A stretch of 64,000 nucleotides of DNA, taken from positions 42,470,001 through 42,534,000 of the forward strand of contig OX597814.1 of NCBI GenBank assembly GCA_951406725.2, in the 5' to 3' direction. The notes below the pieces were generated by a model that did no database searches, was not told the origin of the DNA, and saw only the letters and a program-made list of their open reading frames with translations. This document shows, in pieces, positions 1 to 64,000 of the stretch. The stretch comes from Octopus vulgaris. Taxonomy: Eukaryota. Every line of letters begins with the position of its first letter. The stretch's first letter is position 1. The translations under genes were made by a program, and so were the position numbers.

Positions 1-2804
1 AAACACAAATACGTATTTAAGCATTACATACATACATGCATGAATACATACATACATATATACATATACACATACATAATACAATTTTACACATATATGT
101 AAATACAAATATGCTTAAAAGTGTATACACCTATACATAAAAGTGTATGCATTTATGCGCATATGTATATATATGTATGCATATATGTGTGTGTGTGATT
201 TTTTGGTGTGTATGCATGTATGTATGTGTTGTGTGGACGCTCCCAGATGACGTAGGCTAGCCCAATACGTAGATATAGAGGGAGAAGTTTAGAAGTCAAA
301 AGTTAAGTAGAGGTCATCCTAACGTGCGATATAACAGTATGCACGTATGTATGTACTACACGTGTATATATGTATGATTGTATTTATTTATATTGTGTAA
401 CTTAACTCGTCACTCTTTCACGTGATTACAGATTAATTGGGAGAAAAAGAGGGAGAGAAAAGCAATCATGACATTAGATTGAAGTAACGTAATTGTAACG
501 CTTTCGCAAGATTAGTTGAGTGGAGGAAGTAAAATCAGAAAAAAAAAGGATAAGGCGAAGAGTGAAACACAAACAGAGAGAAATAAAAAAGAGGCAGAGA
601 GAAGCGTCCAGGTTGTGAGGTAGGAGGAACGTAGTATTTAATATGTGGTTTAAAGAGACTTAGATATATAATTTTAGCAGAGGGGTGATGTGCTGATGGT
701 GATGTTAAAAAAGGCAGAGAGAGTGAGAAGGGGAATAGACAGGAGGGAGAAGAGATGAAGAAAGTTAAAGGAGGGAGAGAAAGGGAGAGAGGAAAGAGTG
801 GGAGAGCGAGATGATGCTGGTCGCGGTGGAGCAGTGGTGGTAGTTGAGGTGGCGGTAAGTATCGCATAGTGAAAAGTGCATCTTCTTAAAATTTAACTAT
901 TGTTTTATATCACCTATCACTTCACGCATGCGTATAAGTTCAATTCCGTGAAATATTCACTCTTATTTACTTGGCAGATATATACAATTTATTTGAAGGT
1001 TGTATTCTATGTACGCGATATCTTTTTTTAATACGAAAAATGGAAAAATAAGTGTGAATATTTATTTTATGAGTGCTGTTTATTAAGACTATAAAATTCG
1101 GCATAAAGTATATAAAGTGTATATATAAAATGCATCAAGTAAAAATCGAATTCCAATTTCTTTCTCTTATGTATTTTATTCAGATACAACACAGGAAGCA
1201 CTTTAAGGTTTTTCGGGTAAAGTTTTCAGACATAACCTGACAGGTTTCCCATTAATTTCTTGAAATATTCGTAGGTCCCGCTAGTTTGAATAAACACTTA
1301 AATACTTACTCAGAAGCGTTAGATAATTTTTATGGTGTACACTAGATGGACTGGAAGACAATGAAAGAGTGGGGGATAATGTGGACATTAAAGGTGATTG
1401 GAAGAGAATGAAATAAATAAGGAATCTCAATATTCGATGTATTCTACAGGGCTTATAAAACGGGTAATAAATGGCGTTAAATTCGAAACACTCTAAATAG
1501 AGGTAGTAATTATCGTGGTGGATACGTGACCAGCGTATTACGAATAGAGACACTGGCAATTTAGACACGTCGTGAGAACTTTCAAAAGCGAAGCGCTGAA
1601 ATCTTAGGGTCACATGAAAATAACAGAAATATACACTTCAACTCAGTTGCTTAGTTTAAGTAGATAATGTCGGTTAGAAAAGTTTGAGTGGTTCATTATT
1701 CTATGTTGATCTGGCATCGAATTTCCTAGATTTAAGATTTAAAGGCGTAGTTTTGAAATATCTTGATAGGCTTTTGGAAGTTTTGGACTTTACTGCGTAG
1801 ATTGGGTATGAGCTTGCAAGTAATGATTACTTTAAAAAAATGCAATCCTGCTGAGTTATATGTTTTGTTTTTCGGCGTTTGCTACGCTTTTGCTCAGCGC
1901 TTGCTCTGAGTACAATAAATTCAAGTTAATATCAATATTGGTTGTAGCTGGAAATCAGGCTTACAAATGATTTATAATTGTATTCGTAGACATGTTCATG
2001 ATAGAGAGCATGAGGTTTTGAAAGGACCGGAATGTGATTTTATAGGCGATAGTGAGCGATGTACCAAGAAAGCAAATGCATTTATCTTTTCTGAGAAGAA
2101 ATTGGAAAATATTGGTGCAGTTTCAGGGGCAGAGTCCATAGTCAATGAAACTTAGAAATTGTAACTGCCTATCATTTTATCGACTACTTGCACATATCTT
2201 TAGTCATCCAGCTATCTTAGAAACATGTATTTAAGTGCATATGATTCACAGATGGAATAATATGCTATTATTAGGCTTATGTACGTTGTCTGAAATTTTT
2301 TACTTGCTAGATAATTTGGCTGTTTCTTTGTTAAGAAAGTGTGCTTGATATGAAACACAATCTTATGCAATCCGACAAAAGGACGTGATATTAAGAATTT
2401 CTTCTCTACCTTGTAAAACAAACTGACTTCATACATGGCAAAATTCTTTATCTACTTTCGTGACAGAAGGAGGCTACAAAAGTCCAAATACTTGGAAATA
2501 ACATTTGACATGATAAAGAATGAACCAGTATTGAAAATATGTGTCCTTTCTATCAAATACTCATTGATATTATTGTTGGAACAAAGACAATGTAAAAGGA
2601 ATAAAACTTACGCAGTTTCTTTGAAAGGAACATGCCTTTAATGAGTGATATTCTGAAAACCACAAATGCTATCATTGAATATCATTTCCTTACGAGATAT
2701 GTGAGTGTATATACGAAACGTTTATGCACGTATATATGAGAGCGTGTCTGTCAGGTCCGTGCCTATATGTGTATGTGTCAATGCGTTTCGCTTTCACCCT
2801 CCTG

Positions 2805-2846
<42 letters not shown>

Positions 2847-3749
2847 TCTCTTACACTGTGTATGTTGCAAACACATGAAACAGTTGAAGCAATGTTAATG
2901 AGATTAGCTTAACGCTTGATGAATGAATAAGAGCAAGTAAATGTATTGAAGTTCAGAGTGAATGTTATTCAGGTATTTAGACAGAGAATCGTTTTACGCA
3001 GTGTAAAACAAAGCAAAAATAAGGAACAATGGTTTTTCTATAAAGATCTATATTGTAGAATTTAGAGGAAAACTAAAGGCATAAAAACACACAATTTCTT
3101 TTTTTGATTTGCATAATAACTACAGGGGAGGTAATTCAGCGAAAATTATGGATTACATCTTCCTGTCTGTGTATGAAATTATTCTGTGCGTTGTGAACTC
3201 ATTATATATATTTTAAGATGTATGGTTTATACTCGTGACGTTATGTGTATGTGCACGTATACATAATCGTCTGCATCAGCAGTGTCGAGATGAATTTGTG
3301 TGCAAGGATAAGTATATATAAGTACGAACGTACGGTGTTTCTTTAAGTTTTATTCTTGAGAGTGTTCCAGCTGGTCGATAACGAAGAGGCAGAAGTCTGT
3401 GTGTTATGAGAATTTCCGGTGTTTGTAAATATGTAGTTGAGTTGTGCTGGTTGAACTACCCATTCAATAACCTAAGTGTGTGCATTTATTCACATAAGAA
3501 ACTCAAACGGAGACTTTTTAGAATGTGCTACTAAGAGATTGGATTTGGAGGGTTCACATTAGTTTCTTTTGATATTTGTCCGTGTAAACGAGTATTTCTA
3601 AGTTTTTGTGCAAATTTATTGGTGCTTAAGCTAATGCACTTATTATGCTCGTTATCAATGAGAATTCAAAGTCAGTGTACAAGAGCTGTAATTTCCGCAT
3701 TAATACGCCAACATGTTTCCCTCTTCCTTGATTTTCATTGTAAACTCAC

Positions 3750-3792
<43 letters not shown>

Positions 3793-4417
3793 TGTATGTA
3801 TGTATGCATGCACGTATGTATGTATGTATGTATGTATGTATGTATGTATGTATGTATGTATGTATGTATGTATGTATGTGAGTGTGTGTGTGTAAGAAGG
3901 TGTGCTTAAAGCTCCTGGCTTCAAGGGTATCAGGAAAGACTGAGTTCTTTTTCAGTTCTCAGAGATATTGAAGGACCGCTGGAACAAGTATGTGAATCTG
4001 AGAAGGAAGTATGATGTATTCGCGTGAATATATGCAGTGAGGTGAATGCACCTGTTAACTGAAAGAGAGTAGTGGTTGAATTCGTTTCGCATTATCGACG
4101 AAATTCTCGAACACCCATGTATACAGATATCACAAAAATTAAGAGATATTGAGTAGAATGATCGGTAAATCACAAAACTGGGGCAACTAGAGAATGGAGA
4201 GGTTGCTCATGAAAACGCAGGTTGAGCTGGTCAGATAGCGGTCGTTCAGTCTCTACGAAATATATTGATGTTATATTATTTATACACTCAATATTTCTTG
4301 AAGTTCTACATGTGATGAATTTCGTTACATAGAAAAATATAATGAATTCTTAGAAAAAAGGTGATGTAAGAAATATCACGCGGAAAACGTTGATAAACAA
4401 GTAAAAATTATACTCAA

Positions 4418-4814
4418 CTAGCAGTATCACCCGGCGTTACTCGGGATTGTAAGGGAAATAGCTATATAAGCATTTTTTAGAGATGTAAAGTATAATAGCC
4501 ATCTCAATATGGCTAACCACAAAGGGGGTGTTACTGTAGCTTTTTACGTTCTGAGATTTAATAATACATTTTTAGAGAGTTACTTCCCTTATATAAACCG
4601 AGCGAAAATGCATTACAAATACGGAAAAATTATGGTAATTTTTTTTTTAAATCGTAGACTCATCGTAGACGCGCGCTAATACCCAGAAAGGGCTCGATAT
4701 GAATCACGACTATAAGATACCTGCTTTTGGTTACACTGCACCGCAAAATGTGGGAGTAGTTAGGAATCTAAATCGTAGGAGACAGACACACAACTTGACT
4801 TTTATATATAAAGA
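4418..4814 (-). mobile_element. Non-autonomous Helitron-like element
   Basis: Minus strand starts 5'-TC (TCTTTATATATAAAAG), ends CTAG-3', has a subterminal GC hairpin (CCCGAGTAACGCCGGG), and lies between host A and T with no TSD. These are the canonical Helitron termini. Confidence 0.8.
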
Positions 4815-7760
4815 TAAAGCGAACCTAATGATTAAGTCAAAGCCGATAACTATGAAAGCTATTAGTCTTATTATCTTAATAAGTTATGGATATTTTAAAT
4901 GCTACGCTATAAATATATATTTTGTCGAGTATTGTAATATCGTTATGTTGTACTATATCGCATTAATTAAACAGCTCGCTAGTGTAACTAAATATGCTTT
5001 TTATAAAGGATTTACTCATTTTAATATCATCTGATTATTATATAAACATAATATACAAACACACACGTTTATAAACAGGAAAGGGGAAAACCTTGAGACT
5101 AAATTCTTTGATAAAACTAGCGGATATTTCTGATAACATTCAATAAGGTAATTGGTGTGGGGAAAATTAATAATTATGTTTATCTTACTCTAACATCGCT
5201 GATATACAAGGCAACTCACGAGGGATCTGTAGCTAAATAATTGATCACCCTTATTTGATCAGTATTTATCTCTGTATGCATGAGTAAGCGTGACTAAAAC
5301 GCTCTGGTAATTCAGGCTATCGCACAGGTTATAGTAATTTTTATCATCTAACTTTATCGTTTGACTATTTTAAGGAAATGCTGATGATGTAATAATAACA
5401 TCATCATTAACGAAAACAACGATGATAATGATGATGATCATGATCATGATCATGACGATGATGATGGTGATCATGATGATCATGATCATGATTATCATGA
5501 TAAAAATAATATAAATAATATTTATAATACTAGTAATAGTAACAAAAGCGTTTTTGTTTGCCAGAATGGCAACACCTGAGACCATATTATCAGTAAAAAT
5601 TACGAAAGAATGGTGGGGTTTTTGTAGAGTATGCTAGGAAAGAAATACATCAGACTTAAACGTACAAAAAGTGTGAAATAGGACAAATGATAGGACACCA
5701 TAAACGCAGCATAGACAATAAGGCTCATTGAAATGTTCCCACACCTTCGTATTATTGTATTATGAAATATGCGTGTAGCTTGGGCAAATCGCTTATTGGG
5801 CAGCATTTCTTGCCACTAGCGTATTGTTTGCTATGCTTTTTCATTAGGTCCCGTCTAAACGGCTACGCGTTATCTCTCTGCGATACTATCACCTATAGCT
5901 GTATATTTTCTAATTCTAGCCAACGCTAATTCTAACCTACGCTATTTTCTGTTGTTCATGCTGTTGTTGCTGCATCAGCACTTATATCTATTTTTGTTTG
6001 TGTTCTTGCTGCTGGTTTTAGTTTGATCTTATCACCGCTGTGGTTGTTCGTATTTTTCATGTGCAGTTACTTTTTACATTCTTCCTTCTTTTATTTTTTT
6101 ACCTAATGTAGCTTCTTTTTTATGCTATTATATATATATATATATATATATTTGCACTGATGTTGCTGTTGTTTTTGTCGATGTTATCGTCGTCGTCGTC
6201 GTCGTCGGATGGTTGAATGGTTTTCGTCGTCGCATAAATTGCCCGTTTAGTTTCGTGTTCGTGATTGCTGGAATAGTTTTCTCTTTGACTTCCTACTTGT
6301 TCGTTATCATACTAAGTACTTTTGAGTTTGTCTTGTGGGCAGAGGTGAGAAAAGAGTTTGCTTGGAATGTCTTTGCCTTGCTGTAATTTCAATTGACGTT
6401 AGTGGTATTGGTGAGACATCTTTGAAACTCTTTTCCAAGTAGTGTGTAACGGTATAGTTTCTGCAGTCGGCACACCCCCTATTCTTATGGATGAAGCGGC
6501 CAAGTTGTTTCCTGTAAAGGTAAAGAATGTCCACACATCTTTTGTTTACCACTGTACATCCAAAAGCTTAAGGGAGTCCACTTTGCAACTTATGCAGCAC
6601 ATAGGCGTTCCCACTCCCACCAGCAGTGGTGTTCCTTTAAAATCCTCGAAAACTACATGATCTTAGGGGTCTGGTAGTTCTTCAAGTGCAACGAATATGT
6701 AGAACACTTAGTCGGGTCTTGCACGATAAAACCTCATCTACCCGATGTACGCAGGTATTGTTATAAGTTTTTGGCATTTGTCCTTGCCCCAAACTTATTA
6801 CTAAGTATAGAAGTATCTGTCCCATGCTGTCAAACTGTTGCCACGAAACTTAGTGTTAATCGAGTTGCAATCAATCAATTTCTGGATAAATTATCGTCAT
6901 CCCTCTACGCTTTATAAACTTGCAGATATTTCGTCATTTGTTTTATTTACCGTTTTATGTCGTACACACCAATTCCAGTTCGACTCGTATAACATACAGA
7001 GACTGCGATTTTCACAGGATTACTACTGGACTGACGAAAATGGATTTTCCTTTTCCTTTGAGACATATCATTTGTGTCATTCTTGTTGGTGCTTTGTTGC
7101 TGTTCTTGTTATGGCTGTTGCTCTTTTTGATGTTGAATTTAGTAACAGTTCAGTTTTGCACTCATATTCTGGTGAATATAATTTCTTCCGCATATTTTTT
7201 GAAATAAAAAAACCCATAAAATTTGTATACGAGAAACTCTTAACACCCTATTCCTCAATATAAAGGAAGGTACAAGGGAAAACCTACAAAATAGAAAATG
7301 ATTTGTTTCTCGGATTAATTGATAAAAGAAATATCGAGAATTCTCGTCGGTGGGTAGAGTTATAATTTCTGGAATTTTAAAGAATCTAGTTCGGGCGTGA
7401 ATTTCCTCTTAACACAAAAGAATACCCACAATAACAACATGCGTAACAATAAAAACAATGACAATAATTAAAGAAAGTGGATGAAAATGAAAACAAAATA
7501 AACAACTTTAAATTGTAACATAGGCTGACTGTCCCTATCTCAATTTCTGTGCTTAGCCGACACTGATTTTCGATTCGCTAAATACGTATCAAGTTCATCC
7601 TTACATTATTTGATTTTCGAACATAAAGATATGTAACTAAATAAATCAGGATATTCACTGTTTTGCCATCTACTTACATAGAGTATATCTACCTCTCTCA
7701 ACAAAACAAATTTGGATAGCAAGATACATATATACATATATTATATTTATGTACATATGT

Positions 7761-7832
<72 letters not shown>

Positions 7833-8685
7833 GGACATGCAGCAAACGTATATATGTCTTTAAAACAAGTTAATTTTGAACATTTACATGTTAGTCAATA
7901 ACAGAAATTCGAATATGAGTGTATATGTGTGTGTATGTGTGTATGATTGAATTATCGAATGTGTATATATATGCGCATGTGCACGCGAGTAACTGTGTTT
8001 ACGATAATGACATCCGTTCGCAATGTAATTTTCAAAATTTCAGGTATAACAACCTTATAGTGAGATATAAATTCTAAGGAAATCCCATACATTTATGAGA
8101 AATATCTAATTATTAAGATTAGATTCGTGATTTTCTTATTTAAGCTCACAGTTTCAGTACTAATATGATTCGTATTTGAAAAGAAACTTATAATCATCGT
8201 GGAAATTGCGTGATTAAGATTATTACTGTAAACACTTAAATGACTCTCGTTCCTTTTTCTGTGCATTTTTTTTTAATATGAACATTCAAAACACCACCTC
8301 CATCATCCACCTGCGAAACAATTTGAACTGCAGCTAATAAATATGGACTTAACTCACTGTGAATAATCCATATTGAAGGACGCCTACTGTTAGTTTTAAT
8401 ATTCCTGCATATAGCACCGATATTTTGTTAAATTGAGAACTGTACGCATATATACGCCACATGATATATGGCAAAAGCTAGCGAGACCATGTATTTTCAA
8501 GTATAAATTAATTTCATTTATATCAATGTTATCTTTACAAATAAATATTTGTGTCTGTTAAATGTTTATTCATTTTAAACCAAATACATTCATAACACCA
8601 TCGATTCTTTTGCATTAACTATACGATATGTTCAATTAAATACGCCCGTATAGGTCACTTATGTTTAATGTATTTGTAACCAATA

Positions 8686-9205
8686 AGGCTGGCAGAATGA
8701 GTAAAGGGTAAAGACCCCCTTCGGTCATGAATGACCATGGGATTGCACCTAGAAAGTTACCCTCCTAGACACAAGTCCGGGCAAGGTTGTTTATGGAAGA
8801 CCAGCAGTCGCCCATGCATACCTGCCTCCTCTCTCCACGCCACCAGTGTTATCCAAGGGAAAGACAAAGGTCGATACAGCTTGGCACCAGTGACGTCGCA
8901 ACTCATTTCTACAGCTGAGTGAACTGGAGCAACGTGAAATAAAGTGCCTTGCTCAAGAACACAACACGCATCCCGGACCGGGATTCGAGCTCACAACCTC
9001 ACGATCGTAAGCCCGACGCTCTAACCACTGAGCCATGCAGAATGAGTAACGTATCGGAAAAATTCCGTAAGTTCAAATACCACACAGGTCAACTTTGCCT
9101 TTTATGACTTCGAGGTTAAAAAGATAAATACCAGTTATGTATTGGGAACGAGGAAAGTGAATATCAAGTACACCACGAAAATTTCAGCTATTGTGCCTAC
9201 AGCGA
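8686..9205 (+). mobile_element. Old SINE family B copy, interrupted by a family C SINE
   Basis: GCTGGCAGAA...GTTCAAAT...GGTCAACTTTGCCTTT...TACCAGTTA aligns by eye with the family B copies at 41447 and 63071; split by the 8705-9036 insert. Confidence 0.6.
8705..9036 (-). mobile_element. tRNA-derived SINE (family C) with 13-bp TSD
   Basis: Minus strand has A box TGGCTCAGTGG, B box GCTCGAATCCC and a CORE/V-like central motif (TGTGTTCTTGAGCAAGGCACTTTA...CTCAGCTGTAGAAATGAG). Perfect TSD GCAGAATGAGTAA at 8692-8704 and 9037-9049. Confidence 0.88.
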
Positions 9206-9895
9206 AAAAAAAAATTGATCATCAGTATCTCGAGTAATAACATAATAATAAAGTCAGAAGAAATATTAAAAGGTAACACTTATTAGGAATATCAGACAAA
9301 TCGATTCACTGAAATAAAATAAGTTTGCGCAATTATTATTTCATTCCCATATGAGTAGAAACATATATAAATTAGGTCTGCTAATATCATGTTCTTTTAG
9401 GAGTAAATGTATAACTTGATAATACTGTGCATTTTTGGATTGTTTCTATGACTGATAGTGGACGTATTTCATTATCGATTTTTGAAGATGCCATCACACG
9501 TTTCGATGTAAAATTATGGGCTTCTATGTCAACTCCCATAACTTACTTTAGAACATCAGAGTTGAGTTTTGAAAAAGTGTCCAAGGTCTGTAGATCTTAA
9601 AATTTAGTCTACTGCATGGTTTGATCAAGTAAAGTGGTACACCGGTGCTTCAGCTATAAACAAATTGCAGTTATTTATAATGTTGCATTCATTATCTGTA
9701 TTATTGTAGCAATACTGCACAGAATAAGTTTCCGTTTCCTTTAGATTATTAAGTGCTTTCTTGCATAATATTATTTGGCTACGTCACCTACTCTATTCCA
9801 TAATGTTAAATAATATTTTGTTAAATTGAACACAATTCCTCCATTAGACACGCAATCTATATAACATTTTTGCAATCAGAGGAAGTATATATATG

Positions 9896-9974
<79 letters not shown>

Positions 9975-10262
9975 GTGTGTGCGTGTGTGTTTGTGTGTGT
10001 GTGTATGCTTGTGTTCGTTGTGTATATATATATATATATATTTGGAAATCTGTTTGCAACCTAAATCTGCCTTTAATGAAATTATCTCCAATACTCCGTG
10101 AGTATAGCATCACCCACTAAGATGTTTGGAGAACTCATATGTATTTTAGCTGATGAGTACGGGACACTTTTATCTGCTGCAATTTTTGCAACTTGTAATA
10201 AAGCCTGTCTTTGTATGAAACAATTGTACTAAAAACTAATCCATCGTTGTTGCTTCTTTCAC

Positions 10263-10340
<78 letters not shown>

Positions 10341-10342
10341 AT

Positions 10343-10700
10343 GTAGGTCCCGGGTTGAGTCGGGGTTAACCACAGTAAATAAGGTACTCAATACATTGCA
10401 GAGTAAAGTAATTTATTTTATAGAAGGAGCTTCTACAGGACTAGAACTGTTTCATTCAGATGAAATCTTCAGGAAGCTGGCTGTCAAAGTAAGTTCTGGT
10501 AGTTATGCATTTAGGCAGATTTAAAGGAGTGATGTGGGGGACGTTTTTGGGGTAGGTTGGTAAACAGGGCACTAGCTATTGTTCTTAGGGGATTGGTCAA
10601 AAGGCCAGTGTCAGTGAGAAAAAAAATAATAATAATAATAAATAAATAAATATTTCATCTGAATGAAACAGTTCTAATCCTGTAGAAGCTCCTTCTATAA

Positions 10701-10705
<5 letters not shown>
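10343..10705 (-). mobile_element. Penelope/retrozyme-like repeat relic with inverted partial terminal copy
   Basis: About 10412-10466 is inverted at 10652-10705; contains an HHR; embedded in (TA)n. Confidence 0.6.
10428..10478 (-). ncRNA. Type I hammerhead ribozyme (intact core, weak helix II)
   Basis: Minus strand: AGCTTC-CTGAAGA-tttcatctgaat-GAA-ACAG-ttctagtc-CTGT-A-GAAGCT. Helix I 6 bp, helix III 4 bp, GUA cleavage triplet. Confidence 0.72.
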
Positions 10706-10756
<51 letters not shown>

Positions 10757-11700
10757 GTGTGTGTATTTGAAAATGTGAAAATTGAAGAAAGAATTATTCG
10801 GTATTAGTGAACGCAGCAAAATCAAATACAGTTCTTGAGAAACACAGAGTAAAAATAAAGCATTCACACTTCTTACTGTGCGGTTCTATATACAATGAAG
10901 GAGGCACTGTAAAAGATACACGCATAGACACTTGCGATAGAATTTTATTTCATCTAAGCGCGATTTTAATAAAAGAAAACATGCAAATACTCAGCCGTCA
11001 ACGCTATCATTTATAAGCGTGTATCCATGGTTAATCTGCATATGAAACGCACCTACTTCTCCATTTCCTCAAACAACTTCCTTCGTTGTGATTGTGGCAT
11101 ATTCAGCCCCAATTCCCCACTTTCTCACTCTTCTCTCTTCCACTCTCTCCCGCCTTCTTTCTTTCCCTCTCTCTCTCTTTCTATCTCTGTTATCCTCCTA
11201 CTACTATCACGTGACCCGTGACGACCTAAGGCGATGTCATTCTTTTGTGGGTTGCCTTCGATCGCTCTGGACACGATTTTCTTTGCTCCTCTCTCTACCC
11301 ATCCCGTGTCTATAATCTTTTAGGATAATTTTCATTTCTCCTTCACATTTTTTTGTATATGTATTATCATTATTAATTGGTGTCTTCTTGTGACCCTAAT
11401 CCTTTATTGCGATTAGTGTTTTGTCATTTGACCGTCCGATAACGATCTCGTTTTATGATTAGTCCCATTCCCGGCAAGTTTCGTGTCGGTACCTCCAGAG
11501 CGGTAGCAATATTATCGACAAATGGCTAAATTGCTGAGGAAAAATGGGCGACCTTCTGTATTGTAAATTCGCTTGTGCATTTAGTACATATCCGTTTGTT
11601 TACTACACTTTGTTATTAATTTTGTATATAGACATGCCATATTTTCCGTTTCTTGTCATTTTTTTAACACTGAAAATTTATATATATATATTTACGAAAA

Positions 11701-11855
11701 TAAACAAAAGACGAAGGCAGGTGGTGTACAAACAAACAGATGTATTAGTATAGCGCTCAGGAATAGAAAAAGTATTTTACGTTTCAAGCCTTCGCTCTTC
11801 TACAGAAAGGTACACAAAAAATACAAGGAGAGAAACAAGGAGAGAAAAAAATGTC
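11701..11855 (-). mobile_element. Short interspersed repeat carrying an HHR-like fold (second copy at 16534-16673)
   Basis: Near-identical ~140 bp to 16534-16673. Minus 11774-11809 reads CTTT-CTGTAGA-A-GAGC-gaag-GCTT-GAAAC-GT-A-AAAT. Confidence 0.7.
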
Positions 11856-11984
11856 TGTAGTAGCGAAAGATCTATCATGGTGTCTATATATATATACATA
11901 CATGCATACATATGTGTGTTTGTGTGTGTGTGTTTGTGTGTATAAATGGAGCAAGACGCAATAGAGGATATTAAAACGTTCGGT

Positions 11985-12285
11985 GAGACGATACAAAAGA
12001 AAACAAGAGAAAAAACAATTAGAATGACAGGCAAAAAAGACGGCTCACTCGTGGCCTTCTTTCTTCAGTCAAGTACCAGATGTCATGACCCTTTCGGGCA
12101 GTCACACTTGAGATGGCTCGATCCTGTTGCCCCCCATAAAGTCTAAGCTAAGAGTGTTAGACCCCTTTGCAAGAAAGCCAGCGATTGTGTATGGCAACAA
12201 AGACAAATAAAAAACAAACAAAAATGTACAACGTGGTACACAGTTACGAATACAAACAACAAGAAATAACAACAGGCGTCATTCG
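11985..12285. repeat. Interspersed repeat, diverged homolog of 63335-63630
   Basis: Shared ordered motifs GACGATAC, GACGG.TCA.TCG, AGTCAAG.ACC.GAT, TTTCGG, CTTGAGAT, CTAAGCTAAGA, AAGAAAGC, AACAGG.GT. Confidence 0.6.
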
Positions 12286-12509
12286 ACTGGACTTCTGGTT
12301 CTCGTTTTCTAATTTGTTCCAGCTATCTTTATTAAATATAATTGTTTGTACTTTTTGAATGCTCACCAAGTCTAAAAACGTATTTAATTATTAAATGACT
12401 TACAATAGTTTCAAATATATTGCATCCCGCTAAATTTTGAGAGGAGATTCGCTACAGTACAATTAAATATTACTTTAATAAATTACTAATATTACTGTAG
12501 GGAACTTTA

Positions 12510-12790
12510 TTTACATTATTTAAGTTTGACGGATATTTGCCCTCATCTTGATTGTTGTTAACACAATTTTTCGGCTGATATACCATCCAGCCTTGCTCAG
12601 GAATCTTGGGGAATTTTTGAACCTGGATTCTCATTCCTAAGGTATTTTTCGATATTATTATTATTATTATTATTATCATTATTATCATGGAGGTAACTGC
12701 TTGGAATCGAACTCGGAATCTTTGGGTTAGTATCCCGCACTCTTAAACACTACGCCATATCTTGTGGGCATATGGCGTAGTTTGCTTAAA
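12510..12790 (-). mobile_element. tRNA-head SINE-like element with 3' degenerate hammerhead (family D)
   Basis: Minus strand: A box TGGCGTAGTG, B box GAGTTCGATTCC, (AAT)n spacer, then an HHR-like fold at 12560-12605. The 5' head is duplicated in inverted orientation (12749-12760 / 12770-12781). Homolog at 53600-53890. Confidence 0.75.
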
Positions 12791-14147
12791 AACATATCCA
12801 AATCTATGTTTTATCGGTTAATTATGTTAATACTCTTAAATGAATTATTTCAATATGTTCTTTTTTTTTGTATTATATTTGTTTCAAACAAACCTTTCTA
12901 CCGGAAAACTCAGTTGCTAAGAATAGCATTTTCATATAGTGAATATTTTGAAACAATTTGTTATGTAACACAGCAACCCTAAATGGATAGAACACTAGTA
13001 AATATTCGTATAATGATTTTTCATATAAGAAATAGTATGTAAGATCCTGAAAGTAGTTCCCTTTCGAAAATACTTTTAGCATATCAAAATTACAGTCCAA
13101 ATACTAAAATAAATATATTGTGATGGTGAAGTGAATTTGCAACCTGCACCATGGTCAATATCATATTCTAAAGTAAGAAGGACGCAAAGTTTCGAGACAT
13201 CAATCGCCACGAGTATATATAGATATCCAGCTATCTATGTTTTCTACAAAAATGTATGTATATATGTGTGTATGAATATATATATATATATATGCATATA
13301 TTAACTGACTAAATGAATAAGTATGAATTTATGAATTAAAGTTGAGAGAAAGTTGTTTTCGATATAAACGTTATTACTGTGTTCATACTACACAGTACTG
13401 GGATTGACAATGGTTAGAATTTATAACATTTTAAAGCTACAATCGCAAAATTTTTATCACGTGTAGATTAAGAAACTAGAGGAAGTGTGTATTAATTAAA
13501 ATATTATAGTGAATATAACGGTGATCATAGGCGAGGCATGTCACATGCATAAGAGTGTGGGCAACAGTTAACGTTTATAATCTCTTCCCGACAGCAAAAG
13601 AAGTAATAAATCCTAGGTTAAAGAATCTGTCATTGTTGAAAAGGAAAGGTCTCAATATTAACAAATAGATAGTATGAGAGTAATATATTACTGACTATAA
13701 CAGAGAAGTCATGCAATGAAAGCTGTCTTCTGATATAATTGGATATCAACTTGGATTTACAATTCTCAAGTTTTCACTTATTCAGAATTGAAATTCTGCA
13801 CATCATGTGATACCTTAGGGGATAAGTTAACATTAATCACCATACATTGTGTATATGAATTCCAAACTTATATATGTATGTATGTTTGTATGTATGTATA
13901 TATATATATATATATTTATATACATGCCTGTGTGTGTCAGAGAAGAGAGAGAATGCGGGATAGCATATGTGTGTGTTCAAAGATGGTAGAGAAAGAGTGA
14001 GAAATGAAAAGGAAGTTAGAGGATGATGGGGAGGAAAAGAATGATGGTGCAATAGATTGCTTATGACAGAATGTTATATTATTGCATTGTGTTGCGGTTT
14101 AAAATATATATTACCCACTGAAATATTTATAAATGGTGAATATGCGG

Positions 14148-14189
<42 letters not shown>

Positions 14190-15104
14190 GTCTACATGCG
14201 CAAGCATCCTCACTACAAAACTGTACTGGATTATACTCTCACAAACATACACATAATTTGCATACACTTAAACTTACGTATAGAACTAAACTATATATTT
14301 AATATAACTGATTATACTATTTGCATATTCTGATTCTGAATCACTAGAGTGATGTCGAAATGTATTTCAAAACGTTTAGCATAATTTCTGTGGGTAAATT
14401 ACGTTGACTCATAGCCAGTTAATTTTCATTAAAAGAAGTTACCGTTCAATGCAAACATAAGTGTGTGTATTTATGTATGTATGAATATATGCATGTATGT
14501 GTTTGTGTGTATGTATGTATACATGCAGGTATATATGCATATATAGCTGATTATTTCAGTTTAATCGATACACTCCTACATACATCCAGGTGTATTAATA
14601 TACCACATGTTAATTCATCTATATCCACAAATGTAGATATAAATTTAATTTCAATATGAAACATATTTAACAGATGCCTACATAAATACGACAAAGTAAA
14701 ATGCTTTCAAATAGATGGTAATGACAATAGATTATAGCATGCTAGATAAGTATAAAGTGTTAAAACTTAATCTCATTCATGAAGTTTTCAGTCTATTGAC
14801 GGCCGAATTGTTATATAACAGTCAAAATACAATCATCAAAGTATATAGAAGATATGTAATTGTTAGCAATTTTAAGAGGTGAAACTATTTTAACACTAAA
14901 CATTTTGAAAGATAATTAATTTGAATCATACATTTGTCACTGAACCGGATATGGACGATGTCAAAACAATTTATACTACATAGTAATAAAAACTCAGCAT
15001 CCATCGCTATTACGTTCGTAGAGTCAAGTTCGAGACATACACACATGCATACATACATACATGGACACATATATACATGCACACATGCAAAAGGCAAATA
15101 AACA

Positions 15105-15290
15105 GGGACGTAAAGACACCAGTATCGGTTGTCAAAAGTTCAGTTTCCATCTGCCAAGTCCACTCACAAGGCATTGGTCGGCCCGAGGCTATAGTAGAAG
15201 ACACTTGCTCAAGGTGCAACGCAATGGAAGTGAACCCGGAACCATGTGTTTAGTTAGCAAGCTATTTACCATGCAGCCACTCCTGCGCCT
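15105..15290 (-). mobile_element. tRNA-derived SINE family A, internally deleted
   Basis: Reverse-complement match to the head and middle of 15715-16120; the internal microsatellite is missing. Confidence 0.8.
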
Positions 15291-15714
15291 ATATTATCCA
15301 ACAAACCGTAAACAAATCCCCTTCTTACCGTCAATATGCATTCTTTTACACTGATCGGAATGGTTTCAGAATCTAAGCAACCAATCACATCCGCATTGTC
15401 ACTGAACATTTTCATTAAGATTATCTGATTAGGTATTCAAGACCTTATAAAGTATTTGCAAACAGTGGTGAATCTTTCAAAATATTTTGAGAAAATCAGA
15501 ATTTTCTCCTTAACAGAAACCAAGACATAAATCATTATGTCACAATTGCATTTGACAATTATTACCTATATTTTAACCAAATATCCTCGTAGGTAATTAT
15601 TCTGTATCCTACTTAATTTTTTGTCTAAAAATTAAGCCGAAACGAAACTTTTAATACACTTACACCATCCTAATGTCTTAATCTTTAAATATCGTTGATT
15701 TTTAATTATATTTA

Positions 15715-16120
15715 GGCGCAGGAGTGGCTGTGTGGTAAGTAGCTTGCTAACCAACCACATGGTTCCGGGTTCAGTCCCACTGCGTGACAACGTGGGCAAG
15801 TGTCTTCTGCTATAGCCCCGGGCCGACCAATGCCTTGTGAGTGGATTTGGTAGACGGAAACTGAAAGAAGCCTGTCGTATATATGTACATATATATATAT
15901 AAGTGTGTTTGTATATGTTTGTGTGTCTGTGTTTGTCCCCCTAGCATTGCTTGACAACCGATGCTGGTGTGTTTACGTCCCCGTCACTTAGCGGTTCGGC
16001 AAAAGAGACCGATAGAATAAGTACTGGGCTTACAAAGAATAAGTCCCGGGGTCGATTTGCTCGACTAAAGGCGGTGCTCCAGCATGGCCGCAGTCAAATG
16101 GCTGAAAAAAGTAAAAGAGA
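15715..16120 (+). mobile_element. tRNA-derived SINE family A, full length
   Basis: A box TGGCTGTGTGG, B box GGTTCAGTCCC, internal TA/TG microsatellite, GTAAAAGA tail; highly similar to 61372-61808. Confidence 0.9.
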
Positions 16121-16533
16121 GAGAGCTATATATCATTTGTAGGTTAGCCCTCAACCCACTAGACTTTATGTTTTACCTTTTATTAAATATATTTCCACTT
16201 TTTCAAATATTTTTCCTCTTGTTCTTTATTATTTGGTCATTTGTAATTTTTTCATGTCTCCTGATCGGTATAGATTCCATACTCTTTGATGCTGATACAG
16301 TGTTTAGTCTACGAGAAGCTCGCAGTAACTTGCTTAAGAGAGTGAGCCTAAATAGTTGCTTTCTTTCATAATTTTTAATGAACTCAGCAGGATATTCTGC
16401 CTCAACAAGTCTGATTCTTTTAAAGGATCTGTACTCCTCCCTCTTCTTAATTCTTTCTTTCTGTTTTACTCCCTCTCCCTCACTTTACAAACATTTTATC
16501 ACTCTAGATCCCAACACATTTCTTAATATGTTT

Positions 16534-16673
16534 AAACAAAAGACGAAGGCAGGTGGTGTGCAAACAAACAGATGTAGTAGTATAGCGCTCAGGAATAGAA
16601 AAAGTCTTTTACGTTTCGAGCCTACGCTCTTCTAGGGAAAGGTACACAGAAAATACAAGGAGAGAAACAATGA
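16534..16673 (-). mobile_element. Second copy of the 11701 repeat, degenerate HHR core
   Basis: Minus 16606-16641: CTTT-CCCTAGA-A-GAGC-gtag-GCTC-GAAAC-GT-A-AAAG. Confidence 0.7.
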
Positions 16674-17016
16674 GTCCTCCCCTTTCTTCCATTTCTTGTA
16701 GACTTTTCCAGCCACTATAATACTGTTGTACTGCTACATTTATCATAAACTACCATTCCTTACTTCTGACGCAAAAAACAACTTCAAAGCCTATCTTGAT
16801 TTCATAGTCGTGTCATGCTTATATGTGCTCATTGTTTGCTTTACTTTTTTTCTGCTTCTTTGATGCGTATTACTACATCAGTTTTCACACCCTTTCCCGT
16901 CATAACTTTTATTCTCTTTAGCAGTCGCTGACTTTTTAAAAAAGCAAAAGAACTATTTAGGAGAAATTTCGCTTCAGTTGCTATAATTTGGGTTAGATTT
17001 TATACATATATATATA

Positions 17017-17088
<72 letters not shown>

Positions 17089-17329
17089 CGTATGTGTATA
17101 AAGAGAGAGAGAGAGAGAAATATATACATATATATATAGATATATACACATATATATATATATATATATACATAAATACGTACATATATAAATACGTACA
17201 TATATATGTGTGTGTGTGTGTGGGAATGTGTTTTGCTTTTTGAATATGATATAACGTCATCCGCGTTTGTCCATCTATTATCTTTGTACATACATATATG
17301 ATATAATGCATACACGGTAAGAAGACGCT

Positions 17330-17650
17330 ATTATGTGTGTGCAAAAAGTGGTGCGCTTCTCAACCACGTGCTTCAAGGATCAGTCCCACTACGTGGCGTA
17401 TTAGGCAAGTGCCTTCCACTATCACCTTAGGCTGACCAAGTCGTTCTAAATGGATTTCTTAGTAAGGAACTGAAAGAAGCCCATCATGTGTGTGTGTCTC
17501 TGTGTGTGCTTTTGTGCATGTGTGTGTACGTGTGTGTATGTGTGTGTGTATACGTGCGTGCATGCGTCTATCTTTCTGTGAATGTTTGTCTTCAATCACG
17601 ATTTGACAGTGCTTAAGGATGGCCGGAGTCCAACGACTGAAAGAAATACA
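17330..17650 (+). mobile_element. Diverged SINE family A copy
   Basis: CAGTCCCACTACGTGGC...GGCAAGTG...GGAACTGAAAGAAGCC followed by (TG)n, matching 15715. Confidence 0.7.
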
Positions 17651-17719
17651 AGAAAACATATACTTTTGTACATTCATTCTTTTATTGGAAGCCTAATAAT
17701 TATTCTATCGTGTCTTGTG

Positions 17720-17964
17720 ACGAACTGCTAAGTTACGGGGACGTAAACACACCAATATCGGTTGTCAGATTGTGACGAGGGAAATACACAGACACAAGTA
17801 CACACAATTATATATATACATATACTACAGGTTTCTTTCAATTTCCGTCACACACTTTGGTCGGTCTGAGGCTATAGTAGATAACACTTGCCCAAGGTGC
17901 CACACAGTATGACTGAACACACACCGATGTGGTTGGCAAGCAAGTACCTTACCACACAGCTACG

Positions 17965-17967
<3 letters not shown>
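17720..17967 (-). mobile_element. SINE family A copy
   Basis: Reverse-complement match to the family A head and middle (GGGGACGTAAACACACCA...GCTATAGTAG...CTTGCCCAAGGTGCCAC...CTTACCACACAGC). Further 3'-part fragments at about 18049-18075 (-) and 18268-18390 (+). Confidence 0.75.
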
Positions 17968-18023
<56 letters not shown>

Positions 18024-18071
18024 CATTCTTTTATTTCTTTCACTCATTCTGCGGCCATGCTGGAGTACCGC

Positions 18072-18148
<77 letters not shown>

Positions 18149-18840
18149 TGTATATAAAGCTATCTGAGCAAGTTTGCGAAGTGAAGGAATCTGAATGTAT
18201 ATATGTTCGTGTGTGTATGTGTGATTGTGTGTGTGTTTGTATGTGTATGTGTGCGCGCGTGCGTGTGGAGACTGATAGAAATAAGTACAAGGCTTTCAAA
18301 AATAAGAAGTGGAGGCAATTCGTTCGACTAAAATTGCTCAGGCCTATGCTCTATCATGGCCGTCGACTGACAAGTGAAAAAAAATAAAATATAAATGCTA
18401 TCTATATAACATTATCAATCGCACATGCAGAGTGTATGTGTCTTGCTTGTACGCTAGCTTGCTGCGGGAAAGCGTCCTCGGAAAGCTTCGTGCAGGACAC
18501 AGAAGCGTTGAAGAACATTGAATGCTTCAGACTCGGAGAGAACATGCTGAACATTCGAGGAAAGTCAGAGATACCGATATTTTGCTATTATTGTAGTTCC
18601 TTGGGAAGATATACCCGATACACCGCGAAACAAAATAAATCACGGGCCTGGAATATATATGGTAATAGTTTCAAGTCTATTTCCTGATGTACTATGACGT
18701 AGCGCATGTCAAACAATTAAGTTTCGAATTAAAAGCTGCTCGCATAAGGTAGATATTATATGGTCTTCCTGCAAGACCTGCCTATGGCATGCAGCTTAGT
18801 GATGAATATTTCAAAACTTAATGTGTGTTCAGTTATTTGT

Positions 18841-18879
<39 letters not shown>

Positions 18880-20658
18880 ATACCTGCTTTGTCAGAGTAT
18901 AAATGACTAGACTAAAATATTGAGATAGCAGTGATTTCGAATAATTTAAATATACATTTCTAATATGCATACTCAAAGTGTGAACTAATACTGTATTCAA
19001 GCAATAAGACGTTCTCTGAAGAACAAACACGCATACAACTTGACTGTATTCGAAATAATATAAAGCTGTAAGCCCTTCTTTTGTTGTACACCCTTGATTA
19101 TTAGAAAATCATTGTGGAAGAAGTAGTAACGTTGTGATACGAGTTTTTCTGAAACAATAAAAAACTGTACGAACATATTTTATTAAGTCGATGTAAAATT
19201 ATCAATATAAAAGTTCGAGTTAGTTTATCGATCGATCTGTAAAGGAAAACATTTAATTAATCATCGAATTTAAGTGGCACTGACTGGGTCATGAATCTGG
19301 ACATCAATACTCGGTATTTAGAACGTTTGTCGCTTAGGATTATCGATTATCATTCTTGACCCTGCTCAAGATCAAAAGGTGTCAAGCAAGACTGTTAAAA
19401 TGAGCTTCAATTTATTTCCTTTAAATCAGAGTAAAATAACGTGTTACGCATAAATTACATTCAGGCGAAATAGCTTTGTTTAAGGGAACAATATAAAAGC
19501 AAAGAAACATGTACTTTGAAATTATTCATATGCTTTCAAATCAGTCTGTGGTATAATGAGAATGGATATGTTAGCAGACTTGATTAACATCAACAGCTAT
19601 ACATGTGGGTATTTCGACTGACTGGCTTCACGTAACAATATTGGAATTGATTACATTAAACTTTACAGGATTAATAATAATTTTCTGAAAGAGTAGAATT
19701 ATAATTGAATCTGCTTAATGTGAGTGAATATTAAAAGAAACCACCAGCAACGATGTATGAATTAATGTCAGACATGTCGGCCTAGTTAACAGAAATCTAT
19801 AATCTGCTCTCTTAAAAAATACACTATTACCATGGAATTGTGTGTAAAATATTTGATTTCACTAAAAACCATTGATGTGTATATGCCTACATTTTTTTTT
19901 CACTTAAAACAAATAATTAGTAGGGTCTACCAGCAATTTGAATATTAAAATGATATACTTAGTGTTTGTAGGAAAAAAAAATCTATACATGCTCTTAGCT
20001 ATATAAGTAGTGTAACGCAATAAAGAAATTGTCTCAATGAATATATTACGTTGTTTAAACTATTAAAATTCAAATGACCATTGCAAAATTCTACAAGTAA
20101 TTAGCATTCGATAGCATGTCATATTTTCTCAAAGAGACAATGAATTGCTGACAAGTAATAACAATACGTATGTATTAGATATGCCAAATACCCATCGATT
20201 TCATTATAATTCTATCTAAAATAATTAAATTAAATATTTTAAAAAATAGAAAATGTTATTGTAGAAGAAAACATGGCCTGATAGTTAAAATACACATTTA
20301 AGAATGATTAAATGTAACGCATTTATCCAAAATACCAATGATTACACTACGTTAATACAGCTACCACTTATATATACAGAGATAAAACAATGAAAGCAAA
20401 AAGTTACGATAGAGTTCATTGGTTAAACACAATATAATATTGTCATTTGTTTGTTGTACAACAAATGATGAAGCTCACACGCAAAAATCTGAAAGCGCAA
20501 TCATCTGCTGTAATATTTTGCCAATGTGCGACGAATTGTGTAATGAAAAAGCATCTTCATTCGCATTTATACTAAAACAGTGTCTTCTGAAAATGTTATT
20601 CCATTCTCTTATTTTGGCGTTGAGAAATACGTAATATGAAACATGCATAAAATGGAGC

Positions 20659-20828
20659 AAGCTGGCAGAATCTTTAGCACGTCAGAGAAATTGCATAGGT
20701 TCATTTCATATGCGTTCAAATTACGGTGAGGTCAATGAAATAAGTACCAGTCAATGATAGGGGTCGATGCAATCGATTTTTTCTCACCTTCTCCGAAACT
20801 TTAGGTCATGTGCCTGTGATAGAAAAGA
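20659..20828 (+). mobile_element. Diverged SINE family B copy
   Basis: AGCTGGCAGAATCTTTAGCACGTC...GTTCAAATT...GAGGTCAA...TAAGTACCAGT...GGGGTCGATGCAATCGA. Confidence 0.65.
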
Positions 20829-21111
20829 GGACTGTGAAACATGTACTAAGAATTGTTATGAAGAATACTTCAGCTTTACAAAAATATTAAAGATTAAACT
20901 GATGTGCGAGAATAGCAAACTAAATATAGAGATCCGCCGATTCTTATGTTTAGCATCTTATCAATAAATATCCAACTTATAGGCAATATTTGAATGCTTT
21001 GTGGAAAGAGTAGTCTGTCGTTTCAAACATAAAAATAAAGAACGGAATGAAACACAGATTCAAACACTACCATATCATGTATAATTAAACATCTCAAAAT
21101 GTACACACATG

Positions 21112-21157
<46 letters not shown>

Positions 21158-22093
21158 TGTATTTATACACAGACACGCCATGTGCTATGGTGATACAAAG
21201 CATTACATTCCCCATAAGTATCATGTAAGGCGTACATGATGCTACTTGTTGGTTGGTCTTTGTGATAGAGTTTGCGACAGGATTTTTATTACCATACTGC
21301 AATGACTTGAGGTCTTCATGTGTGTATCATGTTAGTTAATGTTTGTGCAGCATTTGAAATCGGTTTGTGAAGCACTTGGCGGAAATACTATTTGAAAATG
21401 CATACTAAAATAAAATAGAGGGTGATATCACAAGGTAGTGATATGCATAAACACAAACTTGTTATCAGTTTAAATATGTCTGAGTCACATTTGATGACGT
21501 AACTAAAATACTTTGTTCATGGAGTAAATCGGTGATCATGCATGGAGTCAGCTCACAGCCTCCCTAACCGATTAATTGGACGCATGCATTTCGGAGTGTT
21601 TATATCCCATCATCATCAGAGACACTGCCAACACATATGTACATATGTATATACTCACATACATATGCATATGAGTTATATTTTGTATTCGTATACACAT
21701 ATATTCAAATATATGCATACATGAACATGTCCTCTAATGTAGGTGTGAATGGTAGGGATTTTACAGGTACGTTATGATTAAGTAATTAAATATTAGCAAT
21801 TCCCAGCTGGTGGTAGACTTAAACAGCGAAGCTGTGTAACAGCCCCACTTAGCAATGTACTAGTCTTTAGGGGAGTGTACTCAGTTAAAAGCATTCAGGT
21901 CAAGCTTCCCCTTCGAGCAAAATTCCTCTTTCCCACCCAATGCAACTGGACCTGAACACTGCATTTTTGCCTGAATAAAAAAGTATATCTCTCTCAGTCA
22001 ACCTCTCTTTCTTTTGTTCTGCATGTTTGTCTCTCTCTCCCTTTCTCTCCCTGTATGCATATATATATATATATGTGTGTTTGTGTGCGTGTG

Positions 22094-22140
<47 letters not shown>

Positions 22141-22158
22141 AGAGAGAGAGAGAGAAAT

Positions 22159-22602
<444 letters not shown>

Positions 22603-23337
22603 ATGTCGTCCAGCTGGAGTGCAAGTATTCCTGAATAGGCGTGTCTGACTCATTGAGCTTCGTGAGCAGCAAGTATGCACTGGCACCTACATCTTTACAA
22701 AACTACGCTGTTACCGGTAAACTAATACCGTGACAGTGAAATCGCTAACGTCACAGCCACGTAATTATATATGATACAAGTAGTTTTGGGCGAACTAGCA
22801 TGCATCCTCGTGAACGAGCTCGTTCCATCGATCTTTATTCACCTACTGTAAATGTCTCCTGTAAAGTCGAGAAAATGTGAGTTCGAATTTTCCAGCTTCA
22901 AGTGTGAACATTCTTCTCCAGATCTTCCAGTAATAACACCTGCATACGTAACAAAATTTTCTTGAATGGCTTCGGCAAATTTGGTACAGCAGTAAAATCG
23001 AAGCAAGTCAGGTGTCGAAAATCTTAGATTCCATTCCTAACAAAATCGTCATATATCTGATAAACAATAAAATGCAGTCAAATTCAAAAGGTAAACCCAA
23101 AAGTTATAGTGAAAGAATAGAGCAACAGAAATCATAAAAGAGTACGATCAAATGTTTTTCTTTTAAATTCAAAAGACGTAGGAATTAAATGTACGAATTT
23201 ATCTGACAGCCCAATGTATGTACGCGTGCGTGATTGTTAAGCATATATACATACGCGCGCACACACACACACATATATATATATACATACATGCATACAC
23301 ACACATGCATACATATATGTATACATATATATATATG

Positions 23338-23400
<63 letters not shown>

Positions 23401-23405
<5 letters not shown>

Positions 23406-24165
23406 AACAATTAAGGATAACTTCTTAATAAGGAATCTTAACAAGAAATTATCAGGTAGTTAGCGTGAAAAACCTCGTAAGAGAAAAAAATTTCGAAATA
23501 ATGTTTTTCCTTTTGAAAATACTAATTTATATTGTATAGAGGGCATTATTACACATAAATGCCTCACACTAAGAGGGATATAAGTCATTACTACCAAAAT
23601 TTCACTAATCTTACCTAATGCAGTTTTCAAAGCAGGACATTTAAAAAATGATACGATTAGTGAAATATTGGTAGTAATGATTTATGTCCCTCTTAGTGTG
23701 AGGCATTTATGTGTAATAATGCCCTCTATACAATATAAATTAATATTTTCAAAAGGAAAAACATTATTTTCGAAATTTTTTTCTCTTACAAGGTTTTTCA
23801 CGCTAACTACCTCATAATTTCTTGTTAAGATTCCTTATTAAGAAGTTATCCTTAATTGTTAAATTTATTCCGAATAAATACTTTTCCTACTCGACATGCA
23901 GTTCGAGAAAGCCCGCCATTTACCGAATATATGATTTATAAACATTTCCATGAGCTTCGCCAGAGAGAGCAGTTCTACTGATGAACATAGACGTATTTGA
24001 CGCGTTAAGTGTGAAATCACAGGTGATATAGAACTAAATTCATTTTTTAAATGTCCTGCTTTGAAAACTGCATTAGGTACGATTAGTGAAATTTTGGTAG
24101 TAATGACTTATGTCCCTCTTAGTGTGAGGCATTTATGTGTAATAATACCCTCTATACAATACAAA

Positions 24166-24171
<6 letters not shown>
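23401..24171 (+). mobile_element. Retrozyme/Penelope pLTR-like element: inverted partial copy plus ~1.2 tandem units of a ~426-nt monomer
   Basis: 23652-23745 recurs at 24078-24171 (period 426 nt). 23401-23651 is an inverted copy of monomer sequence. Contains an intact HHR, has no credible ORF and is flanked by (TA)n. Confidence 0.8.
23971..24035 (+). ncRNA. Type I hammerhead ribozyme, intact
   Basis: AGTTCTA-CTGATGA-ACAT-(20 nt)-GTGT-GAA-ATCAC-ag-GTGAT-A-TAGAACT. Helix I 7 bp, all core nucleotides present, AUA triplet, predicted cut after 24028. Confidence 0.88.
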
Positions 24172-24224
<53 letters not shown>

Positions 24225-25785
24225 ATGCATAAAATATAAAAACATATATGCACACACTCACATACATATAAAAGTAAGTAGTCAGATAAAGCGAATCTAG
24301 ATATGTAGCTATGTAGACTGCTAGCAATAAAACAGTTATACTTTTACTTATTTTCAGTTTCGAGTCAAAGATTGAAGTAAAATAAAATACTTCGATTTAT
24401 GAAGAGATTCAGAAATATTCGAAGTTATCACTGAACTGAATTTTTATTATCAAGTTACTACCTTAATTCTATTAGAGTAAATCCATCTATAAAGAATCTG
24501 TGTATATCTCGACACAAGACCGAAAGAATAATAATATCTTTAAACGTACTGTTTGGTGGTGGCAAGATCAACAAAGTCGTTCGTTATGTTATGTGAGCAG
24601 TGCCTGATGATTTTGCTTGGATACCAGTCTAGAAACATATTAGTGTATGTTTGTCCAAAAAGATGAAGAATGCAGATTCTAGGATTCGTAAGTGAAAACT
24701 AACTATGTCTTCCACTCTGAAAGTCAGCTTCATTCAATTTGGAATTTAAACGTTACAGTTATTTTATTCTTAGAAAAAATCCATATAATGGTAATTCGAT
24801 TTGCAAATGTTAATTAGAAAGGAAATACTAGGATAATGTGAATACTTCGGTGTCTGAAGATGAAACAAAACAATAGGTAGAAGAAAAAGAAATAAAAATT
24901 ATTAGATGAATATACGCAAAAATTATTTATAAACGAAATAGTTCTTGCAGCTCTAATATGTACTTTGATGCTTACACATTCAAATGTTGTCAGTTAGATC
25001 TTAATAAAATACCGCGAAGTAAATTTCAAGAAAATGTGTGTGGTATCACTATGTAGGTGATCAGATGAATCCATGAGTCTGTCAGAATAAAGGCTTGATA
25101 CATATGAACGCTTGTGCATACATGTATGCATCACGCACATGTAAATACAAATAGATTCGCATATGTAACGACATATATATAATCTGCATATGTGAATGCC
25201 AGCGAGTGAATGTATCAGTCCGTGTGTCCGTGATATGTGCGTGTGAATAATACATATATTCCAGAGCCCAATCGCATACACACGTGAATATACACATGCG
25301 TACACACACATACGCACACACATACACGCACACAAACAGACATCCTAATGTTGACTTATTTCACTACACGTATGTCTTTTATACTTTTGAGAGTGACGTT
25401 TTCACCCTGAAAACGTCCTATTTTCAGTCACTGTGTGATGAATTCTGCTATAATTGCAAATTTGAACATTTAGGATATATTAGATTTACATGTTAGCATA
25501 TTATTTTCAGATAGTTGATTAGTAAATTACTTTCATATATATTTTATGTCGTAATAAAAACTGAACTAGTAGCAAAACCACTATATAGTCCTAACTAAAC
25601 GCCAGCGTATTCATTTACTACATTATATTCTCCCAAAGACCACTTTTGCTATTTGCTTTAGCAAGAAATAAATAGACTAGAAACAATTCTGTTACATTTT
25701 ATCAGAACACTACCAGCTTATAGAAAGACCAAGCTTGTGCGACTGTTATTTTAACGGACTGCAGTACAGTTCAAACATTACGCGC

Positions 25786-25836
<51 letters not shown>

Positions 25837-25902
25837 ATGTGTGTGTGTGTATACATACATATATATATATATATACCGGAGTAAAACACATGCTTTATTT
25901 CT

Positions 25903-25956
25903 AGCAAAAACTGTCTGATGAACGGCAACGAGAAACTCAGAGTAACAGATTTTGTT
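25903..25956 (+). ncRNA. Minimal type I hammerhead ribozyme, intact
   Basis: agcaaaaaCTGT-CTGATGA-aCG-GCAA-CGa-GAA-ACTC-a-GAGT-A-ACAGattttgtt. GUA triplet, predicted cut after 25944. Lies in a ~110-bp island (25875-25982) between (TA)n tracts. Confidence 0.82.
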
Positions 25957-25980
25957 GAATTTTCTGCTGCTTAAAATAAA

Positions 25981-26024
<44 letters not shown>

Positions 26025-26127
26025 GTATATATATATATATATATATATATACATAATATATTTCCCTGTGTATATATATATATATATATAAAATTGATCA
26101 AAATAAAAACATGATGCGAAGGATTCA

Positions 26128-26205
26128 GCGGTACATATGTTTTGGGCCTTTATTAGACAGATTTATAACAATGCATAATGTATGTCTGTGGCCTTCTTCA
26201 GCCGC
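26128..26205 (-). ncRNA. Type I hammerhead with G12>A change and long helix II insertion
   Basis: Minus strand: GCGG-CTGAAGA-aGGCC-(42 nt)-GGCCc-[A]AA-ACATATGT-A-CCGC, with a palindromic helix III. Confidence 0.68.
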
Positions 26206-28633
26206 GCACAACAGCTCCCACAAGGACATGTGTTACATCAAAAATTCTTGGTTGGGGATGCAAATCCTCCCATTCTCGTACGACATAATGCGGCAGCAGC
26301 ATAGAATTGGAGCGTCCATCTCTTTCTTCTCTCAATGTAGGATGAGGAAAAATGGATGTTGAAGTAATGTAAATAAATAAATACATGTATATACGTGAAG
26401 ATGGAGGGGCGAGAATTCAGGACGAGGGATAAAAAATGTATAAAAAGTGTAAGTATAGAAAAATATAAAAATGTAGAGCATAAAGATATAAAGAGATATA
26501 AGGAGATGTAAAGGGGGTATAAAGAATATAAAGAAATATAAAGAAATATAAATAAATGTAAAGGCATAAGGTTATAAAGTAAAAATAGAAATAGAAATAA
26601 AAATAAAAGTAAAAAAACATGATAAACATGTAACAAAATATTAAAAAATATAAAGATAAGGGATGTATAGAGGTTAAGGACCAGGCATGGTGGTTAGGAG
26701 ATTGATAAAATTTAGTTGTAGAATTGTCAGTAAATCAACAGTTTCGTCTGGGGACCTAATGCGTTGTAAATCAGAGCTGTTGAGCGTTTAATCTGGTTCC
26801 TTGAATTATTTGGACTTCTAGTACATACATACCAACATGGATACATACACCCATATACACGCGTACATATACGCCTCCAAGCCTATAAGCATACACACGC
26901 ACTCGCGTGTAAACATGCATATAAATACACACACACCCACACGCACGTGCGTACACATACAAACATACAACAGAATATCCGCATGTATACACGGACACTA
27001 TACGTGTACACACTCACATGTACATACGCGCGCCCATCCCCACATACACACACGCATATGCCCACGCCTCCAGGTCTAGATATAAGATATTAAAGGATGT
27101 ATATGCACGCACACACGGCTGTGTGTACGTATGTGCATGCACACATACACCTACACACACACACACAGACATATGGGTATAGCTATAAGATATCAAAATA
27201 TGCATGTACATATATGCGCGCGTTCATGTATGTATGCGTATACATACGTACACGGACGCTCGCACAGTCAAAAGTGGATCTATAGGTAAGTAAATAAACA
27301 TATATAGAGATGTAAAGCGATAAGTTAGGGGTAAGAATGAGGGTAAGGGTAAAAATTAGAAATAAAAGTAAGAAATACAGTATAAAATAAGAAATACAAT
27401 GTAATAGTTAGAAATGAAATATAAAAATTATAAAAATTATAAGAGTTAAGGTAAGGGATGAAAATGAAAATGAGAATAAATGGAAGTAGAATAAGAGTAA
27501 AAATAAAAATAAACTAAAATAAGATAAAAATATAATTTAACATGAGATGAAGGTGGTTGAAAGTTAGAGGTGTGTGTTAAAAGTGCCCACGTAGGGGCGG
27601 GCGGGGTTTACTGAAAATTGGAAGGGTGGGAAGTGGAGTTTGGCGGTGTGCGTTCAACATCCGAGTTAGAAATGTGAAAGGGTATAGATATAGGGAAGTA
27701 AAGAGACTACATAGGAAGGATATGGGTGTAGGAGAAGAAATATTTAGGGAAAAAAAGTCATGTATGGGAGACAAAATTTGTATATATAGGAGGAATATGC
27801 AGGGAAACATATATGCACATACACACACCCACACACACACACGCACATATATATATATATGCGCACACATACGTACACATATGTGCACATACATATACAT
27901 ACACACACACATACGCATATACACGCACATATAGGAAAGCGGGATGTGCTGGAGGCGACAGGTTGCACCGGGTGGGAGGGAATTGCATGGGGGAGTTGGT
28001 ATATATATATATATATACACGTATGTAAGTATGTATGTCTATATACATGTATGCATGTATTCAGATAGATAGATAGATAGATATTCTTTATTTCTAACAA
28101 ATGTAGTGGTAGCACTAAATGAAAATACCCTTCTGTGTATTCTACTTGACAACGGAAATAAAGTTTGAAAAGTTAAATTTGCTGCAGTATTCGACCGGTG
28201 ATAATTTTTTATAAACACTTGGGCTCTAGAAACACAGAATATATTCGTACATTGGTTGTAGACGATAATCGTCCAGTAGTCGGTGAGAATACTAGATTCT
28301 TATTTCTGCCTTCTGTTCTTTGTCTTTTTTTTTTGGCAACATGTACTTATTTACAGGTGCTTAGAAAGAGGAGAAACTTCGATGCTAATATAGGGCAATA
28401 GTGAAAAGTTTGGAGGTAAAACAATAGAAAGAAGAGTTACTTCCCTTTTGTTGGCATACTTAATTCCAAATGAAATAATTTTAGTAACTATAAAATATAG
28501 GGCGCCTTTCTTTGTCGAACAGAGGGCAGCCCACGCCTCTCTTTATAAAGCAGGCAGTCTCACAATATTCGGCTTCATCTCTGCTGATTTATATTACACC
28601 AGCTACGTTAAGTCTGAGTCGGACATCATTTAA

Positions 28634-29328
28634 AGGCGATCTTTCGTTTGTAGTAGCACGTTTCCGTCGATGATTTCCGTAAAAAACATTTGAAGTAATG
28701 AGAGCGAAAGAGACTAAGAGGAAGCGATTTTATGACGAGGGAATTTCTTTTGAAGTTACCGAAGCATTGATGTACATGTGTGTGTGTGTGGCGCGCGTGT
28801 GTGTGTGTGTTTGGTGGGGTGTGGGAGACAGACAGTATGTTGTGCAAGTGAAGTGCTTCTGTTAGTGTCTGTGAAGAGACAGAGTAATGTGTGAAAGAGA
28901 TAACTGAAATTTTTTACTCGGTGTATGTGTATATGCATGTATGCATGTATGTGTGTGTGTATGTATCTATGTATGTGTGTGTGTATGTATGTGTGTATGT
29001 ATCTATGTATGTGTGTGTGTATGTATGTATGTATGGCCGATTCAGTGTAATTTTTTACTCGGTGTATGTGTATATGTATGTCTGAATGTAGGTGTGTAAG
29101 TATGTGTGTGTATGTATGTATGGCCGATTCAGTGTAATTTTTTACTCGGTGTATGTGTATATGTGCTTCGGTAGCTTCAAAAGAAATTCCCTCGTCATAA
29201 AATCGCTTCCTCTTAGTCTCTTTCGCTCTCATTACTTCAAATGTTCCCGCAAGCCCATATGTAAAAAAATAAAAGTTTTTTACGGAAATCATCGACGGAA
29301 ACGTCCTACTACAAACGAAAGATTGCCT
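28634..29328. mobile_element. MITE/foldback element with ~135-bp TIRs (possibly Kolobok-like)
   Basis: 28634-28768 is inverted at about 29163-29328, with a ~30-bp insertion in the right arm. TTAA context at both ends with AGG...CC(T) termini. Interior is TG-rich with three TTTTTACTCGGTGTATGTGTATATG units. Confidence 0.75.
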
Positions 29329-29335
29329 TAAAGGC

Positions 29336-32300
29336 ATTATTATATTTTTTCTTCTTTCACATTTGCTTCTATTTCTTGCCGAGTGTCTACCCGACTCCTA
29401 GGGCAAAGAAACTCATAGTATACATTGGTAGGCCATTAAACTAAACTCACTAGTTAGTTCATTCTTTTTTTTATAGAAATAAAGTTAAATTAAAATATAT
29501 GGCTAGTAATAGTTCTCACATCGATAATGATCTTCTCAATACGTGTGATGTACCAGTTAAGACAATCTTTTGCACTTCTTGCAGGGATGGTAAGCCAGGG
29601 ATCATTCTCATATAATTTTCGGTTCCCTTCTTGATCATTCCTAGTGCTCCTACGATCACTGGTATTGTAACCGCCTTGAAATGCCACATTTTTTCAATTT
29701 CAATCAGCAGGTCTTTATATTTTCTAAGCTTGTCAAACTCTTTCGCCGAGATATTATGATCACAGGGGATGCTCATGTCGATCAATAAGCAAACTTTATT
29801 GTTTTGGTCTGTCACAACAATATCCGGTTTATTGGCCTTGATGGTTCGGTCTGTATGTACTGGAAAGTCCCACAGAATCGTTACATTTTCTCCTTCAGTT
29901 ACAGCTTCATGGTGGTGATTATACAACTTGTCGGCAGTTTTGATATTGTAATGCCGACTTATTAGCCAGTGTAGATATTGGCCAACTCTGTCATGTCTTA
30001 ATTTATACTCCACTGGTGCTAAGACTTTACATCCAGAGATTAGGTGGTCCACTGTTTCAATCATGTCGTTGCAGAATCGGCATTTTGGGTCTGCTCCATT
30101 TTTCATCACATTGGCCTGGTAGTTCCGGGTTAATAGACTTTGATCTTAAGCAGCCAGGATGAAACCTTCGCTCTCTGCTTTTAGCCCTGAGCTCCGTAGC
30201 CACTATGGGTTTGCTTCTGGTCAAAATCAGCTTGTTTGCTACGGGCCACATATTTGCCGTGCAGAGGTTTCTCCTCCCATCTATCAGCCAATTGCTTGTG
30301 CGCTGTTTTCGTTGCCATTATTTTCACCTTCTTTGCAACAATAGCTGCCGTACTTCCCTCGGGTTGTTCAGTTTGGATATCCTGCACGAGATCAATAGCA
30401 AATTCTGGAAAGTGGTCTTGGCACACTTCTCAAGCCCAAACTCCATCTCGATGTCATCGCTGAATGCTTTCACAGTGTGCAATATGCCTTCAAGTTCATT
30501 ATCGTCTTTACCATAGAGTTTTAAGTCACCCATATAAAACAGATGGCTTTTTTTTTATTGGCAATTTTATACCCATACCCTGTTCTGTTTAATTCACTTG
30601 GAAGAGGTATTAGGGCTATGCAAAATATTAGAGGTGAAAGTGAGTCACCTTGAAAAATCCCACAGCTGATGTTTGTATTCTCTGAGGCAAGTACTCCATT
30701 AGAGTGGTATAGTTGGAGATTCGTATTCCACAACGACATATTGTGTTTCAGGAAGCTTGAAATCACAGTGGAAACTTTGAAGATATCCAGCGATCTCAAG
30801 ATCCATGGATGCGGTATAATGTCGAAGGCCTTTTTATAGTCAATCCATGTGGAGCTGAGATTTCTGCGCTTGTTGTGACAGTTTTCAAGGATCATACAAT
30901 TAATTAGCAGTTTATCTTTGCATCCGTATGGGCCTCGGCGGTACCCTTTTTGTTCAATGGGGAAAATATCGTTCTTCTCCATGAATATATATTTTTTCTC
31001 CGCCAGGATAGATGTTAGGATTTTATACGTGGTGGATAGACAGGTTATAGGCCGATAGTTTTTTGGAATGTTAGTTTCGTTATTCTTTGGGAGTAGGTAA
31101 GTAATACCACTTGCTAACCATTCAGGTGTTTTCTTTGGGTCTCTCATAATTCCATTGAGCAGCTGAACTAGCTTACTGTGTGCGTATGGGAGCGATGCGA
31201 GCCAGAAATTCGGCACACTATCTTTACCAGGGGATTTCCAAATATGGGCCTTCGTGAGTGCCTTTCTTAGGTCTGCTATTGTGATGTATTCTCATGCTTG
31301 TTGTTGTAAATTTTGGTAGGATCCTTCCGTTTGTATAATCCAGTCTGTATTTATGTTGTACGTCTTCTTGTCAATCCAAATCCTTTTCCAAAAGTTTTGA
31401 ACTTCTTCCATGAGAAGGGGGTCTTTAACGGTTACTTTCTCCTTCCCTATTTCTCTGTAGAATTTTTTGGCATTGGACGTGAACAGCTTATTTTGCTTGT
31501 AAAACTTGTTTCTCTTCTCAAGTTTTCGTATTCTTTGGGCTTTTGCTTGGACTTTGTGTTTCAGCGTTTCTTTTATTGATATCAGTTCTTCTCTTGGTGA
31601 GGATCCAAAGTTTCTCTTCATCTTTCTTCCTGTTCTGGATCTTACATCATTTCCACTTATTAGTTCATTTAATACTGATATTTACCCTCTCATAAATTCA
31701 ATCTCTTTTTCAATTTTACTTCTCCAGGTTTGATTTCTTCCCAGGTTTTGTTTTCTTTGTTTTTTCGGGGGCATACAGCTGGTTTCAATTGCACTAGCAG
31801 AAGCGTAACTAATTTAATTTAACTCAGTAAAATCAGGTTTTAATTCTTGTATTATTTCATTTGTTACATAGTTGCCAATTTTGATTTGTTTTTTATTTTG
31901 GTTTGTATTTGAGAGTTTATGAAGTGGTTCTCTATCATTCATACTTGTATGTCTTATACCTTCAAGCGTATTCAGGATTTTCTGCCTCATTTCTGCCATA
32001 GACTCTCTGTGTTCTTCAGCAAATGCGAGATCTTCAGTTACTTTTGTTTTATCATTTTCCTGGCTCTCTTTAACAGGTTCAATAGAATTTCTTGTATCTT
32101 CAGGCCTTTGCGTACTTTGGTCAGATGGCAGTCTTTCAATTAAGCCTCGTGGCGGGCTATTCTGTTTATCTGATTCTTCATTTCTTTTGTGTCTTATATT
32201 TATGTTATTTGCTGTTGCGTGCTTGATCGCGCTTATTTCACTGTCTGTGAGTCTGTTATTTCTAAGGATATCCCTCCTCACATTTGCTAACTTCTTCTCG

Positions 32301-32780
32301 TCCAAATAGGGCCTACTGTCTTGATTCCATGTTCTCCATATACTGTAAGAGTTTGCGGTGTGTCTCTCTTGAGGTGGCCTACCTAAAGCATAGTAATAAG
32401 CGTATATTACTTCTTTATACTCTTCTCGGGTCCATTTGTTCCGCTTACATTTTTCTTTCTGTGGTGATTGTGGTGGTGAACTTGGAGGGCTCGAGTTGGG
32501 GAATTTCCCGTTCAAGTGACCATCCATGTCCGTATTCGGAGAAGAGTTTGTGCCAGTTGATGACTTTTCAATCCCAGGCTGGCTCTTCCCTGGGGGACGC
32601 GCTTCCAGATTAACCATAGGACAATCGATTTGGTATACTGATTTAGTCTTCCTTTTAGTTTCCAAAAACATTTTGGTGCTACGTTAATGTTATCATTTTT
32701 GAGCTTTGAGAGGCTCGTGGGGAGACCGCCATCATTGCCGTTACAATTATAATCGTACCATTATAGCAGCCGTAGGCGGC
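29336..32780 (-). mobile_element. Decayed non-LTR retrotransposon with restriction-like endonuclease (R4/Dong/NeSL type)
   Basis: Frameshifted RT motifs (KNYRPITCL, WIDYKKAFD, GIFQGDSLSPL, YMGDLKLY, FGLEKCA), CCHC knuckle CRFCNDMIETVDHLISGC, RLE motif KPDIVV...LIDMSIP...KYKDL. The 3' UTR ends in TAA repeats and the 5' end abuts a TAA/TGA-rich tract. Confidence 0.92.
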
Positions 32781-32914
32781 TTATTGTTATTATCATCACC
32801 ATTATTATCACTATTATTATTATCACTACTATTACTATCATTATTATCATCATCACCATCATCACCATCATCATCATCAATGATAGTGTTTTATGTGTAG
32901 TCACAGCAGTATCT

Positions 32915-32919
32915 TATTA

Positions 32920-32993
<74 letters not shown>

Positions 32994-32996
32994 TAT
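32915..32996. repeat. (TTA)n microsatellite
   Basis: Visible trinucleotide array. Confidence 0.95.
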
Positions 32997-33178
32997 TCCT
33001 ATTGTGTTATATACAATAAAAGATTTTGGATACTTTGTAAGAGATTTGTTTACTAATGTATTTTTAGGGTTTTTTCTTATATATTACACAACTTTTTAAT
33101 GCTATATGATGCACTCTGAATAATATTTATATTTCTTTTGTTTTACAGAAAGTGCCTGTCACTAAGGTTGTTAATCGG

Positions 33179-34401
33179 ATGCGTGTTCCCATGACGACGA
33201 AGGCTTTTGAAGTGCTATTATGGCTACAAACTGGCCTCGTTCTAGCCGTGGCAGTTGTGCTGCGGGTGACGTCGGCCGAATGCAAATTCCCCAGTTTTAT
33301 GCACACGGAGCAGAATGCTTGGGTACGAGGTTACGAAAAAGGTGACCGATTTGTGGCGTACTTTCAAGATGGTATTATGAAAGCTAGTAGTTGTCGTGAT
33401 CGACAATGTACACGATACGAAAGAAAATGTATAGAAGAGTTCCCTAACGGTAAATATATAGCATCTCACATAGAAATTGCTCATACGACCAGTTATGTTT
33501 GTATGGAATTCTTGCGTCGAGGTGAAATCATTGTTCAGCTAAAACAATCAGAAATATCTAAAACGAATTATCCAGATCTTTGTAATACGTTAATGTTAGA
33601 TATGTGGCCATTAGTACTGCTAGAAAAACTACTTGAGCACAAAGTTAGCTGCCCATTCTCAGGGGGTTACAATTTACAAATGTTTGATAGCAGTGGGTCT
33701 GCGCTATGCCGTGAAGAAATAGTTCCTATTAGGCTAGAAAGTGAATGTGAATCTGGAGAAGGTATGATGATTCATTTTAGAACGAAGGCTTGTATACACA
33801 AAGATTTAAATATGGAAGTAAAACAGAAATTATATTGTCTTGCACATTGGAATGAAGGCCCGTTCAGATTCATCATTCTTCGAGAAAAAAATCGACGCGA
33901 CCATATCTGGTCTCTACGTGTAAAAGAACCTGTTAATGAAATCAAAACCGCAGCTTTATTCATGGTGCCTGTCTGTGACACTGGGGAAGAAATTACTCAA
34001 ACGAAAATGTATCTGGAATTGAAACTTGATAAGTACGTGGTGTCAACAACCTGCGCCGACGAGTTCAAAGATTGCGCACAATACGTGCAGTTTTGTGATT
34101 CAGGGTATCGCCAACATTGCTCAAATTCATGTCGAGACTGTCGTCAAGACGTAATTAAATTATGTCCGTTTTCTGAGCGCTTGCGTAGCACTTGGGTGCA
34201 AAGCATGAAAAAAAATAAGCAACTCTCCATAAATATCACACATTACCAAATCTCTATTCAAACTCTTGGGATGTTTCACTGTCTGGTTGCCAAAGGTAAA
34301 AGTACACCAGATAGTGATGTTCTTTTACAATTGTTCCAGAATGGATGTTACCCAAGATACACATGTCTTCAAATTGAGAAAACAGCACCGTCAGTTATAA
34401 G
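33179..34401 (+). CDS. First coding exon of a secreted/cell-surface Cys-rich protein with an ShKT domain
   Basis: Acceptor TTTCTTTTGTTTTACAG ends at 33148. ATG at 33179 (or 33191), signal peptide ...LVLAVAVVLRVTSA/ECKFP, ~407 open codons of complex sequence. ShKT pattern at 34052-34141. Donor AG|GTAAAT at 34402, phase 2. Confidence 0.9.
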
Positions 34402-36383
34402 GTAAATATTCATTTTTGTTTCACTCATTAACATAAATGTCTACTATGAATATTACACATTTAATTTAAATATTTGTCCTAAACCTAATAAATACTCCTA
34501 ATAAGAAAATAGCAAAATAACAGCAATAATAAAATATAATTACTGTAATTGATCTCATTTTGATAACTTACATACGAATTTCGAAATATTAATGACGACA
34601 CCCACAAATTTCGTGGCAACCTTAGCTTCAGTACTGGAATGGGTCTCATTTGATCATCTTCAGAAAACAGAAAACAAATTAAGCATGTATACTTATCGAT
34701 AATAATAATAATAATTAGAACTACCCGTGAGGATCCAACGGTTATTTTGAAAATTGTATGATGAAATTGTATATTTTTCTGAAAGATTTGATTGTTATGC
34801 TGATGTGAAAATCCACATAAACAGTACTGAAGGGAAAAACCAATCAACCAATTAATCAATCAATCAATCCATCAGTCAATCAATCAATCAGGCAATAAGT
34901 CTGTTTGCCACCCCATCACTCTATTTGTCTGTCTATCTACCTACATATCTATTATTCTATCTACCTACGTACCCGTCTACCTACCTAACTATCTGCCTAC
35001 CAACTTACCTGCCTCATAGCCTATCTACCTACCTACTTGCCTACTTACCTCCCTACCTATATACCTTCCTACCTAGCCACATACATACATACATGCAAAA
35101 CTACATACTAATCTATATATCCGTCTGTCTATATATCTATCTACCTATCATCCTAGCTACCTATCTCTTTGTATCAAATATTATAGACCTTCTCCCTTTC
35201 TTTCACGATTTCCGTTTCTGTTCCCATTTCTTTCTTTGTTTCCCTTTCTCCACTTCCTCTCATTTTCGTTATATATACATCTCTTCATTCGAATCATAAC
35301 TTCCCTTAGTGACGTAAGTGAAATACACGTAAAATAACAGGCAAGAACAAGCATGTTCTTTATGTTGTCATAAATTCTTCTCTTCTTCGTGACGACACGT
35401 AGTATACATAGTTTTACGTGATTTTATGTTACACGATATATCACTCCGGGGTCTAACAACTAGTTTTAATCTCTTCTAGTGTAGGGCCTTTATGCTGTTA
35501 AACAATACTCTTTCTACTTTCGTATTGAAGACACCCTTCGGTATTTTGTAGAAATAAAGAGGCTTTCTGCACAATATCTAACCTCAGCAATTTAAGATCA
35601 ATCTTCACAAAGTTTAATTTCAGACTGCCTTTCAGTGGGACTTAGGAAGGCTCAATAATAACCGGCAGGTACATGGATTTTCTAATGTCTTGTATCCAGA
35701 ATGTCATACCACAACTTGGTATAATATTCTGCTTCTTGATTTCACTATCAGATGACCATGACACTCAAATTCGACTCAGCAATTTTATCAACATCTTCAC
35801 TGTCCGGATTTTATTTCTATCTAGTTTATATACCAAAGCTCGATAAACTTGCATTAGTGTTTCCAATGGCATGATGTCTTATTCCGTACCGTACAGTAAA
35901 CATAGTACTTTTCTGTGCATGCACAACGAAACATCTTATAGAAAACTTAAAGTATTAGCATACCAAAGCATTTGTACTGATTTGGGTCTAACTGTAGGTC
36001 GTCTGATGCAAGATGAGCTATAATATCATTTCTATTATCGTACGTTCTAAAATACTGTATATCATTCTCTGAATCCAATTTACGTTTCAGTTTTATTTTC
36101 TATGACGTTGTAATAATTTCCTTGATCTCTTCCTTCAAAATTCTTCTCTTTAAACAAACTCATCTAGACATGTGAGACATTATTGCAAGCATTTCTGAAA
36201 ACACTGAATGGAGAAACTTTACTTGGAAGTTTTGCTTCTTTTTCGCTACATCTCTCTATTTATTTTAATTTGATCTCATTAACACTGTAATTATATCAAC
36301 TAATTATCACCTCTTTAAACTAACTAGGAAATATTTTCTCTAGAACTCTAGACTTTATATTAGTAAACCCTTGTCTCTCTCTA

Positions 36384-36424
<41 letters not shown>

Positions 36425-37619
36425 GTCCCTTACTCTCTGCTTTTTCTAGTATAAACGGATTACATTGGATTAGGGTTGCCTATTCCCATTGAGTGTAAAT
36501 ATTCTTATCCTAGGTTTTATATTTTTATTCTTAAATTCCTCATTTTGCTTCTCACTGTTTCCTCTTCACTATTTTACAAGTGGGTATACATCGCTTGTAA
36601 ACTACTGGCAAATCCATTTGCATTTTAAACGAAGGTTGTATAAAGTGAGAGTTTGCCAAGGGCTTCTTGTATTTGAACAATTTTGCTTTTATCATCTGCT
36701 AGTAATCCGAGATACACACATTTCAGGATTTAATATTCGAGGCATTATCTAGATCAATTTCAGTAATTATGATGTTTTCATGCTTCTTTTTGTCAAAGAA
36801 ATTTTCTAATGTTCAAATGTCATCCCGATTTCCCTATAGATATTCTTACAGGAAATCTAGTTGATAATTGTACTTTCCATAAAGCTTAAAAATTCTCATG
36901 AAAATGGATTTATTTTTCCTGAGTAAATGTCGTTCATTAGCTTGTTAAGAATAATTGTCAAATTTGTTAGACATAGGCTTATTATACTTCCCGATGTTGA
37001 AATGCAGTTTCTAACAGACGTTGAATTTTCTTCGAGATCTTGAAGATTTTTGGCAAAACGTGATTGATATACCTTCCTTTTATCGATCCTCACACTCAAT
37101 GAATTAGCCGTTCTACTTCTTCCACTTATTCAGACTATCTTATCGATCTTTTATTGGCTTTTCGTTTCTTTCCTCACTTTCAGACACTTTCTTTGTCCAT
37201 CACACATTGAACATATCATATATACATATTTGCATATTTTTTCCACAACGTTCACAGTTAAGAGATTTCACACAAGTTATACACCCGGAACTAGTCGGAG
37301 ATATCAAGCAACGTTTCCTTTTTATTTGTCTTACAATAGCAGGCAACCACATTGTTACATCATACGTTAAAATACACTCATTTAGATTTATCAATATGTT
37401 TCACGGAAATGTGTTATATTCTTTCAGTCAGTAACCATGGAAAAAGTATGATTCAGTTCCATTTCTTATTACTACCTATCTTATACCGCTTCCATATATT
37501 TGCTTTCATAATGGTAAAAGCCATCTGCGTCTCAACATATTCAGCGAAATTTTCTATTTCTTTTACCAACTATGTTTTATCAGCGCACTTGGCATGCCTT
37601 CCTCAACTACATCAATGCA

Positions 37620-40189
37620 TCTAGAGTGTAGAGTATTTTTAAGGTTTCCATATTTTGTTTTTCAGGTTGGGTGGTATTGAACCCAATTCTCCGATAACAA
37701 TAGTGTCAATCTTTATATTTGACTCCTGTAGCTGCCACATCTTGGTGATCTCAATTCTCATGTCTCCATATTTATCCATTTTTTTCTTTTTCATGATGAT
37801 ATGTTGATCTCCTGACACCACCACGTTGATTATTAGGCAATCTTTTAATCTGTCCTAAAGGTCACTATGTCTGCTCTTCGATGCTCTAACACCTTGTCTG
37901 TCTGGAAGTCAAGTCACAGACGACATTTGTCTTCCCCTTTTCGTCCATTACTTTTTCTGGTGCATGTTAGTACTATGCACATATTACCTCGTATCCATAC
38001 TTCGGGCATAGTTGCCAGTGGAGGCTTTGGGCTACATTGTCGTGTCGGCGCCTGTAGTCTTTCTGCGCAAGGGTATCACAAGCACTAAAAATGTGAATAT
38101 CGCTTTCGACTCGTTGGCTATTCGTGATCGGAAAGTATTAACACTCACAACTAAATTTTTAGTAAATCATTCTACATTAACAGCATACTTGCTATTTACC
38201 AAATATACTGCCATGTTTCTTCTTTCACTGTTGATACACTCCCGTACGCTAATCAGCGAGGCCTAACTTTACACCTCTTCATGAAGAGCATGTGTACGAC
38301 TGGCTTTGGGTTGATGGCGCCATGCAATGTCAATGTCTTTCATGATGTGCGATCGAATCACTCAACCTCAGCTATTGTCTATTTCATGATGTGTGGACTA
38401 TAGTGACCTACAGCAACAGACCATAAGTTGATGGCATCACAGGGTTCCTTGAGTTGAGTTTTGATTTCAAGAGAAGTTTGAAGCGCTTCCAATATGCGAT
38501 GATGACACTGAGAAAGTGCTAAGTGCTGGTTGTTACAGAAAAGAAGTGTTTTCCAAATAGAAATGCTGTTCTAAATTTGTGCCGTTCTCAGTTACTCCAA
38601 ACATGTCGAGTGTTTCCAAAATCCACAAATGCACAACAGGTCGTAAGCCCTTTTAAAGTCTATCCTGGCCATGCACAAGATTTTTGGTATCGTTTGCAAT
38701 TCTTCATTACAGCTTTGTCTATCACAAGGTGCTCCTTGATGACCTTTGATCTTTTTCGGCATTATTTTCCACTAGTAACGTATATATTTTCTCTGCAAAG
38801 ATTCTTGTTACTATTTTCCTTAAGAGGTCATGGCCAACAATGGGTCGATAATTCCCAACCTCATTTCCCTTTGACTGATCTTTCATCAACAAGGTTGTCT
38901 TTCTCTATACAATCAACTCCGGAATGGCACCACTCTGTAGGCATTAGTCTAATTCCAAGGCAATTGGCCTTGTGTGATGACCTAAACCACTTGAGCCATT
39001 AGCCTTAAATTCCGTCTGGTGCTGCCAGCTTCCAGTTTGGCAGCTTTGATACCTGTGCAGTTACATCTGTTGTCTTGTGGATCCGCTGGGTGATGGAGTT
39101 CGGATCTCATGGAATGAATCCACTCAGTACATTTCCATGGTTGTAGGAAACATCTTGCCCCCAGATATTATTCCGAAATCTGCGGGTTTCCTGTGCTTCA
39201 GAATGCATACTATCTTCTGTATCTCCTTCTAAGTTCTTAAAAAGAACCACATCTAATTATTTGAGAATAACGTGTTTATCTAGAACTGCAATATGCGACA
39301 AGTGTAGCGTTGCACCTTTAATGTTTTTGCTCGCACACGATCTTTTAGCTTTTCGATAACAGTTTTGAACCCTCTATTCTATCTGGTATTTTGCGTCAAG
39401 ATATGCCCTTTCACCTTTTTAGCATTTTTCCATAGCCCTTTGGATCATTCTTCTATGCAAGGCAAATCTTTACGCATTATTTTAATGTCCGTCAGCTTTC
39501 CTCTATTTCTTTCCAAGCACTTCACCTACTAAAATTGAAGGGGATCTGACCAAGTCCCTTGTTTCAGTTACATCCTTTAGACCATTCTTCTATGCGACTC
39601 AAGTCTTTACGCAAAGTTTTAATATCCTCCTCAGTTCTCCGCTTCCATCATGCCTCATTCTGTCCTCTGATTCCTTCTCTTTCATTCCAACCAGATCACC
39701 TACAGAAACTGAAGCAGATCTGATCAAGTCCCTTGCTTCCGTTAGATCTTTTGTTAGAATGTATTTCAGAATCTCATCAACTTTTTGGGTTACGCATCGA
39801 AGCTTCTCAAACTCATCGGCTTTCTCTCTATTCTTGTAACTATTATATCCTCAAGTTTTATCCAGAGGTTTCTCTAATCCTGAGCCATATCCTCTCGTAA
39901 TTCAGTTTTTTCCACATTATATTGATTGGTCAACCATTCCTCAATTACATCTTCGACTTGCTTACGCATTCGCTGTTCTACACCAACATTATCCTCTTCA
40001 AGGTTATTATCACTACGGAGACTTTTCCTGATTGTCTGAATCTGGGTCTCATTGAAAAAGCTTCTATTCAGTAGTATTCTTATCTGATTCAGTAATTTGG
40101 AACATACCCAACAGCTGTCAGACCTTCTATCTAAAAATGTTCTAATATCTACACAGCCTTGCTTCTTTATCTCATTACGTAAAAAACTA

Positions 40190-40190
<1 letters not shown>
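37620..40190 (-). mobile_element. Older, heavily decayed RLE-type LINE (intronic, antisense to host gene)
   Basis: Fragments DFQTDKVLEHRRADIV, KYGDMRIEITKMWQ...IVIGELGSIP and WKLAAPDGI..WLK, colinear with the 29336-32780 element. Confidence 0.75.
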
Positions 40191-40255
<65 letters not shown>

Positions 40256-40289
40256 CATATATACATATATATATATATTTTGTAAGACT

Positions 40290-41900
40290 CATCATCAGGG
40301 ATCATGTGGTTATAGCTATCTCTACAACTCTACAAATTCTTCAGTTATTATATATTGTTTCATCATATGTTTTGATAATTCCTAAGAAGGGCACAAGTCA
40401 ATGCCCTTATGTAGCAATCAAAAATCCTTCAACCTGAAATTTGTCTCCTATATTTTTCGACCAGCGTTGCTGCTATTATTTCTTTACTTCCACTGTTTCC
40501 AGTTTCCTTTTCTCTACATAATAGCCTTTAAGTTGATATGGTTACTTTTACTTTCACTTTTCGCATGACAACCCAGAGCACGATATTTATTTTAGCTTTT
40601 AGCCTCTTCCCAATTTCTGTTGATCATTGTTCTTGTTTCCATAATCTACCATTTATGGCTATGTTTTGATTTGTTGCTTCTTTTTAAGCCAGAGAGCTAT
40701 TTTTGTATTGATGTTTCGTAGGTATTCCTATTAATTTTCTATCACTTTTACAAGATATTTTTATTAGCCTTACAGCGAATGAATTATATTTTTCTAGTTG
40801 CATAAGGCTCCAGCCTCCATTTACGTGATGTAAATGCAATCCTTTTGCTAGATCTTATGTTGTGTAGTCTAAATGCCGTCATTACTCTGTGTTTTTTCTT
40901 CATAGTCTTGTTCGTTTGTTTAGACATTTTGCCGTTAACATATTAGATGAGCTTCTAAAAGTTGTTTGCCTGTTAAATTTTAGAATTAGCTCTGATTAGA
41001 CATTATCATACGGAGCTTATAATATTCTTTCTTAATAATTTCTTTTGTGTGCTTTGTAGTACTTCATTCATTGTTATGTATTTGGCGAATATAGCATAAT
41101 ATTAAGGCACTAACGTAATAGTTATACTGCACACACTTCAAGATGGCCTCGACATATTTTCTTATACGAATATCATAAAACTGTTTCTGGTAAATTCATG
41201 TACTGCCTGCAGTTATATTTCTAAGTTTATTATCTTCAGCATACAAACACAGTTGATTGTTCTAACAGAGCATTTCTTTCAGAGTTCATTTGAGTTTAAT
41301 CTGTTGCTTAAAGGTAACCCTATTAGAGAGAAAACAATTGACGACTGAGAGACCCAATGGAATATTTCTTTTCTAAAGAGGAAAAGTTTTATGTTTTCAT
41401 AAATCTGTCTTCTGCTTGTATTTTCAAAATTGAATGCTATTTATAAGGCGGCGAGCTAGCAGAACATTAGCACGTCGGGCGAAATGCTTAGCAGTATTTC
41501 GTCTGCCATTACGTTCTGAGTTAAAATTCCTCTGAGGTCGACTTTACCTTTCATACTTTCGAGGTCGATAAATTAAGTACCAGTTACGCACTGGGGTCGA
41601 CGTAATCGACTTAATACCTATGTCTGTCCTTGTTTGTCCCCTCTATGTTTAGCCCCTTGTGGGTAATAAAGAAATAGCTATTTATATGTGGACGTTTTTG
41701 GCCAGGAAGTCTATTAATGTGCGATTACAGTCGATTCATGTCATGCTCAGATCATTTCCCATCGCATTCTTCAATTGGAGATTTGTTCGTATGTGATTTT
41801 ACAGCATTATTTGTTCGTATGAGACTTCGCAAAATCATTTCTGCTCTTCCAGAAACATCTTTTTTTTTTACTATACTATGTGGGTCTCTAGTATTTGGAG
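40290..41900 (-). mobile_element. Very degenerate third RLE-type LINE fragment, interrupted by a SINE
   Basis: Remnants resembling LY..RKNGG.GL (~40810-40840), GIF.GDSLS (~41345-41365) and V.IAI (~40310-40330). Confidence 0.45.
41447..41676 (+). mobile_element. tRNA-derived SINE family B with 10-bp TSD
   Basis: GGCGGCGAGCTAGCAGAA head and GAGTTAAAATTCC B box; TSD GCTATTTATA at 41436-41445 and 41677-41686; closely matches 63071-63284. Confidence 0.88.
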
Positions 41901-43674
41901 TTGGCTATTGAATTATTTTTGTGAATGAATTTGACTTCCACACCCGTAAGCCATTCCGATGGTGTCGCTGATTGTGCCAGTTTTACATTAAAATTCGTTA
42001 GATACTTAATAGAGCTTTTCAATGTGTTACGCATTTCTAAAAATATATCATCACCTACTGTTCTATATATTACAATGTTGTTATAATTGTCGATGATTGT
42101 TCAGATACTGCATCCGTGGTTTTGAGTATTACAATAGAAAGAATATTAACATGCGTGGAGGAGCTCATATACTAATAATGTATTATACTTACACTGTTTC
42201 ATACGAAGAGATCAACTTATGGATAATCCTAAATATTTACATGACTTTCTAAGAATAGTTCCAGAGCAGAATTTGAAACCAGACGGACTGTGACAATATT
42301 GAATTGACAAGTGATAAACATTTGAAAACTACTCTATACTGTTATGTACAGTGCTTTAGTAATTCAGTGAGATTTACACCTTCCTAATCAGCTCCAGCAT
42401 TCGCTTACTGAGATGGGTTCTCTGCGAAAGAGAATTAGCAGTACTTGTATCGTGATTATAGGGAAATGAAAAATCATTAGATTGTGTGCTCCGGTATTTT
42501 TTTCTAAAATATGAAATTTAGGCTTGTAATTCTGTATAACTTATTGCGAATATTCAGTAAAACATTTTATGATTTGCCATATGCATAAATTGTCATAACA
42601 ATTAGGTTTTGCTGCACAATTCAATAATGAACATTGAGAAGTTGGTATTTTCATTTTGCTGCACTCAGATAAGTATAGACATATCTCCGTGTGAATATTT
42701 CACTCCGGAATGCGATACATTTAGCACAATCATACTTAACGTATTACTTCATTAATTGGTCTGCCTTCAATTGAGTGCATGGTTTTATTAGTCTGTAAAC
42801 GGCGCAATAATTGTTCTGCTTTTAGAGAAAGTAAATTAATGCAGACCATTCGGATTAATGCTTAGTACAAAGATATTTTCCATGAGATATTTACAGGCTT
42901 TTATACATGTTGACAACTTTGAAAGTATATTGGTGCAAATATGTATAATATCCATCTCCTAAAGTATTGTTTTTATGAATTCTATATATGTATTCCTGCT
43001 CAAGAGGAAATGCTGAAAATCACTTTGGCCGACGTATTGTCTTAATTACTTTTTCGAAATAGCTGTTATTATGCTTGAAATATGTTTATATTAAGATAGA
43101 ACGTTGAAATAATTCGTCGGGACATATTTTGCTAAGTCAATCTCCCTTTATTACTCTGTGTATTACGAACGTTTTAAGAAAGAAAAGGAGGTATCGACAA
43201 CTTGTTAACACTTTACAATGATAAAATTCATACTAGAATGATCTTCTCATCTATCGGGTGTGGGCATTTCAACACTGTAGGCCTTTAACTTTCTAGAAAA
43301 GCTGTCAACCAAACTTAAATGCGAATTATCTTTTCATTGATTGGTAAATATTCAACCACCAACATACTCCGATAACTAACTCCTAAAGAAACTGTTTTGG
43401 TTGTACACTTACTGCTGCTACTGCTACAACAATCCCACCCCCCTTATTATTTGTGAGAGTCAGTTGCCTATCAGATCCATTAAGACCTATTCATTCCACA
43501 GGAATATAATAATTTTATGTACATCGTCTTAGTAATATGATCCATCCATATTAATAAGTGATCGAAAGTAGAACTAAGAAACTAATAAAACCGCATCAAT
43601 TCCTTTGAACAAGTCACATTTTACCAGTATGCTAATATTCCTATGCTTAAGTATCAAGTAAGTTGCATACCTGC

Positions 43675-43721
<47 letters not shown>

Positions 43722-43785
43722 ATACCTAGCTACATCTATACTGTATATACTAAAGAATTTATAGGTATAATTATAAGCGTTAGTA

Positions 43786-44014
43786 GGGGTGGTGAGCTGG
43801 TAGAACCGTTACTGCGCCGAACAAAACAAAAGAACTAATGCTTAGCAGCATTTCTTGCGACTATTAACGTTTTGAAATCGTGCTATCGAGGTCGAATTTG
43901 TTTTTCATTCTTTCGGGGCCTACAAATTAAGTAGCAGTTGCGCACGTAGAGCAATGTAATCGACTAGCAACTGCCACTAAAATATCAGGCTTCAAGTCTC
44001 TCATTGAAATAATT
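43786..44014 (+). mobile_element. Diverged SINE family B with 16-bp TSD
   Basis: Family B motifs; ATTATAAGCG(T/G)TAGTA at 43770-43785 and 44015-44030. Confidence 0.75.
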
Positions 44015-44936
44015 ATTATAAGCGGTAGTATTGGTTGCATTAAATTCTTTCGATGTCGGATATGCAAAAGACAGTGTGTTGCCAAATTCTCATGAAAAGT
44101 AACGGCCTTCCCTCAACATCTACTTTTCTGACACCAGATATTTTGATAAATTTATTCAGGTTGTTTTAAGGAATGACGTATCCTCCTAAATAATCAAGAC
44201 TATTCATGGAATTTTCATGTATACAATCATTAAATTTTCAATTTCTACAGTTCTTCTACCGTTTAGATTTATTCCTGACAAGCAGACATGTGCTGCTGTA
44301 TCCAGTGCTAAGTATGTTAATTAAGCATCATTGACATTTCCTCCCAATCGTGTTTGTCAAGGTGTGAGGTATTAAATTAATGAATTCTAATATATTATAT
44401 GCAAGGCGTTACACAGACAACAGATAACATGTAAATGGAAGGAAAAACATGGAAATACTATTGAAAATAATTTTTAGCATTTACTTGAAAAGTGTTATCA
44501 GTTTGACTTTAAAATTAATGAAGTAGTTATTTTAATGAGAGGCATTCATTAGGGCCAGGTGAGCTCTGAAACTTATAATGAAACCGAAATCTTCATAACA
44601 CCTTATCAAATTAAAACAATTTATATTATTTTAGACATAAAGTTTATTTTTATTCATCTATTATTTTAACGGTAGCAGTCATTCTCCTTTTGTAATGTTG
44701 TGTCATCGTATTCCCAAGTTTTAAGCGATTACATTAGCTTTCTACTTTTCTGATAATAACCCTATCATCTTCGTATGGGAGGAAAGTAACATTTGTCAAA
44801 GATTGAAAGTACGAAACAGAACTTAACGTGCCACAGCATATTTTGATTAGTGGTCACTTTTTGATTACTCACTCACATTAATTATACGTACATACATACA
44901 TGCAGACATGTGTAACTCCATGCCAATCTTTCCCTC

Positions 44937-45036
44937 NNNNNNNNNNNNNNNNNNNNNNNNNNNNNNNNNNNNNNNNNNNNNNNNNNNNNNNNNNNNNNNN
45001 NNNNNNNNNNNNNNNNNNNNNNNNNNNNNNNNNNNN
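44937..45036. other. Assembly gap (100 N)
   Basis: Run of exactly 100 N, likely a placeholder length. Confidence 0.99.
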
Positions 45037-45694
45037 CCAGAGAAAACCAATGACCGTGTTAGTAAATCTCAAAAAAACACACTTCGTTAACTGTAACTTA
45101 CATCCCGTGATTAGTAGGTATACCTTGTTGAGAGATGATAATTTTTGTGAATATTGTCTTATGCATGATCCCAGTCTATCATCAGATCGGATTGTGTTAT
45201 ATAGCTTGAACTGCTCTACGAAACCGAGGCATATTAATCTGGCATGTTTGGCTTCATTCGATATCAACGCTCAAACCAAAGCAGTAGTTCTTAAAGCAGT
45301 CCATCGCAAACATAATTTTGTTTGCTGGGTTTTCACATCACGAAACAAAATTCTTGTGCTACCACCATCTGACTGTACCAACACTACAGCTCATGAACAA
45401 CCAATTATCGGAGGCAGAGAAGACGAAGCCTCGGAGTTTTCCATTATGAAAGATGTATCTCGAACATGTGAAGAATTATGTCTAACTTCAACGCCATCCT
45501 ACCTCACGGCTAACACTACGTTATTACCGTCAAGCAGCTATTGGGATAATAGTTCAGGTGTATACCGTCCGCAAGCAGAAACGTCAGCAAATTCCAAAGG
45601 AACATTACCAGAATGCAATCGCAAGAACACTTATGTAATCACAGTTATGTCTGTATTATTTTTTCTGATACCTCTTGTTTGTGTTCCCGCCTAA
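45037..45694 (+). CDS. Terminal coding exon (5' end hidden in gap): Cys-rich repeat, Ser/Thr stalk, hydrophobic C-terminal GPI/TM-like tail
   Basis: About 218 open codons. LACLASF...FVCWVF parallels LYCLAHW...IWSLRV in the first coding exon. Ends TYVITVMSVLFFLIPLVCVPA*. A pyrimidine tract immediately precedes the gap. Confidence 0.8.
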
Positions 45695-46112
45695 TGAATG
45701 GTCGATTGTAAGTATTGAGCGTGTGTTAGCAAACTATTTTGAATCACTCAGTTTTGCATCCAATTATCATAAGAAGAAAAAAATATCCATTACTGTATTT
45801 TGTATCAATGGAACTACTTTCAGAAATTCTGAGCTGGCTGACGATATGAAAGGACTGATCTATTCCCAGAACAATACAACCAATATATATATATAAAAAA
45901 AAGAATATACTACTTCGATTTATATGACATGGAGTCCGTTTGAATTTAAATAAATTTTAAATTGGAAGTTAAAACATTTTAAAGAACTAAAAAAAACTGA
46001 CATCGATCTATATATGACACTGATTTTCAGATATACAAATATTGATGGCGAAATACTGCGAAAAGAGAACATACATGCGCATATACATATATATGTGTAC
46101 ATATATACACAC

Positions 46113-46179
<67 letters not shown>

Positions 46180-46234
46180 CACATATGTACATATATATGT
46201 ATGTATACATATATAAGTGTGATGGGCGTATATA

Positions 46235-46267
<33 letters not shown>

Positions 46268-47647
46268 GTGTCTGTATGTACGATTGTATGTATGTTTTCA
46301 CATATATACACACCAGACATTATGAATATTCCAAGAAGAGGAAAAATTACAAGTCCAAAATTTCAAACAATCAACAATGAGAAAACATTGATAGATAAAG
46401 TAAATGCAAAACATGGCATAGATTTTATCTAATTCGAGACGTAGTATTTCAGTTGTGTATGACATATGAAAAGACAACAGAAATTGAATTATGCGTGTAG
46501 TGTTGCGGACACTAATGAAAGGAATCAAAATATAGACATGAATCATTGTTCAATTGAATACATTTACATTGCAAAAAATTACCTGACTGTATCAAACATT
46601 CAATCACTCACTATATTTCTGTCGCTAACTGTCTGTCTATTCCGTTTATATCTCTCTACCTAAATTGTGTTTCTTTATCTCTACCGAACGCTCCTTTTCA
46701 CACTCTATCATGTCAATCTGTCTATCTTTCAATTTATCTTTCTATAATTTTTCATTCTCTTTCGTCTTTAATTTCACGATCGATAACGTTTCGATCACTT
46801 TGTTTCAACTATTATTTTTTTAGTTTATATTTCTCCATTTCTCATTCATTAAACTATCTATTGGTTTGGTAACTAAAATATTATGGCAACTAGGAACTTA
46901 TAGCTTTGGTGATTTAAAGCAAATTTCATAAAAATAACATTCAAATACTGAAATTTAAAATTTGAAAGAAATATAAAGCCTTGAACAAGTTTAAAATGTA
47001 CAAACATTTTTTTGTTATTTTTTGTGGCTGGGTTTCAAATTTTCATCTGACGTTCGCAATCCCATTTTGTATCATTGTATTCTATAATTATTGCCCAATG
47101 AGTCTAAGTGTAAACACAAATATATATGCATATATAAGTGTATGTGTGCGTATTGTGTGCGTGTGTCTTATGAGTGTGAGGGTGAATGTAAGTGAACGTC
47201 AGTTTGTGTATGTATAGATAGATATATATGCCTATATATGTACATTTATAAAAATGCACATATATTTATATATATATTTATATATAAAAGTATATTCGGA
47301 CACACACACATATACGTGCACAGATAAATGTATATTCTGTGTGTATATACATACATATATACGCGTATATTTACTTATACATACATCAGTATGTATATAT
47401 ATATATACATATGTATATACATCTATATGTATATACATACATCTATGTGTATATATATACATATATATACATACGTGTGTACATATGTATATATAATTAT
47501 ATACTAATAATGTATAAGTATATAAATATATATGAGCGTAAGTATAAATACATATATGTAGAATTGTTTATATATATGTATATGTACAGATATATATATA
47601 TATATACACCCATATATGTACATGCATATATATACATACATACATAC

Positions 47648-47706
<59 letters not shown>

Positions 47707-48238
47707 TTCATCCATATAGAAAGATGTTAAGAAATTGTTTTTGAACTACTCAAATTATGAATTTAAATGATTCTACGAGCAGAGTTATATTTCAGTGAGA
47801 ATTAAACATGTGTAGAGATTGTTTTAACGGATTATCTACAATAAACATAAGTTGTTTTTTATGCATTGATTTTATATTGTTTCGTTCATAATTTACATGT
47901 GTAATTGTATATGAGCCATAATTTTGTACTCTTGATACAAGTCTATGTTCATTTAGCGATAATGTGAAAAAGAGATCATTATATTTATTTCTTAATGCAG
48001 AGAGATATTCTTCATTTTTTTTCCATTGTGAAACTTAGTATGATTTAAAGAGCCCAACCCTTCCTCACAAGAAAATAATTATCTGTTTTTTTTTTCACAG
48101 TTACAAAACAGTGATAGCTATAGGGGACTGACAGAAAAGTGCATTGAAATTCATGTATAAGTTTATATCACACACATATATACGTATATATATATATGTA
48201 TGTGTATGTATGTATGTATTTATGTATGTGTATGTAAG

Positions 48239-48269
<31 letters not shown>

Positions 48270-48726
48270 ACGATGTAAATATGTCACCGGTATCAAACGG
48301 ATCTTTCTTTCGCTTCCGGTGTTCATTTTGAATGTCTACAACAAAAAATGAAGTTAAATGAAACTTAGTTATATAGTTCCATAATTGTGTTACGAAAGTT
48401 AACAGAATTTGCAAACGATATTTTATCATGTATTTCACTCGTTTAACATTTAACTGATTTGCATAAAGGCAGTTTAACTGAAATACTTTGACTTCCTATT
48501 GCTTGTTGGAACATTTACCAATGCATGTCTCCTGTATTCTCTTTTAGCATGTGGTGATTTAATTTAAAGATTTTTCAAATTATGTTTCAATGTTTTCTTT
48601 ATTGATACATAATGCCAGAGATATGATTTCTTTACATGTTTCTATACAAAATGTCTACATGAAGGGAAATACGTATTTTTGTACTTAATTAGCTGTGTAA
48701 TAACAAATGCGTGTATCATGCGCTCC

Positions 48727-48769
<43 letters not shown>

Positions 48770-48843
48770 GGAATGAATCCAAACTTACAGGGAAACATGA
48801 GATTTAGGATTATATCCAATTTTATAGTATAAATATATTATAT

Positions 48844-49275
48844 TATATTAAATTAGAGATAAAACCACTATGAGGCAAATCAAACAGTGAAAAACATAAG
48901 CCAATACATAAAATTAATTTAAAATATAAAAGTTAAAAATAAAAAATTATTTAAATAATTTAAACTTATAAATTTTATATATATATACAAATATATAAAT
49001 TATACGTATGTATGTATATTTTTATATTTATATATTATTTTATTAATTAATTAATTTATTTATTTATTTATTTAAATTTTTTTTTATATTAATTAATTAC
49101 TTAATAAATATATACATAATAAAAATATATATACATATATATATATATATTTGTATATATATATAAAATTTTTAAAAATAATTTTTTATTTTATATTTTA
49201 AATTAATTGTATGTATTGGCTTATGTTTTTCACTGTTTGATTTGCCTAATAGTGGTTTTATCTCTAATTTAATAT
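48844..49275. repeat. ~430-bp imperfect palindrome (foldback)
   Basis: 48844-48930 is a near-perfect reverse complement of about 49189-49275; the AT-rich interior continues the symmetry. Confidence 0.85.
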
Positions 49276-49682
49276 ATATATATGTGAGTGTGTATATATA
49301 TATGTGTGTGTGTGTGTGTGCGCGTGTGTGTACATATGAGTATGTCTGTGTGCGTGTATGTGTGTGCCTGTGCCTAGAGAGATATTTTGAAATTGTCTGT
49401 GACGGTCATTTGTTCAAACAGTAGCAAGGATATCGTGAAAAGCCCATACAATACTATGAAACATTTGAGTGTTTTAATTGATACATATCTATTTTGCGCC
49501 TACGTTCTCTGATCTCTCAGCTTTTCTTATTCTACGACAATATCACATCCACTGAAAGTTCAATTACCTATTAACTGCGATTATTCCATTTCTATCGTTG
49601 TACTTTCTGTTAAATGATTACCCTACTGCAATGCATGTCCTAAAAATGTGTGTATGCATTTATGTGTGTATACGTAGATATG

Positions 49683-49738
<56 letters not shown>

Positions 49739-49915
49739 ATATATATATATGTGTGTATATATATATATGTATATATATATGTATATATACATATATACAT
49801 ATATATATATATGTATATATATATATATGTATATATATATATGCATATATATATATGTATATATATATGCATATATATATATATGTATATATATATGTAT
49901 ATATACATATATACT

Positions 49916-49947
<32 letters not shown>

Positions 49948-50031
49948 CTTGTGCGTGTGTGTATATATACATACATATATATATACATATATACACATAT
50001 ATATATATACATACACACATACACACACACG

Positions 50032-50070
<39 letters not shown>

Positions 50071-50386
50071 TTATATCTATGTATAGAAAGGGTATATCTA
50101 TGTAGGAAATATTCACCGATGCAAAATTTACTTTGAGAGAATTGGGGAAAGTGTTAATACTAAATATTTCTTCAGAGGTTTATACAGGATATTGTAAATG
50201 ATTATTAGTAAATGTTTAAGAGATGACAAATCGAATCTCGCAGTTTTCCTGCAATTGATTTAAAAATCATGAACTAATATAAAGTGTTGCAGAGTATTTA
50301 ACTACATGCTCCATAGCTTCTACGATATAATTGCATCCAGGACTAGTAATTTTGTTGATGAGAATAATTTAATCATTAAATGATAT

Positions 50387-50405
50387 GTTGCTGCTGCTCC
50401 AGCTG

Positions 50406-50474
<69 letters not shown>

Positions 50475-50585
50475 TTACTACTATTGCTGCTACTACTACT
50501 GCTGCTGCTGCTGCTACTACTGCTGCTACTACTACCACTACCACCACCACTACTACTACAACTACTTCTACCGCTGTTGCTACAG
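50387..50585. repeat. (CTA/CTG/CCA)n compound trinucleotide microsatellite
   Basis: Visible array. Confidence 0.95.
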
Positions 50586-51253
50586 ATGCTACATTCTGAT
50601 TATAATTATATCATCTGTGATAAAAAGATAAGAATTCATTTTCTTTCATATTACTTTTGAAATAAGGCATTGTCATTCAGAAAATATAGTGAAGGTAAAT
50701 ACAATTCTTAAGAGTTAAGCATTGGTGTTTTTATAACGTATAGATGTTATATCAAAAGGAACAGTTAACAAAATATATAAAATTTCACTCAAAAAGCACT
50801 AAAGATCTTGGAATTTTCTGAGCACCGAGGGAAGGGCTTCAAAGGTGTTCTTTCATTTTATGCAAGTGCATATTTAGAGCCGGCCTATATTTTTGTGCAG
50901 CATCTCTTAATCTCACAATAGTAACATGAATTGGACTCATTGTCCGTATTTACTCAGAGTGATATGTATAAACAACAACATTCAGCGCCTTTACATTACA
51001 TTACATACCAGGCACTTTACACTATATTTCTAAATAACAAGCGAAATATAAATCAGGTACAGTGTGATAAGCTTTGGTTGAAGGGTATAAATGTGTTCAA
51101 TAATGACCAAATTAATCAAGCGTTTAGATGGCTCATAATGTCTAATAAATGTACACTCGAAAAGAGTAGGAATTAGATATTAAGAAATATATATATATAT
51201 ATATATATTTATACATACATTTATACACACCCATACATACACATACAAACAAT

Positions 51254-51286
<33 letters not shown>

Positions 51287-51494
51287 ATACATATGTATGT
51301 GTACGTGTATATATATATATATATTTGTATATATACATACGTATATATGTGCATATATATATATACGTATATATGTATATATATATATATATATATAACT
51401 TAGAATAACTTAGAAAGGTTTTGGCCAGTATTGCCTCAGGTCATGTCTAACTTAATAGCACCACCTGGTGAAGTATTTCAATTCAGGATTTGGG

Positions 51495-51530
<36 letters not shown>

Positions 51531-52219
51531 TTTCAAATATATAAAAGCATTATTCATATCAATAGTAATAGTATAATAGTATAAGTTGCTAGCAAGCATA
51601 AGATAACCATACAGGTAAAATTATTAATTTATTCATATATATATATATATATGTATACATATATATATGTGTGTGTGTGTGTGTGTATTGAAGGTAAATA
51701 CAATGCTCGGGAGCTAAACATTGATGATTTTATTATGTAAAACTGTTAAATCAAAAAGAATAATTAACAAAATATATTAAATATTACTGAAAAAAATCTA
51801 CAGATCTTGGAATTTTCTGAAAACTGAGGTAAGGGCTTTCTGAAATATGTGTATGTATGTATATATGCATATCTATATACACAAATATATACATATTTAT
51901 ATATGTATATATGTATATACACACATGTATATATATATATATACATATATATACACATACATATATAAATATATACGTGTATGTAAATATGTGTGTGTGT
52001 TTTTGTGTGTACCTTTAACTTAGTAAGAGCAGCATTGTTTACCCAAACTTCATAAAATGGACGAAGCCAGTGTATATATGGAAAGACAGTGGATGAGTAA
52101 CGCTGATTAGGAATATGAAATATATGGCTGATAATGTGTCTAAGAAAACAAAGCTACAAAATCGTATACTTAAATGAAGACACACAAATAGCTATACACA
52201 TGTCTATAAATGTATACGC

Positions 52220-52280
<61 letters not shown>

Positions 52281-52399
52281 AAGACATATACATTATATGT
52301 ATATATATACATATATTTATATAATATACGTATTTAAATGTGTATGAATATATATGTTTATGTATATATTTATTAAATATAAATACGCATATCTCTAGT

Positions 52400-52444
<45 letters not shown>

Positions 52445-53073
52445 ATAAGATGTGTGTGTATGTATATATGTATGTATACGTATTATTTTCAGATATCTAA
52501 TACGTTGTGTCAAAAACAATTGAAATATTTTTATATATGAATTATAGACAATCAAAATTTCTCCAAATACAGGGTTTTCGAAATCTTGAGATTGAGTTAG
52601 AAATAAGTAAAGACAGTAGTAAATACATGAGATAATGGAAAATAATTTTTTTTTTTTTTTTCAAACACAGTTTTATCACAGAATTTTGTTCAGTCTTAGG
52701 AAAATTATATTCCATCATAAGCTACTGCATATTTTCCAAAGAGCCTCAGCTTTTTTGGGAAATTCTACACTACTAAATATATGCCGCATCATATTACTTC
52801 AATTGCCAACGCTGTAGTACGAAACAAATAACATAATTCCAAAAGAATACTAAAATACCAGTTAATTGATAGCTCTTACATTGAATTAGATATTAGTATA
52901 TATTAGAGTCCAGAATTGTCAACAGACCTTCGGTTAAATGAGCTTCATAAGCTATTTGAAAACCCCTATTTATTTTTACATTGTAACGATTTCAAGGTGA
53001 TTTTTATTTCATAATTTGGAGTTACGAACCAAATCAGCATTGCCCTTGAAATTATTGTCTTTTATATTTGAAG

Positions 53074-53136
<63 letters not shown>

Positions 53137-53449
53137 TGTATGTATGTATGTATATATGTATGTGTGTATGTATGTATATTTATAGGAATATGTACGTTTT
53201 GAAATGTACGTGTGTTTTCGATGTATTTACTGATATATATATATATATATATAAATGTGTACACACGTATTTCTATATATATATTCGTATGTAAACAGAT
53301 ATATAGGTGTATATAACATACACACGCATATATATAAACATATGTATATATATACACATATGTACATATAAGTGGCTAGCAAGCATAAAATAACAATATA
53401 GGTAAGATTATTAATTTATATATATGTACATATATACATATACATATGT

Positions 53450-53482
<33 letters not shown>

Positions 53483-53518
53483 CATGTATATATATATATA
53501 TGTATATATATATATGTT

Positions 53519-53565
<47 letters not shown>

Positions 53566-53599
53566 TTGTGTGTATAATTATATATATATATATACATTA

Positions 53600-53779
53600 T
53601 TTACATTATTTACAATTGACGGATATTTTTCCTCATATTGTTTGTTGTTAACACTACGTTTCGGCTGATATACCCTCCAGACTTGATGAGGTGTCTAGGG
53701 GAAATTTCGAACCTGTATTCTCATTTCAAAGGTATTTTTGATGTTGTTGTTGCTGTGGTTGTTGTTTTTGTTGTTGTTG

Positions 53780-53813
<34 letters not shown>

Positions 53814-53890
53814 AGTCACTGCCTGGAATCGAACTCGGAATCTTAGGGTAAGGACCCTGCACTCTTATCCACTATGGCGTAGTGGTTAAA
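53600..53890 (-). mobile_element. Second family D element (tRNA head plus degenerate HHR)
   Basis: Minus strand: TAGTGGATAAGAG...GAGTTCGATTCC, (AAT/AAC)n, then GACAC-CTCATCA-A-GTCTG-gagggtatat-CAGCC-GAAAC-GT-A-GTGTT (53650-53695). Short inverted head copy ATGGCGTAGTGGTTAA. Confidence 0.75.
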
Positions 53891-54383
53891 TATAGAATTA
53901 CATATATATGTGTGTGTGTCCGTTTGTGTGTAGCAAGAGAGGGGAAACATTCTAAATTAGAAAGAAAAATGTGATGCTTATGTAGATATATGTAGATATA
54001 ATTATCAGCTAAATTGGGAATTCATTCTGACTCTTTTATTGGGATGTGTGTCACATGTTAGTATATGTCCATTACACATTTTAGTCGCGTTTTAGATCTC
54101 GATGATGAGCCTAAATAAACTAATTACAAACGTTCATTTTTATGGTGTATTTCAGAACTTTATTTTTCCCTACAGCCTGAAAAATACCAATATAAACATT
54201 TAAATCTAGAACATAATAGCATTTTCAAAATGTGTCTGGGTGCTTCCGTGTCTATGTGTGTGCGTGTTATTATGTGGGTTCTATGTATTTATTTATAGAA
54301 GGGTGTATCTCTACGTGTGCATATGTATAGATACTATATATCCACATATATATGTGTACAGTTATATCTGATAACAAATATAT

Positions 54384-54439
<56 letters not shown>

Positions 54440-56646
54440 AGGTGAATGTGTATGTATTTCTGTATGAGTATATATATGTATATATCGGCATACATGCCTT
54501 TGCAGTTATAATATTTCTGGCAAGTTTATCACATCATTTCCATTTTAACTGATGTCTTCTTGTTTATTTATTTTTTTTATTTGCTTTTAATTTGAAATAT
54601 TACTTTCATAAGATATTTTAAGAGCTCTACGCTATATTCCCGTTTCAAAATTAAGAAATAAATGTTTTGATCTCTTTGACTAAAATTTCAGTTTGGATAC
54701 AGACAAGATTTATTTGATAATACTGCTTACATGTTTTTAATCGCAATTTCGTAATACTTTTCAAAAAGTAGCTTAAACAGTATGTTGTTTAGTCTACATA
54801 TACTTGTGTCTCCGCGCTATCTTAATATATTTCACCTATCAGATTTTTTTAAACATATTTTATTTCCATAAGAAATATGTGGAAAATATTGCTTATAAAA
54901 TCGTCATACACATGAACAATTTTGTCATATTTATTTTAATTTCTTTTTAAATTAAATGATATTTTTAAATCGTGATATACAGAAAAAAAATTGACCTTGA
55001 ATATAATCTTTCCAAACGGCAGTACATATCTCATATACAAAACACTTAAGACTCATTGGTATATAAATGGTGATAAAACCCAATTTAATTTTTTTCCCGT
55101 TGTTATATTTTTCATTATCTTTCATGTTCCTTACTTATATTATGCGCGGCCTGCGTAACATCTTTTGAAACGCAATTCTTTAATAAGAATCGAAGAAAAG
55201 AATTAAAGGACAGAGTAAGATAATAATGAAAACAAAATATTTGTGAAATAAACTGAACGTATATTATTTAATTAAAAATAAAAAAAAATGAAAAAGCTTT
55301 TAAACCAAAATCTGTACTTATATATGATATAATCATTTTGTTTCAAAATGTGCTAAGGACGTGTTTTACAATCCATACACTGTATGCATGGATATTTGGG
55401 CTACAAGACAAATTATTAATGACTGTTATCTTCTATTGCGGATCAATCTTTACAAAAAAATAAATAAATATAAAAAACATTACAAGCATTGTCCGTGTTG
55501 AGCTTGCATACAGTGCCATGATTTAATTAGCAAGTGCAACATAAACAAATCTTTCATATTTAAGAAATAAATTAATAAAAAAGAAAGAAAAAATATTGAA
55601 TGATGCAAATATGTATCAACATTAACTATTTTAGTGAACATGTCTGTTTGAAAACTTCGCAGTTATAATAAATGTTTCAAGATTTATATTGCGATTTTTA
55701 TTTTTTTTTCAATTGGTGCGGGTATCGAATCACGCAAAGAAATATCAAAAATATTCTAAAGTAATTACAAGCGCTGAAGAATCTATTTTATTTCATATAT
55801 ATGATCTTTGATGTTGCTAAATGTTTTATACCTTAGATTATAACACTAATCAAAATAGTCTACCAGGTGCATATATATTTAAACGTACATTATTCACTTG
55901 CAGCGATTCAGGTGAAATTCCTCATTCACACAGAAATACACGCACACACACACACATACACACACATACACACACATACACATACTCATACACACACAAG
56001 CGCACAGATATGCACATACACGCACACATACAGGGTCATGCATATGCACGCAAAGCTACATTTGTAATTATATAATTGCAAGAAAGGTTTAGAACCATCA
56101 GTCCAAATAATATTTATTTCGTTGGTGATATATGTGAAAATCCAAGTCGTATCGTAAAAGTGATCTTATACTAAAGATATGGACAGTTTGCACTAAATTT
56201 CTTGCGACAAATGATATGATTTAGTAAATTGTAATGATGTGTGTGTGTGTGTGTGTGTGTGTTTGCAGTTTGCAGTTCCATTTTAGGTATAATCAACAGA
56301 AAAGCACTCTATCCAGTGAAAGTCCTGTTTTTTTTTTTTACTCAAATAAAGTCTACCGGTATGCATGAGTCGGATGGATTGCGTGGAGATAAATGGCATA
56401 TCATGCACACATGCCGAATTATTGTATCTCTATACCATGAGATTATCTGTAGCTGTTTTTTGAAGGAATGTGTATTAAATATTTACAAACAAACACACAC
56501 ACATATTCATATATATATATATATATATATATATTGGCCTACTCGCTTAGCAAGCGGGGTGGCGTCATTCATTTGAAGGCTAAAACAATGCGAAGTGCAT
56601 TGTGGCCAGCGATGTGTAGCAACATATGATAGCCTGGTCGGTGACG

Positions 56647-56686
<40 letters not shown>

Positions 56687-56694
56687 CACACATA

Positions 56695-57330
56695 CAGGGT
56701 GCGTTGCGTAAATTGGCTGTTTGTTTTTGAATATGTTGCATAAATATATAGTAGTGTCAGATGGGCACCATCTGTGAGAACATTTTGAAACGACATGCTA
56801 TACTGTTTGGCATTCACGCCAGGATCACCATAACGTACATCACAGAAGGTGGGTGTGTCAATCTGAGGAGAGTGCAATCGGAGGACATGTTCCGAGAGTG
56901 ATAAAAATCAAACATCCAGTCAACATCATTGTTTGGAGTGATCACTAATGATGGCGACGTTATAACTGCATTCAACATCTCACACTGAGCACTGACACCT
57001 ACATCAAATGCCTGGTGGATGTAATACTGCTCTGGGTCAAGACGATGGCTGCTGGATGACACTATGTCTGGTAATAGGACTCTGAACAAAGTTACGCAAA
57101 CAGGAGAATCCAATCATGTCTGTCAAACAATTTCTGAGGTCACATCACACCGAACGTCTCGCCACCTAACTCCCCAGAGTACAACCCCCTCTATTATTTT
57201 GTGTGAGGCTCCGTTGAACGAGGGACCAACAAAATTCTTCGTAGCACCGAAGATGCGCAAGGAATATGGCAGCATTCACCAAATTAAACAAGGCGACCGT
57301 CCACAATGTTCTTCTCAACTGAAGATACAT
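56695..57330 (+). pseudogene. Degenerate Tc1/mariner-superfamily transposon relic
   Basis: Starts TA|CAGGGTG. Remnants FGVITNDGDV and PPNSPEYNPLYYFV*G (compare WPPNSPDLNPLDYFVWG); many stops and frameshifts. Confidence 0.65.
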
Positions 57331-57517
57331 GTTTATTTATTCATCGTCTTATCGTATGGGTTTTCATTTCACGTTATGTACCTTTGCTAAGACACCGAGT
57401 GAATGTAATACGAAATACGTCTCCCTACGAAATACGTCTCCCTGTTCTGGCATGATCATTCACCTCTCTGCAACACTTTAAATTATTTTATCTACTTATC
57501 TCTGTATCTAGTATCTC

Positions 57518-57552
<35 letters not shown>

Positions 57553-57553
<1 letters not shown>

Positions 57554-58806
57554 TGGGTTGTCCGGAAAATCGTGCCGATTTTTAAAGGAAAGAAATAGGT
57601 CAATAAATACTTGCCATTACATTTATAATCAAACAAATATGAACAATTTTGTTGCACAATGCGTCTCCGTCTTTCCTTTAACTTGAAACTACTTCCCAGA
57701 ATTGAGGTGGTTTTATGGCAAACAATTCATAAATGTATCTTTTTACGTCATCCAAGAATTGACATTTTTACAATTCAGACTATTCTGCCCAGACCCGAAT
57801 AAGTGGAAATCCGAAGGAGCAATATCTGGTGAATATGGAGGGTGGGGTAACACATTTCAGACGAGCTGCAGCAATTTTTGTCTGGTTCCCAACGACATGT
57901 TCGGTCTTGCAATACCCTTCTTGTTGGCCAATTCTGGACGTTTCTCTTGAATTGCTGCTTTTAACTCATCCAGTTGCGTGCAGTATTTCTCAGAATTAAT
58001 TGTCTCATTACTTGGGAGAAGCTCATAGTACAGAATTCCTTTCCAATCCCACCAGACACAAAGCAAGACTTTATTTAGGGTGAAGACCCGCTTTTGGAGT
58101 GACTATGTGTGGCTCATGTCGCTTACTCCAGGATCGCTTTCGGTGAACATTTCGGTAGATAATCCATTTCTCATCACCTGTCACAATTTGTTTAAGAAAG
58201 GTGCGTTTTCATTCCGCTTAGAAAGCGAATCGCAGCTGGAAATGAGATCTAAAAGGATCTTCTCACTCAACTAATGTGGTACCCAAACGTTGCAGCGATT
58301 TGTTTACCCAAGCTTTACCAGGTGTTCATGAATGACGGACTTTCATAGGTTGAGGCTTTCTGCCAATTCTGGGGGTGTGCAATATGGGTTATTTTCAAAT
58401 AATGACTTGATTTGCTCATCATCTATAGTTGATGGTCTGCCTGATCGCTCTTTATCAATCAGGTTACAATCTCCATCTCGGAACCTTGCGAACCACTTCC
58501 GTACAGTTATTTCAGATAAACAAACATCACCGTAAACAGCGCATATTTCTTTGGTTGCTTCTGAGGCGTTTTCCCTTTACGGAAAAAGAAAAGCATCAAG
58601 TGCCGAAAATGAACTTACTTATCTTCCATTTTAAAGAGCTACAGGATTAACACAGATTATAGAAAAATAAACCTTCTTCCACGAAAATATAGCTTAAACT
58701 GTGATCTAAATGTAGGTGTAGTAAAATCTCATTTTATGGACGCAACCATGTTCTAAAATAAGTCGAAAGGTAAGCTGCTATAATCGGCACGAACGTTCCG
58801 GACAAC

Positions 58807-58810
<4 letters not shown>
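57553..58810 (-). mobile_element. Full-length inactive mariner transposon (1258 bp)
   Basis: TIRs TTGGGTTGTCCGGAA..TCGTGCCGATT, TA flanks on both sides. Disrupted transposase from ATG at 58629 with WVPH, LCVWWDWKGILYYELL and HPPYSPDIAPSDFHLF motifs. Confidence 0.93.
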
Positions 58811-59298
<488 letters not shown>

Positions 59299-59313
59299 TA
59301 TATATATATATAT

Positions 59314-60540
59314 ATAGGCACATTTATTGTTGAAAATGCACCTAAATTTGAAAAACTTGTATTTGTTTAAAATAAATTCATTTACATGTATATCGAACTA
59401 GCTTCAATAATATCGGTTTTAAATATAATTTTAGAATTATGAATTACAGAAAACCATCTTTAAAAGTTTCATTTTTTACAAGTTTAAATGTTCGTAGCTG
59501 ACAACTTTATAATTGTGAATTAGAAAAAATGTTTCAAAATTTCCACGTTGGCAATTTCAAATGTTCATAACAGTCACTATTATTAAGTTTGCTTGAATGT
59601 GCAAAAGTCATTAGTATTATTAGTGATTGACAAGAAATTCATACCATCAAAGTTTCGGTCATACTGATTTAAGAGTCAAAAAAATGGAGAAATGAACATA
59701 GTAAAAATGGGATTTGGATTTCATTTTCGCTGATTCTCTTACGCTTTTAACGGTGTTTTGGAATCCGGTGTATGATTGAATTTTTCCGCGACCGGATCTG
59801 ACTTTTGATTCGTTAAATCACAGGTGACGTCGGCAAATGGTGTTTGTATGGTGTTCTTGTATGGTCTCTCGACCAATGAAACTTTACAAACACCAATTGC
59901 TGATGTCACCTAACTTTAGACCAATCAAAACAAAACTTCAGAAAGTACAAGAATATGACCGTTTAAGAGAATCCACCAATCGGAACGACTGATAACCGTT
60001 CCCCACAGGGAAAGCAATGAGGCAGAACGAAAAACTTGACCTACTGAAAAACAAGACATCACCAGTATATTAACGAATCAAAAATCAAATCTGTTCGTGA
60101 AAAAAATATAAATACATTATATTTCAAAACACACCTTTACAAGAGTAATTCCTACACACTTCGGAAAGAGGATCACAGAATTTCTAAACCAAATTCCTGT
60201 TTTTACTAACTTCATCTCTCCTTTCTGTTTTTCCCTCTTAACTCAGTATGACTGAAATGTTATGATATTCGTTTCTTATCAATCACTAATAACACTGGTG
60301 ACCTTTCTACATTCAAACAAATTGATGTACAGTTTTAATATACTTGACTGTTATGAACATATAGCCTTTCCGACATCGTAATTTTTAAACATGATTTTCA
60401 AGTTCATAATTCTGAATATTTAGCATTGTGAAAAAAAAAATTGTTGAAAGAAGTTTCGTATATATGTACATAAATTTATTTTAAGTAATTACAAGTTTTT
60501 CCAAATTTCAGTGCATTTTCAACAAAAAAATATTGCCTAT
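59314..60540. mobile_element. Old foldback element with ~500-bp diverged inverted arms
   Basis: 59314-59830 aligns to the reverse complement of 60055-60540 (anchors TGTTGAAAATGCAC, ATGTTCATAACAGTCA, TTATTAGTGATTGA, TTTTGATTCGTTAA). Internal hairpin at 59823-59910. Confidence 0.8.
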
Positions 60541-60586
60541 AATTTTTTTCTGAGGGGAAATGCATCGTCTTTAGTTATATATATAC

Positions 60587-60644
<58 letters not shown>

Positions 60645-61371
60645 TATATATATATATATATTTAAATAATAAAGGTGAAAAATTGAATACTAGTTTCATT
60701 AATATCAATTTAAATCCAGTGTCCTGACATATTGAAAATTCTGAAGAGTCAGAAAAAAATTATATTACATACATATAAAAGGGATGACCACTAAGTGGTC
60801 ATCCATTATGTTAGAAGTAGACCCCCTATGGTCGTACGACTAAGAAAAGATTCTTCTCAAGAAAATTCACCATACTGCAGGACGTAAGCGAGCACGACAA
60901 ATGAAAAGATACAAAATATAAGCACGGTTTCACTGCTACCACTTACGTAAGTAATTATATAGATATGTCATATTATATTATATTTCATTATATCAGAGGA
61001 AAAAACAAAACCAAGGAAGAACGAGTATCTCGATTCATTTACATAACTTGAAATATTAATTTTGACTTGGTTTTCAATTTTCCTCCAATATAATATATAC
61101 CTGTTATAACGGAACCCTAATGCGGATCCCTAGATCAGGCCTTAGCTGTGATCATGTGAAATAACGATCGACCAACTATAACGCTTACTCAGCGTACCTA
61201 TTCGTTTAGATTACTAGTGAACTAAACCCCTAATATTCTATATATATATATATACATATACATACATATAAATATATATGTGTAACTATGTATATATGAA
61301 CATATATATAAGCAATATTTATGCGTATATATACATATTATATGTATATATATATATATGTATATATATAT

Positions 61372-61493
61372 ATGGTTCCGGGTTCAGTCCCACTGCGTGG
61401 CATCTTTGGGCAAGTGTATTCTGCTATAGCCCCGGGCCGACCAATGCCTTGTGAGTGGATTTGGTAGACGGAAACTGAAAGAAGCCTGTCGTA

Positions 61494-61582
<89 letters not shown>

Positions 61583-61808
61583 TTGTGTGTCTGTGTTTGT
61601 TCCTCTAGCATTGCTTGACAACCGATGCTTGTGTGTTTACGTCCCCGTCACTTAGCGCTTCGGCAAAAGAGACCGATAGAATAAGTACTGGGCTCACAAA
61701 GAATAAGTCCCGGGGTCGATTTGCTCGACTAAAGGCGGTGCTCCAGCATGACCGCAGTCAAATGACTGAAACAAGTAAAAGAGTAAAAGAGTAAAAGAGT
61801 AAAAGAGT
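61372..61808 (+). mobile_element. SINE family A, 5'-truncated, with expanded internal (TA)n(TG)n and (GTAAAAGA)4 tail
   Basis: Near-identical to 15766-16120. Confidence 0.9.
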
Positions 61809-62945
61809 ATATATATATACCATATATAAATACGCATGTATATATATATATATGCAATATATATATACATATATTTATATGTAGATATACAATATATATA
61901 TGTGTGTGTGTGTGTTTTACTCATGTAATTTCATGCAAAACATCGCGTTTTTGGTGCGTCGACCTAACACACAGCTATATATATGCATGCTTACCATAAA
62001 ACAGTCTTGGACTCAGATCTTTGTTTTATGAAACTGTACTTTCTCTTAACACACTTGGTTGTGTAAGATGAAGAAATTTCTATGTTTCTAGTAGTGCTAG
62101 TGATTGCTTCAACGCTTTGTTGTGATTTTCAGAGTAGATTTTATTTAGTTAAGATCGAGGAAATCTATGTAAAAAAATTAGTAGCTGCGGTCTAGCTGAC
62201 TTTCTTACATTTAGTGATACGCTACACTATGCTTTATTTATTTACGATTTGTTGACGTTTTGTGTAACATTGTCTAATAACAATATTCAGAACGTTGAGT
62301 AATGTAACTACATATCTATAGTATACCAGCCATGTGAGATCCATATTTTTTGTTTTACCTTAGTTTGCAGTGAAGGATCAAATGTTAGAAGTTCAAAGAA
62401 CCCGTAACCTCTCTTTTAATTTGCCTTGACATTATTGTATATCATGTCTTTGTACTTTTAAGATTTCTCATTCTTTGCACGGCCACACACAGGATGCTGC
62501 TCTCCCTTATGATCACACCATAAAAAAACAATATAAATACTTCGATAATCGAATCACCGGAGAGAGCTTTCACTAAAAGTGCTAAGGGCGTGACTGATCT
62601 CTAGTATTTTGACCGCCTTAAAGCGCAGCCGTGAGCGATACGAAATTTGCACGATACATCATTTGAGGAGAATATGTCACCAGCATTGTCGAAACATTAG
62701 ATTCAGAATTTTCCAATTCTAGGATCACGGGTCATCCGTCTCCTACCTAGTTCAGTTTCACAATACATAAATACACTGCAACACAATATCTTTTTTCTCA
62801 ACAGACCCTGCTCTATTTGAGGGAAAGCATCCTATCACCTTTAAATGGAATCTAGACAAATTTCTTCAAGGAATAGCAAAGAAGCCACCTATACCTTGAT
62901 ACAGCGTACTCAACAAGAACGCCCTACTCGAATGGACAATGACAC

Positions 62946-63041
<96 letters not shown>

Positions 63042-63070
63042 GTGTGTGTCTGTATGTATGTATATATATA

Positions 63071-63281
63071 AACGTTAGCACGCCGGGCGAAATGCGTTGC
63101 CGTATTTCGTCTGCCGTTACGTTCCGAGTTCAAATTCCGCCGAGGTCGACTTTGCCTTTCATCCTTCCGGGGTCGATAAATTAAGTACCAGTTACGCACT
63201 GGGGTCGATGTAATCGACTTAATCCTTTTGTCTGTCCTTGTTTGTCTCCTCTGTGTTTAGCCCCTTGTGGGTAGTAAAGAA

Positions 63282-63284
<3 letters not shown>
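63071..63284 (+). mobile_element. SINE family B, young copy
   Basis: B box GAGTTCAAATTCC; matches 41447-41676. Confidence 0.88.
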
Positions 63285-63334
<50 letters not shown>

Positions 63335-63340
<6 letters not shown>

Positions 63341-63630
63341 AACAAGGGACAACAAAACATCCATATAGACGATACGAAAAACAAGGACGGGTCATTCGAA
63401 GCTTTCTATCCTAAGTCAAGAACCGGATCATCCTCGCAATTTCGGCGGGATAATCTTGAGATTCCTCCAATCTGGCCAGCCTCAAGGTAAAACTAAGCTA
63501 AGAATATTAGATTCCTTGGAAGAAAGCAGCAAATGTATACAAAAACAAGGACAGAAAAACGGACAATGTTACACAAATATAAATACAGAAAATAATAATA
63601 ATAACATGACAAAACAACAGGTGTATTTTA
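63335..63630. repeat. Interspersed repeat homologous to 11985-12285
   Basis: Same ordered motifs as the 11985-12285 entry. Confidence 0.6.
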
Positions 63631-63922
63631 CCTGGGGACGAATTGTATTCAGCTGATGTGTGTGGAAATGAAGCTTTACGGCAGGGATACAAAGATTTCA
63701 CAAACACGGAAGAATATCGATGTTGCACAGACCATGGTCAGACCCAAAAAGGGAGCCAGCAGTTTGGCCTATTGGTCACGTGGGAAGAGAGGAGAGAGAA
63801 AAATAGAAGCAGAGGAACAAAAGAATTAAGGAGGGAAAAGAGAAGAGAGAGAGAGTTGTATGAGCAGATGTACAGAAGAATTCAGGAGGGGCGGGAAAAA
63901 ATGACAGACAGTGAGCGAAAGC

Positions 63923-63942
63923 GAGATAGATAGATAGATAGG

Positions 63943-63987
<45 letters not shown>

Positions 63988-64000
63988 GGATGGATAGATA
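63923..64000. repeat. (GATA)n microsatellite
   Basis: Visible array running to the window end. Confidence 0.95.

Follow-up and report, generated by a model that had tools for sequence, protein, structure and literature searches.

What kind of element has carried a hammerhead ribozyme motif into a (TA)n tract of the octopus genome, and from what form of RNA was it copied? We have studied this question for a single insert in Octopus vulgaris, within a window of 64 kb (the whole stretch of DNA analyzed, to which all positions refer). Hammerhead-bearing repeats of the Penelope type are known already from mussels, corals and amphibians, and as such the locus alone is ordinary. An earlier note on this DNA had described a candidate retrozyme with a monomer of ~426 nt, left by reverse transcription of a circular or multimeric self-cleaved RNA.

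The window was scanned for hammerhead cores having the correct topology. Only one site, at 23971-24035 on the + strand, passes both the medium and the strict setting, and the intact core with a 7-bp helix I that had been read there is confirmed. Helix I pairs 23971-23977 with 24029-24035, the core strings are CTGATGA (23978-23984) and GAAA (24013-24016), helix II has 4 bp plus a 5-bp extension, and helix III is a near-palindrome of 4 bp with a 4-nt loop; the triplet is AUA. The site thus contains the CUGANGA, GAAA and NUH elements and three helices of a type I hammerhead, with helix I open. Self-cleavage is predicted at 24028|24029 on the + strand, from the established geometry and numbering of the hammerhead core. 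Block-wise dinucleotide shuffles of the window (n = 300) gave a site in 0/300 cases at the strict setting, 8/300 at the medium and 33/300 at the loose setting. Since none of the strict scans of shuffled DNA returned a site, the topology is beyond chance.

Rfam does not recognize this motif. No Rfam family matched the window at its gathering score, and none of the 22 matches obtained up to E 10 was to a hammerhead family. The highest of them, MIR4208 (59.9 of 140 bits), is explained by nothing more than the hairpin created by the inversion described below. The pair of helix II adjoining the core is A-U, a position at which G-C is commoner in the hammerhead consensus, and under a nearest-neighbor model an alternative fold lies 2.9 kcal/mol below the active topology as drawn. 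Folding of the entire unit, in what is a decayed copy, was no more stable than that of shuffled sequences (z = −1.2 linear, −1.0 circular); the circles of retrozymes are described, in the passages on their structure in PMC7229834, as highly self-paired.

Five other CTGATGA-GAAA strings in the window failed the topology scan. A hammerhead-like core string at 24604-24655 (+), 430 nt downstream of the element, has a helix III-like hairpin and no helix I and fails the scan; it is possibly a decayed ribozyme of another family. A weak hammerhead-like topology at 41239 (− strand; helices of 4, 3 and 2 bp) appears at the loose setting only and is likely to be due to chance, shuffled windows equaling it at the frequency given above.

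The ribozyme motif lies in an insert of ~770-772 bases that is flanked on both sides by (TA)n and is the sole copy found on comparing the window for repeats. The left tract (23344-23401) is the presumed insertion target; in the right tract (24170-24221) the first bases could belong to element or target. Between them two arms are joined head-to-head. The direct arm (23652-24172, + strand) is 521 nt long, corresponding to 1.22 units, and reads through the one intact ribozyme motif. It comprises a full unit of 426 nt (23747-24172, +; 31.7% GC, no coding frame) preceded by part of another, so that a pseudo-LTR-like redundancy of 95 nt stands at either end (23652-23746 and 24078-24172, both +). The two copies are 96% alike, their spacing of 426 is the period that the earlier note had stated, and the second ends 9 nt beyond the 3′ end that recurs in the family (see below).

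The inverted arm (23401-23651, − strand) is a 5′-truncated copy of 251 nt that lacks the ribozyme. In unit terms it runs from 24040 to 24172 (= 23746) and on to 23865, being ~96% like the direct unit. The limits previously assigned to it, with a 5′ end at 24040, proved correct; of the 3′ product predicted from cleavage it is missing the first 11 nt, and its 3′ end adjoins the (TA)n tract at an AAATT motif. Both arms cross the joint between units colinearly, so that the inverted arm is circularly permuted, and the proposal of a permuted copy of more than unit length likewise stands. At the junction of the arms (23651|23652) there is neither microhomology nor any inserted base. Together the arms make an inverted repeat of 214 bp with a 38-nt loop, and apart from this loop the inverted arm is nested within the direct arm. 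The three copies of the 95-nt segment carry 2, 2 and 3 private changes. There is only one ribozyme at the locus, and hence a monomer could not be released from it by double cleavage.

A read-through transcript of 23401-23865 would give a near-perfect hairpin of 214 bp with the 38-nt loop. Octopus RNA undergoes A-to-I editing, and such a hairpin is a possible substrate for editing or for small-RNA production.

Does the insert encode a protein? Open frames across the element are short. A Pfam search of eight frames gave no match at the cut-off (one at E 0.068 was far below it), and no remnant of a reverse transcriptase (RT) or endonuclease was present in these frames, in keeping with the earlier statement that there is no credible ORF. 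A reading frame from the ATG within the ribozyme core was discarded, as it extends for only 16 codons. When the inverted arm's longest frame was compared with proteins, none of 16 candidates matched at E 1, which is weak evidence.

Coding sequence is found elsewhere in the window. A 431-codon open exon at 33110-34405 (+) belongs to a DUF7042/DUF7043 (ShKT-containing) gene, its 33110-34402 portion having 100% identity over 97% of the length to a predicted Octopus vulgaris protein, and a further likely exon at 44882-45694 is broken by an N gap. A decayed LINE-type retrotransposon lies in pieces at 29516-32683 (−), among which are an RVT_1 domain at 30524-31291 (E 9e-17) and, matching weakly, zf-RVT at 29519-30145.

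We then asked if the unit exists outside this locus. Part of the stretch is present in 20 of the 24 sequencing runs listed, under four organism labels and from nine studies, half of its words occurring in none. Contigs of four runs were aligned to one unit (23700-24125) at a likeness cut-off of 85%, giving 1,754 contigs for run X1, 963 for X2, 34 for X11 and 17 for X18. X11 and X18 are guessed to be RNA and X2 DNA, and contigs are blind to ends, strand and circles. The numbers suggest that the octopus unit is a member of a many-copy repeat family. Connections between contigs were followed through 32 pieces of ~2,800, and loose ends through 24 of 181.

The head-to-tail joint (24125 to 23700) occurs in all four runs, with a short side of at least 31 letters only in X11 and X18. 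A head-to-tail unit with a fixed junction is therefore family-wide, being found in both arms of the locus and in 4/4 runs; as the joint is present also in X2, the guessed DNA run, it is no sign of a circle. One X18 contig of 366 nt extends from 23843 over the ribozyme region and past the joint with no ORF-sized insert. A second covers 23733-23868 at a similar depth (14.1 versus 14.4), which does not imply that the two come from one molecule. As far as it can be traced in contigs of the other runs, the closed unit is kept free of an ORF-sized insert. Among the 32 pieces, none bridges 23842-23865 under a 31-letter rule, and the only ones to span 23944-24000 are two longer variants. These are X18 records 18 and 19, with 52 and 62 extra nt immediately 5′ of the ribozyme; in X1 and X11, contigs lose their match at 23970-23974. 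From this we infer that the unit is probably close to 480-490 nt in many copies of the family, and that 426 nt may be a shorter form and not the family monomer. Thus the proposed monomer of ~426 nt holds as the period of the octopus locus, but not for the two longer X18 contigs.

The contigs also mark an end. Among the matches listed, 38 contigs of X1 and one of X11 stop at 23737 (= 24163) and continue into (TA)n, just 9 nt from the end of the octopus insert itself. Six family substitutions are listed within 23971-24035. Five fall in helices, where each keeps or adds a pair, one falls in loop II, and the core has none. The pattern lends modest support to the predicted pairing, given that it comes from contigs at least 85% alike and that the five helix changes are all transitions. 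Contig depth rises around the predicted cut (24015-24044) in 4/4 runs. We do not take this as a 5′-end signal, as helix II variants and the longer form cause contigs to drop out just upstream.

Matches were sought more widely. A metagenome scan with the ribozyme pattern gave 55 loci, and by blastn 0/55 resembled the unit; seven of them from one assembly (L001, L003, L009, L026, L043, L050 and L052) share a repeated motif with CTGATGA and GAAAC that is unrelated to it. Prokaryote genomes gave no match to the unit. A single short match in viral contigs lacked the 5′ half of the core and was taken as chance.

How does the octopus unit compare with known systems? It shares several features with the non-LTR retrozymes of metazoa, which according to the passages describing them (PMC7229834; bioRxiv 10.64898/2026.07.22.740005) are short (150-450 bp), low in GC, ORF-free and equipped with a type I hammerhead, and which occur head-to-tail, in many copies and with indel variants in length, the mussel units being 350-390 bp. 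All of the former features are present in the octopus unit and the latter in its family. There are differences. Helix III has 4 bp in the octopus and 1-2 in non-LTR retrozymes, and the passages on the latter in these two sources hold no counterpart of the inverted arm or of (TA)n targeting. The host of the octopus unit, moreover, is a cephalopod. An active retrozyme is defined, in the relevant section of bioRxiv 10.64898/2026.07.22.740005, as at least two units in succession, every one of them carrying a complete ribozyme. The octopus locus has one ribozyme in the 64-kb window, and with 1.22 units corresponds to a 'monomer' derivative in the terms used there by Li et al. Judged by its sequence, it would work like a non-LTR retrozyme without being an active one.

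The layout points in addition to the endonuclease-bearing (EN+) Penelope-like elements. Those of the Hydra clade and Pen2a_Av of Adineta, as portrayed in parts of PMC8557442 and PMC3846280, share with the octopus insert a partial tandem and a head-to-head inverted, 5′-truncated copy, and with the octopus family the (TA)n target and fixed 3′ ends. The Hydra-clade hammerheads (PMC8557442, in its account of them) have a near-palindromic helix III of 3-4 bp, as seen here. In contrast to these elements of 2-3 kb, however, the octopus unit of 426 nt has no RT/GIY-YIG ORF, and the 30-40 bp tail they are described as having was not recognized in the insert, whose own two 3′ ends are separated by 119 nt. 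Its ribozyme also differs, compared by eye, from Hydra-1_Obim, the one octopus Hydra ribozyme found in the published passages, and two short motifs of the unit are absent from the supplement of Craig et al. (PMC8557442), in whose text line breaks can hide them. Lacking an ORF, the insert is not an autonomous Penelope-like element.

A third comparison is with the Poseidon element of Anolis carolinensis, PAc. The experiments reported in the relevant parts of PMC11167929 show that this Penelope-like protein, once purified, cleaves AT-rich DNA on both strands and extends each of them, with a preference for ATT, and that reverse transcription starts inside the RNA, downstream of the hammerhead; our model of the octopus insertion shares these features. 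PAc is autonomous and its ORF begins in the ribozyme, whereas the core ATG of the octopus motif opens the 16 codons already mentioned.

The conclusion that emerges, and that we hold to be probable, is that the octopus insert is a dead-end copy of a non-autonomous Penelope-like element of the retrozyme type, for whose movement a Penelope-like enzyme that targets (TA)n acted in trans. The sequence supports an ORF-free, hammerhead-bearing closed unit, retrozyme-like, that would have been copied through RNA from a template of more than unit length. According to statements in bioRxiv 10.64898/2026.07.22.740005, animal retrozymes derive from pLTRs and co-occur with Penelope-like elements, and the survey sections of PMC13282606 give 190 Penelope-like families for O. 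vulgaris, 31 with recently active copies.

We envisage the following course of events. A tandem source locus elsewhere would be transcribed into a multimer, partly cut by its own ribozymes. A Penelope-like RT/GIY-YIG protein would nick a (TA)n tract on either strand, and two cDNAs would be primed at internal sites of the RNA, at 24172 and 23865 in unit terms. Both would head for a ribozyme-made 5′ end, halting 49 and 11 nt before it, and the longer one would have passed one uncut ribozyme. Blunt joining of the two cDNA ends would then generate the head-to-head structure, which would subsequently decay neutrally by about 1.5% per arm over roughly 4 My (2-8). Speaking against this course, retrozyme dimers of Xenopus were uncleaved in vitro in 8/9 cases in the assays described in bioRxiv 10.64898/2026.07.22.740005.

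How firmly do the breakpoints point to a ribozyme-made 5′ end? The inverted arm stops 11 nt short of the predicted cut, and the direct arm begins 49 nt beyond the predicted cut of the upstream unit. Under a uniform null, for one locus and post hoc, such proximity has p ~0.028 if a single end is considered, 0.056 if the better of the two is taken, and 0.014 for both ends within 50 nt. With p at about 0.03-0.06, the breakpoint near the cut is only suggestive of a 5′ end made by the ribozyme, as the earlier note had proposed. It also lies on an AAATT motif. Of this pentamer there are five in the unit, covering 5.9% of it, and three breakpoints fall on one of them (again noted post hoc): the 3′ end of the inverted arm (23861-23865), its 5′ end (24036-24040) and the family 3′ end (24163-24167). 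These may mark endonuclease or RT start sites, and an endonuclease nick is therefore a rival cause of the end near the cut. The portions of PMC11167929 on the Anolis system state that ribozyme cleavage is dispensable for insertion and that no reads began at the cut, which speaks against a need for cleavage; together with our having a single locus, this calls for caution in reading the near-cut end.

Within the retrozyme-type reading two further choices arise, of which one concerns the priming. We lean slightly towards two-ended priming, as the junction of the arms is blunt. The competing account, in which the inversion is a single cDNA of the same family that folded back near the 5′ end of the RNA at the 38-nt loop, an endonuclease then opening it with a nick at AAATT 23861-23865, falls somewhat short of an even chance within that reading, and as an explanation standing by itself is less likely still. 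It would explain why the inverted arm is nested in the direct arm save for the loop, and head-to-head Penelope inversions are read as self-priming in a passage of PMC3846280; ATT, as noted, is preferred by the purified enzyme (PMC11167929, same passages). Both arms also have an allele at 24056 that is in none of the aligned contigs, making a single template plausible, but two RNAs from one source locus would share it equally. Fold-back would normally need microhomology, of which the junction has none. Moreover, in X1, X2 and X11 summed contig depth drops after 23864, the pattern expected of a start site used repeatedly, although contig depth is blind to ends.

The other choice concerns the template, and here we think a linear, cleaved multimer fairly likely. 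That reverse transcription instead went by rolling circle on a covalently closed monomer is unlikely within the retrozyme-type reading and doubtful as a rival in its own right. In its favor, the direct arm exceeds one unit in length and continues across the cut site, and an allele at 23654/24080 is common to both 95-nt repeats while rare in X1 and X2; retrozymes of mussel, coral and axolotl have been shown to form circles, for which a role as intermediates is proposed (PMC7229834, in the sections on these). A homogenized tandem transcript would yield the same picture, however, and the joint is present in DNA runs too. A circle has no 5′ end, so that the linear cleaved multimer is favored by a breakpoint at the cut; on a circle, the halting of both arms nearby would have to be put down to coincidence or to a stall at the ribozyme fold. 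A partial tandem next to a 5′-truncated copy in inverse orientation is moreover typical of Penelope-like insertions, for which (TA)n is often the target (PMC8557442 and PMC3846280, in their descriptions of insertions), and as such does not imply a circle. Of the original proposal of a circular or multimeric RNA, the template of more than unit length is retained, but the circle is not singled out.

Might the insert instead be debris of an autonomous protein-coding Penelope-like element, a truncated pLTR in which the 426-nt period records a one-off template jump? We consider this improbable. One X1 contig does diverge from the unit over ~450 letters upstream of 23778, the layout is that of ordinary Penelope insertions, and the form of helix III and the (TA)n target resemble Hydra-clade elements (PMC8557442, in the parts cited above); a passage of PMC4209133 notes pairs of opposite-strand hammerheads 100-700 bp apart as truncated elements. 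But a one-off jump would not recur, and the identical head-to-tail junction is found in both arms and all four runs. The eight frames, as described, are devoid of RT or endonuclease remnants, and the by-eye differences from the published Hydra-1_Obim ribozyme extend to three helices. An autonomous partner with partly shared sequence is expected. Far less probable is a foldback or MITE-like element arising at the DNA level, or an artefact of assembly in a (TA)n-rich region, with a hammerhead present by chance. Assemblies are prone to error where long inverted repeats lie between microsatellites, and there are N gaps elsewhere in the window, yet a duplicated read would lack the private changes seen in the 95-nt copies, the ribozyme topology exceeds chance, and the inverted repeats, besides being asymmetric, have an internal and not a terminal position. 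On these grounds we rejected it.

The retrozyme-type insert is old and decaying. Its overlapping segments differ by nine substitutions in 599 compared bases (1.5%) and one indel. At the rate of 0.0036 per My used in PMC13282606, this corresponds to an age of about 4 My (range 2-8), or younger if assembly error or differences between templates contribute.

A search of the literature, with Repbase, Dfam, the Zenodo repeat library and subscription papers outside its scope, found no cephalopod retrozyme in print, and the supplement on O. vulgaris repeats (PMC13282606) has no mention of hammerhead, ribozyme or retrozyme. The family may already be held in the Zenodo library of PMC13282606, in bioRxiv supplements, in Repbase or in Dfam. 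The locus extends retrozyme-like elements to cephalopods. The role of the hammerhead in Penelope-like elements is called unclear in the discussion of PMC8557442, and the circular intermediate of retrozymes is presented as a hypothesis in that of PMC7229834. A family of many copies with mappable 5′ and 3′ ends could decide between cleaved linear and circular templates. Our most far-reaching suggestion, which we offer as speculative and hold to be doubtful, is that this is a very high-copy octopus retrozyme whose copies start at the cut, end at two fixed internal RT starts on (TA)n, and integrate as paired head-to-head cDNAs. If that were true, thousands of insertions would form a fossil record, in which a Penelope enzyme copies ribozyme-cut linear RNA and not a circle, and supplying that cut linear RNA would be what the ribozyme is for.
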